Program-made: the position numbers and the translations under genes | Shown: positions 1 to 60,867 of the stretch, piece by piece | Position numbering within the stretch: the first letter of the stretch is position 1 | How the letters are laid out: the number at the start of each line of letters is the position of its first letter | Assembly: GCA_021300505.1 (NCBI GenBank) | Contig: JAJTDQ010000019.1 | Coordinates: forward strand, 1 to 60,867 | Source of the DNA: Cryomorphaceae bacterium | Lineage (GTDB): Bacteria; Bacteroidota; Bacteroidia; Flavobacteriales_D; Crocinitomicaceae | Length of the DNA stretch: 60,867 nt | Reading direction: 5' to 3' | Notes under the pieces: generated by a model | Told to the model about the DNA's origin: nothing | The model's input: only the letters and a program-made list of their open reading frames with translations | The model's database searches: none

Positions 1-651
1 ATGAAAGACACATTTGTGGATACACTTCGCTCACGCATTTCAGCGAAGGACAAATCCTTTCCTTTGCGGATTGAGTCGAGCAGAAAAGGTGGCATGTATA
101 CACCATTGGATACGCTTACCTTTTCGGTAAATGGTAAAATAACAGCCCTAGACAGTGGGTTTATTTTCGTAAAAAACTTAAGCGACTCGAGCTTCGTTCC
201 CTTTCAGCTTGCCTATCGCGGTATAAACCAGTTTACTGTTGTTCCCACAACCAAAGTAGAAAAAGGGGTGGTGATCTTTAAAAAAGGATCCATCAATTGT
301 GGGAGCACCCAGAAGATGGATTCTACCGGATTTACGTTTCATTATGGAGAAATCGAAGACTTTGGGGTCCTCGACGCTGTGTTAAGTGACTTTACTGGCC
401 CATTAATTCTTCAGTTAAAGAGGGGCAACGAAACATTAGATGAACGGCCCTGCGTGGGGGGAACAACTGTTCGATTCAACGACTTGGAGCCTGCTGAATA
501 TACCTTTGTTCTGATTGAAGACAGAGACGGCAATGGCAAATGGAGCGGTGGTGATATAAAACAACGCATTCAACCTGAGCAAGTCTTTCGCTTCTCGAAG
601 CCCACAAAAGTGCGTGCAAATTGGGATGTTTCTGTAGAATTACAACCTTAA
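1..651 (+). CDS. hypothetical protein, possibly 5'-truncated by the window edge (C-terminal region with a 'DRDGNGKWSGGD' motif)
   Basis: ORF starts at base 1 and stops at 649-651. It lies 3 nt upstream of the next same-strand gene. No family could be assigned by eye. Confidence 0.5.
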   Translation: MKDTFVDTLRSRISAKDKSFPLRIESSRKGGMYTPLDTLTFSVNGKITALDSGFIFVKNLSDSSFVPFQLAYRGINQFTVVPTTKVEKGVVIFKKGSINCGSTQKMDSTGFTFHYGEIEDFGVLDAVLSDFTGPLILQLKRGNETLDERPCVGGTTVRFNDLEPAEYTFVLIEDRDGNGKWSGGDIKQRIQPEQVFRFSKPTKVRANWDVSVELQP

Positions 652-654
652 GTT

Positions 655-1842
655 ATGGAAGCGCAGCACGACATCCTAAAAAAATCCTTCAAGCCATGGA
701 AAATTTGGGTTGCGGTTGGACTAGGGTTGTTGATTGCGGGAGTCATGCTGTTTTCAGGTGTTCGACAAGTGCAATTTATGAAGGTTGCCGAGGGAAAGGG
801 TAATTACATTTGGAAGGATGCCAATAAAAACGGTAAAGTCGATATCCACAACAGTCACGAGTTCATTTCCGTGCCTAAAGGCAACTACATCAAGCAACGC
901 GCCTCTGATGCCTTAAAGCTGTTGGAATGGTCAAGCTCATCCATTCTTTGGATCTTCATTGCCTTACTTTTTATGATTGGTCGTGACCTTTTCTACATGA
1001 TTCGAATTCGCGTCTTGACGCACAAAAAACTCGGGTGGAAATCCTCATTCCATGTGATTATGTTGTGGGAGTTTGCCTCAGCACTTTCACCGGGTGTTGT
1101 TGGTGGAGCCGCTGTTGCCATGTTCATTTTACATCGGGAGAAAATACCACTTGGAAGGTCTACAGCCATTGTTTTCATCACCACCATGATGGACAATCTG
1201 TTTTATGTCCTGATGATTCCGCTTGTCTTTCTATTTATCGATAGCTCCACCCTTTTTCCTGAAAACACCACTTACAGCATGGGTGTTCAATTGGTGTTTT
1301 GGATTGGGTTTACCATCATTTTAATTGCTTGTCTTTTCTTGTTTCTTGCAGTGTTTATTTTGCCTTCTTGGGCTGCGTGGTTCTTAAATACACTCTTCAA
1401 ACTTCCTTTCTTAAAACGATGGAAAGAAGGAGCGTCACGAACAGCCGATGACTTAATGGTTTCCTCTAAAGAGTTGCGCAAAGAGCCGATTTATTTTTGG
1501 GTGGGTGCATTTGCTTCCACCTGTGGCAGTTGGATTTGTCGCTACTTAGTTATCAATGTCTTGCTACAAGCCTTTTTGCATTTAGGAATCATGGACCATA
1601 TTCTCATCCTTGGAAAACAATTGGTGCTATGGATCTTTATGTTGATTAGTCCAACACCTGGAGGAAGTGGTGTTGCAGAATATGCCTTTGGAGAATTGCT
1701 GATGCCTTTTGGAATGTCGGCAGCGATGCTTGCAGGAATTGCGGTATTGTGGCGGTTGATTTCTTATTTCCCTTACCTCTTCATCGGAGCTCTTCTATTG
1801 CCGCGCTGGGTAAAACAAACAGGTCAGTCGGGCTTGAAATAA
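655..1842 (+). CDS. flippase-like / lysylphosphatidylglycerol-synthase transmembrane-region family membrane protein
   Basis: Multi-pass hydrophobic protein with a C-terminal 'SPTPGGSGVAEYAFGELL' motif typical of the LPG_synthase_TM (UPF0104) family. Confidence 0.65.
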   Translation: MEAQHDILKKSFKPWKIWVAVGLGLLIAGVMLFSGVRQVQFMKVAEGKGNYIWKDANKNGKVDIHNSHEFISVPKGNYIKQRASDALKLLEWSSSSILWIFIALLFMIGRDLFYMIRIRVLTHKKLGWKSSFHVIMLWEFASALSPGVVGGAAVAMFILHREKIPLGRSTAIVFITTMMDNLFYVLMIPLVFLFIDSSTLFPENTTYSMGVQLVFWIGFTIILIACLFLFLAVFILPSWAAWFLNTLFKLPFLKRWKEGASRTADDLMVSSKELRKEPIYFWVGAFASTCGSWICRYLVINVLLQAFLHLGIMDHILILGKQLVLWIFMLISPTPGGSGVAEYAFGELLMPFGMSAAMLAGIAVLWRLISYFPYLFIGALLLPRWVKQTGQSGLK

Positions 1843-2411
1843 AGCGTATATGCGGTTGTAGAAACAACTGCCGCCAAGACATAAGCTAGTTCGGGAACAA
1901 GCACGAAATGTGCGATTCCAAGCGCAAGTCCTACACCTCCAATCAACATAAAATACATCTTGAAATGCTGCTGCCAAAAAATGGAACTTTGTACTGTTCT
2001 GAATTTTCCCCGCATTAAAAATTCCATGCGGTAGCGCTGAATGGCCACAAATAAAACCAAAGGAATCAATACATAACCCTGCGCTATTCCCATGTCTTCA
2101 TACGACCAAAACGCAAGCGCTTCTTTTTTAAAATCAATTCCAGGAACAGCGACAGCAACGAAGACATGTACCACGAACAATGTTACCACAAACAACATCA
2201 TTGATATCATCGCTTGTTTCAATTCACGTTTTTTCTGACCGTTGTATTCATGAATTTTTCTAGCAGATAAATGCGCTATAATCTCTGAAGCCAGTAAATC
2301 CAGCAGATAAAATAAAAGGATAAAATAGAGGCTCCATTCCCATAGAAAAAAGCCCATGAGCGGAATTGCCGCATCAGCTGCCACTTGAATAATCTTCGGA
2401 TTCAATTTCAT
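1824..2411 (-). CDS. multi-pass membrane protein of unknown function
   Basis: 195 aa ORF with about 6 hydrophobic helices. Its end overlaps the preceding convergent gene by 19 nt. Confidence 0.55.
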   Translation of the reverse strand: MKLNPKIIQVAADAAIPLMGFFLWEWSLYFILLFYLLDLLASEIIAHLSARKIHEYNGQKKRELKQAMISMMLFVVTLFVVHVFVAVAVPGIDFKKEALAFWSYEDMGIAQGYVLIPLVLFVAIQRYRMEFLMRGKFRTVQSSIFWQQHFKMYFMLIGGVGLALGIAHFVLVPELAYVLAAVVSTTAYTLYFKPD

Positions 2412-2414
2412 CGC

Positions 2415-3464
2415 TTAAAGTAGCGCCTCAATACGGTCCTTTGAGATCTGCATGTTTGGATCGTATTTGATCGCCCAGCGGTATGCTGTAATTGCCTTGA
2501 TACGCTCCCCTTTTTGTTCATAGCATACACCTAGGTTGTGCCATGCGTTGGCAAGGGTTGGATTACTTAGGGTAGCTGAATTATAATAGTAGATGGCACT
2601 ATCTATTTCTTTATAATCATATTGTTTGATGACGCCGATTTGATTCAGCGCTTGTGCCTGATAAAAGGCGGTATCCAATAGAACCATTTTGCGATAGAGG
2701 CGCAATGCTTCCCTTGGTTCATTAAACATTTGTTTCGCGTAAGCGAGCGAGAAAATGACTTCAGGATTCTTTGGCTGAAGCTTCACTGCTGTGGTGTAAT
2801 ACTCCATGCAGATGGGATTTCCTTCGGCCTCATAAAGCATTCCCAACATCAAATCTGCCTCATAAAATTTTGGGTCTTCCTGTACTGCCCGTTCATAGGC
2901 TTCTTTCGCTTTATCGAGGTATCTTGGGTCTTCCTCCATTTGCGCCAATAAACGATAAATGGATCCCTCCAAGGTATAGGAGTCTCTATTTCTAGGATCA
3001 ATTTTTTGTGCTTTACGGATGTACTTGAAGGCACTTTCGAAATCCATAAGCTGAGCATACGACGACGCCAATCCAACTAAAACTGTCGCATTTTTTGGTT
3101 GTTGTTTCAACAAAACCTTGTAGTGTCTTTTCGCTATTGCTTTGTCATCTTCAGATCGTTCTGGACTATTGTTCAACACATTGGCATACAAGAGCCGCGC
3201 GTCAAACACGGTGCTATCCTTACCAAATGCCGTAGCGGCATCCTTTAAGGCGCCTTTAAAATCCTGTGTTTTCATGCGATGATTTCCACGCTTTACTAAA
3301 GCTTCGACCAACAGTTTTCGTGCTTCCTCATTTTTTGGGTCAGCATCGAATTCCTTTTGACGATAAACCACCAAGCTATCTAAATCTTTAGGAACTTTCG
3401 CTGTTTGCTCATTTCCTTTACAGGAAGCAAAAAGAAGGACTGTAATCAATATTAGCTGTTTCAT
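2415..3464 (-). CDS. TPR-repeat lipoprotein
   Basis: Signal peptide plus lipobox ('LLFASC'), followed by repeated 34-aa TPR-like A/Y/L patterns throughout. Confidence 0.75.
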   Translation of the reverse strand: MKQLILITVLLFASCKGNEQTAKVPKDLDSLVVYRQKEFDADPKNEEARKLLVEALVKRGNHRMKTQDFKGALKDAATAFGKDSTVFDARLLYANVLNNSPERSEDDKAIAKRHYKVLLKQQPKNATVLVGLASSYAQLMDFESAFKYIRKAQKIDPRNRDSYTLEGSIYRLLAQMEEDPRYLDKAKEAYERAVQEDPKFYEADLMLGMLYEAEGNPICMEYYTTAVKLQPKNPEVIFSLAYAKQMFNEPREALRLYRKMVLLDTAFYQAQALNQIGVIKQYDYKEIDSAIYYYNSATLSNPTLANAWHNLGVCYEQKGERIKAITAYRWAIKYDPNMQISKDRIEALL

Positions 3465-3595
3465 GAAGCGTGCTTGAAATCGAACGTCAAAGTTACGCTA
3501 AAATCCGTGGATTCCGATTGGCAAAATAAAGAAGAATAGCCGTGATTTATTCGAATTAAAAAAGCGTGAATAGCATTTTGTAGTACTTTTGTTTC

Positions 3596-3838
3596 ATGAA
3601 AATTCGTCAGCTCATTTTATCTTTCGCAATACTATTCGTATGCGCTGGACATTCTTTTTCACAGGGATGTTCACAATGCCGTATGATGACAGATCAAGGG
3701 TCGGGATTGGATGAAGGGTCTTTTGGAAACAACATCAACTCGGGTATCCTGTACTTGATGATTATACCCTATTTATTGATTCTATTTTTATTCCGCCACC
3801 GCATTATCTCCTTTTTTCGCGGATTGGCCAAAAAATAA
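3596..3838 (+). CDS. small membrane protein (signal peptide plus C-terminal TM helix)
   Basis: 80 aa ORF with a hydrophobic N-terminus and C-terminus. A hairpin terminator follows immediately. Confidence 0.45.
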   Translation: MKIRQLILSFAILFVCAGHSFSQGCSQCRMMTDQGSGLDEGSFGNNINSGILYLMIIPYLLILFLFRHRIISFFRGLAKK

Positions 3839-3862
3839 AAAAACCCGACGAATCGGGTTTTA
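3836..3862. terminator. bidirectional rho-independent terminator
   Basis: Stem ACCCGA/TCGGGT (3843-3848 / 3853-3858) with a CGAA loop, an A-run upstream and a T-run downstream. It sits between convergent genes. Confidence 0.6.
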
Positions 3863-3889
3863 AAACGAATATCTATATTGTCGCTTATC

Positions 3890-4850
3890 TTATCGCTTTT
3901 TGAACAAGGCGTGACTCAAGTTTGTGTAAGACAAAGAGAACTCAAGTGATCCACCTTTGTACGCACGCACCATCGACGATACTGTCGCATCGTAAGAAAT
4001 GCCGAAACGGAAACCGCGGAAGTCCACCGTAATCGATGGAATAATGGCATCATTCAAACGGTAATAGGCACCAAAGCCAAAGTACGCATCTTGACTATGG
4101 CCCGTAATTTTTGTTCCGTCTTGAAAACGGTATTTTAACATCATTCCAAGGATTGTCTCCATGTGTGGTCCTTGTATGAATTGTAACAAACTTGCTGTAC
4201 ATGCGCTCACCATCAACCGTCGCATACTTTAATACTGGCCGATTTAAGTGATACCCAGAAACACCAAACTGTAGTTTAAAGTCATTGTTTCGGGCAAAGG
4301 TTGATTTACCGCCATCATAGACATAATAAATTCCAGCAGAAGCATCGACGTAGCGAAATGATGCAGATGCGGCTTCGCCTGATGCAAGTGTTTGGTCAAA
4401 CCCTGTTCCTGCCCATTGAGACGAAAAACTCAATTTTGAATAATCGGCAGTTCTATTTCCAAATCCACCCTGAACACCGGCTGATAAAATATGTCCTGTT
4501 CTACCCATTGGCAAGATTCCACTCAAGGTGACAGCCCCCGTCTGATTTCCAAAACGTGAATCACCGCCAATATCGTTATAAAACAACAAGCCTAAACCCA
4601 TATGGGCTTTCGAATTGTCACGGCTCTTTCCAAAGTTGGCATCAGCAGCAATAGCGCTTGTCATGAACTGTGTTCCTGCTCCGAGCCATTGATTGCGGTG
4701 ATTGACAACCACACGTTCCCATCCGTCGTACACACCCGCACAGGCTGGGTTTATCAACAAAGGTGTTTGTGCGGTTTGAGAGAAATGTATGTCCTGAGCT
4801 GCGCTTAAAAGTGGAAGCGCAAAGGCAAATGCGATTAATCCTCTTTTCAT
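3890..4850 (-). pseudogene. PorP/SprF-family T9SS membrane protein, reading frame broken
   Basis: The N-terminal ORF (4850->4095) has a signal peptide plus 'QDIHFSQ...PLLINPACAG'. The C-terminal ORF (4225->3890), in another frame, ends 'GISYDATVSSM...GGSLEFSLSY'. The 961 nt span is not a multiple of 3. Confidence 0.8.
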
Positions 4851-4852
4851 AC

Positions 4853-7800
4853 TTATCGGATTAATGTGATATTACCTGAACGTGTTTCTTCAATGCCTGT
4901 GACAAACTTCACATCAAGGATGTATGCATAAACTCCAGCGTTGCATGGTTTGCCGTCATAGCTTCCATCCCAAGTGAAGTTTTTGTCGCTCGTTTGAATC
5001 ATCTTGTTCCCCCAACGATCGTAGATGTACAATGTAAAGCTGGCCACATCTTGTCCGACAAGAATTTCCAACGTTTCGTTCATGTCCGGTCCATTTCCAT
5101 TTGGCGAGAATCCTGTTGGAAGATAGATGCCATTGATACAATCGATACCCGCATTGTTTGGATCACATGGATCAAATGGATTGCTTCCATTTGCGATTTC
5201 ATCAATATCCAATAAGCCATCGCTGTCGCAATCTATACCTGAAGTGATCGGCAGCGTAATCGAAGCAATCACATAAGAACATGGGTCTGTTGAAACCGTT
5301 CCGTCAATCAATTCTTGCGCATCTGTGACACCATCTGTGTCAGTATCTAACTGGCAATCAGGAGATGAATCATCTGGATCACATGGATTCAATGGATTTG
5401 AACCATTTGTTACCTCAGTCCCATCATTTATTCCATCACCATCTGTATCTGGGTTAGTAGGATTTGTACCTTCTGTTCCCTCTTGAGCATTTGTTAAACC
5501 GTCATTGTCTTGGTCACAAGGACCTGCGTTTATGTTTGGAACACAAGGGTCTGTATTTGCTGGGTCTGCCTCATCAAACACACCATCGCCATCCGTATCC
5601 ACAATGGAAGATTCTAGCGCATCGATGATTCCATCGCCGTCTGTATCAAGCGGAGTTAAAATATTTGCACCTACTTCTAAGCTGTCGTTTTCTCCATCAG
5701 CATCCGTATCAGGATTGTTTGGGTCGGTTCCGATGACACCTTCATCCACATTCAACAAACCATCATCGTCTAAATCTGGATTATCCACGATGAATACCGC
5801 AATGATATTTTCAACTCCATTGATGTTGATACTGTTGGTGTCTTCTGTTACAACCGCACCAAGTGGTCCCGTTGTATATTCCCAATGGTCGAAAAGAAAT
5901 CCTGGGTTGGCCTTCGCAATTAAGTTAGTGTTTATTCCACCAAAGTAACTTGTTGACCAAGGGTAGGTTGGCGCCCAAATTGAGTTCACTTTGATCTCGC
6001 CGGAAAGCGGTGGCGAAACATTGAATGTCACAGCATAAGGTCCTGAAAGTTGGTAGCAATCGATCAGACCTTGCGCTAATGCAGCACAACGTGTGTTCAT
6101 GAACGTTTGCAATTGTGCCACTCGCGACTGCCAACCTGTAAATGTTCCTCCCCACTTGGTGACTTGTCCTTGCATTTCAGGCGAAATCTCATTCACCATA
6201 CTGTCCAACAATTGGTTCATGTAGTCACACGAAAAGTAGGTATTCACCAAGTCTATGTAGCGCGTAACATAATACTGCTCAACAGCTGGGTTTTCATTGA
6301 TTAACTTTTCCAGAATGTCTGTATGACCTTGTCCTCCTGGGTTTGGAAGGTTTTCAGCGTTGCATGGATCAGCATTTGCTGATGCATCAGGAATTCCTGT
6401 ATAATTGATATAGTGTCCAAAAGTAGCGTCCATATCCCACAAAGCATAGCGCCATTTTTTCTTATCTCCTAGTGGGTCCATTCCTCTCCACCATGCTGTA
6501 TTCCAATTCAACCAGTCTTGATTTACCACGTAAGAATTGAAAACGAAATAATCACACAACGACTGCCAGTTCAACAAACTATCTACATAATTAAAGTTGG
6601 TTGCGTTGGCCATGTTATTCGTAAGAATATAGTTACGCAATGCATTCCAATCAGGCTGTGCGTTTGGCGCACCATAATCTTGCCATGTTCCTCCCCAAGT
6701 TTTTAAATATTGTAAGTTGTATTTGTTTTGATCGTAGTAATAATTTGTGTAATCATGGTCATCCGCTTTTTCGCGAATTTCATATACCCCCCAATATTGA
6801 CCATTGAGATAAACGATACATGGTCGCCAAGTTCTTTCGTCCAACTTCATGTCTGCGCGAATAGAAAGTGTATGAATAAAGGCATCGCGAATGTGTGCAC
6901 CATTTTCAAACGAATAACTATCACTTGCCGCTGGTTTAAGCATGACCCTTTGGAAATTTTCACGGGTTTTTTCTGGGAAGATTTTATGCTCAATGTCCGC
7001 AGCATACCCATATTGGTCGCGAGTGATGTAATCAAATCCACGCTGATCATAGGCCCAAGAGTCGTTTCCGTGCTTATTAAAATCACCTTGACCTTCGTCT
7101 TTAAAGGTTCCGTCTTCTTCAAACAATTCAAAGGAACCCACCTTGATTCCCCCTCCTTGCTGGCCATTGGCGACCAAATTAAATACATCCTGACTGCATA
7201 CAGATACAACAGGAATTGTGTGTGTAACGTTGATAAAATACGTGTTCGTTTCCGTGAAAGATGCCTGGTTTGTGCTGAATGCAACTGCACGCAAAACTGT
7301 TGTTGCAGAAATAGTTATTGGACCCGAATACAGTGTTGACGTTGCTGTTGGGTTTGATCCATTGGTTGTATATCGAATGGTAGCTGTTGGATCAGGGCAT
7401 GTGATTGTTACTGTTTGAGATCCAGTGTAAAACCCTGGCGCAAGACTTAGTACAGGTGTTGGGGTGTAGAAATTAATAGCACCCGTATTGTTAGCATTCG
7501 GTGTAGGTGTAGTAAACAATTTCCAATCAGGAGCAGCGTTTGTTGAACGTCCCACTGAGTGATTCGCTTTTGTCATGTGAATCAACTTGATGGAATCCAC
7601 TACACTTCCTGCTGGATTCGACAAGATAATCCAGTCTCCCTCAGTTTGCTTAAGGTTAAAGTTCGGATGGTATTCATTCGCGATGACTGTTCCTCGGCTT
7701 GAGCAAAACACCATTTTAAAACCATTGGCGTTGATATTACCGCTTGGGATTTGCCACTTCAATAGGTTATTTGAATTGTCAGAAAGATAGTATCCTGTCA

Positions 7801-7969
7801 AATCAACTGCTGCCGCAGATGTATTGTATAACTCTATCCAATCTTCACGATCACCATATGCATCTGTTGGACCAGCCACATTGGAACATGAATACTCATT
7901 GATAATAACTTGAGAAAATGCTCCAAATGAGCACGTTAAAACAGAGAGTACGAGTAAAATTCGGTTCAT
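4853..7969 (-). CDS. CotH-family protein with lamin-tail domain, thrombospondin type-3 (Asp-rich) repeats and T9SS type B (gliding motility-associated) C-terminal sorting domain
   Basis: Signal peptide and LTD-like 'VIINEY...DWIELYN'. The central region is CotH-like, followed by many 'DTDGDG/DxDxDG' repeats. The C-terminus reads 'YLPTGFSPNGNG...NETL...WDG...GVYAY...GNITLIR'. Confidence 0.75.
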   Translation of the reverse strand: MNRILLVLSVLTCSFGAFSQVIINEYSCSNVAGPTDAYGDREDWIELYNTSAAAVDLTGYYLSDNSNNLLKWQIPSGNINANGFKMVFCSSRGTVIANEYHPNFNLKQTEGDWIILSNPAGSVVDSIKLIHMTKANHSVGRSTNAAPDWKLFTTPTPNANNTGAINFYTPTPVLSLAPGFYTGSQTVTITCPDPTATIRYTTNGSNPTATSTLYSGPITISATTVLRAVAFSTNQASFTETNTYFINVTHTIPVVSVCSQDVFNLVANGQQGGGIKVGSFELFEEDGTFKDEGQGDFNKHGNDSWAYDQRGFDYITRDQYGYAADIEHKIFPEKTRENFQRVMLKPAASDSYSFENGAHIRDAFIHTLSIRADMKLDERTWRPCIVYLNGQYWGVYEIREKADDHDYTNYYYDQNKYNLQYLKTWGGTWQDYGAPNAQPDWNALRNYILTNNMANATNFNYVDSLLNWQSLCDYFVFNSYVVNQDWLNWNTAWWRGMDPLGDKKKWRYALWDMDATFGHYINYTGIPDASANADPCNAENLPNPGGQGHTDILEKLINENPAVEQYYVTRYIDLVNTYFSCDYMNQLLDSMVNEISPEMQGQVTKWGGTFTGWQSRVAQLQTFMNTRCAALAQGLIDCYQLSGPYAVTFNVSPPLSGEIKVNSIWAPTYPWSTSYFGGINTNLIAKANPGFLFDHWEYTTGPLGAVVTEDTNSININGVENIIAVFIVDNPDLDDDGLLNVDEGVIGTDPNNPDTDADGENDSLEVGANILTPLDTDGDGIIDALESSIVDTDGDGVFDEADPANTDPCVPNINAGPCDQDNDGLTNAQEGTEGTNPTNPDTDGDGINDGTEVTNGSNPLNPCDPDDSSPDCQLDTDTDGVTDAQELIDGTVSTDPCSYVIASITLPITSGIDCDSDGLLDIDEIANGSNPFDPCDPNNAGIDCINGIYLPTGFSPNGNGPDMNETLEILVGQDVASFTLYIYDRWGNKMIQTSDKNFTWDGSYDGKPCNAGVYAYILDVKFVTGIEETRSGNITLIR

Positions 7970-8120
7970 AATTTCGTTTTAGGTTTGGTTTTCATCTTGC
8001 ATTTACATGCAAAACTTGTCAATATTACGAATATATTAAATGAATTCGTAGCTTTGAGACGTTTAAAACACGTGTAAAGTTGTTTTTTCACAATTCTTCA
8101 TCACATAAAATATTCACAAA

Positions 8121-8534
8121 ATGAAACGCATTCTTGTTGCTTTTGGATTCTCTGTAGTGGCAATCTTTCTTTTTTCTGCTTGTCAAAAAGTAGAAGGTCA
8201 AGGTGGTTCTTCATCTATTATTGGAAAAATTACTGTGAACAACTACAATGTTGGCGGGTCAATTCTCGAAGGTGTTTATCCAGGATCAGATGAAAAAGTG
8301 TACATCTGCTATGGTGAGGGAAACACAATTCCAAGCGACGATGTAAATGCAAGTTATGATGGTACATTTGAATTCAAATACCTTCAACCAGGTAAATACA
8401 CCTTGTATGTTTATGAGGATGTTTTGCCCGAACCCGCCAATGCGGACAAACAAAAAGCAGTAATTGTAACTGTTGAAGTTACCGGCAAGAAAAGCACCGT
8501 TGATGCTGGTGAAATCGTGATTAAGAAAAACTAA
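8121..8534 (+). CDS. small lipoprotein (carboxypeptidase-regulatory-like beta-sandwich?)
   Basis: Lipobox 'LFSAC' and a 137 aa beta-rich sequence. Confidence 0.5.
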   Translation: MKRILVAFGFSVVAIFLFSACQKVEGQGGSSSIIGKITVNNYNVGGSILEGVYPGSDEKVYICYGEGNTIPSDDVNASYDGTFEFKYLQPGKYTLYVYEDVLPEPANADKQKAVIVTVEVTGKKSTVDAGEIVIKKN

Positions 8535-8535
8535 A

Positions 8536-9216
8536 GTGAAAAAATTTCTTGTTGTTTTTACTTTATTCTTTGTTTCGTTGACCGTTTATTCTCAACGTTC
8601 AATTGGCATGTTGTGGGCTGATGTTGGTGTTAAAGGTCAAATCACGAAAGATCTTGAATATGGTGTAAGTTTTACTTCACGCACAAGTGCCGCATCAAAT
8701 CAGACATTTTTTCCACAAGTTACACTGAAGTACAAAGTCACAAAATGGCTTAAGCCTTCAGTGGACTATCGTGGAATTTATGACCTTGATAAATATGGAA
8801 ATTTCCTGTTTAGAAACCGATTAAACTTCAATACTGAGTTTAAATACGCAAAGAAGCGATTGGATTTGCGTGCACGTGTTCGCTACCAATATTCATTCAA
8901 TACACTGAGTGCTAATTCCGGTTATGATGCTGAATTTGACCAAGCCGTTCGACTGAAAACTCAATTTCAATATGATTTGAAAAACACTTTTTTTTCTCCC
9001 ATTTTAAGCTTTGAACTTTTCTACAAACCTGGGTTTGGTCCAGATGGAAGACAACTGAAGAAATACCGGGGATTTGCTGGAGTAGCTCTTGAGATAGACG
9101 GCCCACACGATATTAGTTTGGGCTATATACTCGATCAGCAAATGAACTCATCAAACCCTTTGACGAAGCATATTTTATCTGTGTCTTACACGTACAACAT
9201 CCCTTCAAACAATTGA
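8536..9216 (+). CDS. putative outer-membrane beta-barrel protein (DUF2490-like)
   Basis: GTG start 1 nt after the previous stop, a signal peptide, alternating amphipathic beta-strand pattern and an aromatic C-terminus. Confidence 0.5.
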   Translation: MKKFLVVFTLFFVSLTVYSQRSIGMLWADVGVKGQITKDLEYGVSFTSRTSAASNQTFFPQVTLKYKVTKWLKPSVDYRGIYDLDKYGNFLFRNRLNFNTEFKYAKKRLDLRARVRYQYSFNTLSANSGYDAEFDQAVRLKTQFQYDLKNTFFSPILSFELFYKPGFGPDGRQLKKYRGFAGVALEIDGPHDISLGYILDQQMNSSNPLTKHILSVSYTYNIPSNN

Positions 9217-9249
9217 TTTTTGAGCTCAACGCTCTCGAAATACCTCTTT

Positions 9250-9777
9250 TTACTCCGTTGGTTTTTCCACCAAAAACGTAAGGTCCAACACCTCATCGAT
9301 TGCCATTTGAGTAATTCCTTGCTCTATAGTAAACGTATATTTTCCCGCTTCAGCCAATGAACATTTCAACATGCGCGGCGGATTTCCAGGGCGATCAAAC
9401 ACTTCAAATTGTCCCTCTTTACTTCGGATAAACACCACTTCCGTTTCTACAATCGTTCCCGTTTTTTTGCCTATCCAAGAGCCATCAGCATTTGTAACGG
9501 CAATTTCTACTGGCTCACGCATCGTCTCACCTTTCGGATTCTTCGTGTTCAAAAACACCCACAGGTTGCTGTACTTGTAATCCGTTGTTGTACGCAAAGT
9601 CATCACAAACACATGTTCTTTTGCTGTTTCTTTGATGTCCACCACAAAGCGTGGCTTCACGTTTTGTGCCCACGTATTGTTCTTAAAAGTATACGACCGC
9701 TCATAAAGCGCTGGTTGTTCACAAGACCATAAAACAATGAGCAAAAGAATTCCGAAAAGACTATTGCGGGCTTTCAT
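9250..9777 (-). CDS. gldH: gliding motility lipoprotein GldH
   Basis: Lipobox 'VLWSC' and the hallmark 'TTDYKYSNLWVFL' block matching the GldH 'TNDYKYSNLFL' motif. It sits in the usual holB-PSP1-gldH arrangement. Confidence 0.85.
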   Translation of the reverse strand: MKARNSLFGILLLIVLWSCEQPALYERSYTFKNNTWAQNVKPRFVVDIKETAKEHVFVMTLRTTTDYKYSNLWVFLNTKNPKGETMREPVEIAVTNADGSWIGKKTGTIVETEVVFIRSKEGQFEVFDRPGNPPRMLKCSLAEAGKYTFTIEQGITQMAIDEVLDLTFLVEKPTE

Positions 9778-11104
9778 TACCAGAATTATTTTGGTTTGGA
9801 CGACGTCTATTGTTCGGACGCTTGTTGCGTCGCTGCTGATTGTTCGTGTTTTCTGAAGTAGTCTGATTGCCCGAATTTGCCTGCGGACGGTGTCCTTGGT
9901 TTGAATTCTGGTTCGGATTGGCTGCTTTTGGTTGCTGTGTATTGTCCCCGGACTTTACCGCCTCTGCAGGTCGATTGCCTCCGGTCTTCTTCTTTTTGTT
10001 TTTATTCTTTTTGAAGGCATGCTCAAAACGATTCAGGCTATCTTGACCCACGACATTCTCATAATCTGGCTCCTTGATTTTTACCTCAGCCACATACTCA
10101 TTCAGCTCTTTCGGCTTCTTGCCGTCTTGATTCATCTTCATGATTTCTCTCACCCGCTCAGGGTTTAGGGGCACCAATCCGGATGCTGAATCTCCTTCGT
10201 ATGCATACCACATTTGTTTGCGGAATACGTCCGTTTTTATGTGGTAAGCAGCACCTTTTTCCGTGTGCAATTTAGTGTCTGCCTTCGGGAAAGCCTTCAC
10301 CGCATCGAGGTACATGTCCAACTCATAATTCAAGCAACACTTCAATTTTCCGCATTGTCCGGCTAATTTTTGCGGATTTAGCGATAATTGTTGGTAACGC
10401 GCAGCTGAAGTGGACACCGATCGAAAGTCTGTTAACCATGTTGAACAGCACAATTCGCGGCCACATGAGCCAATTCCTCCAAGACGAGAAGCTTCTTGAC
10501 GTGAACCTATTTGACGCATTTCAATACGGATACGAAACTTGTCTGCCATGTCTTTGATCAACTGGCGGAAATCGACACGACCTTCAGCAGTGTAGTAAAA
10601 TGTTGCCTTGCTTAAATCACCTTGGTATTCTACATCTGAAATTTTCATTTCCAGATTTAAATTTACGGCAAGCGTTCGCGATTGGTACATCACCTCCTTC
10701 TCTAGAGATCGTGCTTTAATCCATTTGTCGATATCTTCTTGCTCGGCAATACGCATGATTTTTTTCGCCTCAAGCGGCTTAAATCCTGGCGATTTTTTCT
10801 TGATTTGAATGCGTGCAAGTTCACCCGTTACGGAAACTACACCTACATCGTGGCCTGGGCTTGTTTCAACAACAACCACATCTCCAACCGATAACCCTAT
10901 TCCTTTGGCGTTTCTGTAAAACCCTTTTCGGCTGTTCTTGAATCGAACCTCCACTATGTCGTATGGTGTTTGACCTGTTGGCAACATGATGTTGGACAAC
11001 CAGTCAAAGACCTCAAGTTTATTGCAACCTCCGGAACTACAGGTACCGTTGTTTTTACATCCCCGAGGAGTTCCCCCGTCGGAGCTACAATTTGAACAAC
11101 CCAT
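9761..11104 (-). CDS. PSP1 domain protein (RicT-like) with a Cys-rich N-terminus and an N/Q/R/P-rich low-complexity tail
   Basis: PSP1 core 'GSCGRELCCSTWL...CGKLKCCLNYE'. The N-terminus is 'MGCSNCSSDGG..GCKNNGTCSSGGC'. The last ~85 aa are low complexity. Confidence 0.8.
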   Translation of the reverse strand: MGCSNCSSDGGTPRGCKNNGTCSSGGCNKLEVFDWLSNIMLPTGQTPYDIVEVRFKNSRKGFYRNAKGIGLSVGDVVVVETSPGHDVGVVSVTGELARIQIKKKSPGFKPLEAKKIMRIAEQEDIDKWIKARSLEKEVMYQSRTLAVNLNLEMKISDVEYQGDLSKATFYYTAEGRVDFRQLIKDMADKFRIRIEMRQIGSRQEASRLGGIGSCGRELCCSTWLTDFRSVSTSAARYQQLSLNPQKLAGQCGKLKCCLNYELDMYLDAVKAFPKADTKLHTEKGAAYHIKTDVFRKQMWYAYEGDSASGLVPLNPERVREIMKMNQDGKKPKELNEYVAEVKIKEPDYENVVGQDSLNRFEHAFKKNKNKKKKTGGNRPAEAVKSGDNTQQPKAANPNQNSNQGHRPQANSGNQTTSENTNNQQRRNKRPNNRRRPNQNNSGNESPQ

Positions 11105-11154
11105 AATTCTATTCGTTTTGTGTAAAGTTAGGAAAAAATGTCGTGCTTCTATGG

Positions 11155-12167
11155 TTAAGCAGCGTGGATGTAGCGCATCACCTGAAAGCTGATGTTTGTG
11201 AAGAGAATTTTCGAATTCGCGTTCCGTTCGATATGATAGTGAGAATCACTGAAGGACTGCATGAACTCACGCAAATTATTTCCTGTAATAAATCGGGCGA
11301 AATTGGCTAAAAATGCGTCCTCATCTTGCGTGAGACGTGTCAGTTGATCTCCCGTATAATTTTTCAGCATGCTTTGTCGCACCATATGCAGCGCGTATTC
11401 CAAAAATAGTTTTTGACGATCCTTTGTCGCAGATGATACCTCCTCTGCCCAATCGAGCATTCCGATGACATCTTTTCGGTAACTCACACGCATCAGCTTG
11501 ATGAACAGGTCTCTATTTACCACAGAATCTTCTTGATTTTCAAGAACATCCATTGCCTTAAGATAATCCCCGTTGGACGAGAAATAATTGTGCGAAGAAT
11601 CGTTTCGTGTGATTCAGCAACAAGAATAAAAATAGTCTTGGGAGTAGGCTCTTCAAGAATCTTTAATAGTTTATTTGCCGCTTGAATATTCATTGATTCG
11701 GGAAGCCAAATAATCATTGCCTTATATCCGCCTTCATAGGCTTTGAGGCTCAACTTTTTAATGATATCTTGACTTTCATGAACACTGATGATCATGTTCC
11801 GTTCTTTCGGGTCAATTTTTCTTAACCAATCCAGCTCCGCGAAGTACGGGCTTTCTTTTACTTGCTCCCGCCATTTATCCAACAAAAGAGAAGATTTGTT
11901 TGCGTCTGTTTGTACCGTAGGAAAAGAAAAGTGAAGGTCTGGATGTTGCAATTTATTCACCTTGATACACGAAGGACAAACGCCACAACTGTCGGATTCC
12001 GTTCGTTGATCGCAGAACAAAAAACCGACAAACGAAAGTGCCAAAGGAAGCGTTCCATGGCCAGACTTTCCATGAAGGAGACGCGCATGAGCGATGTTCC
12101 CACTCTGAATTTCCGAGATGAAATGTTTCTTTAATTCTTGCTGACCAACGACATCCTCAAATTGCAT
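11155..12167 (-). pseudogene. holB: DNA polymerase III subunit delta' (HolB), frameshifted with an apparent internal deletion
   Basis: ORF1 carries 'GKSGHGTLPLA', 'CGVCPSCIKV' and 'LLKILEEP', and ends just after 'TIISR'. ORF2, in another frame, continues 'GDYLKAMDVLEN...HIERNANSKI'. The 1013 nt span is not a multiple of 3. Confidence 0.8.
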
Positions 12168-12249
12168 GTGATAAAATTAGCGCAAAATCCCATCATTTCC
12201 CCGTTCAAAAACACTAAAATTGTACTAGTTTTAGATTTAAACTTGTGCT

Positions 12250-13584
12250 ATGAAAAAATACCTTATCCTCGTCGGAGTTTTGTTGGCTGGAAAATTTGCA
12301 TTAAACGCGAAACCAACAACGATTCACACAATAGAAACAACACAACGTGAATCCGTTACCGTTTCCATCTCTGTTATGGCAAACGGGGCAGCGGTGAAAG
12401 GAGCGTTTGTTAAAATTACTTCGGGCACCATAACGATTGGGGCAGGAATGACCGACGACAAAGGTGCAGCAAGCATCACTATCGCTACCTATGGTAAACA
12501 GATTTCAAACATTACGGTTACCCATACCTTGTACCGCGATGAAAAGATGATCGACTTGGTATTGGAAAATGGAAGAGCGTATGCCTTTACCTTGAAATCA
12601 AAAGGAGAGACAGCGGCAGAAGTTACTACTGAATCAAATGAGAAAATCAAGGAAATCGAGGAGAAAACCAAGCGTTCAGAGCAAAAGACAGCAGAGCTAG
12701 AAAAGCAAGCCGCTGAAAGCGCTAAGGAAAAAGAAGAGGCTATAAAACGTCAAGAGGAGATGCGTAAGCAACGAGAAGAAGAAGAGCGTTTAGCAAAGGA
12801 AAAGCAAGCTCAAGCTGATCAACAGATGACTGAAGCACAAAAGAACATGTCTGAAGCTGAACGTCAAAAGCAAGAAACTGAGCGTCAACGATTGGCGAAA
12901 GAAGAGCAAATCAACGCTGATGCAAAACGTAGAGAAGAAGAAGCAAAGCGTAGAGAGCAAGAAGCGGCAGAGCGCGCGAAGAATTTAGAAAACTCGATAC
13001 CTACGGACGCAAAAGCCCAAGAAGAGCAGGCCAAGAAAGAAGCTGAACAAAAGCAAAAAGAGCAAGCTAACGAAGCAAAAGAAGCAGAGCGCAAAGCAAA
13101 AGAAGCAGAAGAGAAAGCCAAGGCTGAAAAAGAAGCTCAAAAGGACAAAGAAGAAGCTGCGAAAGCACGCGCTGAAGAAGAAAAAGACCAAAAGAATGCT
13201 GCCGAAAAGCAAGCTAAACAAGAAGAAGAAGCAAAGAAAGAAGCTGAAAAGCAACAAAAAGAAGCGGCAGAGAAGGCCAAGGAAGCAGAAAAACTTCAAA
13301 AAGAAGCGGAAAAAGCAAAAGAAGAAGCGGCAAAGGAAGCCGAAGCCATGAAAGAATTGGATGAGAAATTAAAGAAGCTCGACGAAGAACAAAAAGCAAT
13401 TGATGAAGAGCGCAAAGCCTTGAAACAAGAGCAGAAGAAACTTGACGACAAAATCAAGAAAGGGAAAAAGCTTGAGAAGTTAAAAGAAGAACAAGTGAAG
13501 TTGGATGAGAAAAATCGCAAGCTCGACGAGAAACAAGAAAAGCTGGACGAAAAAAGAAAGAAAACGATTAAGAAATCAAATTAA
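12250..13584 (+). CDS. secreted protein: N-terminal beta-sandwich-like domain plus a ~320 aa E/K/A-rich helical low-complexity region
   Basis: Signal peptide, then ~110 aa of beta-rich sequence, then an uninterrupted charged KE/AEK repeat region. Confidence 0.7.
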   Translation: MKKYLILVGVLLAGKFALNAKPTTIHTIETTQRESVTVSISVMANGAAVKGAFVKITSGTITIGAGMTDDKGAASITIATYGKQISNITVTHTLYRDEKMIDLVLENGRAYAFTLKSKGETAAEVTTESNEKIKEIEEKTKRSEQKTAELEKQAAESAKEKEEAIKRQEEMRKQREEEERLAKEKQAQADQQMTEAQKNMSEAERQKQETERQRLAKEEQINADAKRREEEAKRREQEAAERAKNLENSIPTDAKAQEEQAKKEAEQKQKEQANEAKEAERKAKEAEEKAKAEKEAQKDKEEAAKARAEEEKDQKNAAEKQAKQEEEAKKEAEKQQKEAAEKAKEAEKLQKEAEKAKEEAAKEAEAMKELDEKLKKLDEEQKAIDEERKALKQEQKKLDDKIKKGKKLEKLKEEQVKLDEKNRKLDEKQEKLDEKRKKTIKKSN

Positions 13585-13590
13585 TACATA

Positions 13591-13620
13591 GGGGCGGAGT
13601 ATAAACGCCCCTATTTTTTT
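13591..13620 (+). terminator. rho-independent terminator
   Basis: Stem GGGGCG/CGCCCC followed by a T7 run, 7 nt after the stop of the KE-rich gene. Confidence 0.7.
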
Positions 13621-13696
13621 CATTCAAAAATACCTCATCATTAAAACAGGACTTCATCCTAAAAACAAACACCGCGAACGGTATAATTTCCCCGAA

Positions 13697-14512
13697 TTGA
13701 TTGCCGCTCATGTTGATTTAGCCCCTTTTGTTCGAGTGAACAACTTTGGTGATGAATCCATTGATTTCGCAAATCCGGATGCGGTAATGGCACTCAACAA
13801 AGCGCTACTCGTTCATTTTTATGGGATAACTCATTGGTCGGTGCCACAAGGGTTTTTGTGTCCACCAATTCCTGGGCGAGCAGAGTACATTCACCATATT
13901 GCCGAAGCCTTATCCATCAACAACGCATCAGCGATTCATTGCTTGGATGTTGGAGTCGGTGCCAATTGCATCTATCCCATCATTGGCGTTGTCGACTACG
14001 GATGGACATTCGTCGGTTCTGATGTAGAATTGGCATCACTTAAAAATGCCCAAAGCATCATTGACAACAATCGAGTCTTGAATAAAAAAATTGAGCTCCG
14101 GCAGCAAAAGAACAGAAACAACATCTTTCAAAGCATCATTCAACCGGAGGACCGATTTGATCTCACGGTTTGCAACCCACCTTTTCACCGGTCTGCGAAC
14201 GAAGCATCTGCTGGTTCCTTGCGTAAGGTGAAGAATTTAGGCCAGAAAAAGAAACAAGAACCTGTGCTTAATTTTGGTGGTCAAGGAAATGAGTTGTGGT
14301 GCGAAGGAGGAGAAATCCAATTTATCCAGACCATGATTCGCGAAAGCGCTCTGTATAAAAAAAACTGCAGTTGGTTTACAACGCTTGTGTCTAAAAAAGA
14401 AAGTTTGAATGCAATCTACAAAGCGTTCAAAAATGTTGCGGTTAAAGAGGTAAGAACCATAGAGATGCAACACGGAAACAAGACAAGCCGCATTGTTGCC
14501 TGGAGGTTTTAA
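13697..14512 (+). CDS. rlmF: 23S rRNA (adenine1618-N6)-methyltransferase RlmF; 5' boundary unresolved
   Basis: Motifs 'FLCPPIPGRAEYIH', 'DVGVGANCIYP', 'CNPPFH' and 'NFGGQGNELWCEGGE'. The in-frame conserved N-terminus 'KTGLHPKNKHRERYNF' lies upstream of the first usable start (TTG 13697). Confidence 0.85.
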   Translation: MIAAHVDLAPFVRVNNFGDESIDFANPDAVMALNKALLVHFYGITHWSVPQGFLCPPIPGRAEYIHHIAEALSINNASAIHCLDVGVGANCIYPIIGVVDYGWTFVGSDVELASLKNAQSIIDNNRVLNKKIELRQQKNRNNIFQSIIQPEDRFDLTVCNPPFHRSANEASAGSLRKVKNLGQKKKQEPVLNFGGQGNELWCEGGEIQFIQTMIRESALYKKNCSWFTTLVSKKESLNAIYKAFKNVAVKEVRTIEMQHGNKTSRIVAWRF

Positions 14513-14631
14513 TTAACCGTCATTGGCCCAAGAATTAGTCCGACAGGAATTTTTTAATTTGTTCCTCTGTCCATGAATCTTAAAACAGTTGAAATTTTCG
14601 CTTCACAACGTACAAAATTCATTTATTCTCC

Positions 14632-14639
14632 TACTTTTG
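14632..14639 (+). promoter_or_regulatory. candidate Bacteroidetes -7 box (TAnnTTTG)
   Basis: TACTTTTG lies 28 nt upstream of ATG 14668. Confidence 0.35.
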
Positions 14640-14667
14640 AATTAAATGTTGCGATAAAAGCTAAAAA

Positions 14668-15216
14668 ATGACACAAGAAGAACGTTTAAATGTATGTACA
14701 ACCTGCAAAAATCGTGAGTTTTCTATTCAACAAGGGCTGCTTTGTGGGCTAACCCATGAGAAGCCTACATTTGATTTGACGTGTTCCGATTTTATTTTAG
14801 ACGAGATTGCCAAGCAAAATGAAGATCGGACCGAGAGTAAGCAAATTGAAGAAAGGGGCTCATTGATTATGATTTCCAAATTCATTCTCTTTTTAATCGG
14901 ATTTTTATTCATTTTGATGGGTTACATTGAAAGCTACCTTCTTCCCGGACATTCCATTACGTTTGGCTACATCGACTGGAGCATCAGTTTTATATTCTTC
15001 ATTTTAGGCTTTTATTCCTTGAAGCATGCGTCCAGAGGGTTGACCATCGCATTAATTGTTTTTGTTGGTCTAAATGTGCTTTCTTTCATTCTAGAACCTT
15101 CTTCTATCTTATCGGCAATTATTTGGAAGGGGGTTATTTTCTATGTTATTTTGAGAGGAATTGAGCCCGCGAAGGTTGAGGAAGCAAGGATAAAGGAAAT
15201 GAACGCTAAATCGTGA
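14668..15216 (+). CDS. membrane protein with an N-terminal CxxC...C zinc-ribbon-like segment
   Basis: 182 aa with 'CTTCKN...LCG...CSDF' followed by about 4 TM helices. Confidence 0.5.
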   Translation: MTQEERLNVCTTCKNREFSIQQGLLCGLTHEKPTFDLTCSDFILDEIAKQNEDRTESKQIEERGSLIMISKFILFLIGFLFILMGYIESYLLPGHSITFGYIDWSISFIFFILGFYSLKHASRGLTIALIVFVGLNVLSFILEPSSILSAIIWKGVIFYVILRGIEPAKVEEARIKEMNAKS

Positions 15217-15262
15217 AAGGCAGGCACCCCACCCTCTCAATTCTATTTCCTACCTTCGTGCT

Positions 15263-16162
15263 GTGATCAAAGACCTGAAATACCACGCGCTGCTCCATGT
15301 CATCATCTTTATTTGGGGCTTTACCGGTATTTTGGGAAAACTCATTCACCTTGATGCTTACCAACTTGTATGGCACCGCACTTGGATTGGATTCTCTGCG
15401 CTTGCGATCGCGCTGGTCTTCATGAAAAAATCTCTGCGCCTAGCCTCGATGAAGCAACTTTTATTCATTGCAGGGGTAGGTATCATTGTCGCCTTGCACT
15501 GGATGACATTCTACAAATCCATTCAGCTTTCTACTGCTTCTCTTGGCATCTTGTGTTTATCCACAACGACGCTACACGTCACATGGCTTGAACCACTATT
15601 GTTCAGAAAAAAGTTTTCGTGGGTTGAATTTCTGTTGGGTTTAGCTGTTGTCTATGGCATCTATTTCGTTTCTGATGAGTTCGATGAAAAAGAATATGAA
15701 GCCCTCATGTATGGATTGGCATCGGCGTTCTTTGCGGCGCTTTTCAGTGTGCTGAACGGTCAGTTGGCGCGACGCATTCCTGCCCACTCCATTTCACTTT
15801 ATGAGCTCATCGCCGCCTTCTTATTTCTAACCATTGTGCTTTTTGTGCAAGGCGATATCAATCAAGAATTGTTCACGATGCGCACGGAAGACTTCTTGTG
15901 GTTACTTTTCTTGGGGATTGTGTGTACCTCATTTACCTTCTTAGGATCGATTGCGCTCGTGAAAAGACTTGGAGCCTTTACTGTTTCACTTTCGATTAAC
16001 ATGGAACCCGTTTACACCATCCTTTTAGCCATCTTTATCCTTCACGAAAACACCAAGCTGAGCATACATTTTTACACCGGTTCGGCAATCATTGTGTTGG
16101 TTGTCTTTGTGAATATGTTTCTGAAAACAACCTTGTTGAAGCGTGAGAAAATCACTCAGTAA
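15263..16162 (+). CDS. EamA/DMT-family transporter
   Basis: GTG start, ~10 TM helices and two EamA-like halves. Confidence 0.7.
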   Translation: MIKDLKYHALLHVIIFIWGFTGILGKLIHLDAYQLVWHRTWIGFSALAIALVFMKKSLRLASMKQLLFIAGVGIIVALHWMTFYKSIQLSTASLGILCLSTTTLHVTWLEPLLFRKKFSWVEFLLGLAVVYGIYFVSDEFDEKEYEALMYGLASAFFAALFSVLNGQLARRIPAHSISLYELIAAFLFLTIVLFVQGDINQELFTMRTEDFLWLLFLGIVCTSFTFLGSIALVKRLGAFTVSLSINMEPVYTILLAIFILHENTKLSIHFYTGSAIIVLVVFVNMFLKTTLLKREKITQ

Positions 16163-17672
16163 CGGACAAAAACGTCAACCATCTTTTTGCTTGTTCCGAA
16201 TTCAATACTCTAGGAAATTTGTGTTGTGATCCCATTTTTCCTGATTCTTTCATAAAGGAATAAAAGACCTGAAGAGGTAATATTTTCAGTTCAGGCATAT
16301 TCAACGTATACTTCCGCGCTGAAGCATAATCATCATTCAATTCAACCAACTGTTTATCAAGGATCTGAGCGAATGATTGTTCATCCACAGCGCCATCACA
16401 ACCAATAAACCAAATATGTTTTTGGTGTTCATTGTCCGCAAAAATGCAAAACTCTGAAATTTCAATGTTCTCGGCTGTTGCACAGTTGATGATTGCCGTA
16501 TTTATATTTTCTAACGAAAGATGCTCGCCAGCCAAACTTAAATACTGTCGAATTCTTCCCGTGATTACTAATTCTTGGGTTTTCGCATCTGTGAATCGTA
16601 CCAAGTCTCCAATTAAATAACGCCACAAGCCAGCATTTGTGCTAATCACTAAAGCATAGTCAACTTTCTCTTGAATTTCACTTAAAGTAAACGCCTTGTG
16701 CTTGTCACGAACTTGCCCATCTTCATCAAAATACTCACTCGTAAATGGTATAAATTCATAAAAGACACCCGTGTTTAAAATCAACTTCATTCCTTGAGAA
16801 TGTGGCGTCATTTGATAGGCAAAATAGCCTTCACTTGCTAAGTAGGTGTCTAACAAATGAATCGGTTTACCAAGCACTTTTTCCAAGCGGGGTAAATAAG
16901 GTCGCATAAATACACCACCGTGTACATAAACCTCTAAATTAGGCCACAAATCGTGTATCGATGATAAAGCATATCTATCCACAATGCGTTCCATCAGCAA
17001 AATACACCAACTTGGAATACCTGCAAGAATGCCAATGTTCCATTGTGGCGCCTTCTCGATCATAGCCTCTAGTTTTTGATTCCAATCTTTCATAGAAGCA
17101 ATTTTACTACCGGGCTTCGTTATCGGGCTAACAATTAAAGAGGTGTGTTTCTTCAGTATTCCACTCAAGTCGCCTTCGGTGTGTTTTCTTTTTTTAGTGA
17201 GTTTCGTGCTCCCACCAACCGCCAATGCAGAGGTGCTATAAAATTGTTCTGACAGATTTAAATCGTGTAGAGTTGACAATTGCCTTACGCTTGTTTTTTG
17301 AAAAGAACGGATCATCTTTTCTGAGACCGGAATTCGCTTACTTGGAGAACCTGTTGTTCCTGAAGAGAGTGCAAAATATTTTATCCTACCTGGCCATGTG
17401 TGATCCTTTTTTCCTTCAATTGTTTTCGCTAACCATAGTGTATAAAATTCTTCGTATTCCGTAATTGGCGTATTTTGTTGAAAAGAAAGGACAGGGTTTT
17501 TTTGCTTGATTGCTTTCAAAAAGGAGTGCGTTAAACCAAACTTTGTGTTTTTGGCGTAATCTAACAATTTTAGAAGTGTTTCACGTTGAGTAGCATGATT
17601 TTTACCTCGTTTTACCACACGTTTATAATTGATCTGATTCGTCTTCTTCAGGAGCTTTCCAATAATTGCCAT
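16152..17672 (-). CDS. GH3 (auxin-responsive promoter) family adenylate-forming enzyme-like protein
   Basis: 506 aa with 'LSSGTTGSPSKRIPVS' and the overall GH3-family pattern common in Bacteroidetes. Confidence 0.7.
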   Translation of the reverse strand: MAIIGKLLKKTNQINYKRVVKRGKNHATQRETLLKLLDYAKNTKFGLTHSFLKAIKQKNPVLSFQQNTPITEYEEFYTLWLAKTIEGKKDHTWPGRIKYFALSSGTTGSPSKRIPVSEKMIRSFQKTSVRQLSTLHDLNLSEQFYSTSALAVGGSTKLTKKRKHTEGDLSGILKKHTSLIVSPITKPGSKIASMKDWNQKLEAMIEKAPQWNIGILAGIPSWCILLMERIVDRYALSSIHDLWPNLEVYVHGGVFMRPYLPRLEKVLGKPIHLLDTYLASEGYFAYQMTPHSQGMKLILNTGVFYEFIPFTSEYFDEDGQVRDKHKAFTLSEIQEKVDYALVISTNAGLWRYLIGDLVRFTDAKTQELVITGRIRQYLSLAGEHLSLENINTAIINCATAENIEISEFCIFADNEHQKHIWFIGCDGAVDEQSFAQILDKQLVELNDDYASARKYTLNMPELKILPLQVFYSFMKESGKMGSQHKFPRVLNSEQAKRWLTFLSVTE

Positions 17673-17732
17673 TCGTTGATTTTTAAAGGAAAATTAATGA
17701 CGAAAGTTTTCTTCTGCGTCAACGTTTCTTTA

Positions 17733-17740
17733 TACTTTTG
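17733..17740 (+). promoter_or_regulatory. candidate -7 box (TAnnTTTG)
   Basis: TACTTTTG lies 32 nt upstream of ATG 17773. Confidence 0.35.
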
Positions 17741-17772
17741 TTATGAATCACTTTCGGTAAAAACCCGCTCAA

Positions 17773-18597
17773 ATGAACACTAAAAATTTCATCGTGCCTC
17801 ACGATTTTACTCAGGTTGCTGACAACGCACTTGATCACGCTATTGCTACTGCAAAACCTTTGAATGCAGAAATCTATGTTCTACATGTCGTGAGCAAGGA
17901 AAAGCAAATTGACAAAGCTGAAAAGCAACTCGCAGAGGTGTTAAATATTCATGTAGAATCTGGAGTTAAATTGATTCCTACCGTTCGTGTGGGAAGTATT
18001 TTTGAGGATATCGGTGAATTTGCAGCTGAGCATCATTCGGAACTTATATTCATGGGAACGCATGGTGCACATGGATGGCAACACGTTATGGGTAGCCACG
18101 CATTAAAGGTGATTACAAGCTCATCTGTGCCCTTTATTATTGTTCAAGAAAAAGGAATCAAACCTACGGGTTACGATGATATCGTAGTTCCTATGGACTT
18201 AAATAAAGAAACGAAGCAAAAACTGGCTATTGTTGCAAATATCGCGACCTACTTCAAGTCGAGGGTGCATGTCATTACCCCAGACGAGTCGGATGAATTT
18301 CTTCGCCACCAGGTACAATCAAACATTTTATTCGCCAACAAATTCTTTTCAGAGCGCGGTATTGAAGTGACAACAACCCTTGCTCCGAGCAGTGGTTTCG
18401 ATAAAGAAGTTGTTAAGCTTGCTGTTGGCCTAGATGCTGACCTCATCGCGATCATGAACTTGAATCGCTTCGGTTTCCTAGGTGCTTTGAGTACCAACTA
18501 CGAGCAATACATCATTACAAATGATGCGCGAATTCCAGCGTTGGTGGTTAATCCGATAGACTTAAGTCCCTACGGGCAAAGTGTTCTTTTTAGCTAG
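17773..18597 (+). CDS. tandem universal stress protein (UspA family)
   Basis: Two Usp-like halves, with 'LIFMGTHGAHG' in the first. Confidence 0.75.
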   Translation: MNTKNFIVPHDFTQVADNALDHAIATAKPLNAEIYVLHVVSKEKQIDKAEKQLAEVLNIHVESGVKLIPTVRVGSIFEDIGEFAAEHHSELIFMGTHGAHGWQHVMGSHALKVITSSSVPFIIVQEKGIKPTGYDDIVVPMDLNKETKQKLAIVANIATYFKSRVHVITPDESDEFLRHQVQSNILFANKFFSERGIEVTTTLAPSSGFDKEVVKLAVGLDADLIAIMNLNRFGFLGALSTNYEQYIITNDARIPALVVNPIDLSPYGQSVLFS

Positions 18598-18603
18598 GTA
18601 ATA

Positions 18604-18755
18604 AGACAAAAGACCCGCTGCGCTGTAAGACAAAAGATGCTTCTTCGCTCTTTGAGCTTAGAAGGACACTGAAAGACTTATTCATTCTTCGAAGAGCTAG
18701 TTTTTATCAATAACTGAGATTAGACAAAAGACCCGCTGCGCTGTAAGACAAAAGA
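18604..18755. repeat. 34-nt direct repeat (18604-18637 and 18722-18755), part of a dispersed intergenic repeat family
   Basis: AGACAAAAGACCCGCTGCGCTGTAAGACAAAAGA occurs twice. The second copy continues into a 9-bp hairpin, CGCTGCGCT...AGCGCAGCG. Confidence 0.8.
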
Positions 18756-18850
18756 GCGCAGCGCTAAAGGACTTAATCACACACTGAATTCCGTCAGGAA
18801 CAAATTGCCAGCAGCAGAAAACTCGTAATTAGTAAGTCGTAATTATAAAA

Positions 18851-21800
18851 TCAATCCTCATACTCATCCCTTTCAAGGCGGTCTCGAATCTCTTGAATGT
18901 TTTCTAGTTTCTTTTCTTGGCGGGTGGTAATCGCGGTATCGGTAAAATACCTGTGTGCGGTTAAGAAATGGATTTGGATCTCGTCCCATTTACGGTCCGA
19001 ATCGATTTTTCCGTGTTCGCGCAACTCCCTTCGAAGTCGATCTGCTATGTCATGAAAATCATCACGACCCAGATAATCCAAGTCGGCGTCACACATGATT
19101 TCTTCGAGTTTGTTCTTTGGCTGATGCGGAATTTGCGTTACATAAATAAGCTCTTTGATTGTAGCAATGTGCTGATCTGTATAGCCATATTTTGGTAAAA
19201 TTTCTTCTGCCAATCTCGCACCAATTGGTTCGTTTTTATCGTATTGCTCAACAAACCCTGCGTCGTGGTATGTCGCGGCTGTTTTTAATAGGAAAAGTCC
19301 CTCATCGGTAATTCCCTCAAGGAGTGCCAAACGCTCAACAGCCTTTACCACATCAATACTGTGTTCAATACTATGGTAATGCAGTTTTTCTGAAAGCCCT
19401 TGTTCAAGCACCCGAATGATGTGACGCTCCGCCTTATAATAATTAATGGAGCTAAAGTGATGAAGGTTCACGATTTGGTGGAAGCGCTCATTTGGCAACA
19501 CCCCTTCCCCATTTATAGAAAGTTCTGGCTTGATGCGATCGACCGTGTACATGTCGATTAAACCCTTGCTTTTAGATTGCGCCTTTCCACGGAAGGAACA
19601 TTCAAAGTAAGGTTCAATATACTTAAATGTGTTGCCAGAAACGGTTACCTTTCCGGGCTCGCCAAGCATCTCCATGCGCTGTGCTTGATTCACTGTAGAT
19701 CCCCAGATATCATACGCCAAACGCTCGCTACCAATCACACCGGCAGTAACCTCTCCTGTGTTGATACCCAAGCGCAATTCCCAATATTCTTGATTGTGTG
19801 CAATGGCGTTGTATTTCAATGTCGCCATGTAATGCTGAATCTGCAGCGCGGCCAAACACGTATCCACAGGGTTGGTTAAGTTGCGTACAGGAACACCTCC
19901 GGCACACATGTAAGCATCTCCTATGGTTTTAATTTTTTCAAGACCATTAGAAACGATAATTTCATCGAACTTTCGGAAATACACATCCAACTTGCTTACA
20001 AGCTCTGTGGGACTCATGCGTTCTGCTGCCTTGGTAAATCCAACAAAATCTGTGAACAATACAGACACCGTTTTATATGCGCGCGCACTCGCTCTGCCTA
20101 AGTTTTTTAGCTCTTCGGCTGTAGATTCAGGGATGATGTTTTTCAGAAGCTTTTCTGATTTATCTTTTTCGATTTGAAGCAAACGTTGCTGCTCGACGAC
20201 CTTATTTTTTTCTAACTCCAGCTGTTTTCGCTGATTTTCTATTTTTTCGTTTTGCGCACGTATTTCTTTTGTTCGATCTGCGATTTTCATTTCCAACCGC
20301 ACTTGATCACGACGTGCTGAATTAACGCGTTCACGAACAAAGATGCGTATTGCTACGGCCAATACCACACAAATAAGAACGATGAACCACCACGTTGCCC
20401 AAAACGGTGATTTGATTTCTATGGAGAGCATGGCTGGTGTTTTACTCCATGGTCCTTCACCGATACGTGCATAAATCTTTAACACATAGGTTCCTGGGGA
20501 CAATGAACTAAAACGAAGCTCATTACTCGACCCAATAAGCATTTCGCCTTCATCCGAGCCTTCTAAAATGTATTTGTAATTAATTAAATCTGGATGACTA
20601 AGGTTTGATGGTTGAAAACGAACAGAAAAACTACGCTGACGATAGCGTAAGGTAATGACGTCGGTTAATGAAATTGGTTTTTTCAATGGAGAACCAGCGT
20701 CGCCCGGTAACAACCAACCTTTATCCAGCTTGAATTTTACAATCTTAACTGAAACATCCTTTGATTTCAATGATAACTTCTCTGGACGGAAAAAATTGTA
20801 TCCATAGATTCCACCAAAATACAATTCACCATTTTTACTTCGAAAGTAAGCGCCAATATTGAACTCATTGCTCATTAAACCATCCCTTTCAGTGTAGTTC
20901 ACACACTTACTTCCATACCTATCAAAGCGGCATAATCCTTTGTTTGTGCTCAACCAAAGGTGCTTACTTCCCGCTTTCAATACTCCATAAACAACATTAT
21001 TTGGTAATCCTTGTTTTTTCTGATAAACATCCAGTTTCTTGGTTTTATCATTCCACTTCATCAAACCAGAACCAATAGTTCCAAACCAATATTCATTTGG
21101 CCCTGTTTGACACATGGAGCTGATGTAATCCTTCGAAGCCTTTAAAAATAACGCGTTGTGTTCATACGGATGAATGCTCGGCTTACCTTTGCGCACAGAC
21201 AGCACGCTCAATTCTCCGGAGCTTGTTGCGAACCAAATTTTTCCTGTATTGTCCTTATATACCACACGACAAACACCTGAGGCAATCGACTCTTTAGGGT
21301 GTTTTGCTAGGTGCTCAAACGCGATAGCCTCTTTGGTTTTTAAATCAATAAGCAGAGCGCCCGCCTTTGTTCCTAAGAAGTACTTCTGGTCTTTCCAGTG
21401 CACAATACTGTAAACCCTGTTGTGTCGAGACACAATGTTGTCAGGGCGAAGTTCGAGTCGTTTAAAAGTGTAACCGCCATCAGGGTTGATCATCAACTCG
21501 AACATACCATCAGCACACCCTGCTAAGACATGATTTTGATCAATCACAAACATCGCCAGAACAGCTGTTTCATCCCCTTCACCAAGTGCTGAATTGATGT
21601 CGGAGCGGTAGAATTGTTCAAAGGTTCCTGTGTATCTATTTCTTCGTGATATTCCCAAGTCGGTACCAACGAAGATGTACTTTTCGTTTTTATCCTCACC
21701 AAAACTCCACACATTCGGTTTGGGAATTCCTTGCGATAAATCCGCACTTGGACCTATTCCTAAAAATCCTTGTGTCGTTGGGTCAAAGCCTGAAAGTCCG

Positions 21801-22756
21801 CGTTTTGTACCCGCCCAAAAAGTGCCTGAATCATCCAAAAACAATACATTGATATCATTGAACAACAAAGCGTTTTTTTGAAGTAAGTCGTGGGCGCTTT
21901 TTGCTATCGCTCCATTTGGAAAGATCGTGTACAATCCTTGTCCTGCGGTAACAATATATGTTGTGCCATCGTTTGTTTGCACCAAATCGGTAACTGAAAC
22001 CATTCCCCATTGAGTGCTAAGCTCTTGAAATGCTGGGATAAGTTTTTGACTTCCTGATCCGTACTCGTACACCCCTTGACTCGTGCAGAAATACGTCTTA
22101 CCTTTTTCAGTCGTAACGATGCGCTGAACGAGATTTTGCATTGCGCTCACTGGTAGCACAATAGCCTTACTTCGTGTTTTATTTATATCAGTTAAAAAAA
22201 CACCTTTATCTTCTGTCACTATAAACAACCCACCATCTGGCGCATTGTATATGCCGCGAATATGGCGTGAAGAAGATATTTTGACGTGTTCGGTAAATTT
22301 AGTTGTTTTGGGACTAAAAGAAACTACACCTTTTGCCGCAGTAGCCATCCATAACACTCCTTGTTGATCTAAGCATACCCCCTCAATTTGTAAGGCTATT
22401 TTTCCTGGAATGGTGTAATGGGTAAAACGTTCCGTTTTAGGGTTAAAAGCACTTAAACCATTGGCTGTTCCAAACCATAAACGTCCATCAGAAGTCTTTG
22501 TCCCACACTTGATGTATTCACTTTTTAAACCATCACTGTCTTCTGATGAAAACACCTCAAATTGCTTTCCATCGAAACGATTGAGACCATCTTGAGTACC
22601 TATCCACAGGGCATGATTGTTATCTTGAAGCAGGCATGTAACAGAACTTTGAGAAAGTCCATCGTTGATAGAGAAATTAGAAAAGCGATAAGCCGACTGA
22701 GCATGCGCAACGACATGTGCGCCGAAAAACATCAGAACGGAAAACCACTTTTTCAT
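18851..22756 (-). CDS. multidomain sensor: two-component-regulator propeller / Y_Y_Y ectodomain, TM helix, coiled coil, class III adenylate/guanylate cyclase domain, C-terminal HD domain
   Basis: Signal peptide, then ~780 aa of repeated 'W.GT..GL' propeller blades. TM segment 'WWFIVLICVVLAVAI'. Cyclase motifs 'VLFTDFVGFT', 'KTIGDAYM' and 'YDIWGSTVNQAQRME'. HD motif 'HSIEHSIDV...YHDAGF'. Confidence 0.8.
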   Translation of the reverse strand: MKKWFSVLMFFGAHVVAHAQSAYRFSNFSINDGLSQSSVTCLLQDNNHALWIGTQDGLNRFDGKQFEVFSSEDSDGLKSEYIKCGTKTSDGRLWFGTANGLSAFNPKTERFTHYTIPGKIALQIEGVCLDQQGVLWMATAAKGVVSFSPKTTKFTEHVKISSSRHIRGIYNAPDGGLFIVTEDKGVFLTDINKTRSKAIVLPVSAMQNLVQRIVTTEKGKTYFCTSQGVYEYGSGSQKLIPAFQELSTQWGMVSVTDLVQTNDGTTYIVTAGQGLYTIFPNGAIAKSAHDLLQKNALLFNDINVLFLDDSGTFWAGTKRGLSGFDPTTQGFLGIGPSADLSQGIPKPNVWSFGEDKNEKYIFVGTDLGISRRNRYTGTFEQFYRSDINSALGEGDETAVLAMFVIDQNHVLAGCADGMFELMINPDGGYTFKRLELRPDNIVSRHNRVYSIVHWKDQKYFLGTKAGALLIDLKTKEAIAFEHLAKHPKESIASGVCRVVYKDNTGKIWFATSSGELSVLSVRKGKPSIHPYEHNALFLKASKDYISSMCQTGPNEYWFGTIGSGLMKWNDKTKKLDVYQKKQGLPNNVVYGVLKAGSKHLWLSTNKGLCRFDRYGSKCVNYTERDGLMSNEFNIGAYFRSKNGELYFGGIYGYNFFRPEKLSLKSKDVSVKIVKFKLDKGWLLPGDAGSPLKKPISLTDVITLRYRQRSFSVRFQPSNLSHPDLINYKYILEGSDEGEMLIGSSNELRFSSLSPGTYVLKIYARIGEGPWSKTPAMLSIEIKSPFWATWWFIVLICVVLAVAIRIFVRERVNSARRDQVRLEMKIADRTKEIRAQNEKIENQRKQLELEKNKVVEQQRLLQIEKDKSEKLLKNIIPESTAEELKNLGRASARAYKTVSVLFTDFVGFTKAAERMSPTELVSKLDVYFRKFDEIIVSNGLEKIKTIGDAYMCAGGVPVRNLTNPVDTCLAALQIQHYMATLKYNAIAHNQEYWELRLGINTGEVTAGVIGSERLAYDIWGSTVNQAQRMEMLGEPGKVTVSGNTFKYIEPYFECSFRGKAQSKSKGLIDMYTVDRIKPELSINGEGVLPNERFHQIVNLHHFSSINYYKAERHIIRVLEQGLSEKLHYHSIEHSIDVVKAVERLALLEGITDEGLFLLKTAATYHDAGFVEQYDKNEPIGARLAEEILPKYGYTDQHIATIKELIYVTQIPHQPKNKLEEIMCDADLDYLGRDDFHDIADRLRRELREHGKIDSDRKWDEIQIHFLTAHRYFTDTAITTRQEKKLENIQEIRDRLERDEYED

Positions 22757-22774
22757 TAAGATAGGTTAATAGTA

Positions 22775-23290
22775 TTATTGTTGTGCTTGTTGTGCCGCAC
22801 CTCCAATTGAAGAGTTTTCGAGATCACGATCAAACATGTACATACCTCCTTTATCTCCACCGATCAATCGTAACTTATCCAAAACAGTTCTCGCCAACGC
22901 TTCCTCTTCCAATTGCTCAGACACATACCATTGTACAAAATTATGCGTTGTATAATCCTTTTGTTGAAGGCAGATGTCCACCAAGTTGTTGATGCTTTCG
23001 GTTACGCTAATCTCGTGAGCCAATAACAATTCAAAAACATTTTCTAAATCACGAAATTCCTTTGGCGGCTGTTCAATAGATGGAATCAAGGCTTTGCCAC
23101 CACGCTCATTGATGAAATGAATCAATTTCAACATGTGAAATCGTTCTTCATCAGAATGTTGGTACATGAATTTTGCTGTTCCATTCAAACCGTTGCTTTC
23201 TGCCCAGGAGGCCATGGCAAGATAAAATTGTGAAGAAGATGCTTCTTTTTGCACCTGATCGTTTAAAGCGCTTTCTACATGTGGATTCAT
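22775..23290 (-). CDS. ferritin (non-haem, bacterial Ftn type)
   Basis: 171 aa with 'QFYLAMASWAE', 'EERFHMLKL' and 'LAHEISVT' ferroxidase-centre-like motifs. Confidence 0.8.
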   Translation of the reverse strand: MNPHVESALNDQVQKEASSSQFYLAMASWAESNGLNGTAKFMYQHSDEERFHMLKLIHFINERGGKALIPSIEQPPKEFRDLENVFELLLAHEISVTESINNLVDICLQQKDYTTHNFVQWYVSEQLEEEALARTVLDKLRLIGGDKGGMYMFDRDLENSSIGGAAQQAQQ

Positions 23291-23504
23291 TCTGTGGTTT
23301 TTTAAGAATACTCGTTAAAGTTACCAAGTTTAAGCATACTTTCTACGCAGTAAATCGATAATCATAAAAAGAAGTGAATCATTCTAGTTATCAAAAACGA
23401 AGAAAGCCGTAACTTCAAGCGATGCAATGGACAAGCATTTACTTTCAAGGTGTTCAATAATGCAGATAAAGTAATTCAATAGCATACGCATTTAACTACA
23501 ATTC

Positions 23505-25514
23505 ATGTCAAAAAAGAAAGGCAGCAAGCCTACAAAAATGAAAAATAGCCTTCTCCATATCGTGAGAAAGGTTTTCGATAAAAATCCTGATAGTGTACTA
23601 TCCCACAAGCAAGTATGTGTGCTTATCGATATTCGTGAAAACGCATTGCGGAAATTGGTTTTTGATGTCCTTCAAGACCTAGCTCACGATGGCTTTCTGC
23701 AATCCCATGCTCATGGTGTTTATTCCCTTTCTGTTAAAAATGGATTGGTAGAAGGTACGATAGAGTTGACTGCGCGTGGTGCGGGTTTTGTGGTAACTGA
23801 TGATGAAGAATCTGATGTGTTTATTGCACCTCAAAACCTGGGTCAAGCATTGAATGGTGACCGTGTGCGTGTACGCATCTTTAAACGCGGTAAAACACGA
23901 AATGAAGGTGAAGTTATTTCTGTCTTGGAACGGGAAAAATCACAGTATGTAGGAACCATTGAGCTCCACGATAAATTTGCTTTTCTTGTTCCTGATAATC
24001 TAAAAGCGGGAACCGATATTTATATTTCGAAGGAGAAATTAAACGGAGCAAAGAATGGTGATAAAGCATTGGTAAAAATCACCGTTTGGCCGAAGACATC
24101 TGATAATCCTTATGGTGAAGTTGTTGAAGTTCTGGGTAAACCTGGTTCCAACGATACAGAGATGATTAGTATTTTATGTAATCACGGAATTGACTATAAA
24201 TTTCCACAAGGTGTTTTAGCTGAAGCTGAAGGTGTTGGTATGGATCTCGATGAAAAAGAAATCGCAACTCGCAGAGACATGCGCGATTTGACAACATTTA
24301 CGATTGATCCTGTTGATGCAAAAGATTTTGACGATGCACTTTCTTTCCGGAGAATGGAAAATGGACACATCGAGTTGGGTGTTCACATTGCAGATGTAAG
24401 TCATTATGTGCGTCCAGGAAGTGCGATGGATACCGAAGCGTTGAAGCGATCAAATTCTGTTTACCTTGTAGACCGCGTTGTACCCATGTTGCCAGAACAA
24501 CTGTCAAATATGGCTTGTTCATTACGCCCTAATGAAGATAAATACAGCTTCTCTGTGGTCTTTGAAATTGATGAAGCAGGTATGGTACACAACCAGTGGT
24601 TTGGAAAAACGGTAATCCATTCTGACAGACGTTTTAGCTATGAACAAGCACAGGAAATCATTGAAGGTAAGGACGGAGATTTTAAGGAAGAAATACTTAT
24701 TTTAGATAAAATCGCTAAAATTTTGCGAAAATCACGTTTAAAACACGGCGCTTTAAGTATTGAATCGGAAGAGATGCGGTTCCGATTGAATGATGACGGT
24801 CACCCTGTAGAAGTGATGATTCACGACCGACCTGATGCTGCAAAAATTGCGTTGTTCAATGTCTTCATCGAGAAGTTTGGGTACAAGGTAGATGCGCGTC
24901 AGCCGGATAAAATTGCGCATAATATGAACACACTTCTGGATGAAATTCGTCACACGCCAGAATATTCGTTGATTCAAACAATGGCTATTCGATCAATGGC
25001 AAAAGCGACATACGAAACGGATAATATAGGTCACTACGGACTCGCTTTTGACTTCTACACGCACTTTACATCACCTATTCGTCGCTATGCCGATTTAGTG
25101 GTACATCGCATCTTACAGGAAGAATTAACCACCAAAAAACACCGTTACGGAAAAGAATTGGCGGATGTCTGTAAGCGCATTTCGCGTATGGAGCGCAAAG
25201 CTGTTGAGGCTGAACGTGAGTCGACGAAATACTTCCAAACGGTATTTGTGAAAGACCATGTAGGTGAGGTATTTACAGGTATTGTTTCAGGTATTGCTGA
25301 ATTCGGGTTATTTGTGCGTATGGATGGCAATCAATGTGAGGGAATGGTTCCAATGGTAGAAATTCCTGGAGACCGCTATTTCTTTGATGCTGACAAGTAC
25401 CGCATTGTTGGCTCTCGTTTTAAAAAGGAATACAATTTTGGAGATAAAGTTACAGTGCGGATTTCAGAAGTTCACACACGCAAACGTCAGATTGACCTAG
25501 AACTCTTGCCTTAG
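23505..25514 (+). CDS. rnr: ribonuclease R (RNB family) with an apparent ~36 aa in-frame internal deletion
   Basis: Motifs 'TIDPVDAKDFDDA', 'HIADVSHYV', 'HFTSPIRRYADLVVHR' and a C-terminal S1 domain. The segment corresponding to E. coli '[10 protein letters not shown]...FRIHDKP' is absent. Confidence 0.8.
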   Translation: MSKKKGSKPTKMKNSLLHIVRKVFDKNPDSVLSHKQVCVLIDIRENALRKLVFDVLQDLAHDGFLQSHAHGVYSLSVKNGLVEGTIELTARGAGFVVTDDEESDVFIAPQNLGQALNGDRVRVRIFKRGKTRNEGEVISVLEREKSQYVGTIELHDKFAFLVPDNLKAGTDIYISKEKLNGAKNGDKALVKITVWPKTSDNPYGEVVEVLGKPGSNDTEMISILCNHGIDYKFPQGVLAEAEGVGMDLDEKEIATRRDMRDLTTFTIDPVDAKDFDDALSFRRMENGHIELGVHIADVSHYVRPGSAMDTEALKRSNSVYLVDRVVPMLPEQLSNMACSLRPNEDKYSFSVVFEIDEAGMVHNQWFGKTVIHSDRRFSYEQAQEIIEGKDGDFKEEILILDKIAKILRKSRLKHGALSIESEEMRFRLNDDGHPVEVMIHDRPDAAKIALFNVFIEKFGYKVDARQPDKIAHNMNTLLDEIRHTPEYSLIQTMAIRSMAKATYETDNIGHYGLAFDFYTHFTSPIRRYADLVVHRILQEELTTKKHRYGKELADVCKRISRMERKAVEAERESTKYFQTVFVKDHVGEVFTGIVSGIAEFGLFVRMDGNQCEGMVPMVEIPGDRYFFDADKYRIVGSRFKKEYNFGDKVTVRISEVHTRKRQIDLELLP

Positions 25515-25524
25515 ATTATATAGC

Positions 25525-26280
25525 TTAAACCAATTGAATACGACTACTTAAATCATCACGGTATGACCCACCGATAGGAATGATTTTCTTGTCGTTTTCT
25601 AGAGAGAGATTTGGGAATTCTATGGATGCAATTTTATCCATTCGTACAATAAATGATCGGTGGACACGAACGAAATCAATATTCCCTAATTTTATTTCAA
25701 TATCTTTCATGGTGGAGTGGATGGTGTAACGTGCATCAGCTGTGTGGATTACAACATAATCTTTCAATGCTTCCACATAAAAAACATCTTGAGTGCGCAG
25801 CTTTATCAACTTGCTATTCGATTTAACAAAGAAAAAGTCCGAAAATACTTCCTTCTGCTCAACCACAGAATATAAAAAATTACGCTCTCTAATGATCTCC
25901 TGTTCTTTTTGGTGCTTATACACCGCCAATTCCACATTGGTGTGCAATTCCATATCCTTGAATGGCTTGATGATGTATCCGAAAGGCTCTGCAATCATTG
26001 CTTTCGTCAAGGTTAAATCATCGGAATATGCCGTAAGAAAAACCACAGGAACGTCAAATTCTTTTTTGATGATTTCAGCAGTTTCAATTCCAGTTAGATT
26101 ACCCTTCAGATTGATATCCATCAAAACAACATCTGGCTGCAATTCCTGCACGAGCTCAATAGCTTTTTCACCGTTTGAACAAGCTCCTGAAATGCCATAT
26201 CCAAATCGCTGTAGCGAATGCTGAATATCCTTCGATACGATCGATTCGTCTTCAACTACAAGGATATTAATTTTTGTCAT
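25525..26280 (-). CDS. LytR/AlgR-family response regulator (REC + LytTR DNA-binding domain)
   Basis: REC motifs 'ILVVEDE' and 'DVVLMDINL', plus a C-terminal LytTR pattern 'FVRVHRSFIV'. There is no adjacent histidine kinase. Confidence 0.8.
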   Translation of the reverse strand: MTKINILVVEDESIVSKDIQHSLQRFGYGISGACSNGEKAIELVQELQPDVVLMDINLKGNLTGIETAEIIKKEFDVPVVFLTAYSDDLTLTKAMIAEPFGYIIKPFKDMELHTNVELAVYKHQKEQEIIRERNFLYSVVEQKEVFSDFFFVKSNSKLIKLRTQDVFYVEALKDYVVIHTADARYTIHSTMKDIEIKLGNIDFVRVHRSFIVRMDKIASIEFPNLSLENDKKIIPIGGSYRDDLSSRIQLV

Positions 26281-26852
26281 CTCAAAAAGCTTGAACTCAA
26301 AGGTATTTAAATTTTTGTGACAACTCGGGTCATTTTTCCAACTTCACTTACCAAACTGAATATATAATAGTATAAAGAAGATTTATTTTTAAAAAGGAGA
26401 TTTATTATTCTTTATTAAGGCTGTTGAAATGTGTGAAAAAACAAAACGAATTGCTTTGAAAATTGAGGATTAACAAAATGTTTAGACTTATAAACAGGTT
26501 ATTATAAAGTTAAAATACATGATTATGAGTTTATTACATGTTAATCAACAATCTTAGATTTTTTCTTGTTGTGAATATTTAATTTCTTTTTTACCCTATA
26601 TTTTTGTGTTTAACGGTGATGATAAATACACCATAAATCACCAAAACTTTCCTTGCACATGTCATTTGCATTTTGCTTTCTGAATTCTGATGAGAAAAAC
26701 AAGTGAATTCTATGAATACTTGTTAACCGTAATTCACAATTTGCGCAAGATTTATGTGTGAAACACCACTACATAAATCGAGTGTTTTCAAGGTTTTTTA
26801 AATTTTAAAAATCCTTCAATGTTTAAAAGTTGGCAACAATGTGCATAAGCTG

Positions 26853-26860
26853 TACCTTTG
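26853..26860 (+). promoter_or_regulatory. candidate -7 box (TAnnTTTG) for rpiB
   Basis: TACCTTTG lies 22 nt upstream of ATG 26883. Confidence 0.4.
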
Positions 26861-26882
26861 AAAAACCAAAATACAACGATTT

Positions 26883-27314
26883 ATGAAAATTATTCCAATC
26901 GGTGCTGATCATGCAGGATTTCAACTCAAAGAACGTATTCAGCAATATTTAACTGACTTAGGTTACGAAGTTAAAGATTTCGGCTGTTTTTCAGAAGAAA
27001 GCATCGATTATCCAGATTACGCACATCCTGTTTCAGAGATGGTTCAAGCGAATCCTGGAATGATAGGAATATTGATTTGTGGCTCTGGAAATGGCATAAA
27101 CATGACAGCAAATAAACACGCAGGAATTCGTAGTGCTTTATGTTGGAAAAAGGAAATCGCTGAATTGGCGCGTTTACATAACAATGCAAACATAATAGCT
27201 TTACCCGCGCGTTTCATTTCTTATGAAGAAGCAAAAGAAATGGTTGAAGTCTTTTTAACTACGGAATTTGAAGGTGGAAGGCATCAAAAACGCGTAGAGA
27301 AAATAGCGCTTTAA
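26883..27314 (+). CDS. rpiB: ribose-5-phosphate isomerase B
   Basis: 'IGADHAGF', 'ILICGSGNGI' and 'RLHNNANIIALPARF' match RpiB/LacAB. Confidence 0.9.
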   Translation: MKIIPIGADHAGFQLKERIQQYLTDLGYEVKDFGCFSEESIDYPDYAHPVSEMVQANPGMIGILICGSGNGINMTANKHAGIRSALCWKKEIAELARLHNNANIIALPARFISYEEAKEMVEVFLTTEFEGGRHQKRVEKIAL

Positions 27315-27317
27315 TTG

Positions 27318-28595
27318 TTATTTTTCTTGAAGTAACTGCTGTATAAAGAGTTCAGTTTCTTTGGTGTACTCTGTGTAGTACGTTCCAGTACCTGGCCCAC
27401 TAAATCCTGTGTGAACTTTTTTCACTTGTCCATCACGACCAATAAAGATGGCTGTTGGAAAGGAAATAATTTCCGAGAGCATACTGAAATGTTCAGAAGC
27501 CAATGCCTTACTCGATGTACCACCACCAACAATTAGATAGGGAATATTGAGCCGCTTTTGCAGTTGTTTAATGCGTTCTAGGTGTACTGCAGGATCTTTT
27601 CCTGTTTCATAAGCAACAGCGATAATTTCTAATCCTTGCGCATGGAATTTTTCATAGAGTGATAAAAAATAACGTGTTTCATCTAAACAATTTGGACACC
27701 ACGAACCCATAATTTGAATGATGGTTACCTTGTTTTTATATTCTTCTGAAGGAAAGTTAAATTCTCCATAAGGTGCACCAGCGGACACATTTTCTATGGT
27801 TAACCGAAAAGGTTCAGCAAACTCTACCTTAGTAAGGCTATCTGCATCAGGCAAAGAAGCGTTTTCATTGCGTACCGCCATCCATTCACCTTTCCAATGT
27901 TTTCCGCTGTAAAAATGACCCCGAATGGTATCTCCGTTTATGCGACCGGTAAACATCCATGCATGGGTACCATCGAGGCAGGAAAGGACCATACTGTCTG
28001 CAAGAACGACTCCTTCCAAAAAGCGGTAATCACCGGTTTCAGTTAAAAAAGTTCCGCTCAACCATTGACCATTTTGTTTAAAAGCACCTACAGCGGGATA
28101 GGCATCAGGAGTGCCTGGATCAAAGGTTGCGGCCCACGTTCCGTGGATATTACTTGGGGGATAAAATGTACTAAGGAAATGAAGTGGATGGTAAAAATCG
28201 CCATATGTGATTGAACAAGGTATGCGGTAATTTTCACCTTTTTGGAAGTTTTGCCAATAACCAAACAAGCCTTTTTTCGAAACTTTCCAGACAAACGTTG
28301 AATTGAAAAACGGGAACTTTGCGTGAAGTGAGTCGTTCTTCACTACCACATCAGTCAGTTCAATTTTTTCATCCGCATTCATCACTGTTAGCAGGTAAGT
28401 TCCATCGTCTTTTAAGGCCACATCAAACTTAAAATATAGAGTGGCGTTCGAGTCTAAGAAAAGCGTGCCGGTCCATTTTCCTTCTTTCAGCTTATGTAGC
28501 GTATTGCTTTTTCCAGCAAAAAGAAAAGGAGTAGAACAGATAAAAAGTAGGGAAAGAATAAAAGAGGTGATGTGTCTCATAGCGTTGTTATCCAT
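27318..28595 (-). CDS. TlpA-family thiol:disulfide oxidoreductase with an N-terminal extra domain
   Basis: C-terminal thioredoxin fold with 'GSWCPNC', plus a signal peptide. Confidence 0.75.
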   Translation of the reverse strand: MDNNAMRHITSFILSLLFICSTPFLFAGKSNTLHKLKEGKWTGTLFLDSNATLYFKFDVALKDDGTYLLTVMNADEKIELTDVVVKNDSLHAKFPFFNSTFVWKVSKKGLFGYWQNFQKGENYRIPCSITYGDFYHPLHFLSTFYPPSNIHGTWAATFDPGTPDAYPAVGAFKQNGQWLSGTFLTETGDYRFLEGVVLADSMVLSCLDGTHAWMFTGRINGDTIRGHFYSGKHWKGEWMAVRNENASLPDADSLTKVEFAEPFRLTIENVSAGAPYGEFNFPSEEYKNKVTIIQIMGSWCPNCLDETRYFLSLYEKFHAQGLEIIAVAYETGKDPAVHLERIKQLQKRLNIPYLIVGGGTSSKALASEHFSMLSEIISFPTAIFIGRDGQVKKVHTGFSGPGTGTYYTEYTKETELFIQQLLQEK

Positions 28596-28677
28596 TCGAA
28601 AGTACTTGTTTTATACCTAACTTTAGTGCGCATGCAACCTTTTTTGAAACATATCTGTCTTTTTGTCTGAGTGCGCT

Positions 28678-29202
28678 ATGGATGATATTACGCTAGTCAA
28701 CGAATGTGTGAAGGGCAACGCCAGGGCGCAACGAATGTTGTTTGACAAGTTTGCGGGAAAAATGATGACGGTGTGTTTGCGCTATGCAAAGAATACCGAT
28801 CAGGCTGAGGATGTGCTCCAAGATGGATTTGTGAAGGTTTTCATGAAACTTTCTGACTTTAAGAAAGAAGGTTCTTTGGAGGGGTGGATTCGTCGCATCA
28901 TGGTCAATACTGCCCTCGATCAAATTCGGAAGGAAGTAAAGTTTAAAGGAGATCTCGACATTGAAGATGTGGGGTACAAACTGGAAAACAACGCTTTTAT
29001 CGAAGAAGAAATGATGGCGGAAGACCTGATGAAGCTCGTAAGAGCTATGCCTGATGGCTACCGAATCGTGTTTAACATGTTTGCCATAGAAGGGTATTCG
29101 CACGCAGAAATTGCGGCAACTTTAGGCGTAACTGAAAACACTTCGAAGTCACAATATTCCCGTGCACGCGCATATTTACGAGAACGATTGGAAAAGAAAT
29201 GA
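28678..29202 (+). CDS. ECF-type RNA polymerase sigma-70 family factor
   Basis: Region 2 'DQAEDVLQDGFVKVF' and region 4 'GYSHAEIAATLGVTENTSKSQYSRA'. ATG 28678 is preferred over the upstream TTG. Confidence 0.85.
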   Translation: MDDITLVNECVKGNARAQRMLFDKFAGKMMTVCLRYAKNTDQAEDVLQDGFVKVFMKLSDFKKEGSLEGWIRRIMVNTALDQIRKEVKFKGDLDIEDVGYKLENNAFIEEEMMAEDLMKLVRAMPDGYRIVFNMFAIEGYSHAEIAATLGVTENTSKSQYSRARAYLRERLEKK

Positions 29203-30026
29203 GTGAAAAAGATACCATAAAGGATATATTTAGTGACAAACTAAACGGTTTGGAGTCACAGGTACGTCCTGAGTTGTGGGGAAATATTTCTTCTCAACTT
29301 GGTGCTGTTTCAGCCTCTTCTGGTATATCTGTATTGACTAAAGTTGCCCTCGGAATAACTGCTGCAGCGTCTGTTGCTGTTGTTGGATACTTCTTATACA
29401 ATGGAGAAGATCAACCTCAAAAAGCACCATCAAAAACCGAAGAAAAATCTGTTCAAAAACAAGAAAAAGAGGTGCAGAGTACTACTCAAAGTACAACTGT
29501 TTCACCCGAAGAAATTGCTTCAATAAACGAAGACCCGATTGAGCAGACGACAACTTTAAATGAATTCAGGATCTCGTTTGATCCTGAAAATGCAGATTAT
29601 ATCATTGAAAAAGACGCGTCTACGAGTAGTTCTCCCACAAATGAAACCACCTACGTTGACCAACAGGTTGTAGTAGAAGCACAACCCAATGATCGAGTAG
29701 AGGAGGTTGTAGTAGAGCCTACCCAACAAATTTCCGCCGTGGAAATTATCCTCCCAAATACATTTACTCCGAACGGTGATGGTGTCAATGAGTTCTTAAG
29801 ATTGGATTTACCTTTAGATAAAATCAAAGAAGGAAGCTTTAGCTGTGTGGTTATTGATCGTTTTGGAAAGACCATCTTTCAAACAGCAGATATCAACTTT
29901 CAATGGGATGGTTTGTCAATGAGTGGAGAGCCCGTAAGTGTAGGTGATTATGTGTATTACATCACGGCTGAAGATCAAAGCGGGCTATTGATTTCAAAGT
30001 ACAGCATGTTGCACATCGTGCGATAA
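29199..30026 (+). CDS. membrane-anchored protein coupled to the ECF sigma factor, ending in a T9SS type B (gliding motility-associated) C-terminal domain
   Basis: ATGA overlap with the sigma gene. There is a single TM helix near aa 45-66 and a low-complexity linker. The C-terminus reads 'LPNTFTPNGDGVNEFL...FQWDG...GDYVYYI...MLHIVR'. Confidence 0.7.
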   Translation: MSEKDTIKDIFSDKLNGLESQVRPELWGNISSQLGAVSASSGISVLTKVALGITAAASVAVVGYFLYNGEDQPQKAPSKTEEKSVQKQEKEVQSTTQSTTVSPEEIASINEDPIEQTTTLNEFRISFDPENADYIIEKDASTSSSPTNETTYVDQQVVVEAQPNDRVEEVVVEPTQQISAVEIILPNTFTPNGDGVNEFLRLDLPLDKIKEGSFSCVVIDRFGKTIFQTADINFQWDGLSMSGEPVSVGDYVYYITAEDQSGLLISKYSMLHIVR

Positions 30027-30031
30027 GCAGT

Positions 30032-30733
30032 TTATCTTAACGATTTATAGAATTTATTTACAGCAGTGTAATAAAACACGATGCTCGTAATCAATAGAAT
30101 ATGGCTAATGTCATTTCGATCGAACCATTGGTGTACATTAATTTTCATGGATTGTACCGCCGCTGAAGGAATTAAAATCAAGGTGCTAATCCACAAATAT
30201 TTAAAGCTCACATCGATTTTTCGCTGGTAGTAATACCCTAAAAGCCCTAGGGATAATCCAAGCCCAATAACGGAATTTAATGTAGGAACGATGAGTCCTT
30301 TAGATGGATCTGCTTCGAGATCTACTGTTGAATAAATGTAGGTTGCGAGCGCAATAGACACGACAAGTTTACTAAAGGATAGAATCCTTAATCTCTTTCT
30401 CCATTCAACAAGCGGAAAGAGCGAAATCATCGCCAGTTCGATCATCAATGCAGCAAACATTCCACTGTACCAAGAGAAAAACTTTCCAGGTACTCCCCAG
30501 TAGTTGTAGAACAAATGTCCAAACCCGCCCATCAAAAAACTCACGCCAAAGATGACGAAAAAGCGCTTCCAATGGATGAAAAAGGCTGTGTGCAGAGAAT
30601 GTGTTTTTACCTTGAATGCCAATGTTAAAGCCACAACAAAGATGATGATGTCCCCAATCATGGCGTTGGGTTCTAGGAGGTGTAAACCCATAAAGTCCCA
30701 TTCTATCTTTTCGAAATCTTGACCTATCAGCAT
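30032..30733 (-). CDS. 7-TM membrane protein of unknown function
   Basis: 233 aa hydrophobic ORF, the last gene of a tight four-gene cluster. Confidence 0.55.
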   Translation of the reverse strand: MLIGQDFEKIEWDFMGLHLLEPNAMIGDIIIFVVALTLAFKVKTHSLHTAFFIHWKRFFVIFGVSFLMGGFGHLFYNYWGVPGKFFSWYSGMFAALMIELAMISLFPLVEWRKRLRILSFSKLVVSIALATYIYSTVDLEADPSKGLIVPTLNSVIGLGLSLGLLGYYYQRKIDVSFKYLWISTLILIPSAAVQSMKINVHQWFDRNDISHILLITSIVFYYTAVNKFYKSLR

Positions 30734-30734
30734 T

Positions 30735-31550
30735 TTATTTACTTCCTTCCTCGAATTTATGAATATTCATCAAAATAATTCTTTCTACAAGACTTGGAAA
30801 ACGCGATTGAAGAAAAGCATTTAACTTTCCTAAACGGGTTAATGTGCTGATAAACTTACGTCGTTGAATATTTCTAAGCACAGCTTTAGCAACCGAATCG
30901 ATGCTTTGTACATTTCTGCTTTTTCTTGAATCGAGAATTACCATCGATCCATCCGCACCAATCGCTTCTTTGTTGTGTACAATTTCTGTCATGGCAACAT
31001 AGATCAACCCGACATGGACATCGTGCTTCGCTTCTTCTATTCGAATCGATTCAGCAATTCCTCTTAATGCCATTTTAGACGCACCATACGCGGATAAAAA
31101 GGGTAAACCACGGATACCGGCCAAACTGGAAATAAATACAACACTGCCTTTTGTTTTACGCAAGTAAGGCAAAGCAGGAATGGTTGGATTCACTGTGCCG
31201 AGAACATTACTTTCAAAGACTGTTTTAAATACATCTGGATGAACCTCCGCCACTGTTCCGCGCATCGAAACACCCACATTGTTGACCAGGATATCGATTT
31301 GATGGAAAGCTTCTATAGCACGTTCAACAAGCATTAATCCACCCTCTTTTACAGAAACATCACAACATACACTAATCACGCGGTCGTGATGTTGACGAAT
31401 AAGCGCTTCAGTTTCTTCAAGTCGTTTTTCGTCACGACCATTTAATACAATACACGCCCCTTTTGATGCCAGCTCTAATGCAATCGCTTGACCTATTCCG
31501 CGACTAGAACCAGTGATGATGGCTACTTTACCGTTCAGTTCTCTGCTCAT
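30735..31550 (-). CDS. short-chain dehydrogenase/reductase (SDR)
   Basis: 'ITGSSRGIGQA', 'NNVG' and 'YGASKMAL' classical SDR motifs. Confidence 0.85.
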   Translation of the reverse strand: MSRELNGKVAIITGSSRGIGQAIALELASKGACIVLNGRDEKRLEETEALIRQHHDRVISVCCDVSVKEGGLMLVERAIEAFHQIDILVNNVGVSMRGTVAEVHPDVFKTVFESNVLGTVNPTIPALPYLRKTKGSVVFISSLAGIRGLPFLSAYGASKMALRGIAESIRIEEAKHDVHVGLIYVAMTEIVHNKEAIGADGSMVILDSRKSRNVQSIDSVAKAVLRNIQRRKFISTLTRLGKLNAFLQSRFPSLVERIILMNIHKFEEGSK

Positions 31551-32302
31551 TTATTCTTGGGCTGATAGTGAATGTCAGGATGAAATTTCAATGCGGTAAA
31601 GCAATTCGTCCACGCCATAGCAACATGCACTAAGAATGCAATCCAGATGGTTCCAGAGGCCAATGTTAGAAGGCACAAAACAAGGCCTAATGGAATAGCC
31701 CCAATCGTTTCATCCAGTCCTTTCGGAATGTGTGTAGCGGAATAAAGCGCAATATTTACTGCGATTGCCGGCCATACACCAAAGGCATCAACCAAAGGAA
31801 ACAATAACGTTCCACGGAATAAAAATTCGTAACCAAAGAGGTATAACGCCCACCCAAGCGCAGCGATGAATACTGTCTTCTGTGTCCATACTTTAGACCG
31901 AATCTGTGGGTAGTTTACAAGGTTCTTTGGTTTTTTCGCACTGATGTACGCTAAAGGAATAACCAAAATGGAAAGTCCTAAAGTCCAAACAATAGTAAAT
32001 ACTGTTGTGGAAGGAATAAAGGTGAGACCATAATCAGCAAGTGTATATTTTGGAAGAAAAATAAGACAGATCAAAGATGGTATGACGCCCATCGTAATGA
32101 ATCCAAAGTATTTCGTAAAGAAGATATGTCGTAAGGAAGCGGTATCAAAGTCGTTCGCAGCATAAAAGCGATTCTTTATTACTGTGGACTGTGCCGTAAA
32201 CCAATAGATTACGAAGAATACCAATGAAAGAACGATCGGTAAAAACGAAGTTAAGTCATTGAACTGCCACGACAGATCTACATCAAGAGTTTGGTAGTTC
32301 AT
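31547..32302 (-). CDS. CPBP-family intramembrane (CAAX-like) protease
   Basis: Multi-TM protein with a 'GYEFLFRG' EExxxR-like motif and downstream conserved His residues. ATGA overlap with the SDR gene. Confidence 0.65.
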   Translation of the reverse strand: MNYQTLDVDLSWQFNDLTSFLPIVLSLVFFVIYWFTAQSTVIKNRFYAANDFDTASLRHIFFTKYFGFITMGVIPSLICLIFLPKYTLADYGLTFIPSTTVFTIVWTLGLSILVIPLAYISAKKPKNLVNYPQIRSKVWTQKTVFIAALGWALYLFGYEFLFRGTLLFPLVDAFGVWPAIAVNIALYSATHIPKGLDETIGAIPLGLVLCLLTLASGTIWIAFLVHVAMAWTNCFTALKFHPDIHYQPKNK

Positions 32303-33297
32303 TATTTCTTATCAAGGTAATTGTTTTCTTTGAACCAGTCGAAGCATTCTTTAATGGCTACTTCCAATGGTGTTTGTGGCATTTGCAATTCTTTCTGTGC
32401 TTTCGCCGCTGAATAATAATGGTTTTCACATGAGATCTGCGCCAATTCTTTCGTTACTGAGGGATAGTATCCAAAGATTCCTGCAAAGAAAGAGTTGATC
32501 GTTCCATAGGCTTGAACCATAACATTAGAAAGTCTTCGGGTTGGTGTTTTTGCTCCTATTGTTTTGGCGATCAATGCAAAAGCGTCTTTATAGGAAAGAT
32601 TGATGTTACCCACGATGTAACATTCACCAATTCTACCCATCGTGATTGCATTCGCCATGGCTGTTGCAACATCTTTCACCGCCACATAGTTTTTTCCGCC
32701 GTTAGAATATCCAGGAACTCGTCCTTGATGAACAGCGAGTATCATGGCGCCAGAGCTAGGACGAGAATCGTATGGACCAATCATAAAGGTTGGGTTCACA
32801 ACCCAGGCTGGCAAACCTTTATCTTTCACAGCAGCCAAAACAAGTTGTTGCGCTTTGTATTTGGAATCCATGTAATCCAATCCATATTTAACAGAAAGGT
32901 AGGGGGTGTCTTCAACACCAGGAGTATCTAGCGAATTTCCGAAACTGAAGGAATTTGCAGTTCCCACGTATATTAAGCGCTTTGTGCCATGTTTCAATAC
33001 TGCGTCGATAACGTTTTGTGTTCCTTCGATATTGACGCGATTAACCATTTCATTCCTTGGTTTATATACATTTGTCGCTGCCGCGCAATGAAATACGATT
33101 TCTTTTCCTTGAATTGCGTGATCAATTGATGTTGCGTCGAGAATGTTGCCATGAATGACTGTAATTGGTAATCCATTCAGAGTGATAGGGTCTTTTCCTG
33201 GTTCAACGAGTACATTTACTTTGTAGTTGCGTTGAATGAGTTCACGAACAAGATTGCTTCCGAGAACGCCATCAGGACCGGTGACAAGAATTTCCAT
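32302..33297 (-). CDS. NAD-dependent epimerase/dehydratase-family (extended SDR) protein
   Basis: 'ILVTGPDGVLGSNL' Rossmann motif and 'YMDSKYKAQ' YxxxK. TAATG overlap with the next gene. Confidence 0.8.
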   Translation of the reverse strand: MEILVTGPDGVLGSNLVRELIQRNYKVNVLVEPGKDPITLNGLPITVIHGNILDATSIDHAIQGKEIVFHCAAATNVYKPRNEMVNRVNIEGTQNVIDAVLKHGTKRLIYVGTANSFSFGNSLDTPGVEDTPYLSVKYGLDYMDSKYKAQQLVLAAVKDKGLPAWVVNPTFMIGPYDSRPSSGAMILAVHQGRVPGYSNGGKNYVAVKDVATAMANAITMGRIGECYIVGNINLSYKDAFALIAKTIGAKTPTRRLSNVMVQAYGTINSFFAGIFGYYPSVTKELAQISCENHYYSAAKAQKELQMPQTPLEVAIKECFDWFKENNYLDKK

Positions 33298-33314
33298 ACA
33301 GTGGTTATTTCGTG

Positions 33315-33322
33315 CAAAGGTA
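33315..33322 (-). promoter_or_regulatory. candidate -7 box (TAnnTTTG on minus strand)
   Basis: The reverse complement reads TACCTTTG, 17 nt upstream of the ATG at 33297. Confidence 0.35.
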
Positions 33323-33403
33323 GCCCCTTATTTTGGAATAGTACCGCGTTGACACTTAAGAAAGGTTAAATAGGAATAAATGAAACCGCAGTAGTACTAA
33401 ACA

Positions 33404-33631
33404 TTAATTGCAATGCCAAAGAACGCGGTATGTGCGTGAATTTGAATATTCGATGAGTCCGTTCTTTTGGCAAGCATCTGGGGAAGGTATGCTGCTGTTT
33501 GTTGTTGAGAAAGATCCATCCGCGTTTTGTTGTTGAGTTTCCTTGTAGCAATTACACATACCATTGGTTGTTGTTGAGTTTTCTATGCTGCACGCAGCGA
33601 GCAATGGAAGTATAAATAAGAGTTTTTTCAT
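33404..33631 (-). CDS. small Cys-containing lipoprotein
   Basis: 75 aa with lipobox 'LLAACS' and further Cys residues. Confidence 0.5.
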   Translation of the reverse strand: MKKLLFILPLLAACSIENSTTTNGMCNCYKETQQQNADGSFSTTNSSIPSPDACQKNGLIEYSNSRTYRVLWHCN

Positions 33632-33947
33632 GAAACTGTAAAAATCTAAATGCTTGAATATGAGTGCAAAAGTAATTATAGATTTTTAATTGGTTACAAA
33701 TTTTCTTTAATAACTATCTGTTTATTATGTGTTTACTATATTTCTCGGGTTATCTGGGACTATAGTTTTAGGATGTGAATGAATTTTATTTTTAAATGAT
33801 GTGTGTTAATGAATAGCATAGTTAGGTTCTGAATAATTGTAAATAGATTCCTTAGAGCACTTTTAAGTTTACCTGTTGCTTTGTAGAAATTATCTAGCAG
33901 ATGTATCCCCATCGGGGTCGAACAAATAATCGAATGGGTTTATTTAA

Positions 33948-34100
33948 GGTTTCGAGTGGATTACTTTGTGATCCTGTGTATTGGTTACATATCAACCCAA
34001 AAGCCTCGCCTTTCTACGAAAGTCTAATGGGCTTTGTTGATTTTCCCTGCCATTCAACACGGTTTTGCAGACCGTTGCCTAGCCGCTCGGCCACGAAACC
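33948..34100 (-). ncRNA. tRNA-Cys(GCA)-like RNA with a ~100 nt insert replacing the variable loop and T arm (aberrant tRNA, tRNA-like ncRNA or pseudogene)
   Basis: Minus strand reads GGTTTCG-TG-GCCGAGCGGCTAGGC-A-ACGGT-CTGCAAA-ACCGT, then ~100 nt, then CGAAACC. It has a 7-bp acceptor, a canonical D arm (U8, A14, GG), a 5-bp anticodon stem, U33 and a GCA anticodon. No TTCGA T-loop is present. Confidence 0.55.
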
Positions 34101-34128
34101 ACTAGGAGTGCAAATATACCAAAAAAAA

Positions 34129-34482
34129 TTATTCTTCAATGATGATTGCGACATTGTCCACATCTCCATTTATTGGAGGAGTAATTTTAGTCACCTTCAC
34201 ACGTAAAAAATCAATGCCCTTCGCTTCGTGTTTTATGCGATCAACAATTCGTTGACCTACCTGCTCGATCAATTTTGAACGAATGGCCATTTCCTCTTTT
34301 ACGATGTGATTGATCAACACATAATCAACTGTCTTGGAAAGCTCGTCGGTATGCGCTGCTTCGCTAAAATCTGTATTTAACATAACATCAACCACGTAAT
34401 GACCTCCAATTTTTTCTTCTTCAGGCAAGCAACCGTGAAAAGCATAAATTTTTATTCCATTGACTTCGATTGTGTGTTTCAT
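34129..34482 (-). CDS. folB: dihydroneopterin aldolase
   Basis: 117 aa with 'IYAFHGCLPEEEKIGGHYVVDV' and 'DYVLI', typical of FolB. Confidence 0.85.
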   Translation of the reverse strand: MKHTIEVNGIKIYAFHGCLPEEEKIGGHYVVDVMLNTDFSEAAHTDELSKTVDYVLINHIVKEEMAIRSKLIEQVGQRIVDRIKHEAKGIDFLRVKVTKITPPINGDVDNVAIIIEE

Positions 34483-36008
34483 GCTTGATTTTTCAATGCT
34501 TCAACAGCTGTAAGTCCTTGATTAATACGTAATAAGCTTTCTTCTTTTCCAAGGAATTCAGCGATTTCGAACATGCTTGGCCCCATTCCTGTTCCAGTCA
34601 ATAAAAGTCGGAAAAGTGGCAAAACAGCACCGATTCCTAAATTTTTATCTGCAAGGAAGCTTTTGAAGGCAGTTTCGATGTTTTCATGGTTGAATGGTTT
34701 AATAGTCTCTAAAACACCTTTCCACTCTCCTAAAATTACAACGGAGCCTTCTTTCCATTTTTTAGAAACGGTTTGCTCGTCGTAAGTTGTTGGGGCATCA
34801 AACAAGTATGCGCCATCAGATAAAATGTCACGAACGAATGTCGCTCGCTCCTTCATCAAATGACAAATCGTTTCAAGTGAATCTTGGTCCAAAGGTTTTT
34901 CCATTTCCGTCGCAAGCATTTCAGCCAACTCCTTATCCGGGGTCATGCGCAAGTATTGTTGTTGGAACCATTTTGTTTTGTCTGGATCAAATTTTGCCCC
35001 AGCTTTGGAAACACGGTCAAGGGTAAACGCCTCACACAATTCTGCCAAAGAAAAGATCTCTTGCGGTGTCCCCGGGTTCCAGCCTAGGAAAGCCAGCATA
35101 TTTATGAACGCACCAGGAAAGTATCCCTTTTCTCTGTAACCGGAGTACAATTCTCCTTCAGCCGTATGCCAGTCTGTTGGGAATACAGGAAATCCTAAGC
35201 GATCCCCATCACGCTTCGATAGTTTACCGTTTCCGTCAGGCCGAAGCAATAGCGGTAAATGTGCAAATTGAGGGCAATCCCAACCAAAAGCTTCGTACAA
35301 CATAAAATGAAGTGGCGCAGACGGCAACCACTCTTCCCCACGGATCACATGACTGATTTCCATTAAATGGTCATCAACAATATTTGCCAAGTGATAGGTG
35401 GGCATTCCATCGCTTTTGAACAACACTTTATCGTCTAGATTATTTGTGTTTACAACTACCCAACCTCTAATGATATCTTCAAAACGAACGTCTCGGTTTC
35501 TCGGCATCTTCATGCGGATCACATAAGGAATACCCTCCGCTAACATCGCATCTACTTGATCTTGAGGAAGCGTTAACGAATTCTTAAGCGTTGTGCGTGT
35601 GACATGGTTGTATTGCCAGTTCGGCATCCCCATTTGTTTCGCACGTTCGCGCATATCTTCCAATTCTTCCGCGGAGTCAAAAGCGTAGTAAGCCTTATCC
35701 TCTTTTACCAATTGTTCGGCATAAGGACGGTACGTTTCTTTGCGTTCTGATTGAACATAGGGTCCATGATTTCCACCAATACCTGGACCTTCAGTGGGCA
35801 TGATGCCACACCATTTTAAAGAGTCCATGATGTAATCTTGAGCACCAGGAACAAATCGTGTTTGATCCGTGTCTTCAATACGAATGATGAATGTTCCGTT
35901 GTTTTTCTTCGCGAAAAGATAGTTGTAAAGTGCTGTTCTTACCCCCCCCATGTGTAAAGGTCCTGTTGGAGATGGGGCAAAGCGCACGCGTACTGGCTTG
36001 TCAGACAT
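34479..36008 (-). CDS. gltX: glutamate--tRNA ligase
   Basis: HIGH motif 'PSPTGPLHMGG' and KMSKS motif 'KLSKRDG', with a class I GluRS pattern throughout. Confidence 0.95.
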   Translation of the reverse strand: MSDKPVRVRFAPSPTGPLHMGGVRTALYNYLFAKKNNGTFIIRIEDTDQTRFVPGAQDYIMDSLKWCGIMPTEGPGIGGNHGPYVQSERKETYRPYAEQLVKEDKAYYAFDSAEELEDMRERAKQMGMPNWQYNHVTRTTLKNSLTLPQDQVDAMLAEGIPYVIRMKMPRNRDVRFEDIIRGWVVVNTNNLDDKVLFKSDGMPTYHLANIVDDHLMEISHVIRGEEWLPSAPLHFMLYEAFGWDCPQFAHLPLLLRPDGNGKLSKRDGDRLGFPVFPTDWHTAEGELYSGYREKGYFPGAFINMLAFLGWNPGTPQEIFSLAELCEAFTLDRVSKAGAKFDPDKTKWFQQQYLRMTPDKELAEMLATEMEKPLDQDSLETICHLMKERATFVRDILSDGAYLFDAPTTYDEQTVSKKWKEGSVVILGEWKGVLETIKPFNHENIETAFKSFLADKNLGIGAVLPLFRLLLTGTGMGPSMFEIAEFLGKEESLLRINQGLTAVEALKNQA

Positions 36009-36024
36009 GACTAAAAGTTTTGCG

Positions 36025-36032
36025 CAAAGATA
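36025..36032 (-). promoter_or_regulatory. candidate -7 box (TAnnTTTG on minus strand) for gltX-folB
   Basis: The reverse complement reads TATCTTTG, 16 nt upstream of the ATG at 36008. Confidence 0.35.
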
Positions 36033-36173
36033 ATGAGTTTTCGTTGAGGGAAAGGCTTTCTACCTGTGTTATGAATGTGTAGGTGAAGCGTTTTTCTGTG
36101 TTGACATGTTTTCGTGTTGAACGAATTGAAGAATATGTTTTATTTTAGTAGGTTAAGCCAAAAATAAGGAGTG

Positions 36174-39100
36174 ATGGGTAGTGCTTTTGATCAATTATTG
36201 GAACAGATAGACGCGTTTATCCGAAAGTTTTACAAAAACCAGATGATTCGTGGTGTCTTACTGTTCATAGGTGTTTTATTATTCACCTTTTTATTGACTA
36301 CAACGCTGGAGTATTTTGGACGTTTTGGGTCAGTAACGCGCGCCATCTTTTTCTTTGGTTTTATCCTGGTGAACCTCGGCATTTTGGTTCGGTACATTGC
36401 TATTCCTCTCTTAAAACTGTACTCTTTCGGTGCGCGTATAGACCGATATCAAGCGGCTGAAATCATTGGTTCTTTCTTTCCAAACATTTCCGATCGTTTA
36501 AAAAACACATTGCAGTTACGGGATGATTTGGATGCGAATCATGGAAATATTGAACTGCTTCGTGCGAGTGTGATGCAACGTTCAAATACTTTGACTGCAG
36601 TTCCGTTTGCATCAGCAATCGATTTCCGAGAGAATAGAAAGTATGTAAAGTACCTTCTGCCGGTGTTCCTAATCTTCGTTGCTGTTGGTGTCGCAGCACC
36701 CTCACTTTTCCTTCAAGGAACAAATCGTGTGGTGAATTACCAGAAAGAGTTTAAGCCTGTCGCACCATTTAACTTTGTTTTAAGCAACGATAATCTTTCG
36801 ATTGAAGAAGGGGAAGATTTCCCGGTTGAAGTGCGCTTAAAGGGCAGGAATTTCCCTGAACACATTTATTTGGTGAGTGAGAATGGCAAGTTCTTAATGA
36901 CCAGGAAAGCAAAGAATGTTTTCTCTGGAGTTATTCGCAAGCCAAAGCAATCGGGTACCTTCTATTTTGAGGCGAATGAATTTAATAGTGATGAATACCG
37001 CTTGAATGTATTTGGTCGTTCAGCGATTGGTAAGATGGAGGCGAAATTAAGCTACCCATCCTACCTTGGAAAACAGGATGAGGTCATTGCCAACGCCGGT
37101 GATCTAACAGTGCCTGAGGGAACACAAATCGAATGGAGTGTCTTAACGAAGAATACGAAGTATGTCGATTTCGTTTTTAATAGCGTTAGAAAGCGTTTTA
37201 CGTCGGAAGGCTTCAGGTTGTCTAAGAAGCTGAACGAAACCTCTCGTGTGAGTATTTATATGCAAAATGCGCATCGTTCCAAAGTAGATTCAACAGGTTT
37301 TCAGTTGAGTGTTGTGAAGGACGCCTACCCTTCCGTGATTGTCAACGAGTTGCAAGACACGGTTTCTGAAGGTCTTCATTTCTTTACTGGCCAAGTCACG
37401 GATGATTATGGTTTGACAAGTTTGAATTTCGTGTACACGTTGATTTCAGCGGATGGCAAACGACGTGAGGAGCGTTTATCTGTACGCAAGGTGAATGGTA
37501 CAGATTTACCCTTTGATTTTGCTGTTGATTTCCGTCGTGAAAGGGTAAAATTAAACGACCGCATCGAATACTATTTTGTGGTTACAGATAATGATGGTGT
37601 GAACGGTAGTAAGTCTACCAGAAGTCAAGTTTTCACCTATAAACTTCCTTCGCTGGAAGAGCTGAATGACAAACGTGAGGAAGATCAGGAGAAGATTCAA
37701 AATGATTTATCGAGTTTGTTAAATCGCACCAAGGATTTTCAAAAGGATGTCGAGAAGATGAAGAAAGACGTTATGAACTCCAAGAATAGCGATTGGAACA
37801 AATTGAATCAAGTCCAACAACTACAGCAGGAACAAGAGAGCATTAAAGACGCTTTGGAACAAATGAAGCAGATGATGGAACAAAGCTCACAGCAGAAAGA
37901 CCAATTATCCGAAATGGACCAAGAACTTTTGGAAAAACAAGAGATGATTGAGAAGCTTTTGAATGAGGTGATGGATGATGAGTTGAAGGATTTGTTAGAG
38001 AAACTTGAGGAGCTTTTGAAGAACAACAACAAGGAAGAATTGAAAGATAATTTAGACAAGTTGGAACAGTCTTCTGAGGACATGAAAAAACAACTTGATC
38101 GTAGTTTGGAGATGTTAAAGCGCCTTCAGGTGAATGAGAAGATTGATGATATCGAGAAAGAATTAAAAGAGCTTTCTAAGGAACAAGAAGACTTGAAAAA
38201 GGAGATTGAAGCGGAGAAAATCAAGAAAGATGACGCTGTAAAAAAGCAAGATGAGATCAACAAGAAGTTCGAAGAGTTGAAGGAGGATTTGAAAAAATTG
38301 AATGAGCTGAATAAAGAGCTTGAACGACCTATGGATTTAGGTGATACTGAGAAAAAGGAGGGGGAAATTTCAGAGGATTTGAATGATGCGAAGGAAGGTT
38401 TGGAAAATTCAAAAGAGAAGAAGGCTGGTGAAAACCAGAAGTCGGCTGCTGATGGAATGAAGGAGATGGCGGAGCAGATGGATATGATGCAGCAACAAGC
38501 GAATCAGCAACAAGAGGAGGAAGATATGAACGCTTTGCGAAATATTTTAGAAAGCTTAATGGCCTTAAGTTTTGATCAAGAAGAGGTGATGAAGCGCTTT
38601 GCGACCATTGGCAGCAATGACCCCGCTTACCGAAGATATGGTCGAAAACAGCGCGCGATTATCGACGACACAAAAATTGTTCGTGACAGTCTAATGGCCC
38701 TGGCGAAGCGTCAACCGAAGATCGCTTCTTTCGTGGACAAGGAGTTGAATACGATCCGAGAGAATCATATTTTATCCTTGGAAGATATTGATGAGCACCG
38801 CAAGTCATCACTGGGAATTCATCAACAAACGGTGATGACATCGTACAACAATTTAGCCCTGCTATTGAATGAAAGTTTGCAGCAAATGCAGCAACAAATG
38901 CAGAGTCAAAAGGCGGGTAGTGGGAGTTGTTCGAAACCTGGCGGTTCTAACCCGAAAGGTGGCCAGTCAATGAATTCAAGTGACATGAAGCAGATGCTTA
39001 AAAAGCAGTTGGAACAGATGCAAAAGGGACCCAATCCAGGGGGTCAGAAACCAGGAGAAAAGCCGGGAGAAGGTCAGGGTAATAAGCCTGGTCAGCAAGG

Positions 39101-39542
39101 TATGGGTATGCAAGGTCTAGGCAATAAAGAAATTGCAAAAATGGCGGCTGAACAGACTGCGATCCGTCAGCGTTTGGAACAGTTGCGAAACGAAATGAAT
39201 AAGGAAGGTAAGGGCAAAGGAAATCAGCTTAACCCACTTATTAAGGAACTTGAAGAACAAGAGCGTGCCCTGATCAATAAACAGTTTTCACAGGATTTAA
39301 TTACCCGCCAGAAAGAGATACTGACGCGCTTGTTGGAAAGTGAAAAAGCGTTGATGGAAAGAGGCTTTGAAGAGAAACGTGAATCGACTTCTGGAAAAAA
39401 TGAAAATAATGGTAACAATATTTTGTTTGAGGAGTATAACCGACAGAAATTAAGACAAATTGATCTTCTTCGTTCGGTGGATCCGGCGTACAGAAAGTAC
39501 TACAAGGACAAGGCAAACGAGTATTTCAATCGGTCTTTATAA
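36174..39542 (+). CDS. large membrane-anchored protein with a long E/K/Q-rich coiled-coil region (DUF4175-like)
   Basis: Two N-terminal TM helices, a ~450 aa beta-rich region, then ~600 aa of charged coiled coil and a G/P/Q-rich stretch. A GTG at 36171 is an alternative start. Confidence 0.65.
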   Translation: MGSAFDQLLEQIDAFIRKFYKNQMIRGVLLFIGVLLFTFLLTTTLEYFGRFGSVTRAIFFFGFILVNLGILVRYIAIPLLKLYSFGARIDRYQAAEIIGSFFPNISDRLKNTLQLRDDLDANHGNIELLRASVMQRSNTLTAVPFASAIDFRENRKYVKYLLPVFLIFVAVGVAAPSLFLQGTNRVVNYQKEFKPVAPFNFVLSNDNLSIEEGEDFPVEVRLKGRNFPEHIYLVSENGKFLMTRKAKNVFSGVIRKPKQSGTFYFEANEFNSDEYRLNVFGRSAIGKMEAKLSYPSYLGKQDEVIANAGDLTVPEGTQIEWSVLTKNTKYVDFVFNSVRKRFTSEGFRLSKKLNETSRVSIYMQNAHRSKVDSTGFQLSVVKDAYPSVIVNELQDTVSEGLHFFTGQVTDDYGLTSLNFVYTLISADGKRREERLSVRKVNGTDLPFDFAVDFRRERVKLNDRIEYYFVVTDNDGVNGSKSTRSQVFTYKLPSLEELNDKREEDQEKIQNDLSSLLNRTKDFQKDVEKMKKDVMNSKNSDWNKLNQVQQLQQEQESIKDALEQMKQMMEQSSQQKDQLSEMDQELLEKQEMIEKLLNEVMDDELKDLLEKLEELLKNNNKEELKDNLDKLEQSSEDMKKQLDRSLEMLKRLQVNEKIDDIEKELKELSKEQEDLKKEIEAEKIKKDDAVKKQDEINKKFEELKEDLKKLNELNKELERPMDLGDTEKKEGEISEDLNDAKEGLENSKEKKAGENQKSAADGMKEMAEQMDMMQQQANQQQEEEDMNALRNILESLMALSFDQEEVMKRFATIGSNDPAYRRYGRKQRAIIDDTKIVRDSLMALAKRQPKIASFVDKELNTIRENHILSLEDIDEHRKSSLGIHQQTVMTSYNNLALLLNESLQQMQQQMQSQKAGSGSCSKPGGSNPKGGQSMNSSDMKQMLKKQLEQMQKGPNPGGQKPGEKPGEGQGNKPGQQGMGMQGLGNKEIAKMAAEQTAIRQRLEQLRNEMNKEGKGKGNQLNPLIKELEEQERALINKQFSQDLITRQKEILTRLLESEKALMERGFEEKRESTSGKNENNGNNILFEEYNRQKLRQIDLLRSVDPAYRKYYKDKANEYFNRSL

Positions 39543-39553
39543 TCGCTAGAACG

Positions 39554-39970
39554 ATGAAAGAAGGATACGAAGTAATTGAAACATTAAAGATTCCGTCGTC
39601 ATTTGATCATGTCGCAAGAGTAGAGACGTTAATTGACCGTGTATGTGCGGATTTATCGGTGAACGAGGATTACTATGGCAACGTGTTGATTGCGGTCACA
39701 GAAGCGGTGAACAACGCGATTTTGCACGGCAATAAGCGCCAAGAGAATCTCGAGGTGGATGTAGCTGTTGGCGATGGTGGTCAAACGTTTTGTTTCAGTG
39801 TCTCGGATGAAGGTCCAGGCTTCGATTTTACCAATCTCCCCGACCCTACAGCGCCTGAGAATATAATGCAAGAAAATGGACGTGGTATCTTCTTGATGCG
39901 TAATTTATCTGATGAAGTAGAGTTTGATAATTTGGGCAGAACAGTGAATATCTACTTTTCGAAGCAATGA
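39554..39970 (+). CDS. GHKL ATPase-fold protein, RsbW/SpoIIAB-like anti-sigma serine kinase family
   Basis: N-box 'AVNNAILHGN' and G1-box 'DEGPGFD'. 138 aa. Confidence 0.7.
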   Translation: MKEGYEVIETLKIPSSFDHVARVETLIDRVCADLSVNEDYYGNVLIAVTEAVNNAILHGNKRQENLEVDVAVGDGGQTFCFSVSDEGPGFDFTNLPDPTAPENIMQENGRGIFLMRNLSDEVEFDNLGRTVNIYFSKQ

Positions 39971-40392
39971 TTTTATTTGAGTTCATAGATGTAGAAGTTC
40001 CGGAGTTGTCTTCGGAACTTTTTTCTTTCTGGTTAGATAATGCCGTAAGCGAAGAGGGTAAAACAACCGGTGAAATTACTGTGATTTTTTGTTCTGATGA
40101 GTATTTGTTGGTCATGAACCGCCAATATTTGGATCACGATTATTATACGGATATAATCACGTTTGATTACACAGAGGGGAGTATTGTTTCTGGAGATTTA
40201 TTCATTTCTGTTGATCGGGTTTATGAAAATGCTCAAGGCTTAGATTTCGATCGCGCAATAGAGTTAAGGCGTGTTTGTGTTCATGGTGTCCTCCATTTGT
40301 GTGGTTATGGCGACAAAAGTGACCTAGAAGCAAAGTTAATGCGTGATAAAGAGGGTTATTATTTAGATAAGTATGTTTCACGTGAAACATAA
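39967..40392 (+). CDS. ybeY: rRNA maturation endoribonuclease YbeY
   Basis: 'HGVLHLCGYGD' metal-binding motif. ATGA overlap with the upstream gene. Confidence 0.9.
   Translation: MILFEFIDVEVPELSSELFSFWLDNAVSEEGKTTGEITVIFCSDEYLLVMNRQYLDHDYYTDIITFDYTEGSIVSGDLFISVDRVYENAQGLDFDRAIELRRVCVHGVLHLCGYGDKSDLEAKLMRDKEGYYLDKYVSRET
40375..40388. promoter_or_regulatory. 14-bp perfect palindrome GTTTCACGTGAAAC, copy 1
   Basis: Read directly. It overlaps the last ybeY codons (VSRET*). Confidence 0.6.
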
Positions 40393-40407
40393 AGGCATTT
40401 GAGGTTG

Positions 40408-40428
40408 TAATTTTGTTTCACGTGAAAC
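40408..40428 (+). promoter_or_regulatory. candidate mnmG -7 box (TAATTTTG, 40408-40415) abutting palindrome copy 2 (40415-40428)
   Basis: TAnnTTTG match, followed immediately by GTTTCACGTGAAAC. The ATG is at 40441. Confidence 0.5.
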
Positions 40429-40440
40429 AATGTTTACAGG

Positions 40441-42312
40441 ATGCTTCAAGAATTTGATGTGATTGTGGTCGGTGCTGGCCACGCAGGATGTGAAGCCGCG
40501 AATGCGGCGGGAAAAATGGGTTCAAAGGTTTTGTTGATCACAATGAATATGAACACCATTGCTCAGATGAGTTGCAATCCAGCAATGGGTGGTGTGGCTA
40601 AGGGACAAATCGTTCGAGAAATTGATGCGCTTGGTGGTGGTTCTGGAATTGTGAGTGACAAAAGCGCGATTCAGTTCCGAATGCTGAATCGTTCGAAAGG
40701 CCCAGCGATGTGGTCTCCTAGAACGCAAAATGATCGAATGAAGTTTGCAGAGGAATGGCGTTTTCTTTTGGAGGAAAATCCCAACGTTGACTTCTGGCAA
40801 GACATGTGCAACGGAATTATTGTTGAAGGTGGTGTTGTTCGTGGTGTCAAAACTTCACTTGGAATATCGATATACGGGAAAAGTGTTGTCTTAACGAATG
40901 GAACTTTTTTGAATGGTTTGATTCATCTTGGTGAAAAACAGTTCGGTGGTGGTCGTGTTGGAGAAAAAGCTTCGACCGGAATAACAGAGGAATTGATTGA
41001 ATTGGGTTTTGAAGCCGGTCGAATGAAGACAGGTACCCCTCCCCGTGTGGATGGACGATCGCTGGATTATTCGAAAATGGAAATTCAAGAAGGAGATGAG
41101 AACCCTTCGAAATTTAGTTTCGGAAGCACCTCGGCACTCACTTTACAACGTCCATGCCACATCACGTATACAAATGAACGAACACATGATTTATTGCGCA
41201 CAGGTTTTGATCGTTCCCCAATGTTTAATGGTGCGATTAAATCAAGCGGGCCTAGATATTGTCCAAGTATAGAAGATAAAATCAATCGTTTTGCAGATCG
41301 TGATCGCCATCAAATCTTTGTCGAACCAGAAGGATGGCGTACCGTAGAAATTTATGTGAATGGCTTTAGTACGTCTTTACCGGAGGAAGTGCAGTATGAA
41401 GCAATGAAGAGCATTCCAGGTTTTGAACATGTGAAAATGTTTCGTCCAGGCTATGCAATTGAATATGACTACTTCCCTCCTACCCAGTTGAAACACACCT
41501 TGGAAACCAAACAAGTAGAAAATCTATTTTTTGCTGGACAAATCAATGGAACAACTGGGTATGAAGAAGCAGCTTGTCAGGGTTTAATGGCGGGTATTAA
41601 TGCACATCGAAAGGTGCATGGTGATCAAGCGTTTATTCTAAATCGTGATGAAGCATACATCGGTGTATTGATTGATGATTTGATTACAAAAGGAACGAAA
41701 GAACCGTACCGAATGTTTACCAGTCGTGCTGAATACCGTATTCTTTTGCGTCAGGACAATGCGGATGTGCGCCTCACTCCTATTGGTGTTGGTATTGGTT
41801 TAGCCAATGAAGAGGACTTAAAGCGTGTGGAAATCAAAAATCTTGGCACCGAAAAGTTAATTCAGGCATTTAAAGAAACGAGTGTTTCACCAGAGGAATT
41901 GAACCCTGTTTTGGAGCTGAAGGACTCTTCGTTATTGACGCAAAAGGTTAAAATGTCGAGTATAATTACACGTCCACAAATAGAAATATCTGACCTTTTA
42001 AATTTGAATTCAGACCTAAATAAATTAGCACATGATCTGATGAATGATCATCCAGACATTGTTTCTCAAGCTGAGATTTTGATGAAATATGAAGGCTACA
42101 TATCGCGAGAAGAAGAACAAGCACACAAGATGAATCGTTTGGAAGATGTAGTAATTCCGAGTGATACAGACTTTAAAGCGATGTTAAGTCTAAGCTCGGA
42201 AGCAAAAGAAAAGCTAACTAAAGTTCGACCAGTGAACATTGGTCAGGCGGCTAGAATTAGTGGTGTTTCACCAAGTGACATTTCTGTTCTTTTGATACAC
42301 TTAGGTCGATAG
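40441..42312 (+). CDS. mnmG: tRNA uridine 5-carboxymethylaminomethyl modification enzyme MnmG (GidA)
   Basis: Collinear with E. coli MnmG: 'GAGHAGCEAA', 'MSCNPAMGG', 'GPRYCPSIEDK', 'GQINGTTGYEEAA' and 'KEPYRMFTSRAEYR'. Confidence 0.95.
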   Translation: MLQEFDVIVVGAGHAGCEAANAAGKMGSKVLLITMNMNTIAQMSCNPAMGGVAKGQIVREIDALGGGSGIVSDKSAIQFRMLNRSKGPAMWSPRTQNDRMKFAEEWRFLLEENPNVDFWQDMCNGIIVEGGVVRGVKTSLGISIYGKSVVLTNGTFLNGLIHLGEKQFGGGRVGEKASTGITEELIELGFEAGRMKTGTPPRVDGRSLDYSKMEIQEGDENPSKFSFGSTSALTLQRPCHITYTNERTHDLLRTGFDRSPMFNGAIKSSGPRYCPSIEDKINRFADRDRHQIFVEPEGWRTVEIYVNGFSTSLPEEVQYEAMKSIPGFEHVKMFRPGYAIEYDYFPPTQLKHTLETKQVENLFFAGQINGTTGYEEAACQGLMAGINAHRKVHGDQAFILNRDEAYIGVLIDDLITKGTKEPYRMFTSRAEYRILLRQDNADVRLTPIGVGIGLANEEDLKRVEIKNLGTEKLIQAFKETSVSPEELNPVLELKDSSLLTQKVKMSSIITRPQIEISDLLNLNSDLNKLAHDLMNDHPDIVSQAEILMKYEGYISREEEQAHKMNRLEDVVIPSDTDFKAMLSLSSEAKEKLTKVRPVNIGQAARISGVSPSDISVLLIHLGR

Positions 42313-42325
42313 TTTCACGTGAAAC
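42312..42325. promoter_or_regulatory. 14-bp perfect palindrome GTTTCACGTGAAAC, copy 3
   Basis: Read directly. It overlaps the mnmG stop codon. Confidence 0.6.
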
Positions 42326-42341
42326 ATAATGATATAAAAAA

Positions 42342-42375
42342 GGTCCGAGAGTTAATTTCGGACCTTTTATTTTTT
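42342..42375. terminator. bidirectional rho-independent terminator
   Basis: Stem GGTCCGA/TCGGACC flanked by an A-run and a T-run, between convergent mnmG and ispG. Confidence 0.75.
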
Positions 42376-44308
42376 AGTATTGTGCATCTATCCAGTCCCC
42401 ATTGGATCGTATAAGCTCGATAAGCTCATCAACTGCGTTGTCTTCAGGAACGTTGCGCTTGATTACTTCCTTTTCTTTGTATAGATTGATCTTACCAGGC
42501 CCGGTTCCTACATACCCGTAATCTGCATCAGCCATTTCTCCCGGCCCATTCACAATACAACCCATAATCCCAATCTTGATTCCCTTCAAGTGTGAAGTGC
42601 GCTCGCGTATCTTGGCGGTTGTTTCTTGTAAGTCAAACAAGGTACGTCCGCAAGATGGACATGAAATGTATTCGGTTTTTGATATTCTGGATCGCGTCGC
42701 TTGAAGTATCCCAAAGGCGGTTGAGTTGATGACTTTCCGCGGTTGGTCACTACACAACCATAAACCATCTCCAAAGCCATCAATCAACAATGATCCGGCA
42801 TCTGATGATGTGTATAACTGAAAGGTCTCCTCGTCTGCAGTGTGTTCCGTGAATTGAAGGATAATTGGGTTGATTAAACCGTTTTTCGCTAAATTCAAAT
42901 AAAAGTTTCGGAAAACATGTGTCTTGTTGTCAAAATCAGTCGCCAATACGACGGTTAAACCCGGATGAGATCGAAGCAAGTCAACCGGCATGGCATCCTC
43001 TGCCTTGATGAGTACAAACCCTGCTGTATCTGTTGTGATTTCTTGAACTTGCTCAAGGGTTAACAAGGGAGAAAAACCAGCTTTATTCGTGTACAGTTTT
43101 TGCCAAACAGCATAGTTAACGATTACTCCGATCGGACCGGGTAATTCAAAATCCAAGGTGTTATCACCGATGTATACATAATCTGCAGCCTGGTCCAAGA
43201 TTGTCCATTTATCCAATTGAACGGAATACGTATATCCGAACGCAAAAAAGTTTGCTGGTGTTATTTCTTTCTTGTTTGATAAATCAGCAACTACAACAGG
43301 CACATGTTCGCTTCCAATGTTGTGTTGTTGTGTTGTTTTTCTTCTCTCCTGACTGTATGGTGAATATTTAGGAATTTGTCCCTCAGGTAAAGGAAAGATG
43401 TTTTTTCGATTCGAATATTTGGCAATCAGCTTTCGTGCAACCGGGATTTCGAATTCTGGTGCTTCGGTCAATGAAACACGAACCGTATCACCTAGCCCAT
43501 CTTCTAGTAAAGCGCCGATTCCTACAGCAGATTTTATTCGACCATCTTCGCCGTCTCCTGCTTCAGTTACACCGAGGTGCAACGGATAGCATCTTCCGTT
43601 TTTCAACATTGTGGCTACCAATAGGCGGTAGGCTTGAACCATCACAAGAGTGTTACTCGCCTTCATCGAAATCACTAGCGAATGGTACTCATGTTTTTCA
43701 CAAATGCGAATAAATTCCATCGCGGATTCTACCATTCCTTCTGGCGTATCACCGAAACGGCTTAGAATTCGATCGGATAATGACCCGTGATTGGTGCCAA
43801 TGCGCATCGCTGTTCCGTTCGTTTTACAAAGCAAAACGAGGGGCGTGAATTTTTCTTCAATGCGTCTTAATTCAGCTTGATAACTTTCTTCTGTATAATC
43901 AATCTCTTCAAATTTCTTTTTGTCCGCGTAATTACCCGGATTCACTCGGACCTTTTCGACAATACCCGCAGCAATTTCAGCGGCATTGGGTGTAAAGTGA
44001 ATGTCCGCGACAAGTGGTGTATTGTACCCGCGAGAATTCAAGACTTCCTTGATGTTGCGCAAATTCTCGGCTTCGTTTTTACTCGGAGCAGTCAAACGCA
44101 CCAACTCACAACCCGCGTCAATCATACGGATAGATTGCTCTACGGATCCTGTTGTATCCATAGTGTCTGTGGTGGTCATGGATTGAACGCGAATGGGTGC
44201 ATTTCCTCCCATACTTGTGTTACCAATTTGAATCTCAAGTGTTGAAAGACGCTTTCGATTCAATAAATCAAGACAATAGGGCAAGGAATTTTCAGGGGTG
44301 TTGGACAT
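42374..44308 (-). CDS. ispG: 4-hydroxy-3-methylbut-2-en-1-yl diphosphate synthase IspG (long form with inserted domain)
   Basis: 'VRLTAPS', 'PLVADIHF', 'MRIGTNHGSL' and the C-terminal 'SCPSCGRT...GCIVNGPGE' 4Fe-4S motif. ATG 44308 is preferred over the upstream TTG 44335. Confidence 0.9.
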   Translation of the reverse strand: MSNTPENSLPYCLDLLNRKRLSTLEIQIGNTSMGGNAPIRVQSMTTTDTMDTTGSVEQSIRMIDAGCELVRLTAPSKNEAENLRNIKEVLNSRGYNTPLVADIHFTPNAAEIAAGIVEKVRVNPGNYADKKKFEEIDYTEESYQAELRRIEEKFTPLVLLCKTNGTAMRIGTNHGSLSDRILSRFGDTPEGMVESAMEFIRICEKHEYHSLVISMKASNTLVMVQAYRLLVATMLKNGRCYPLHLGVTEAGDGEDGRIKSAVGIGALLEDGLGDTVRVSLTEAPEFEIPVARKLIAKYSNRKNIFPLPEGQIPKYSPYSQERRKTTQQHNIGSEHVPVVVADLSNKKEITPANFFAFGYTYSVQLDKWTILDQAADYVYIGDNTLDFELPGPIGVIVNYAVWQKLYTNKAGFSPLLTLEQVQEITTDTAGFVLIKAEDAMPVDLLRSHPGLTVVLATDFDNKTHVFRNFYLNLAKNGLINPIILQFTEHTADEETFQLYTSSDAGSLLIDGFGDGLWLCSDQPRKVINSTAFGILQATRSRISKTEYISCPSCGRTLFDLQETTAKIRERTSHLKGIKIGIMGCIVNGPGEMADADYGYVGTGPGKINLYKEKEVIKRNVPEDNAVDELIELIRSNGDWIDAQY

Positions 44309-44401
44309 GTTAGATTGCTTAAAAAAGTCTAACAAAAATAGCGAGAATAATGTTTAATGATAGCGTGTAACGTATTGTTAGGTTTACCTTACTGATTATC
44401 G

Positions 44402-44409
44402 TATCTTTG
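44402..44409 (+). promoter_or_regulatory. candidate -7 box (TAnnTTTG)
   Basis: TATCTTTG lies 22 nt upstream of ATG 44432. Confidence 0.4.
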
Positions 44410-44431
44410 TGCTTCACTTAAACCAAACTGC

Positions 44432-45538
44432 ATGGACATTTCAAGTGTTAAATTTGCGTCAGGACACAACGATGAGTTTTACAAAACCCTAAAGAAGAGA
44501 GTAAACGAATACTTTAAAAAGGAGAATATTTCTCGTCATGCAAATTTTCAAATGGTGTTCAAAACCATTGCGATGTTGGCGATTTATTTCACGCCTTTCG
44601 TGATCATGCTCACAATAGCAGAAAATTATTGGTTCATCATGTTGCTGTGGGTAATCATGGGGTTTGGAATGGCGGGAATTGGCCTTTCTGTCATGCATGA
44701 TGCCAATCACGGCGCTTATTCGAGTAAGGAATGGGTAAATAAACTTGTTGGAAACGTGATGATTTTCTTGGGTGGAAGTGATGTCAATTGGAGAATTCAA
44801 CACAATATTTTACACCATACGTACACCAATGTAACAGGGATGGATGAAGACTTAAACCCAGGCCCAGTACTTCGTTTTTCTCCACACGAGAAGCGTAGAA
44901 AATTCCACAAATTCCAACACATCTATGCTTGGTTTTTTTACGGATTAATGACACTCCTTTGGTTCGTTTCAAAAGATTACAATCAAGCGGTTCGTTACAA
45001 GAAAATGGGATTGATAGGAACTCAAAAGATCACGTTTGCCAAGCATTTAGCTGTTCTAATCGTGAATAAAATCATTTACGCTGGAGTGTTCATTGCTTTG
45101 CCGATCTATTTCGTTCCGGCACCATGGTGGTTCACAATTCTTGGTTTCTTGGCGAGTCACTTTGTTGCAGGATTAACATTGGCGAGTATTTTCCAACCCG
45201 CTCACGTAACACCGGTATCAGATTATCCTATGCCAGATGACTCTGGAAACATTCAAGCGGATTGGGCAGTAAACCAATTGTACAACACGGCGAATTTTGC
45301 TCCAGGAGCGCGTCTATTTTCTTGGTATGTTGGTGGTTTAAACTATCAAGTGGAACATCACTTGTTCCCAAATATCTGTCACATACACTACCGCAAATTG
45401 TCTAAAATCGTTCGCGAGACGGCGACTGAATATAACTTGCCATATCATTCGTACAAGACATTTGTTTCAGCGTTGAGTGAGCACACAAAAATGTTGTACC
45501 GCCTAGGACGTTACGATAACGCCCCAGCCATTCATTAA
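44432..45538 (+). CDS. membrane fatty-acid desaturase
   Basis: Three His boxes: 'HDANHG', 'HNILHH' and 'QVEHHLFP'. Confidence 0.85.
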   Translation: MDISSVKFASGHNDEFYKTLKKRVNEYFKKENISRHANFQMVFKTIAMLAIYFTPFVIMLTIAENYWFIMLLWVIMGFGMAGIGLSVMHDANHGAYSSKEWVNKLVGNVMIFLGGSDVNWRIQHNILHHTYTNVTGMDEDLNPGPVLRFSPHEKRRKFHKFQHIYAWFFYGLMTLLWFVSKDYNQAVRYKKMGLIGTQKITFAKHLAVLIVNKIIYAGVFIALPIYFVPAPWWFTILGFLASHFVAGLTLASIFQPAHVTPVSDYPMPDDSGNIQADWAVNQLYNTANFAPGARLFSWYVGGLNYQVEHHLFPNICHIHYRKLSKIVRETATEYNLPYHSYKTFVSALSEHTKMLYRLGRYDNAPAIH

Positions 45539-45543
45539 TCGCA

Positions 45544-45897
45544 ATGAACCTTGAGTCATACAGAACCTATTGTTTGGCGAAAAAAGGAGTAACTGAACAT
45601 TTCCCTTTCGATCATAAAACCTTGGTCTTTAAGGTGTGCAATAAAATGTTTGCGCTGACTGACGTAGATAACTTTTCTGGTGTGAATCTTAAATCCAATC
45701 CTGAATATGCGATTGAGTTAAGGGAGTCCTACGCTGGAATTCAACCCGGTTGGCATATGAGTAAAACACATTGGAATACGATTGCTGTCAATAGCGATGT
45801 TCCTGATGCTTTGTTTTATCGTCTCATAGACCACTCCTATCAATGCATCATCGAGTCACTTTCTAAAAAAGCGCGTCTTGAGTTTGAGATGGGATAA
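45544..45897 (+). CDS. MmcQ/YjbR-family protein
   Basis: 117 aa with the 'FPFD...LVFKV..KMFAL' and 'GWHMSKTHWNT' pattern. Confidence 0.7.
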   Translation: MNLESYRTYCLAKKGVTEHFPFDHKTLVFKVCNKMFALTDVDNFSGVNLKSNPEYAIELRESYAGIQPGWHMSKTHWNTIAVNSDVPDALFYRLIDHSYQCIIESLSKKARLEFEMG

Positions 45898-46258
45898 ATA
45901 CCTCTGGGCCGTGCGTTTGGCAAAAACGCGTTCGCATGCCGTTGAATTGATTTCAAAAGGTAGAGTACAGGTCAATGGTGCAAGCATCAAACCTTCGCGT
46001 GAACCTAAGGTCGGTGATTTAATTTCTGTTTCTCACAATACTGCTACATTCACCTACTCGGTTGTTCAACTATTAGAAAAACGCGTCGGTCCAAAACTCG
46101 TTGCGGAGTATCTACTCGACACGACCACGGATGAAGAACGCGAAAAGTTGCGTCAGTACCAATTGGCTCAACAGGCGTATAGACAATTTGGAACCGGGAA
46201 GCCATCCAAGAAAGACCGTCGCGACCTCGATGATTTTATGACCGATTGGGAAGAATAA
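45878..46258 (+). CDS. S4-domain RNA-binding protein (Hsp15/HslR-like)
   Basis: 'RWDKYLWAVRLAKTRSHAVELISKGRVQVNG' S4 motif. TTG start overlaps the previous gene by 20 nt. Confidence 0.7.
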   Translation: MSLRWDKYLWAVRLAKTRSHAVELISKGRVQVNGASIKPSREPKVGDLISVSHNTATFTYSVVQLLEKRVGPKLVAEYLLDTTTDEEREKLRQYQLAQQAYRQFGTGKPSKKDRRDLDDFMTDWEE

Positions 46259-46345
46259 GTTGCCTCTGCTGTAACTTTTTATCAGAATGAAGGTCTAACC
46301 CAACAAAAGCGACAAAAAGCGCTTAAATCAATTAAAAACAAGAGT

Positions 46346-47170
46346 ATGAAAAAGACGGCAATAGTGCTATGTATGGTTTCACTTCATGCATTTGCACAAA
46401 AGGAGGAGACTAAGCGCGACACCACACGCATGAACATGGGAAAAGTGGAAATTATTCTCATTGATCATTCTGATGAAAGTGATGAAAAATTGGACACCAT
46501 CGATGCTGCACCAGGGGATTCAAAAGAAGACAAAGCCTTTGAAGCGCATTGGGCTGGATTAGATATGGGTTTCATGATGCTCATGAACAATCAGTTCAAT
46601 CAAGATTTTGGCACTAGCGATTACTTGAAAAACGACATTGGTAAATCTATGGTGTGGAACTTGAATATATTTGAGCACAAATTCCCCATTGCAAAAGAAT
46701 ATTTAGGAATCACTACGGGACTTGGTTTCAGCTTTACACAAGTGGCTTTTCGTGATAATTATGTGGCTAGCGTTCAAATTGGTGATGAGGGAGGGGGAGA
46801 CCTTGTCGCGGTTATGGACACTGCAATAAATTATACCAAGAACAAATTAAAAGCCACATATTTGACCGTTCCCCTATTGCTAGAATTCAATAGCAATGCA
46901 GATGCAGACAAGTCATTCTATGTTGCCGCTGGTGTTGTTGGAGGTGTGAAAATTGCCTCACGTTACAAGCGTGCGTATGACGATGGGAAAAGAATCGTTT
47001 CAGTGCAGAAAGGGCAGTTTGGTTTGCAAACGTTTCGCCTGGATGGAACTGTTCGCATTGGATACGGAAACTGGGGAGCATTTGCTAGTTATGGACTGCT
47101 TCCGTTGTTCTACACCACATTGAATCCAGAGGCGAATCCATTGATCTTTGGATTAACATTGAACTTCTAA
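46346..47170 (+). CDS. outer-membrane beta-barrel (porin-family) protein
   Basis: Signal peptide, alternating beta-strand pattern and C-terminal 'FGLTLNF'. Confidence 0.6.
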   Translation: MKKTAIVLCMVSLHAFAQKEETKRDTTRMNMGKVEIILIDHSDESDEKLDTIDAAPGDSKEDKAFEAHWAGLDMGFMMLMNNQFNQDFGTSDYLKNDIGKSMVWNLNIFEHKFPIAKEYLGITTGLGFSFTQVAFRDNYVASVQIGDEGGGDLVAVMDTAINYTKNKLKATYLTVPLLLEFNSNADADKSFYVAAGVVGGVKIASRYKRAYDDGKRIVSVQKGQFGLQTFRLDGTVRIGYGNWGAFASYGLLPLFYTTLNPEANPLIFGLTLNF

Positions 47171-47219
47171 TTGAGAGTTCTTTTATATAAGTCTGACGAC
47201 AATTTCGTTTACAAGAAAA

Positions 47220-47243
47220 CCTGAGTCATAGCTCAGGTTTTTT
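47220..47243 (+). terminator. rho-independent terminator
   Basis: Stem CCTGAG/CTCAGG followed by T6. Confidence 0.7.
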
Positions 47244-47270
47244 GACATTATAATCTAAAACAAAAACTTA

Positions 47271-48077
47271 CTAGTTTACACTCTCGGCTAGGCTTTCAAT
47301 AAATAATTTTGAAATGTCATTTGCTAGAATCTGACTTTCTTTAGTATCCAAATTAAAATCATCCTCAATGGTTTTAATTAACTCGATTTCTTCACCATTC
47401 CATTGAAATAAATATTTAATCGTAGAAAAATAATAAGGGTTTCCACATTGCTCAATTAAAATGAAATTATCCTTATCAATGGATTTTATCAAATTACCAC
47501 CGTACAGATTGTCGTCATCCAATTCGTTAAAAACCTTATTGTAGATTAAATTACTTATGCATTTGCCGTTGATATCATAAATCTCTGAGTCTTCTTCATT
47601 TCCAGGCTTCTTTAATAGAATTAATTGATTCGAAGCTTGGGCTATTTCATGAAAATAATCATTTAAAAAATCTTTATCTTTCGCTATGGGATGAGAACTA
47701 ATTTCATCGAAATCAAACACTTCGTAATCTTCGTCGCAATCCTCGTCTTTATCCATATAAAACAAGTGTTTAATTTTAAATGGGAATTCTGAAAACAACG
47801 AACTTAATTGATCTTCATTCGCTTCTGTAATCACCCAATGATAAAAAGATTCATAACTCAAGTCATTTCCTAACAATGACTTGTAATCTTCCTTATAATG
47901 ACCTTCTATGTATGAATACTCTATTCTATTGGCAAAATTATCATCACCCCTTTTATCACCATTAGGAAATCCAAATCCACGAAAACACGATTTTAGGCTG
48001 ATAGAATCTGGAGACTTTATCTGTAGGAATTGTTTTAAACAATTGTAAATGTCAAGTGTTTCTCTTTGATTATTCAT
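47271..48077 (-). CDS. highly acidic 268 aa protein of unknown family, translationally coupled to the PrimPol gene
   Basis: ATGA start/stop overlap with the upstream gene. D/E-rich throughout ('DKDEDCDEDYEVFDFDE'), with no signal peptide or TM helix. Very AT-rich codons. Confidence 0.6.
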   Translation of the reverse strand: MNNQRETLDIYNCLKQFLQIKSPDSISLKSCFRGFGFPNGDKRGDDNFANRIEYSYIEGHYKEDYKSLLGNDLSYESFYHWVITEANEDQLSSLFSEFPFKIKHLFYMDKDEDCDEDYEVFDFDEISSHPIAKDKDFLNDYFHEIAQASNQLILLKKPGNEEDSEIYDINGKCISNLIYNKVFNELDDDNLYGGNLIKSIDKDNFILIEQCGNPYYFSTIKYLFQWNGEEIELIKTIEDDFNLDTKESQILANDISKLFIESLAESVN

Positions 48078-48757
48078 GTTTTATAGTTTAATCTAAAAAT
48101 ATTATTTTTCCTCCATTCCGTAGTATTCTTGAACAGTAAAAAGAGCCATTCAGGCAAATGATTAATTTGTTCTTTTATATTGACGCCGGATGAATAATTT
48201 TTAATGGAATACACGTTCCCATTCAGATGAACGGTAAAGGGAATCATTACATAGCCATTTTCAGCAATTAAGTCAATTCCCGCCTTACCGTATGTTTGAA
48301 AAGAAGGTCGGTAAATGCTTTCAAATGGATAAAATTGCTCGCGTTGAAAATGAAAATAATAATGTAAACCTCCACCAGCTGTTTCAATTTTGAGCGTTTC
48401 AATATCTTTTCCACCATTGTACCGCAAAAGCCAATCTTTCCAAACGGATGTACCTCGAAATTCTTTATCCACATCTACGACTACCAATTCATTTCTAACA
48501 CCGCACAACAATGCTAAATTCTGGGAATAATTAAACGTACCATGGTGAATCTTTAATTTCATTTCCTCATTAAATCGGAATAATTCAACCCTAAAGTTTG
48601 AAACATTCAGTAAAGGTTTATGATACTCATCACAAGGAAAAAGTAAAAATCCTTCCTCACAAAGTTGCTGTATAAATAGGCATTTTTCCATGTACAAGTG
48701 TCCCAACGAAAATATAAAAAAATATAGGGGAAACTGTGTTAAACTATTAAATTCCAA
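48074..48757 (-). CDS. stand-alone bifunctional primase-polymerase (AEP / Prim-Pol domain) protein
   Basis: 'LVVVDVDKE' (DxD), 'ETAGGGLHYYFHF' (sGGxHxyF) and 'GIDLIAENGYVMIPFTVHLNGNVYS' match the Prim-Pol N-terminal domain. No helicase or C-terminal domain. The start may be the internal ATG at 48691. Confidence 0.65.
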   Translation of the reverse strand: MEFNSLTQFPLYFFIFSLGHLYMEKCLFIQQLCEEGFLLFPCDEYHKPLLNVSNFRVELFRFNEEMKLKIHHGTFNYSQNLALLCGVRNELVVVDVDKEFRGTSVWKDWLLRYNGGKDIETLKIETAGGGLHYYFHFQREQFYPFESIYRPSFQTYGKAGIDLIAENGYVMIPFTVHLNGNVYSIKNYSSGVNIKEQINHLPEWLFLLFKNTTEWRKNNIFRLNYKT

Positions 48758-48837
48758 TAGGGTGTTTACATAAATGCGAGTTTCAGATTCAAATCTTTTA
48801 CCCCTGACTAATAATTATTTATTAAGATTAAAACTTG

Positions 48838-48845
48838 TACATTTG
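48838..48845 (+). promoter_or_regulatory. candidate -7 box (TAnnTTTG)
   Basis: TACATTTG lies 15 nt upstream of ATG 48861. Confidence 0.3.
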
Positions 48846-48860
48846 AATAAATGTAGAGAA

Positions 48861-49574
48861 ATGTTAAAGTATTTAGTTATTTCATTATTGTTTTGTTCTT
48901 TATTCAGCTGTAATAATGGGAGTTTGATTTCTTTGAAACCTAATTCAAATTATTATCTCGCCAGAGCGAATCTATTTAGAAAATACTATAAAAATAGTAG
49001 ACAGGTATTAAAGAATTTAAAATTCGCTCTTTCTTCGGAAAATGCAGAAGAATTCAGAATACTTGAATACAGAGCAGAGTATTATTTTAAAGAATTGAAG
49101 GACTCGTCGAATGCATTCAAGGATTGCAAAGTATTGATCGAAAAGTATGGTGATAGTGCTGTCACCCCATATGCGATTTATGCTGAGTATTTATCCGATT
49201 GCAGGAGATTTAATGAAGCTGAAGAATACTATTTAAAAGCAATTCGATCGTTCGAAGGAAATGTCAATTGGAATTGGTATGATTATTATTGTGATTTGGG
49301 GTACTGCAGAATTGAACTGCAAGACTATTATGGTGCCTTGTATTGCTTCGAAAGAGCAGGAGAATCTCGATTTAGTAGGCTTGGAAATCATGAACTAATT
49401 GGTAAAGGATACTGTTTATATAAATTAGGCCAAAAAGAGTTAGGGAGAAATATGATGAACATATTTAGACGAGATTGGGAATATGATGCCTACGGGGCAC
49501 CTGAAATATACTTTGAAATATTTCCTGAAAAAGAACCTAGGCGTGTTAAGTACAAGTACGACTGGCCCAATTAA
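48861..49574 (+). CDS. TPR-like lipoprotein (island gene)
   Basis: The internal ATG gives the lipoprotein signal 'LLFCSLFSC'. Repeated Y/A/L helical-hairpin pattern. The 48774 start is probably spurious. Confidence 0.55.
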   Translation: MLKYLVISLLFCSLFSCNNGSLISLKPNSNYYLARANLFRKYYKNSRQVLKNLKFALSSENAEEFRILEYRAEYYFKELKDSSNAFKDCKVLIEKYGDSAVTPYAIYAEYLSDCRRFNEAEEYYLKAIRSFEGNVNWNWYDYYCDLGYCRIELQDYYGALYCFERAGESRFSRLGNHELIGKGYCLYKLGQKELGRNMMNIFRRDWEYDAYGAPEIYFEIFPEKEPRRVKYKYDWPN

Positions 49575-49613
49575 TCAACCTTTAGGCCTGTTAACTAAGG
49601 TAAGCAGATTGCT

Positions 49614-50141
49614 CTAAAGCTCAAAGATATCCTCTTTTGAATCCGTAAATAAGCCATTGAAATCTCGGGTATCCACTGCGTACGCCCCTTTTAGTCCTCC
49701 GGGCTCTTTCCATAAAATCTGTAGTTTGGGATAATTCGGGTTGTTTTTTAGGTTTAGAATAAAATATTTTTCTTTCAAGGTGTTGTAATACATGGATTTA
49801 TCTTCAAAAATGAAAATGGCAAAGTTCTCGTTAACAGATATCGGTTTGATGATGAGATTTACCGTTGTGTCTACAATAGAATCTCCATAGTATTTCCAAA
49901 AATTATGCTCGACCGTGTTTTTGTCAAAGTCAAATGTGAATAGTTGAAAGCCCTCAGTTAGTTCATCACTTTCCTTGTTCAAGAATATACCAGGGAAAAG
50001 TACGGTATCCTCGAGCGAAAAATCTTTGGTTGAATTCACAAATATTTGTTTGGTTCCAGTCAATAAGTGAGTTGATTTGTTACGCATGCCTAGCGAGGAA
50101 CATAAAACAAAACAAAGCATGGAAAAAAGCAATTTTGTCAT
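49614..50141 (-). CDS. secreted hypothetical protein (island gene)
   Basis: Signal peptide 'LLFSMLCFVLCSSLG'. 175 aa with no recognisable family. Confidence 0.5.
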   Translation of the reverse strand: MTKLLFSMLCFVLCSSLGMRNKSTHLLTGTKQIFVNSTKDFSLEDTVLFPGIFLNKESDELTEGFQLFTFDFDKNTVEHNFWKYYGDSIVDTTVNLIIKPISVNENFAIFIFEDKSMYYNTLKEKYFILNLKNNPNYPKLQILWKEPGGLKGAYAVDTRDFNGLFTDSKEDIFEL

Positions 50142-50222
50142 CGTATTTAATTATAGGTGGTACAAGCGCATAACCCAAATAGAAAACAATTATAACATTA
50201 GACTTTGGGCTTTTAGCGCAAC

Positions 50223-50252
50223 AAAAAAGGGGCGACCATCACTGGTCGCCCC
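50223..50252 (-). terminator. rho-independent terminator of the PA-domain gene
   Basis: 9-bp stem GGGGCGACC/GGTCGCCCC, followed by T6 on the minus strand. Confidence 0.75.
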
Positions 50253-50273
50253 TTTCTCTATCCAATTCGTGGA

Positions 50274-52031
50274 TTATCTTTTTACAACATTGAATTGTGA
50301 TGTTTTACCATCCTCAAGAACAACATTGAACACATAAACACCAGCCTCAAGAGCAGCGATGTTGATTTGTGATTTACCGTTTACAAGGTTGATTGCGTTA
50401 GAGAAAGCAACTTTACCAGCAACATCAGTTACAGTAAGTGTAGCAGTACCTTCAGCTTTCATAGAAACAGTGACAACATCGGTAGCAGGGTTCGGGTAAG
50501 CTACACCTTCCAATGTATTTTCTTCAATTCCGATAGAATTTACATCGAATACATTCACTGCCATCGCAGAGATTGCATCAGCACCAAATCCTGAAGCGAA
50601 CCATGCAGCATCACTCTCGTTTGGAGAGATTGGTTGCAAGTAGTATGCTTCGTTCCACGTGTAGTTTGTTTTCGTGTCGTGACCAAGGTATATATCCAGG
50701 TTTACAGTTTGCGCACAAGCCAAGTAACGAGCACCATCTTCAAGAACTACTGGAGAATCGAATGCACCGTAAACAGTTTCCCCTTGAAGATCTCCTGGGA
50801 AGTAGTAAAATCCAGAACCAACTGAAGTCAACGCTGTAAATGCAAGCGCAGCATCGTTCAAGTCAACAAATGGATCGTCCCAACGGTACAAGTACAATGC
50901 GATTTCTTCACCTGTAAGTGCAACACCAGATGTAGCAGCGGTAGATGCAGAGAAGTAAACGCCATTCACACCAATACGGCTAGCGTTAGGATCGCTAATC
51001 ATCATACAAGTAGAGAAGGTTTGGTTGTTTGTAGATGGACGGTATCCGTTGTTTGATACTGGGTGATTTGTCGTTTCATCAAGCAATGCATAAGAAAGAA
51101 TGGAGTCAGTTACGGTGAAATCAGAACTTACAGCGTTATCCGCATCATAGTCATCCGCACCAGACAAAGACAAAGTGTAAGATACAGTGTATCGTCCATC
51201 AGCGTAAGTTGGCAATGAGAAATCAGGGAAGGAGTATGCACCACCAGGGAATATATCTACCGTGTCACCTGATTGCATTGGAGACGTGATTGTTACCGTG
51301 TTGTTGTAAACAGTAGCACCTGAAGGATCAGTTACTTTCGCGTTCACTGTAACGTTTGATTGTGCAGCTGAACCCCAGTTTACCACTTCAGTACCAATAG
51401 CAAAGCTAAATTCAGTATTGTCTTGAGCCAATAATGAATTCACACCAGAATACTTAGAGATCAGAGAAGTTCCAGCCGAAATACCACCATCGTTTGCATA
51501 CAAACCAGCTTTGTTCCCAATGAAAGCAGTCACAGGTCCGTTAGCCATTTCGTCAATAATTGTAGCACCATCCGTACTAGTGATCATCACACAAGGAATT
51601 GTTACACTCGCACCAGAAGCACCAGAACCCATTGCAATCACCTCAGGGTCGCGATTCACAACGATTACACCGATAGCTCCAGCGTTTTGAGCTTCCAATG
51701 CTTTCAAACCGAACTCACATGTGTTTCGACGAATAACACAAATTTTTCCAGCATAGGCATTTGGCAATGAAGGATTACACCCTTCTTCTGAAAGGTTGTT
51801 TCCATACGTTGCGTTTGTTCCAGGAGTACCATCATTTACCATGATCAATTCACCAGTAATGAATGTTCCAGGAATTAAGAAATCAGGAGTTCCCCAACCG
51901 CCCGCAGGATCTGCCCACGTGAAGTCGTAGTTGCCCGCGATGTTTGCTGGTGATTCCACCGAGCAAATAACCTGCGCCTGAGACAGCAACGCCGACCCGA
52001 CAACAGCAATTGTTAGTAATAATTTTTTCAT
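50274..52031 (-). CDS. PA (protease-associated) domain protein with a T9SS type A C-terminal sorting domain
   Basis: Signal peptide from ATG 52031 ('MKKLLLTIAVVGSALLSQAQ'). PA-like 'ICVIRRNTCEFGLKALEAQNAGAIGVIVVN'. CTD 'AYPNPATDVVTV...GVYVFNVV...FNVVKR'. Confidence 0.75.
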   Translation of the reverse strand: MKKLLLTIAVVGSALLSQAQVICSVESPANIAGNYDFTWADPAGGWGTPDFLIPGTFITGELIMVNDGTPGTNATYGNNLSEEGCNPSLPNAYAGKICVIRRNTCEFGLKALEAQNAGAIGVIVVNRDPEVIAMGSGASGASVTIPCVMITSTDGATIIDEMANGPVTAFIGNKAGLYANDGGISAGTSLISKYSGVNSLLAQDNTEFSFAIGTEVVNWGSAAQSNVTVNAKVTDPSGATVYNNTVTITSPMQSGDTVDIFPGGAYSFPDFSLPTYADGRYTVSYTLSLSGADDYDADNAVSSDFTVTDSILSYALLDETTNHPVSNNGYRPSTNNQTFSTCMMISDPNASRIGVNGVYFSASTAATSGVALTGEEIALYLYRWDDPFVDLNDAALAFTALTSVGSGFYYFPGDLQGETVYGAFDSPVVLEDGARYLACAQTVNLDIYLGHDTKTNYTWNEAYYLQPISPNESDAAWFASGFGADAISAMAVNVFDVNSIGIEENTLEGVAYPNPATDVVTVSMKAEGTATLTVTDVAGKVAFSNAINLVNGKSQINIAALEAGVYVFNVVLEDGKTSQFNVVKR

Positions 52032-52124
52032 ATGAGTTTTTAAATTAGTTTTCACGAATGTAAAACAAATTACCAAATGTTGGGCATGAATAGGGTGATT
52101 TTCGCACGTTTCAAAGCGAATATC

Positions 52125-52151
52125 ATAAAAAAAGTCCACCAATGGCGGACT
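52125..52151 (-). terminator. rho-independent terminator of the sdh operon
   Basis: Minus-strand stem AGTCCGCC/GGTGGACT (one mismatch), followed by T7. Confidence 0.6.
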
Positions 52152-52176
52152 CTTTTTAAAACGTATGTGAAAAATT

Positions 52177-52941
52177 TTAGTCTTCTGTAACGATTGCCTT
52201 CAAGTATTCACGGTTCATTCGTGCGATGTTTTCTATCGAAATTCCTTTCGGACATTCAACTTCGCAAGCACCTGTATTTGTGCAATTTCCGAATCCTTCT
52301 TCGTCCATTTGACGTACCATGTTTAGCACGCGTTGTTGCGCCTCAACCTTTCCTTGTGGCAACAATGCATACTGTGAAACTTTCGCTCCAACGAACAACA
52401 TAGCTGATCCATTTTTACACGACGCAACACACGCTCCACAACCAATACATGCTGCTGCTTCGAACGCTTTGTCTGCATCTGCTTTTGGAATAGGTGTAGC
52501 ATTCGCATCAATCGTACGTCCAGATGTGTTTACAGAAACAAATCCTCCGGCTTGTTGGATACGGTCAAAAGCGCTACGGTCAACAACCAAGTCTTTAATT
52601 ACGGGGAAGGCGCGAGATCTCCATGGCTCAACATAAATCGTTTCACCGTCTTTGAAGGTACGCATGTGCAACTGACAAGTGGTAACACCTCTGTCTGGTC
52701 CGTGCGCGCGTCCGTTGATGTACAAGGAACAACTTCCACAAATACCTTCGCGGCAGTCGTGGTCAAAAGCAACAGGCTCTTTGCGTTCGTTGATCAACTG
52801 CTCATTCAATTGATCGAGCATTTCTAGGAATGAACTGTCCGTTGAAACATTGTTCAATCCGTAAGTTTCCAAACCACCCTTGGTTGTGCCGTTTTTCTGA
52901 CGCCAGATTTTAAGGGTTATATTGATGAATTTTGATGCCAT
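52177..52941 (-). CDS. sdhB: succinate dehydrogenase/fumarate reductase iron-sulfur subunit
   Basis: 'CREGICGSC', '[11 protein letters not shown]' and '[12 protein letters not shown]' cluster motifs. Confidence 0.95.
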
Positions 52942-52947
52942 ATCATT

Positions 52948-52982
52948 TTAGTTTTTAGATTGTTAGTTGTTAGTAAGTTAGG
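52948..52982. repeat. TTAGT-type repeat flank (left) of the four-helix-bundle cassette
   Basis: TTAGTTTTTAGATTGTTAGTTGTTAGTAAGTTAGG, an imperfect inverted partner of 53394-53426. Confidence 0.6.
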
Positions 52983-53007
52983 CGAGTCTTACACAACAAC
53001 AATTCGT

Positions 53008-53379
53008 TTATTTATCGTTTTCCTTTAAAGTATTGATGAATGAATTTATCATTTTGCCAATCTCACTAATTTCTTGTTCAACTGAAACAATTGTCTCTTC
53101 ATCACGGCTTAAACTTAGTTTTTTAACCAAAGTAAGTTGGGTGTCAAGTTCATACAACGAACCGCGAGAAATGTGCAGAAAATTGATGTAACTCTTATTG
53201 CTACGACCAAATCCCTCGGCGATATTGCTTGGAATTGAGACTGAACATCTTCGCATTTGGTTCGTTATTCCATACATTTCTTCCTTTGGAAAACGCGATG
53301 AAAGCTGGTAAATAGCGTTACACAGTTCAATTGAACGTTGCCAAATTTGTAAATCTTTATATGAATTAACTTTCCCCAT
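53008..53379 (-). CDS. four-helix-bundle protein (23S rRNA intervening-sequence protein family)
   Basis: 'YKDLQIWQRSIEL', 'QMRRCSVSIPSNIAEGFGR' and 'FLHISRGSLYELDTQL' are hallmarks of the family. The start is taken at ATG 53379. Confidence 0.85.
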   Translation of the reverse strand: MGKVNSYKDLQIWQRSIELCNAIYQLSSRFPKEEMYGITNQMRRCSVSIPSNIAEGFGRSNKSYINFLHISRGSLYELDTQLTLVKKLSLSRDEETIVSVEQEISEIGKMINSFINTLKENDK

Positions 53380-53393
53380 TCTACTGTTACAAT

Positions 53394-53426
53394 CCACTAA
53401 CCAACTAACCACTAGCTAACTAACCA
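53394..53426. repeat. TTAGT-type repeat flank (right, inverted) of the four-helix-bundle cassette
   Basis: CCACTAACCAACTAACCACTAGCTAACTAACCA. The reverse complement is built from GGTTAGT/GTTAG units. Confidence 0.6.
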
Positions 53427-55439
53427 CTACTTATAATTTCTCGCTGCGATTTTAATGAATTCGTAAATCAACGCTTCTTTGTGAAGTTCTTCCTGACGAA
53501 TGTCATCACCCTTGTATTCCCAGGCGCTAACAAATTTAAAGTTCTCGTCATCACGAAGTGTTTCACCTTCTTCATCTTGGTATTCTTCACGGAAGTGACC
53601 ACCGCATGATTCGTTGCGTTGAAGGCCATCTTGCGCCATCAATTGACCAAGCTCGATCAAGTCTGCCACACGCATTGCTTTTTCCAATTCTGGATTTAAC
53701 TCTTCAGCACTTCCGGGTACGAATACATCTTTGCGGAATTCCGTACGAAGGGCTTCAATCTCTGCAATTGCTTCTGTAAGGCTTTTTTCACTTCTTCCCA
53801 TTCCGACTTTATTCCACATAATGAGGCCAAGGCGTTTATGGAAGGAGTCCACGGATTTTGTTCCGTTGTTATTCAAGAAGGCATTGATTTGATCGCGTAC
53901 ATTCTTTTCGGCCTCGTCAAATTCTGCAGATTCGGTAGAAATTTTCCCTGTACGGATTTCATCCGCCAAATAATTAGAAACCGTGTAGGGCAATACAAAA
54001 TATCCGTCCGCCAAACCTTGCATCAATGCAGAAGCTCCAAGTCGATTGGCTCCGTGATCAGAGAAGTTTGCTTCACCTGCCACAAAACAGCCCGGAATTG
54101 TACTTTGTAGGTTGTAATCAACCCAAACACCCCCCATTGTGTAATGCACAGCGGGGTAAATCTTCATAGGTGTTTCGTACGGATTTTCATCAGTAATCTT
54201 CTCGTACATTTGGAATAGGTTTCCGTATTTCTCTTCTACCCATTTTTTTCCAAGCTCAAGAATTTTAGCGTCACTTGGTGCGTGATCTCCTTGCGCAAAT
54301 GCCGCTTGTTTTCCTTTCGAGCGAATTTCTGAAGAGAAGTCAAGGTAAACACCTTCATTTGTGTCATTTGCTTCAATTCCAAAACCAGCGTCACAACGCT
54401 CTTTCGCTGCGCGAGATGCGACATCACGTGGAACAAGGTTTCCAAATGCAGGATATCTTCTTTCCAAGAAATAGTCGCGGTCGTCTTCAGCAATTTGTGT
54501 CGGCTTCAATTTACCAGCGCGAATCGCTTCAGCATCTTCTTTTTTCTTCGGCACCCAAATACGGCCAGAGTTACGCAATGATTCCGACATCAAGGTCAGT
54601 TTCGATTGATTTGTCCCGTGAACTGGAATACATGTTGGGTGAATTTGTACGAAGCAAGGATTCGCGAACAATGCTCCACGCTTGTGCGTTTTCCATGCAG
54701 CTGTCACGTTACTTCCCATTGCGTTGGTTGAGAGGAAATATACATTTCCATATCCTCCCGAAGCGATAATCACCGCGTGTGCAGAGTGACGTTCTATTTC
54801 TCCAGTTACAAGGTTGCGCGCAATGATTCCACGTGCTTTACCATCTACTTTTACCAAGTCGAGCATCTCATGGCGGTTGTACATGGTAACATGTCCTACA
54901 CCAATTTGACGAGAAAGTGCGGAATACGCTCCTAACAACAACTGTTGTCCAGTTTGACCAGCCGCGTAGAAGGTACGTTGAACTTGTGTCCCACCGAATG
55001 AACGGTTATCCAACAAACCACCGTACTCACGTGCAAAAGGAACACCTTGAGCAACACATTGGTCAATGATGTTTCCAGATACTTCAGCCAAACGGTGAAC
55101 ATTGGCTTCACGTGCGCGGTAGTCACCACCCTTGATGGTGTCGTAAAACAAACGGTACACAGAGTCACCGTCATTTTGGTAATTTTTTGCAGCGTTGATT
55201 CCCCCTTGAGCGGCAATCGAGTGCGCACGACGTGGAGAATCTTGGAAACAAAAGGCTTTCACGTTGTAACCCATTTCCCCGAGTGACGCAGCAGCAGAAG
55301 CTCCAGCAAGACCTGTTCCTACAACGATTATATCGATTTTCGGACGGTTGTTAGGCGCAACAAGTTTTAAATGATTTTTATGGTCGGTCCATTTCTCTGA
55401 AATGTGACCCGCCGGTATTTTTGCATCTAGCTTTGACAT
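53427..55439 (-). CDS. sdhA: succinate dehydrogenase/fumarate reductase flavoprotein subunit
   Basis: '[12 protein letters not shown]' FAD motif, '[11 protein letters not shown]' and 'HYTMGGV'. 670 aa. Confidence 0.95.
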
Positions 55440-55450
55440 ACGATATCAGC

Positions 55451-56383
55451 TTATTTATTGATGAAAAGAAGAATAGGAATAATCGCAAATAGTAATGGAA
55501 CGACAATAGAGAACACCTTACCAAATGCGCGAATGGCAGGTGTATAGCGAGGGTGATTCATTCCAAGCGATTGGAAGGCCGAGGCGAAACCATGCCACAG
55601 GTGGAAGGACAGCACAAGCATTGCTAAAACATAAAGCGTTACGGCTAAACCTGCGTTTTTATTCGCAGGAACACCTTCTTTCGATCTGTCCTGACCAAAG
55701 AACGCTACGGTAAGTGAGTGCAAATCCTTGTAGCCTTCACCAATTTCAACATCTTTATCTTTCGCGTAGAATTTAACGTGATCTTTAACCTCTACGATGT
55801 CCATTTTCTTTTTCGTCTGCGGATCAATGTAGGAATATTCAATGTAGTCACCATTGGTTGTTAGGGCGTAAGTCACAGTGATCGTATTTTTCATTTCCTG
55901 ACCTGTCAATGGATTTTGACCCATCGAAACGCTTATATCCTTTGTCATTAGATGCAAAGGCATCGGGTCAGAAGAATACTTCATTTTCCACCAAAAATTC
56001 GACATGTGAATCGCGATGAAGATGAAAATGGCGCTTCCAAGTACAGCCATGTTGCGCGAAGCTGAGGATGAATTGGCTCCTGGCTTGTTGTACGCATAAG
56101 CTACTGGACGTGCTTTTTTGTTCTGAACCGCCAACATAATTCCATCAATGGCGTGAAACAAAATAGATAGGTAAGTGGCGTACGACATGACCTTAATTAC
56201 GATGTTGTGCGACATAAAGTACGCATACTCGTTAAAGGCTCTACGCCCTTCTTCTCCCGTTTTTAGAATCAATTGAAGGTTCCCCAACAAGTGACCAACG
56301 AGAAAAAGACAGAGAAATAATCCCGTAATCGCCATCCAATATTTTTTAGCGATTGACGAGGAAAGAAGTGCTGACTTGCTCAT
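55451..56383 (-). CDS. sdhC: succinate dehydrogenase cytochrome b subunit (b558 family), apparently with an enlarged loop
   Basis: 5-TM pattern with conserved His residues ('FLVGHLLGN', 'ILFHAIDG', 'FHLWHGFASAFQSLG'). It is first in the sdhCAB order. Confidence 0.8.
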   Translation of the reverse strand: MSKSALLSSSIAKKYWMAITGLFLCLFLVGHLLGNLQLILKTGEEGRRAFNEYAYFMSHNIVIKVMSYATYLSILFHAIDGIMLAVQNKKARPVAYAYNKPGANSSSASRNMAVLGSAIFIFIAIHMSNFWWKMKYSSDPMPLHLMTKDISVSMGQNPLTGQEMKNTITVTYALTTNGDYIEYSYIDPQTKKKMDIVEVKDHVKFYAKDKDVEIGEGYKDLHSLTVAFFGQDRSKEGVPANKNAGLAVTLYVLAMLVLSFHLWHGFASAFQSLGMNHPRYTPAIRAFGKVFSIVVPLLFAIIPILLFINK

Positions 56384-56416
56384 AAATGTAGTTCTTACAG
56401 TTTAAAAATTACCATG

Positions 56417-56424
56417 CAAATTTA
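56417..56424 (-). promoter_or_regulatory. candidate -7 box (TAnnTTTG on minus strand) for sdhCAB
   Basis: The reverse complement reads TAAATTTG, 33 nt upstream of the ATG at 56383. Confidence 0.35.
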
Positions 56425-56550
56425 ATAGTTAGAACAATGTACTATGGCAAAGGTTCTTATTTAGATTCATTATAAGTTAAAAAGCCGAGATATTTTGATT
56501 GACGCTGTTATTTTTCTACAAAATCCGTGTTTGACTGAAAAAAGAATGTT

Positions 56551-56919
56551 ATGAAAAAGGGGTTGATGGCGTGTGCATTGTGTCTAAGTACCATTGCGTT
56601 TGCGCAGGAAGAACAGCATTTACAAGGTTCATCCACAGAGGCAAAGGAACAAACGAATGAAATTTTTAAAATGACGAACCGCATTGAGTCGGCTGCTGTC
56701 GTTGTGCGTGTTTTTCCAAATCCATCAAGTGGAGATTTTACCATTGTTGGTCCGGAAGGGTCTCAGGTGACAGTTTACAGTGATCTTGGTACCTATGTGG
56801 GCACGTGGAGCATTGGTGCTGAAGGAAGTGTTTTTTTAGACCAAATGCCTTCAGGTGTGTTTATCTGCACCGTTTTAATTGCGGGTGAAAGACATGTACG
56901 TCGCGTGGTGGTGATGTAA
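56551..56919 (+). CDS. small secreted protein consisting mainly of a T9SS type A C-terminal sorting domain
   Basis: Signal peptide plus 'VFPNPSSGDFTI...GVFICTV'. Confidence 0.6.
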   Translation: MKKGLMACALCLSTIAFAQEEQHLQGSSTEAKEQTNEIFKMTNRIESAAVVVRVFPNPSSGDFTIVGPEGSQVTVYSDLGTYVGTWSIGAEGSVFLDQMPSGVFICTVLIAGERHVRRVVVM

Positions 56920-57831
56920 TTAATTGTTTCTAAACGAAAGAAGAGCACCCGATTTATCTACCGAAAACTGCACCTTTTCACCAAAAATCAACGCACGATT
57001 GTCAGGGATATGTCCAGCTGGAAACCCAAAAGCAATCGGAATTCCTAAGCCTCCAAAATGTTCAGTTATAATTTCTAATGTGTCTTTTCCAAAAGGTACC
57101 GCCGTGTCTTGCATGGAGGTAAAACTACCCACAATAAGGCCTTTCAACCCTTGACTCGCACCGGATCGTATGAGGGAATGCAGCATGCGGTCGAGGTGAT
57201 AGCGCTGTTCGGCAAGATCTTCAATGAATAAAATTCCACCGTCAAATTGTGTTTTGTCTTTGGTGCCTAGAAGGCTGTAAACTATACTAAGGTTTCCACC
57301 AACCAAGACGCCTTCAGTTTCACCATCTAGATTGTTGGTATGCGCAGGAGACTTAATGGAGTAGGGGTAGCCTTGCATTGCAGCGATCAATGTTTCAAGC
57401 GCTTCTTTGGTGTTTTCTTCAAAGTTTAAAGGCATACTTCCATGTATACTTGGCATTCCTAAGTGTTGCAGACGATGATGAAAAACAGTCACATCACTAA
57501 ACCCAACGAGCCATTTTGGATTTTCAGAAAACGCGTCCCAATCAATTTGATCCAAGATCTGAATACAGCCATAACCACCGCGAGCACACAAAATGGCTTT
57601 TACCTCAGGATTGTAGATGGCGTTGTTAAAATCCAAGGCCCGTTCTGCTTCACTCCCTGAGAAATAATGATGCTCTCCAAGACAGTGCGTGGAAATTTCT
57701 ACTCGGAACCCTTGATTTCTCAAGTAATTTTCCGCGTAATGTACATACGATGAGTCTATCGACTTCGCGGGTGCGGTGATGTAGATCAAGTCGCCTTTTT
57801 GTAGTCGGGGAATATGTGCTGTTAAACTCAT
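56920..57831 (-). CDS. LD-carboxypeptidase (peptidase S66)
   Basis: 'GFSDVTVFH' nucleophile motif and C-terminal 'GFPAGH'. The start is taken at ATG 57831. Confidence 0.8.
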   Translation of the reverse strand: MSLTAHIPRLQKGDLIYITAPAKSIDSSYVHYAENYLRNQGFRVEISTHCLGEHHYFSGSEAERALDFNNAIYNPEVKAILCARGGYGCIQILDQIDWDAFSENPKWLVGFSDVTVFHHRLQHLGMPSIHGSMPLNFEENTKEALETLIAAMQGYPYSIKSPAHTNNLDGETEGVLVGGNLSIVYSLLGTKDKTQFDGGILFIEDLAEQRYHLDRMLHSLIRSGASQGLKGLIVGSFTSMQDTAVPFGKDTLEIITEHFGGLGIPIAFGFPAGHIPDNRALIFGEKVQFSVDKSGALLSFRNN

Positions 57832-57914
57832 GAAAATCAAAAGTACAATTTTCAGTTGCGGAATGGAATAGGGGAGGAAGGAATTCGTAATTTCAAGCTT
57901 CAAATTTCGACAGA

Positions 57915-58361
57915 ATGATTTCTCCGTTTAATGATGAATACTTCATGCGCCAGGCATTGATGGAAGCACAGAAAGCCTTTGAAAAAGATGAGGTGCCCGT
58001 GGGTGCAGTGGTGGTGGTGAACAATCAAATTATTGCGCGATCGCACAATTTTACGGAACATTTACATGATGTCACAGCCCATGCGGAGATGCAGGCGATC
58101 ACAGCAGCAGCAGAAAACATTGGAGGTAAATACCTTTCAGGCTGTACTTTATATGTGACACTCGAGCCCTGCGTGATGTGCGCCGGAGCCCTGTACTGGT
58201 CACAAATAGACAAGGTGGTGTTCGGTGCGCGAGACCCCAACCGCGGAGCTGGAAGATACCAGTCGGAATTGTACCACCCTAAAACTCTCGTCACCAACGG
58301 TATTCTCGAAGCCGAATGCAGCGCACTTTTGGTGGAGTTTTTTCAGAAAAAGAGAAAGTAG
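57915..58361 (+). CDS. tadA: tRNA adenosine(34) deaminase
   Basis: 'HAEMQAI' and 'PCVMCAGAL' CDA zinc motifs. 148 aa. Confidence 0.9.
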   Translation: MISPFNDEYFMRQALMEAQKAFEKDEVPVGAVVVVNNQIIARSHNFTEHLHDVTAHAEMQAITAAAENIGGKYLSGCTLYVTLEPCVMCAGALYWSQIDKVVFGARDPNRGAGRYQSELYHPKTLVTNGILEAECSALLVEFFQKKRK

Positions 58362-58406
58362 GAATTAATTACGAATTACGTGTCGAAGCTAAAATCATGT
58401 ACTTCG

Positions 58407-58437
58407 AAGCTCAAAGAGCGAAGAAGCGTCTTTTGTC
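58407..58437. repeat. inverted copy (30/31 nt) of the repeat at 18629-18659
   Basis: The reverse complement GACAAAAGACGCTTCTTCGCTCTTTGAGCTT matches GACAAAAGATGCTTCTTCGCTCTTTGAGCTT at 18629-18659. Confidence 0.8.
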
Positions 58438-58514
58438 CATCAGCGAAGTGGTCCCAAGTCCAATATTCGTAACTCATAACTACTAACTTGAAACTAAAAT
58501 CAGGGCCTGAAATC

Positions 58515-59511
58515 TTAAAATCCTGATGTCTTAACGTCTACAGTTCCGTCCGCATGCAGCGCAAATCGTCCAGCATTGGGATCATGCACCATGTCATACT
58601 TCGGCCAGGGCCACCCGCCAAATTGTGTACGTTGGTATTCTTCGAAGGCCTCGTAAATTTCTAGTTTGGAGTTCATAACGAAGGGTCCGTGTTGAACAAC
58701 AGGCTCGTTGATTGGTCGACCTTGTAAGATAAGTACTTTGGATGTTTCTGAACCATTTTGAAGGGTTATCTCCACATCAGGATCAACAGCAGCGCCATGG
58801 TATTCTGGAAATGCCTCGCCATCAATGCGTAGGTCGTCGCCTTTATAGAAGTACAAGGTGCGGTGAATTCCTTGTATGGCAGGAGGAATGGTAAATGTTG
58901 CGTTTGGATCAAGCTGTAAGTTAATCACAGCAACATGGTTTTCAGCATTTGCCGCCCAAGAATCTGGCGGTGAATCTTGTGCTTTTTTTCCGTCGAAATG
59001 ACCAACGAGAATCTCAATATGGGTTAGATTATTCTTCTCATCAGACTTTGTGTAACGCGGAATATCTTCGTTCCAAAACATCTTGAAATGCGGTTGTACC
59101 ATCTTGCTTTTTCTGGGTAGATTCAACCAAATCTGAAACAATTCAGCAGGGTTATCGCCATCTTCATTCAATAAGGGAAACATTTCAGAATGCTGAACAC
59201 CTTTTCCAGCGGTCATCCACTGCACATCACCATTGCCATAGCGACCCGCCGCCCCTGTTGAATCGGCATGATCAACCAAGCCTTTTTGTACCACCGTTAT
59301 TGTTTCAAATCCCCGGTGTTTGACCATGGTACATTCTCCAGCCGTCTTTGACAATGAAGTCTTGACCTAAGTGTCTGCCTGATAATGATGCGGCAGGGCC
59401 AAGTTTCCCGTTTCCTTTTGGATATTGGTCTTCGTGGTGTACGCAGAAAAGAAATGGATCACGTGTTTCCCACTGAAAACCAAGGGGGATGAAACGGAGG
59501 ATAGAGGACAT
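58515..59511 (-). pseudogene. pirin-family (cupin) protein, frameshifted at the metal-binding motif
   Basis: The N-terminal ORF ends '...[13 protein letters not shown]'. A second frame continues '[11 protein letters not shown]...GDVQWMTAGKGVQHSE'. The expected 'HxH' before RGFET is reduced to a single H. Confidence 0.75.
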
Positions 59512-59603
59512 TGTTGAGGAGTTAAAAATTAAAAATGAATAATGTAAATTTAATGATTCCCCCCTAGAACAGGGTGAGTGCCAGAGTGAGAGCGAAGGGA
59601 AAT

Positions 59604-59704
59604 AAAAAAGGGTATGATCACTCACCCCCTCTATTTACCCTCGCTCCCACACTCTGTTTTGTTGGAGAAGAATCAAAAAAGGGGATAATCACTCATCCCC
59701 TCTA
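59604..59704 (-). terminator. two tandem terminator-like repeat units (59604-59633 and 59675-59704, 27/30 identical)
   Basis: On the minus strand each unit is a GC stem (GGGGAT/ATCCCC in the second unit) followed by T6. They lie downstream of the PiT gene. Confidence 0.5.
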
Positions 59705-59765
59705 AGTATTTCATTTTGAATTGCTTTAGCAACAAATTGCCGAAGGCATCAAATTCTAAATTATA

Positions 59766-60867
59766 TTATTGGAATAGCATGATGATGTAGTAGAATATAG
59801 CTGCAAGACCAGCACTTACTGGAATAGTAAGGATCCATGCCCAAAGAAGGTTGATCGTTACACCCCAACGAACGGCGCTAAGTCGTTTTGTTGCACCTAC
59901 ACCGATGATAGAACCAGTGATGGTGTGTGTTGTAGAAACGGGAATACCTAAGTTGGATACTGTAAAGAGTGTCAAGGCACCTGCAGTTTCAGCACATACA
60001 CCTTCCAAAGGTGTAACTTTCGTAATCTTTGTTCCCATTGTTTTTACAATCTTCCATCCACCCATCATCGTTCCAAGTCCAATCATCAGGTAGCAGCTAA
60101 AGGAAATCCACGATGGCATCGTATCGGAGTGTACTTTAGATTTTAACTTATGATCTTTCAACAATTCAGCTGTTTCTGGATCGATGTGTTCTTCGAAAAG
60201 ATCAGCATATTGGTAGTTGGTGTTCAATGTTTTATCATCGAAAATCAAGGAGTCATTCGAGGCATCGAATATCTTCTCACCACGCGTGTACACCAAAAGT
60301 TTGTCGCCATTTTCTAATTCAGGCTTAAACTTCTCTTTTTTACCGCTTTCTGTTTTAAATTCGATTTGGATCGTTTCAGTGACTTGAAGTTCTTTGTGTA
60401 CTGAAATCTTCTCGTCTCTTGCGTAGTTTCCGTAAACCATCAACGCAGCACAGATTATCCCCATTACTTTTTGAGAATCTGCTCCACCGTGACCTAATGA
60501 AAACGCTGCAGATGAAAGCAACTGAAGACGTTTGTGCATCATCGATTCTTTCACCGCTGAAGGCTTTCTTCCGTACTTGATTTCAAACCAGATGTACACC
60601 AAGATGAATACTCCGATCATACCAAGCGTAATGTACATCATGATTGGTTTCATATCCATGTAATCAATCATATACAACATACCGTAGAAGGTACCACCTG
60701 ATAGCAACAGAATCACAACCATTTTCTTGACGAAAGATCGACTTATGGTGACCAATGCAATAATAAATGCAATGAGTCCACCAATTATCGGCGCCAAGAA
60801 AATGAAGGCAACAACCTTTAAAATCTCCGATAATTCAATAACTCCTAGTCCTGCGTGTGCAACGGCT
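59766..60867 (-). CDS. PiT-family inorganic phosphate transporter, 5' end outside the window
   Basis: The frame stays open to the window edge ('AVAHAGLGVIEL...'). PiT motifs 'GHGGADSQK' and 'PVSTTHTITGSIIGVG', with a long hydrophilic central loop. Confidence 0.8.
   Translation of the reverse strand, partial: AVAHAGLGVIELSEILKVVAFIFLAPIIGGLIAFIIALVTISRSFVKKMVVILLLSGGTFYGMLYMIDYMDMKPIMMYITLGMIGVFILVYIWFEIKYGRKPSAVKESMMHKRLQLLSSAAFSLGHGGADSQKVMGIICAALMVYGNYARDEKISVHKELQVTETIQIEFKTESGKKEKFKPELENGDKLLVYTRGEKIFDASNDSLIFDDKTLNTNYQYADLFEEHIDPETAELLKDHKLKSKVHSDTMPSWISFSCYLMIGLGTMMGGWKIVKTMGTKITKVTPLEGVCAETAGALTLFTVSNLGIPVSTTHTITGSIIGVGATKRLSAVRWGVTINLLWAWILTIPVSAGLAAIFYYIIMLFQ

Follow-up and report, generated by a model that had tools for sequence, protein, structure and literature searches.

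PrimPols serve both as biotechnology enzymes (TruePrime) and as models of how primers are started de novo, and to our knowledge no primase-proficient PrimPol has yet been studied that lacks an ancillary domain or subunit. Archaeo-eukaryotic primases (AEPs) in bacteria are typically carried by mobile genetic elements, or MGEs (PMC5862659). TthPrimPol, or Ppol, encoded on ICETh2 of Thermus thermophilus, consists of a core (residues 4-208) and a PriCT-1 domain (PMC5141293); it is dispensable for replication of its own element, transformation rises 100- to 1000-fold when it is lost (PMC5141293, PMC7693054), and Ppol reduces the uptake of environmental DNA (PMC7693054). AgaPP, the pAgo-associated enzyme of Seonamhaeicola (Flavobacteriaceae), is a stand-alone protein that binds the product of the downstream gene (PMC11724360). 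The PriS-PriL(-PriX) primases of archaea and eukaryotes combine a catalytic AEP core with a separate non-catalytic subunit (PMC10345425), and in phage defence PrimPol domains have so far been known only in PrimPol-reverse-transcriptase fusions (PMC12439943).

The locus described here lies in the window, by which we mean the whole stretch of 60,867 nucleotides analysed, from contig JAJTDQ010000019.1 of a Cryomorphaceae bacterium. A first-pass annotation had described a Prim-Pol-only protein joined by an ATGA overlap to an acidic 268-aa partner without a placeable motif, on accessory DNA of foreign base composition with no helicase or integrase nearby, and each of these observations was borne out. 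The two genes form a cassette within a low-GC, strain-variable islet of 3,045 nt (47171-50215), which also holds two cargo genes. When the window was compared with locus L094, the two were 96.8% identical up to position 47170 and 97.8% identical from 50216 onward, and L094 held just 271 unrelated nt in place of the islet. This empty site in a 97%-identical strain, together with a GC content of 0.26-0.38 across 47.1-50.4 kb versus 0.40-0.47 in the flanks, demonstrated that the islet is foreign in composition, truly accessory, and an insertion/deletion polymorphism. Alternative alleles besides the empty one exist at this site, and in L005-8 the cassette was found at 91% nucleotide identity in a different chromosomal context; all contigs examined look chromosomal. 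Flanking the islet on one side are genes for YbeY, MnmG, IspG, a fatty-acid desaturase, YjbR, Hsp15 and an outer-membrane protein (OMP); across from these lie genes for a PA/Por_Secre_tail protein and an Fe-S protein. No helicase or integrase was present in the islet or among its annotated neighbours, no known defence genes flanked it, and none of the four islet proteins matched PADLOC-DB v2. There were no direct or att-like repeats at the islet edges, no iterons or tandem repeats at the islet and no tRNA in the window, and no Rfam family reached its gathering score.

The upstream gene of the cassette (48074-48757, minus strand) encodes 227 aa when read from a TTG at 48757; because its homologues begin at M23, the real start is probably the ATG at 48691 and the real product a protein of 205 aa. 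It matched the Pfam family PF09250 (Prim-Pol) at 45.3 bits (E 1.6e-11), above the curated threshold of 22.8 bits, and also matched PHROG DNA primase/polymerase families with E values from 1e-5 to 4e-3. The motifs VVVDVD, GGGLHYYF and GIDLIAENGYVMIPFTVH could be read in the protein. Residues D95 and D97 (motif I, DxD) and H132 (motif II) were invariant across 11 homologues, and D162 (motif III) was kept in 10 of them. We concluded from these matches that this protein is just the catalytic core of an AEP of the Prim-Pol family, with an intact metal- and nucleotide-binding triad and predicted primase and polymerase activity. The protein terminates directly past the core, with no PriCT match in Pfam, and has no Zn finger, helix-bundle domain or helicase domain. 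Searches of GTDB species representatives and IMG/VR with the PrimPol profile returned Prim-Pol domains at only 23-36% identity, and those from IMG/VR were in the majority phage or MGE primase-helicase fusions. The AF2 model of the PrimPol monomer was poor (pLDDT 44).

The downstream gene (47271-48077, minus strand) encodes the 268-aa partner, which has a pI of 4.34 and a net charge of -29; all members of its family are acidic (pI 4.25-4.85). Nothing matched it at E<0.1 in Pfam or NCBIfam or up to E=1 in PHROGs or PADLOC, and there was no sequence match in the PDB. An exhaustive search of 1.84 billion protein representatives found nine relatives; its profile found none in IMG/VR (2.9 million viral contigs), and the protein was absent from PLSDB (72,556 plasmids) and INPHARED (50,697 phage records). 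The partner belongs to an orphan, previously undescribed family, of which we call the window protein type A. Its AF2 model was acceptable (pLDDT 77, pTM 0.77) and predicted an N-terminal helical domain (approximately residues 1-95), an acidic/aromatic low-confidence loop (residues 112-123), a C-terminal beta-rich domain (approximately 140-237) made of two four-stranded units, and a terminal helix (246-266). With this model, the Foldseek hits were no better than E 0.15 in the PDB and E 0.07 in BFVD; the propeller-blade-like matches had E values of at least 0.15, and a likeness to the Ctf4 and sialidase propellers was set aside as insignificant. Residues 179-238 weakly matched the FG-GAP_2 repeats of P0023 (phmmer E 7.9e-5); none of the 15 family members matched FG-GAP in Pfam, and the model contains two units versus the approximately seven blades expected, so that the partner did not qualify as an FG-GAP beta-propeller repeat protein. 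A detached PriCT-1 domain was rejected at the sequence level, hhalign giving a probability of 0.15% against an alignment of 28 PriCT-1 sequences from phage and MGE PrimPols. The invariant and near-invariant residues of the partner are chiefly hydrophobic or structural; the polar ones are K21, N47, Q147 and Y215, among which there is no recognisable catalytic motif, and no NTPase signature, ArdA match or other family match was found in Pfam. The partner therefore looks non-enzymatic.

The two genes overlap by four nucleotides at 48074-48077, where the minus strand reads ATGA (TCAT on the plus strand), the PrimPol stop TGA overlapping the partner start ATG. The identical overlap occurs in L005-8, L012, L078, L077 and L095, the junction in L080 is a 26-nt overlap, and the genes in L001, L009 and L010 are separated by 11-15 nt. 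In all eight diverged lineages with readable upstream DNA, PrimPol lay directly upstream of the partner-domain gene, outside prophages and ICEs, and the pairing persisted down to 42% identity for PrimPol and approximately 20% for the partner. Pairwise identities among the PrimPols rose and fell with those among the partners (matrix correlation r = 0.93), and both genes are under purifying selection, with dN/dS values of 0.21-0.39 for PrimPol and 0.13-0.24 for the partner. These comparisons indicated that PrimPol and partner form a conserved, co-diverging cassette whose pairing goes beyond chance; we found no account in the literature of a PrimPol paired with this family or with DUF4116. The first-pass proposal of a two-gene module held for the pair itself but fell short for many relatives, which often have more genes. 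A second, anciently diverged partner paralogue comes next after the pair in the four lineages nearest to the window, and in two other lineages the partner domain is fused to approximately 20 DUF4116 repeats. A 194-aa protein with two transmembrane (TM) segments is a neighbour at six loci of distinct sequence, of which five also have a PrimPol; the window, with the cassette in its minimal form only, does not have it. The partner paralogues and the DUF4116 fusion protein had no match in PADLOC. The two-TM protein in L081 weakly matched PycTM (PADLOC, E 6.7e-5), the only one of four homologues to do so, and as this match spans the TM segments it may reflect composition only.

Like TthPrimPol, the window PrimPol is a pRN1-type Prim-Pol without a Zn finger on accessory DNA; TthPrimPol, however, has 291 aa, a C-terminal PriCT-1 domain and an adjacent helicase inside the ICE, whereas the 205-aa window protein has no PriCT-1, helicase or ICE context and is instead paired with an unrelated acidic protein. 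AgaPP resembles the proposed pair in being a stand-alone AEP that obtains ancillary functions from the next gene (PMC11724360). It differs in being BT4734-like, with Lys in motif II, where the window protein has His, and in having an additional domain at the N-terminus. The protein it binds is a Walker-type PriCT-DUF3987 helicase, whereas neither an NTPase nor a PriCT signature was found in the window partner, and the AgaPP locus includes an integrase, a tRNA and pAgo, none of which is present in the window. The primase-helicases of phages, satellites and plasmids (D5/P4-type) share the same Pfam domain, and in these the slot downstream of PrimPol, often overlapping, is taken by a helicase; in L019 the PrimPol is followed by an overlapping gene whose translation we read as a helicase. 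In the window this slot holds an acidic non-NTPase protein, with no phage or plasmid genes nearby. Small PrimPols of phages and MGEs (250-290 aa) bear a PriCT-1-like G-x-R-N tail, which the window protein lacks. CAPP, the CRISPR-associated PrimPol, sits within or next to CRISPR-Cas, whereas no Cas domains were found among the annotated neighbours of window-type or related loci. The division into a catalytic AEP core and a separate non-catalytic subunit in PriS-PriL(-PriX) is the logic proposed for the window pair (PMC10345425); the partner nevertheless has no sequence or fold similarity to PriL or PriX and no Fe-S cysteines, and is acidic with a beta-rich C-terminal half. A further comparison is with acidic DNA-mimic proteins such as ArdA and with the acidic tails of SSB and gp2.5. 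The partner is like them in being strongly negative and in having an acidic/aromatic disordered segment beside a nucleic-acid enzyme, but it is larger, has two folded domains in its model and has no ArdA family match, and mimicry is hypothetical. The gene overlap and the pairing of acidic with basic charge, the PrimPols having pI values of 6.8-9.5, are reminiscent of type II toxin-antitoxin (TA) pairs; neither protein matched a TA family.

We tentatively favour the explanation that the islet, as exchangeable accessory DNA, has at its core an operon whose two products would be the subunits of one primase-polymerase, with the partner replacing the missing ancillary module. The bare 205-aa AEP core would be the catalytic subunit and the 268-aa acidic protein a non-catalytic subunit docking on the core through its folded domains; its helical N-terminal domain and two propeller-blade-like beta units would stand in for the ancillary module, and the acidic/aromatic disordered loop might occupy the DNA-binding groove and gate activity. 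The extra paralogues and DUF4116 alpha-solenoid fusions of relatives could tether the same enzyme to other factors. In the cell the pair may act in an accessory DNA transaction, for example DNA synthesis in damage tolerance or repair, or an interference with incoming DNA of the kind reported for Thermus Ppol, and not in chromosome or element replication, since strains acquire, lose and recombine the islet, which has no recombinase itself. We infer the physical complex, the gating by the acidic loop and the cellular role; that the partner works in the manner of Pri2 or PriX is pure conjecture on our part. What counts against a holoenzyme is that the partner has no likeness to PriCT-1 or to any solved or viral fold. 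A bare core might also manage without a partner, as the catalytic core of CAPP remains an efficient primase when its CTD is absent (PMC10345425).

The partner varies in copy number, has ancient paralogues and repeat fusions and diverges fast, which brings it nearer to the sensor and immunity modules of conflict systems than to a fixed polymerase subunit. It is possible, if rather unlikely, that the cassette is such a system, an anti-phage or anti-plasmid defence, an abortive-infection module or a TA-like addiction pair, in which PrimPol would be the effector or signal maker, the partner an inhibitor or sensor, that is, a nucleic-acid mimic released or titrated on invasion, and the two-TM protein a membrane effector in fuller versions. 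The low-GC islet with its presence/absence polymorphism, the 91%-identical cassette in the other chromosomal context, the diversification of the partner as tandem paralogues and repeat fusions, and the 4-nt overlap and acid/base pairing reminiscent of TA pairs would all suit this explanation, as would the neighbours seen in L005-8 and elsewhere (an HTH-Fic pair, a GNAT, a split Kinase-PolyVal, IS3 and IS30), the two-TM protein adjacent in six loci with its one weak PycTM match, and the lowered DNA uptake caused by Thermus Ppol (PMC7693054). On the other hand, PADLOC misses both window genes and the paralogues, the PycTM match concerns one of four homologues and TM segments only, the two-TM protein is missing from the window allele, and the window islet has no flanking known defence genes. 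More doubtful is a specific version, an unrecognised conflict system in which a mini-AEP is held inactive by one or more acidic, nucleic-acid-mimicking partner domains, joined in fuller versions by the two-TM protein, and, once released on invasion, arrests either the invader or the cell through its product, aberrant DNA or RNA or a short oligonucleotide used as a signal; the paralogues and DUF4116 fusions would then be diversifying sensors.

The cassette could also descend from a plasmid, satellite or integrative element, as a relic or cryptic replication module now stranded in the chromosome, with PrimPol as the former replicase and the partner as an element-specific initiator or origin-binding protein. 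The usual carriage of bacterial AEPs on MGEs (PMC5862659), the predominance of phage and MGE primase-helicase fusions among the IMG/VR domain relatives, the foreign composition and the IS elements in sister alleles are in line with such an origin. We nevertheless consider it improbable: integrase, helicase, tRNA, att-like repeats, iterons and tandem repeats are all absent, the partner is absent from the viral contigs, plasmids and phage records searched, the contigs look chromosomal, and in eight lineages both genes have stayed intact under purifying selection, with no other element genes in any of them. Because of this selection, a remnant replicon is the least consistent of the functions suggested in the first-pass annotation. 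That joint transfer is all that links the two genes, with no functional relation between them, is very hard to credit. The loci nearest to the window (L005-8, L012 and L077-L080) do have most of the islet in common, so shared ancestry accounts for part of the linkage, but gene order and tight spacing hold at 42% PrimPol and approximately 20% partner identity, where all other neighbours change.

A natural 205-aa core that is always accompanied by a new, unrelated partner provides a minimal setting in which to study what an ancillary subunit has to contribute, and the partner represents a new protein family without a detectable structural relative. If the cassette is a conflict system, bacterial immunity would gain a module with an AEP-type polymerase as its stand-alone enzyme. 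With its empty and filled alleles and its swapping of cassettes at one site, the locus is a tractable, recombinase-free flexible islet in uncultured Flavobacteriia.

Other features of the islet lie on either side of the cassette. A hairpin, CCTGAG-N6-CTCAGG, with an A run and a T run at its sides, was read from the sequence at 47216-47243; as it stands between the convergent OMP and partner genes, it is likely a bidirectional terminator. Our simple terminator scan did not flag it, and the counts of promoters and terminators in that scan were no higher than in shuffled sequence, making the scan uninformative. Divergent from PrimPol is a gene (48774-49574, plus strand) for a TPR-like protein with a lipoprotein-type N-terminus and sub-cut-off TPR matches, which is variable cargo outside the conserved cassette: at the same chromosomal site in L095 the 194-aa two-TM protein replaces it, and in L084 and L092 an IS3 insertion separates it from PrimPol. 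The second cargo gene (49614-50141, minus strand) encodes a 175-aa protein with no family match in Pfam, NCBIfam, PHROGs or PADLOC; its hydrophobic, Cys-containing N-terminus, MTKLLFSMLCFVLCSS, can be read as lipoprotein-like. This protein is 82% identical to its counterpart at the equivalent position in L005-8 and, while common only to the window and the L005-8 loci, accompanies the cassette in two different chromosomal contexts.

The PrimPol ORF (48074-48757, minus strand; 227 aa counted from a TTG) and the partner ORF (47271-48077, minus strand; 268 aa) had exactly the coordinates given in the first-pass annotation, and the ATGA stop/start overlap described there was read directly: the plus strand at 48074-48077 is TCAT, i.e. 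ATGA on the coding strand, and thus the PrimPol stop overlaps the partner start. The proposed Prim-Pol assignment also held, as the protein matched Pfam Prim-Pol PF09250 at 45.3 bits (E 1.6e-11; cut-off 22.8 bits) as well as three PHROG primase/polymerase families. Alignment of 11 homologues showed D95 and D97 of motif I (VVVDVD) and H132 of motif II (GGGLHYYF) to be invariant, and D162 of motif III (GIDLI) was kept in 10 of the 11; judged by the profile score and all three motifs, PrimPol belongs to the AEP Prim-Pol family. Every homologue in the alignment began at the position of window M23, so translation probably initiates at the ATG at 48691 and yields 205 aa. Across the family the PrimPol pI ranged from 6.8 to 9.5.

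PrimPol fell outside each narrower group with which it was compared, for want of a hallmark of that group. It lacks the PriCT-1 of the TthPrimPol-like group, the helicase of the primase-helicase modules and the CRISPR-Cas of the CAPP group; relative to the BT4734/AgaPP type, its motif II carries His, not Lys, and there is no PriCT-DUF3987 gene. The islet, having no integrase, att repeats or tRNA, falls outside integrative elements, and the cassette, with no PADLOC match, outside known defence systems.

We ran HMMs of the PrimPol and partner families over all six frames of the contigs that encode relatives of the two proteins. PrimPol had 11 close clusters, each stand-alone and 189-212 aa long, and a partner-domain gene lay directly 3' of it in all loci with readable upstream DNA, which represented eight lineages (the window type; L005-8; L077; L012/L078/L079; L080; L001-4; L009; L010/11). 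At the junction the two genes overlapped by up to 26 nt or stood up to 15 nt apart. The single exception was contig L081, where an IS30-like transposase occupied the place expected for PrimPol. Identity across lineages fell to 42% for PrimPol and ~20% for the partner, the latter diverging about twice as fast, and the pairwise identity matrices of the two proteins were correlated with r = 0.93. Relative to the four closest relatives, dN/dS was 0.21-0.39 for PrimPol and 0.13-0.24 for the partner. The correlation and the low dN/dS together indicated that both genes are functional and evolve together. These results showed that PrimPol is an intact AEP core under selection, without any usual ancillary module, and that the partner is its obligate, co-diverging, acidic neighbour. 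Between L077 and L078 the PrimPols were 80% identical and the adjoining partners 94% identical, a mismatch that shows recombination inside the cassette and a mosaic history. When the L077/L078 cassettes were compared with the window, dS was ~1.6 for the partner and 0.35-0.58 for PrimPol. At L081:1291-3044, the IS30-like transposase adjoins a 260-aa ORF with a partner-like N-terminal motif, which neither the partner HMM nor BLAST detected.

The foreign base composition reported for the region was evident, GC being 0.26-0.38 over ~47.1-50.4 kb and 0.40-0.47 on both sides. Helicase and integrase genes had been described as missing near the pair, and indeed the neighbours were ordinary chromosomal genes (YbeY, MnmG, IspG, fatty-acid desaturase, YjbR, Hsp15 and an OMP beta-barrel on one flank; a PA/Por_Secre_tail protein and an Fe-S protein on the other), with no helicase, integrase or tRNA among the genes around the cassette. 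By finding identical flanking proteins in other assemblies we located four alleles of this chromosomal site. The window-type allele occurred on at least three long contigs, including that of NCBI MAG GCA_046304595.1. In the empty-site allele (L094:8628-8898), 271 unrelated hairpin-rich nt replaced window 47171-50215 (3,045 nt) between flanks 96.8% and 97.8% identical to those of the window. The third allele, L095, was 97.3% identical through PrimPol, carried a 194-aa two-TM protein in place of the TPR-like gene (48774-49574, plus strand), and returned to window sequence at the 175-aa gene (49614-50141, minus strand). In the fourth, on an 80-kb ENA contig, an IS3-family element with HTH_Tnp_1 and rve ORFs (L084:8403-9532, the same as L092:10205-11334) was inserted between the TPR-like gene and PrimPol, seven codons 5' of the latter's ATG; the insertion maps to window ~48700-48773, and the window allele is without it. 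Direct repeats were found neither at the islet boundaries nor at those of the L094 replacement. We concluded that the islet is accessory, recombinase-free, strain-variable DNA.

Contigs L005-8 carried the cassette at 91% nucleotide identity to the window and the 175-aa gene at 84%, with other genes around them (SprB/PorP, an HTH-Fic pair and GNAT). Other loci had a split Kinase-PolyVal gene, an ORF6N protein or IS30 nearby; the HTH-Fic/Doc pair and the split Kinase-PolyVal gene are typical variable-island content. The HTH and Fic/Doc genes (L005-L008:3922-4973) overlap, Fic being split in L005 and L006, and the Kinase-PolyVal (PF18762) gene at L078:2327-2980 is in two ORFs. Six loci of distinct sequence, of which five have PrimPol and the sixth is the IS30-disrupted L081, carried next to the cassette a protein of 194-206 aa with two N-terminal TM helices. 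It lies, among others, at these positions (L095:9368-9952, L005:6498-7082, L078:3117-3701, L080:2422-3018 and L081:4339-4959), and was absent from the window. One of four homologues tested gave a weak PADLOC PycTM match (E 6.7e-5) over the TM helices, which may reflect composition alone.

The partner, described in the first-pass annotation as strongly acidic and without a placeable motif, had a pI of 4.34 and a net charge of -29; searches of Pfam and NCBIfam gave no match for it at E<0.1, and those of PHROGs and PADLOC none even with the limit at E=1. With this, the original observation was confirmed in full. Every family member was acidic (pI 4.25-4.85). The partner family is very small, with 4 clusters recovered from 5.8 billion proteins by a word-indexed search, 9 matches from 1.84 billion representatives by exhaustive phmmer, and 14 from a profile search. 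In the AlphaFold2 model (pLDDT 77, pTM 0.77), residues ~1-95 form a helical N-terminal domain and residues ~140-237 a beta-rich C-terminal domain built from two four-stranded units; between them lies an acidic/aromatic loop modelled with low confidence (112-123, inside the sequence DKDEDCDEDYEVFDFDE), and a long terminal helix completes the chain. Foldseek returned nothing significant for this model (best PDB E 0.15, TM <= 0.26; best viral E 0.07), and PDB sequence profiles gave no match. The sole faint link, of residues 179-238 to FG-GAP_2 repeats in a 1,198-aa protein (E 7.9e-5), fits the beta units being propeller-blade-like. Invariant or near-invariant residues were mostly hydrophobic or structural (I145, Q147, G171, W81, Y215 and others), and as the polar conserved residues K21, N47, Q147 and Y215 form no recognisable catalytic motif, the partner is probably non-enzymatic.

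Two old types of paralogue, A and B, make up the family, and their combinations after PrimPol differ from lineage to lineage: A alone in the window; A then B in tandem in L005-8, L012/78/79 and L077 (B frameshifted in L005); in L001-4, a protein of 951-1,020 aa in which B is fused to ~21 DUF4116 repeats; and, in L009, B followed by a protein of 1,466 aa that combines A, B and 20 DUF4116 repeats. DUF4116, a domain with no assigned function, is predicted to form an alpha-solenoid (PMC8078820). As L001 and L009 share a downstream MFS gene, the partner array was remodelled in place. The 1,466-aa protein (L009:1480-5880) has type A at ~6-260 and type B at ~496-744, ahead of the repeats; the 951-1,020-aa fusion is present in L001 and L002.

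A PrimPol profile run against GTDB species representatives and IMG/VR found PrimPol domains at 23-36% identity only, and no partner relative was found in IMG/VR by profile or in PLSDB plasmids and INPHARED phages by tblastn; close relatives of the cassette are thus missing from these collections. Most remote viral PrimPols formed the N-terminal domain of a primase-helicase fusion of 600-1,100 aa. A PriCT-1-like tail was present in the few that were small (250-290 aa), and the one in L019 was followed by an overlapping 481-aa gene, a D5/P4-type helicase by reading of its translation. Our literature search found no published description of a PrimPol with such a partner; the partner is a member of no described family.

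Primase-proficient Prim-Pols studied to date all have ancillary domains or subunits, although the CAPP core can prime alone (PMC10345425). TthPrimPol consists of core plus PriCT-1 (PMC5141293), and the stand-alone AgaPP binds the protein encoded downstream of it (PMC11724360). We tentatively propose that the cassette encodes a two-subunit primase-polymerase, in which the partner would substitute for the missing ancillary module and dock on the PrimPol core, its acidic loop might gate that core, and the paralogues and DUF4116 fusions would be alternative tethers. The cellular role would be an accessory DNA transaction, not replication, for which Thermus Ppol offers a precedent: its deletion left element replication unaffected and raised transformation 100- to 1000-fold (PMC7693054). 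Against this proposal, the partner does not resemble PriCT-1 (hhalign probability 0.15%), PriL or PriX.

The pattern of partner diversification is, moreover, more typical of conflict systems and, together with the island behaviour, the neighbour genes and the recurrent two-TM protein, favours a defence or TA-like module; with no PADLOC match and no TM gene in the window, we regard this as rather unlikely. A stranded element replicon is more improbable still, as the genes are under purifying selection in eight lineages, none with other element genes, and origin-like repeat, integrase and helicase are all absent. That two such co-diverging genes are unrelated neighbours is scarcely credible. The cassette, a real and rare one with clear limits, is well suited to experiment, and it would encode a split PrimPol, the second subunit or regulator of which belongs to a new protein family.

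Elsewhere in the window, ~0.8 kb at 33300-34130 (GC 0.36) had no ORF of >=120 aa, no Rfam family at gathering score and no tRNA by ARAGORN; a tRNA-like match at 34029-34100 (minus strand) scored 23.1 bits, below the 29-bit cut-off. The lowest-GC kilobase outside the islet (0.31) took in a 600-nt intergenic region between a LytTR response regulator and RpiB (26280-26883).
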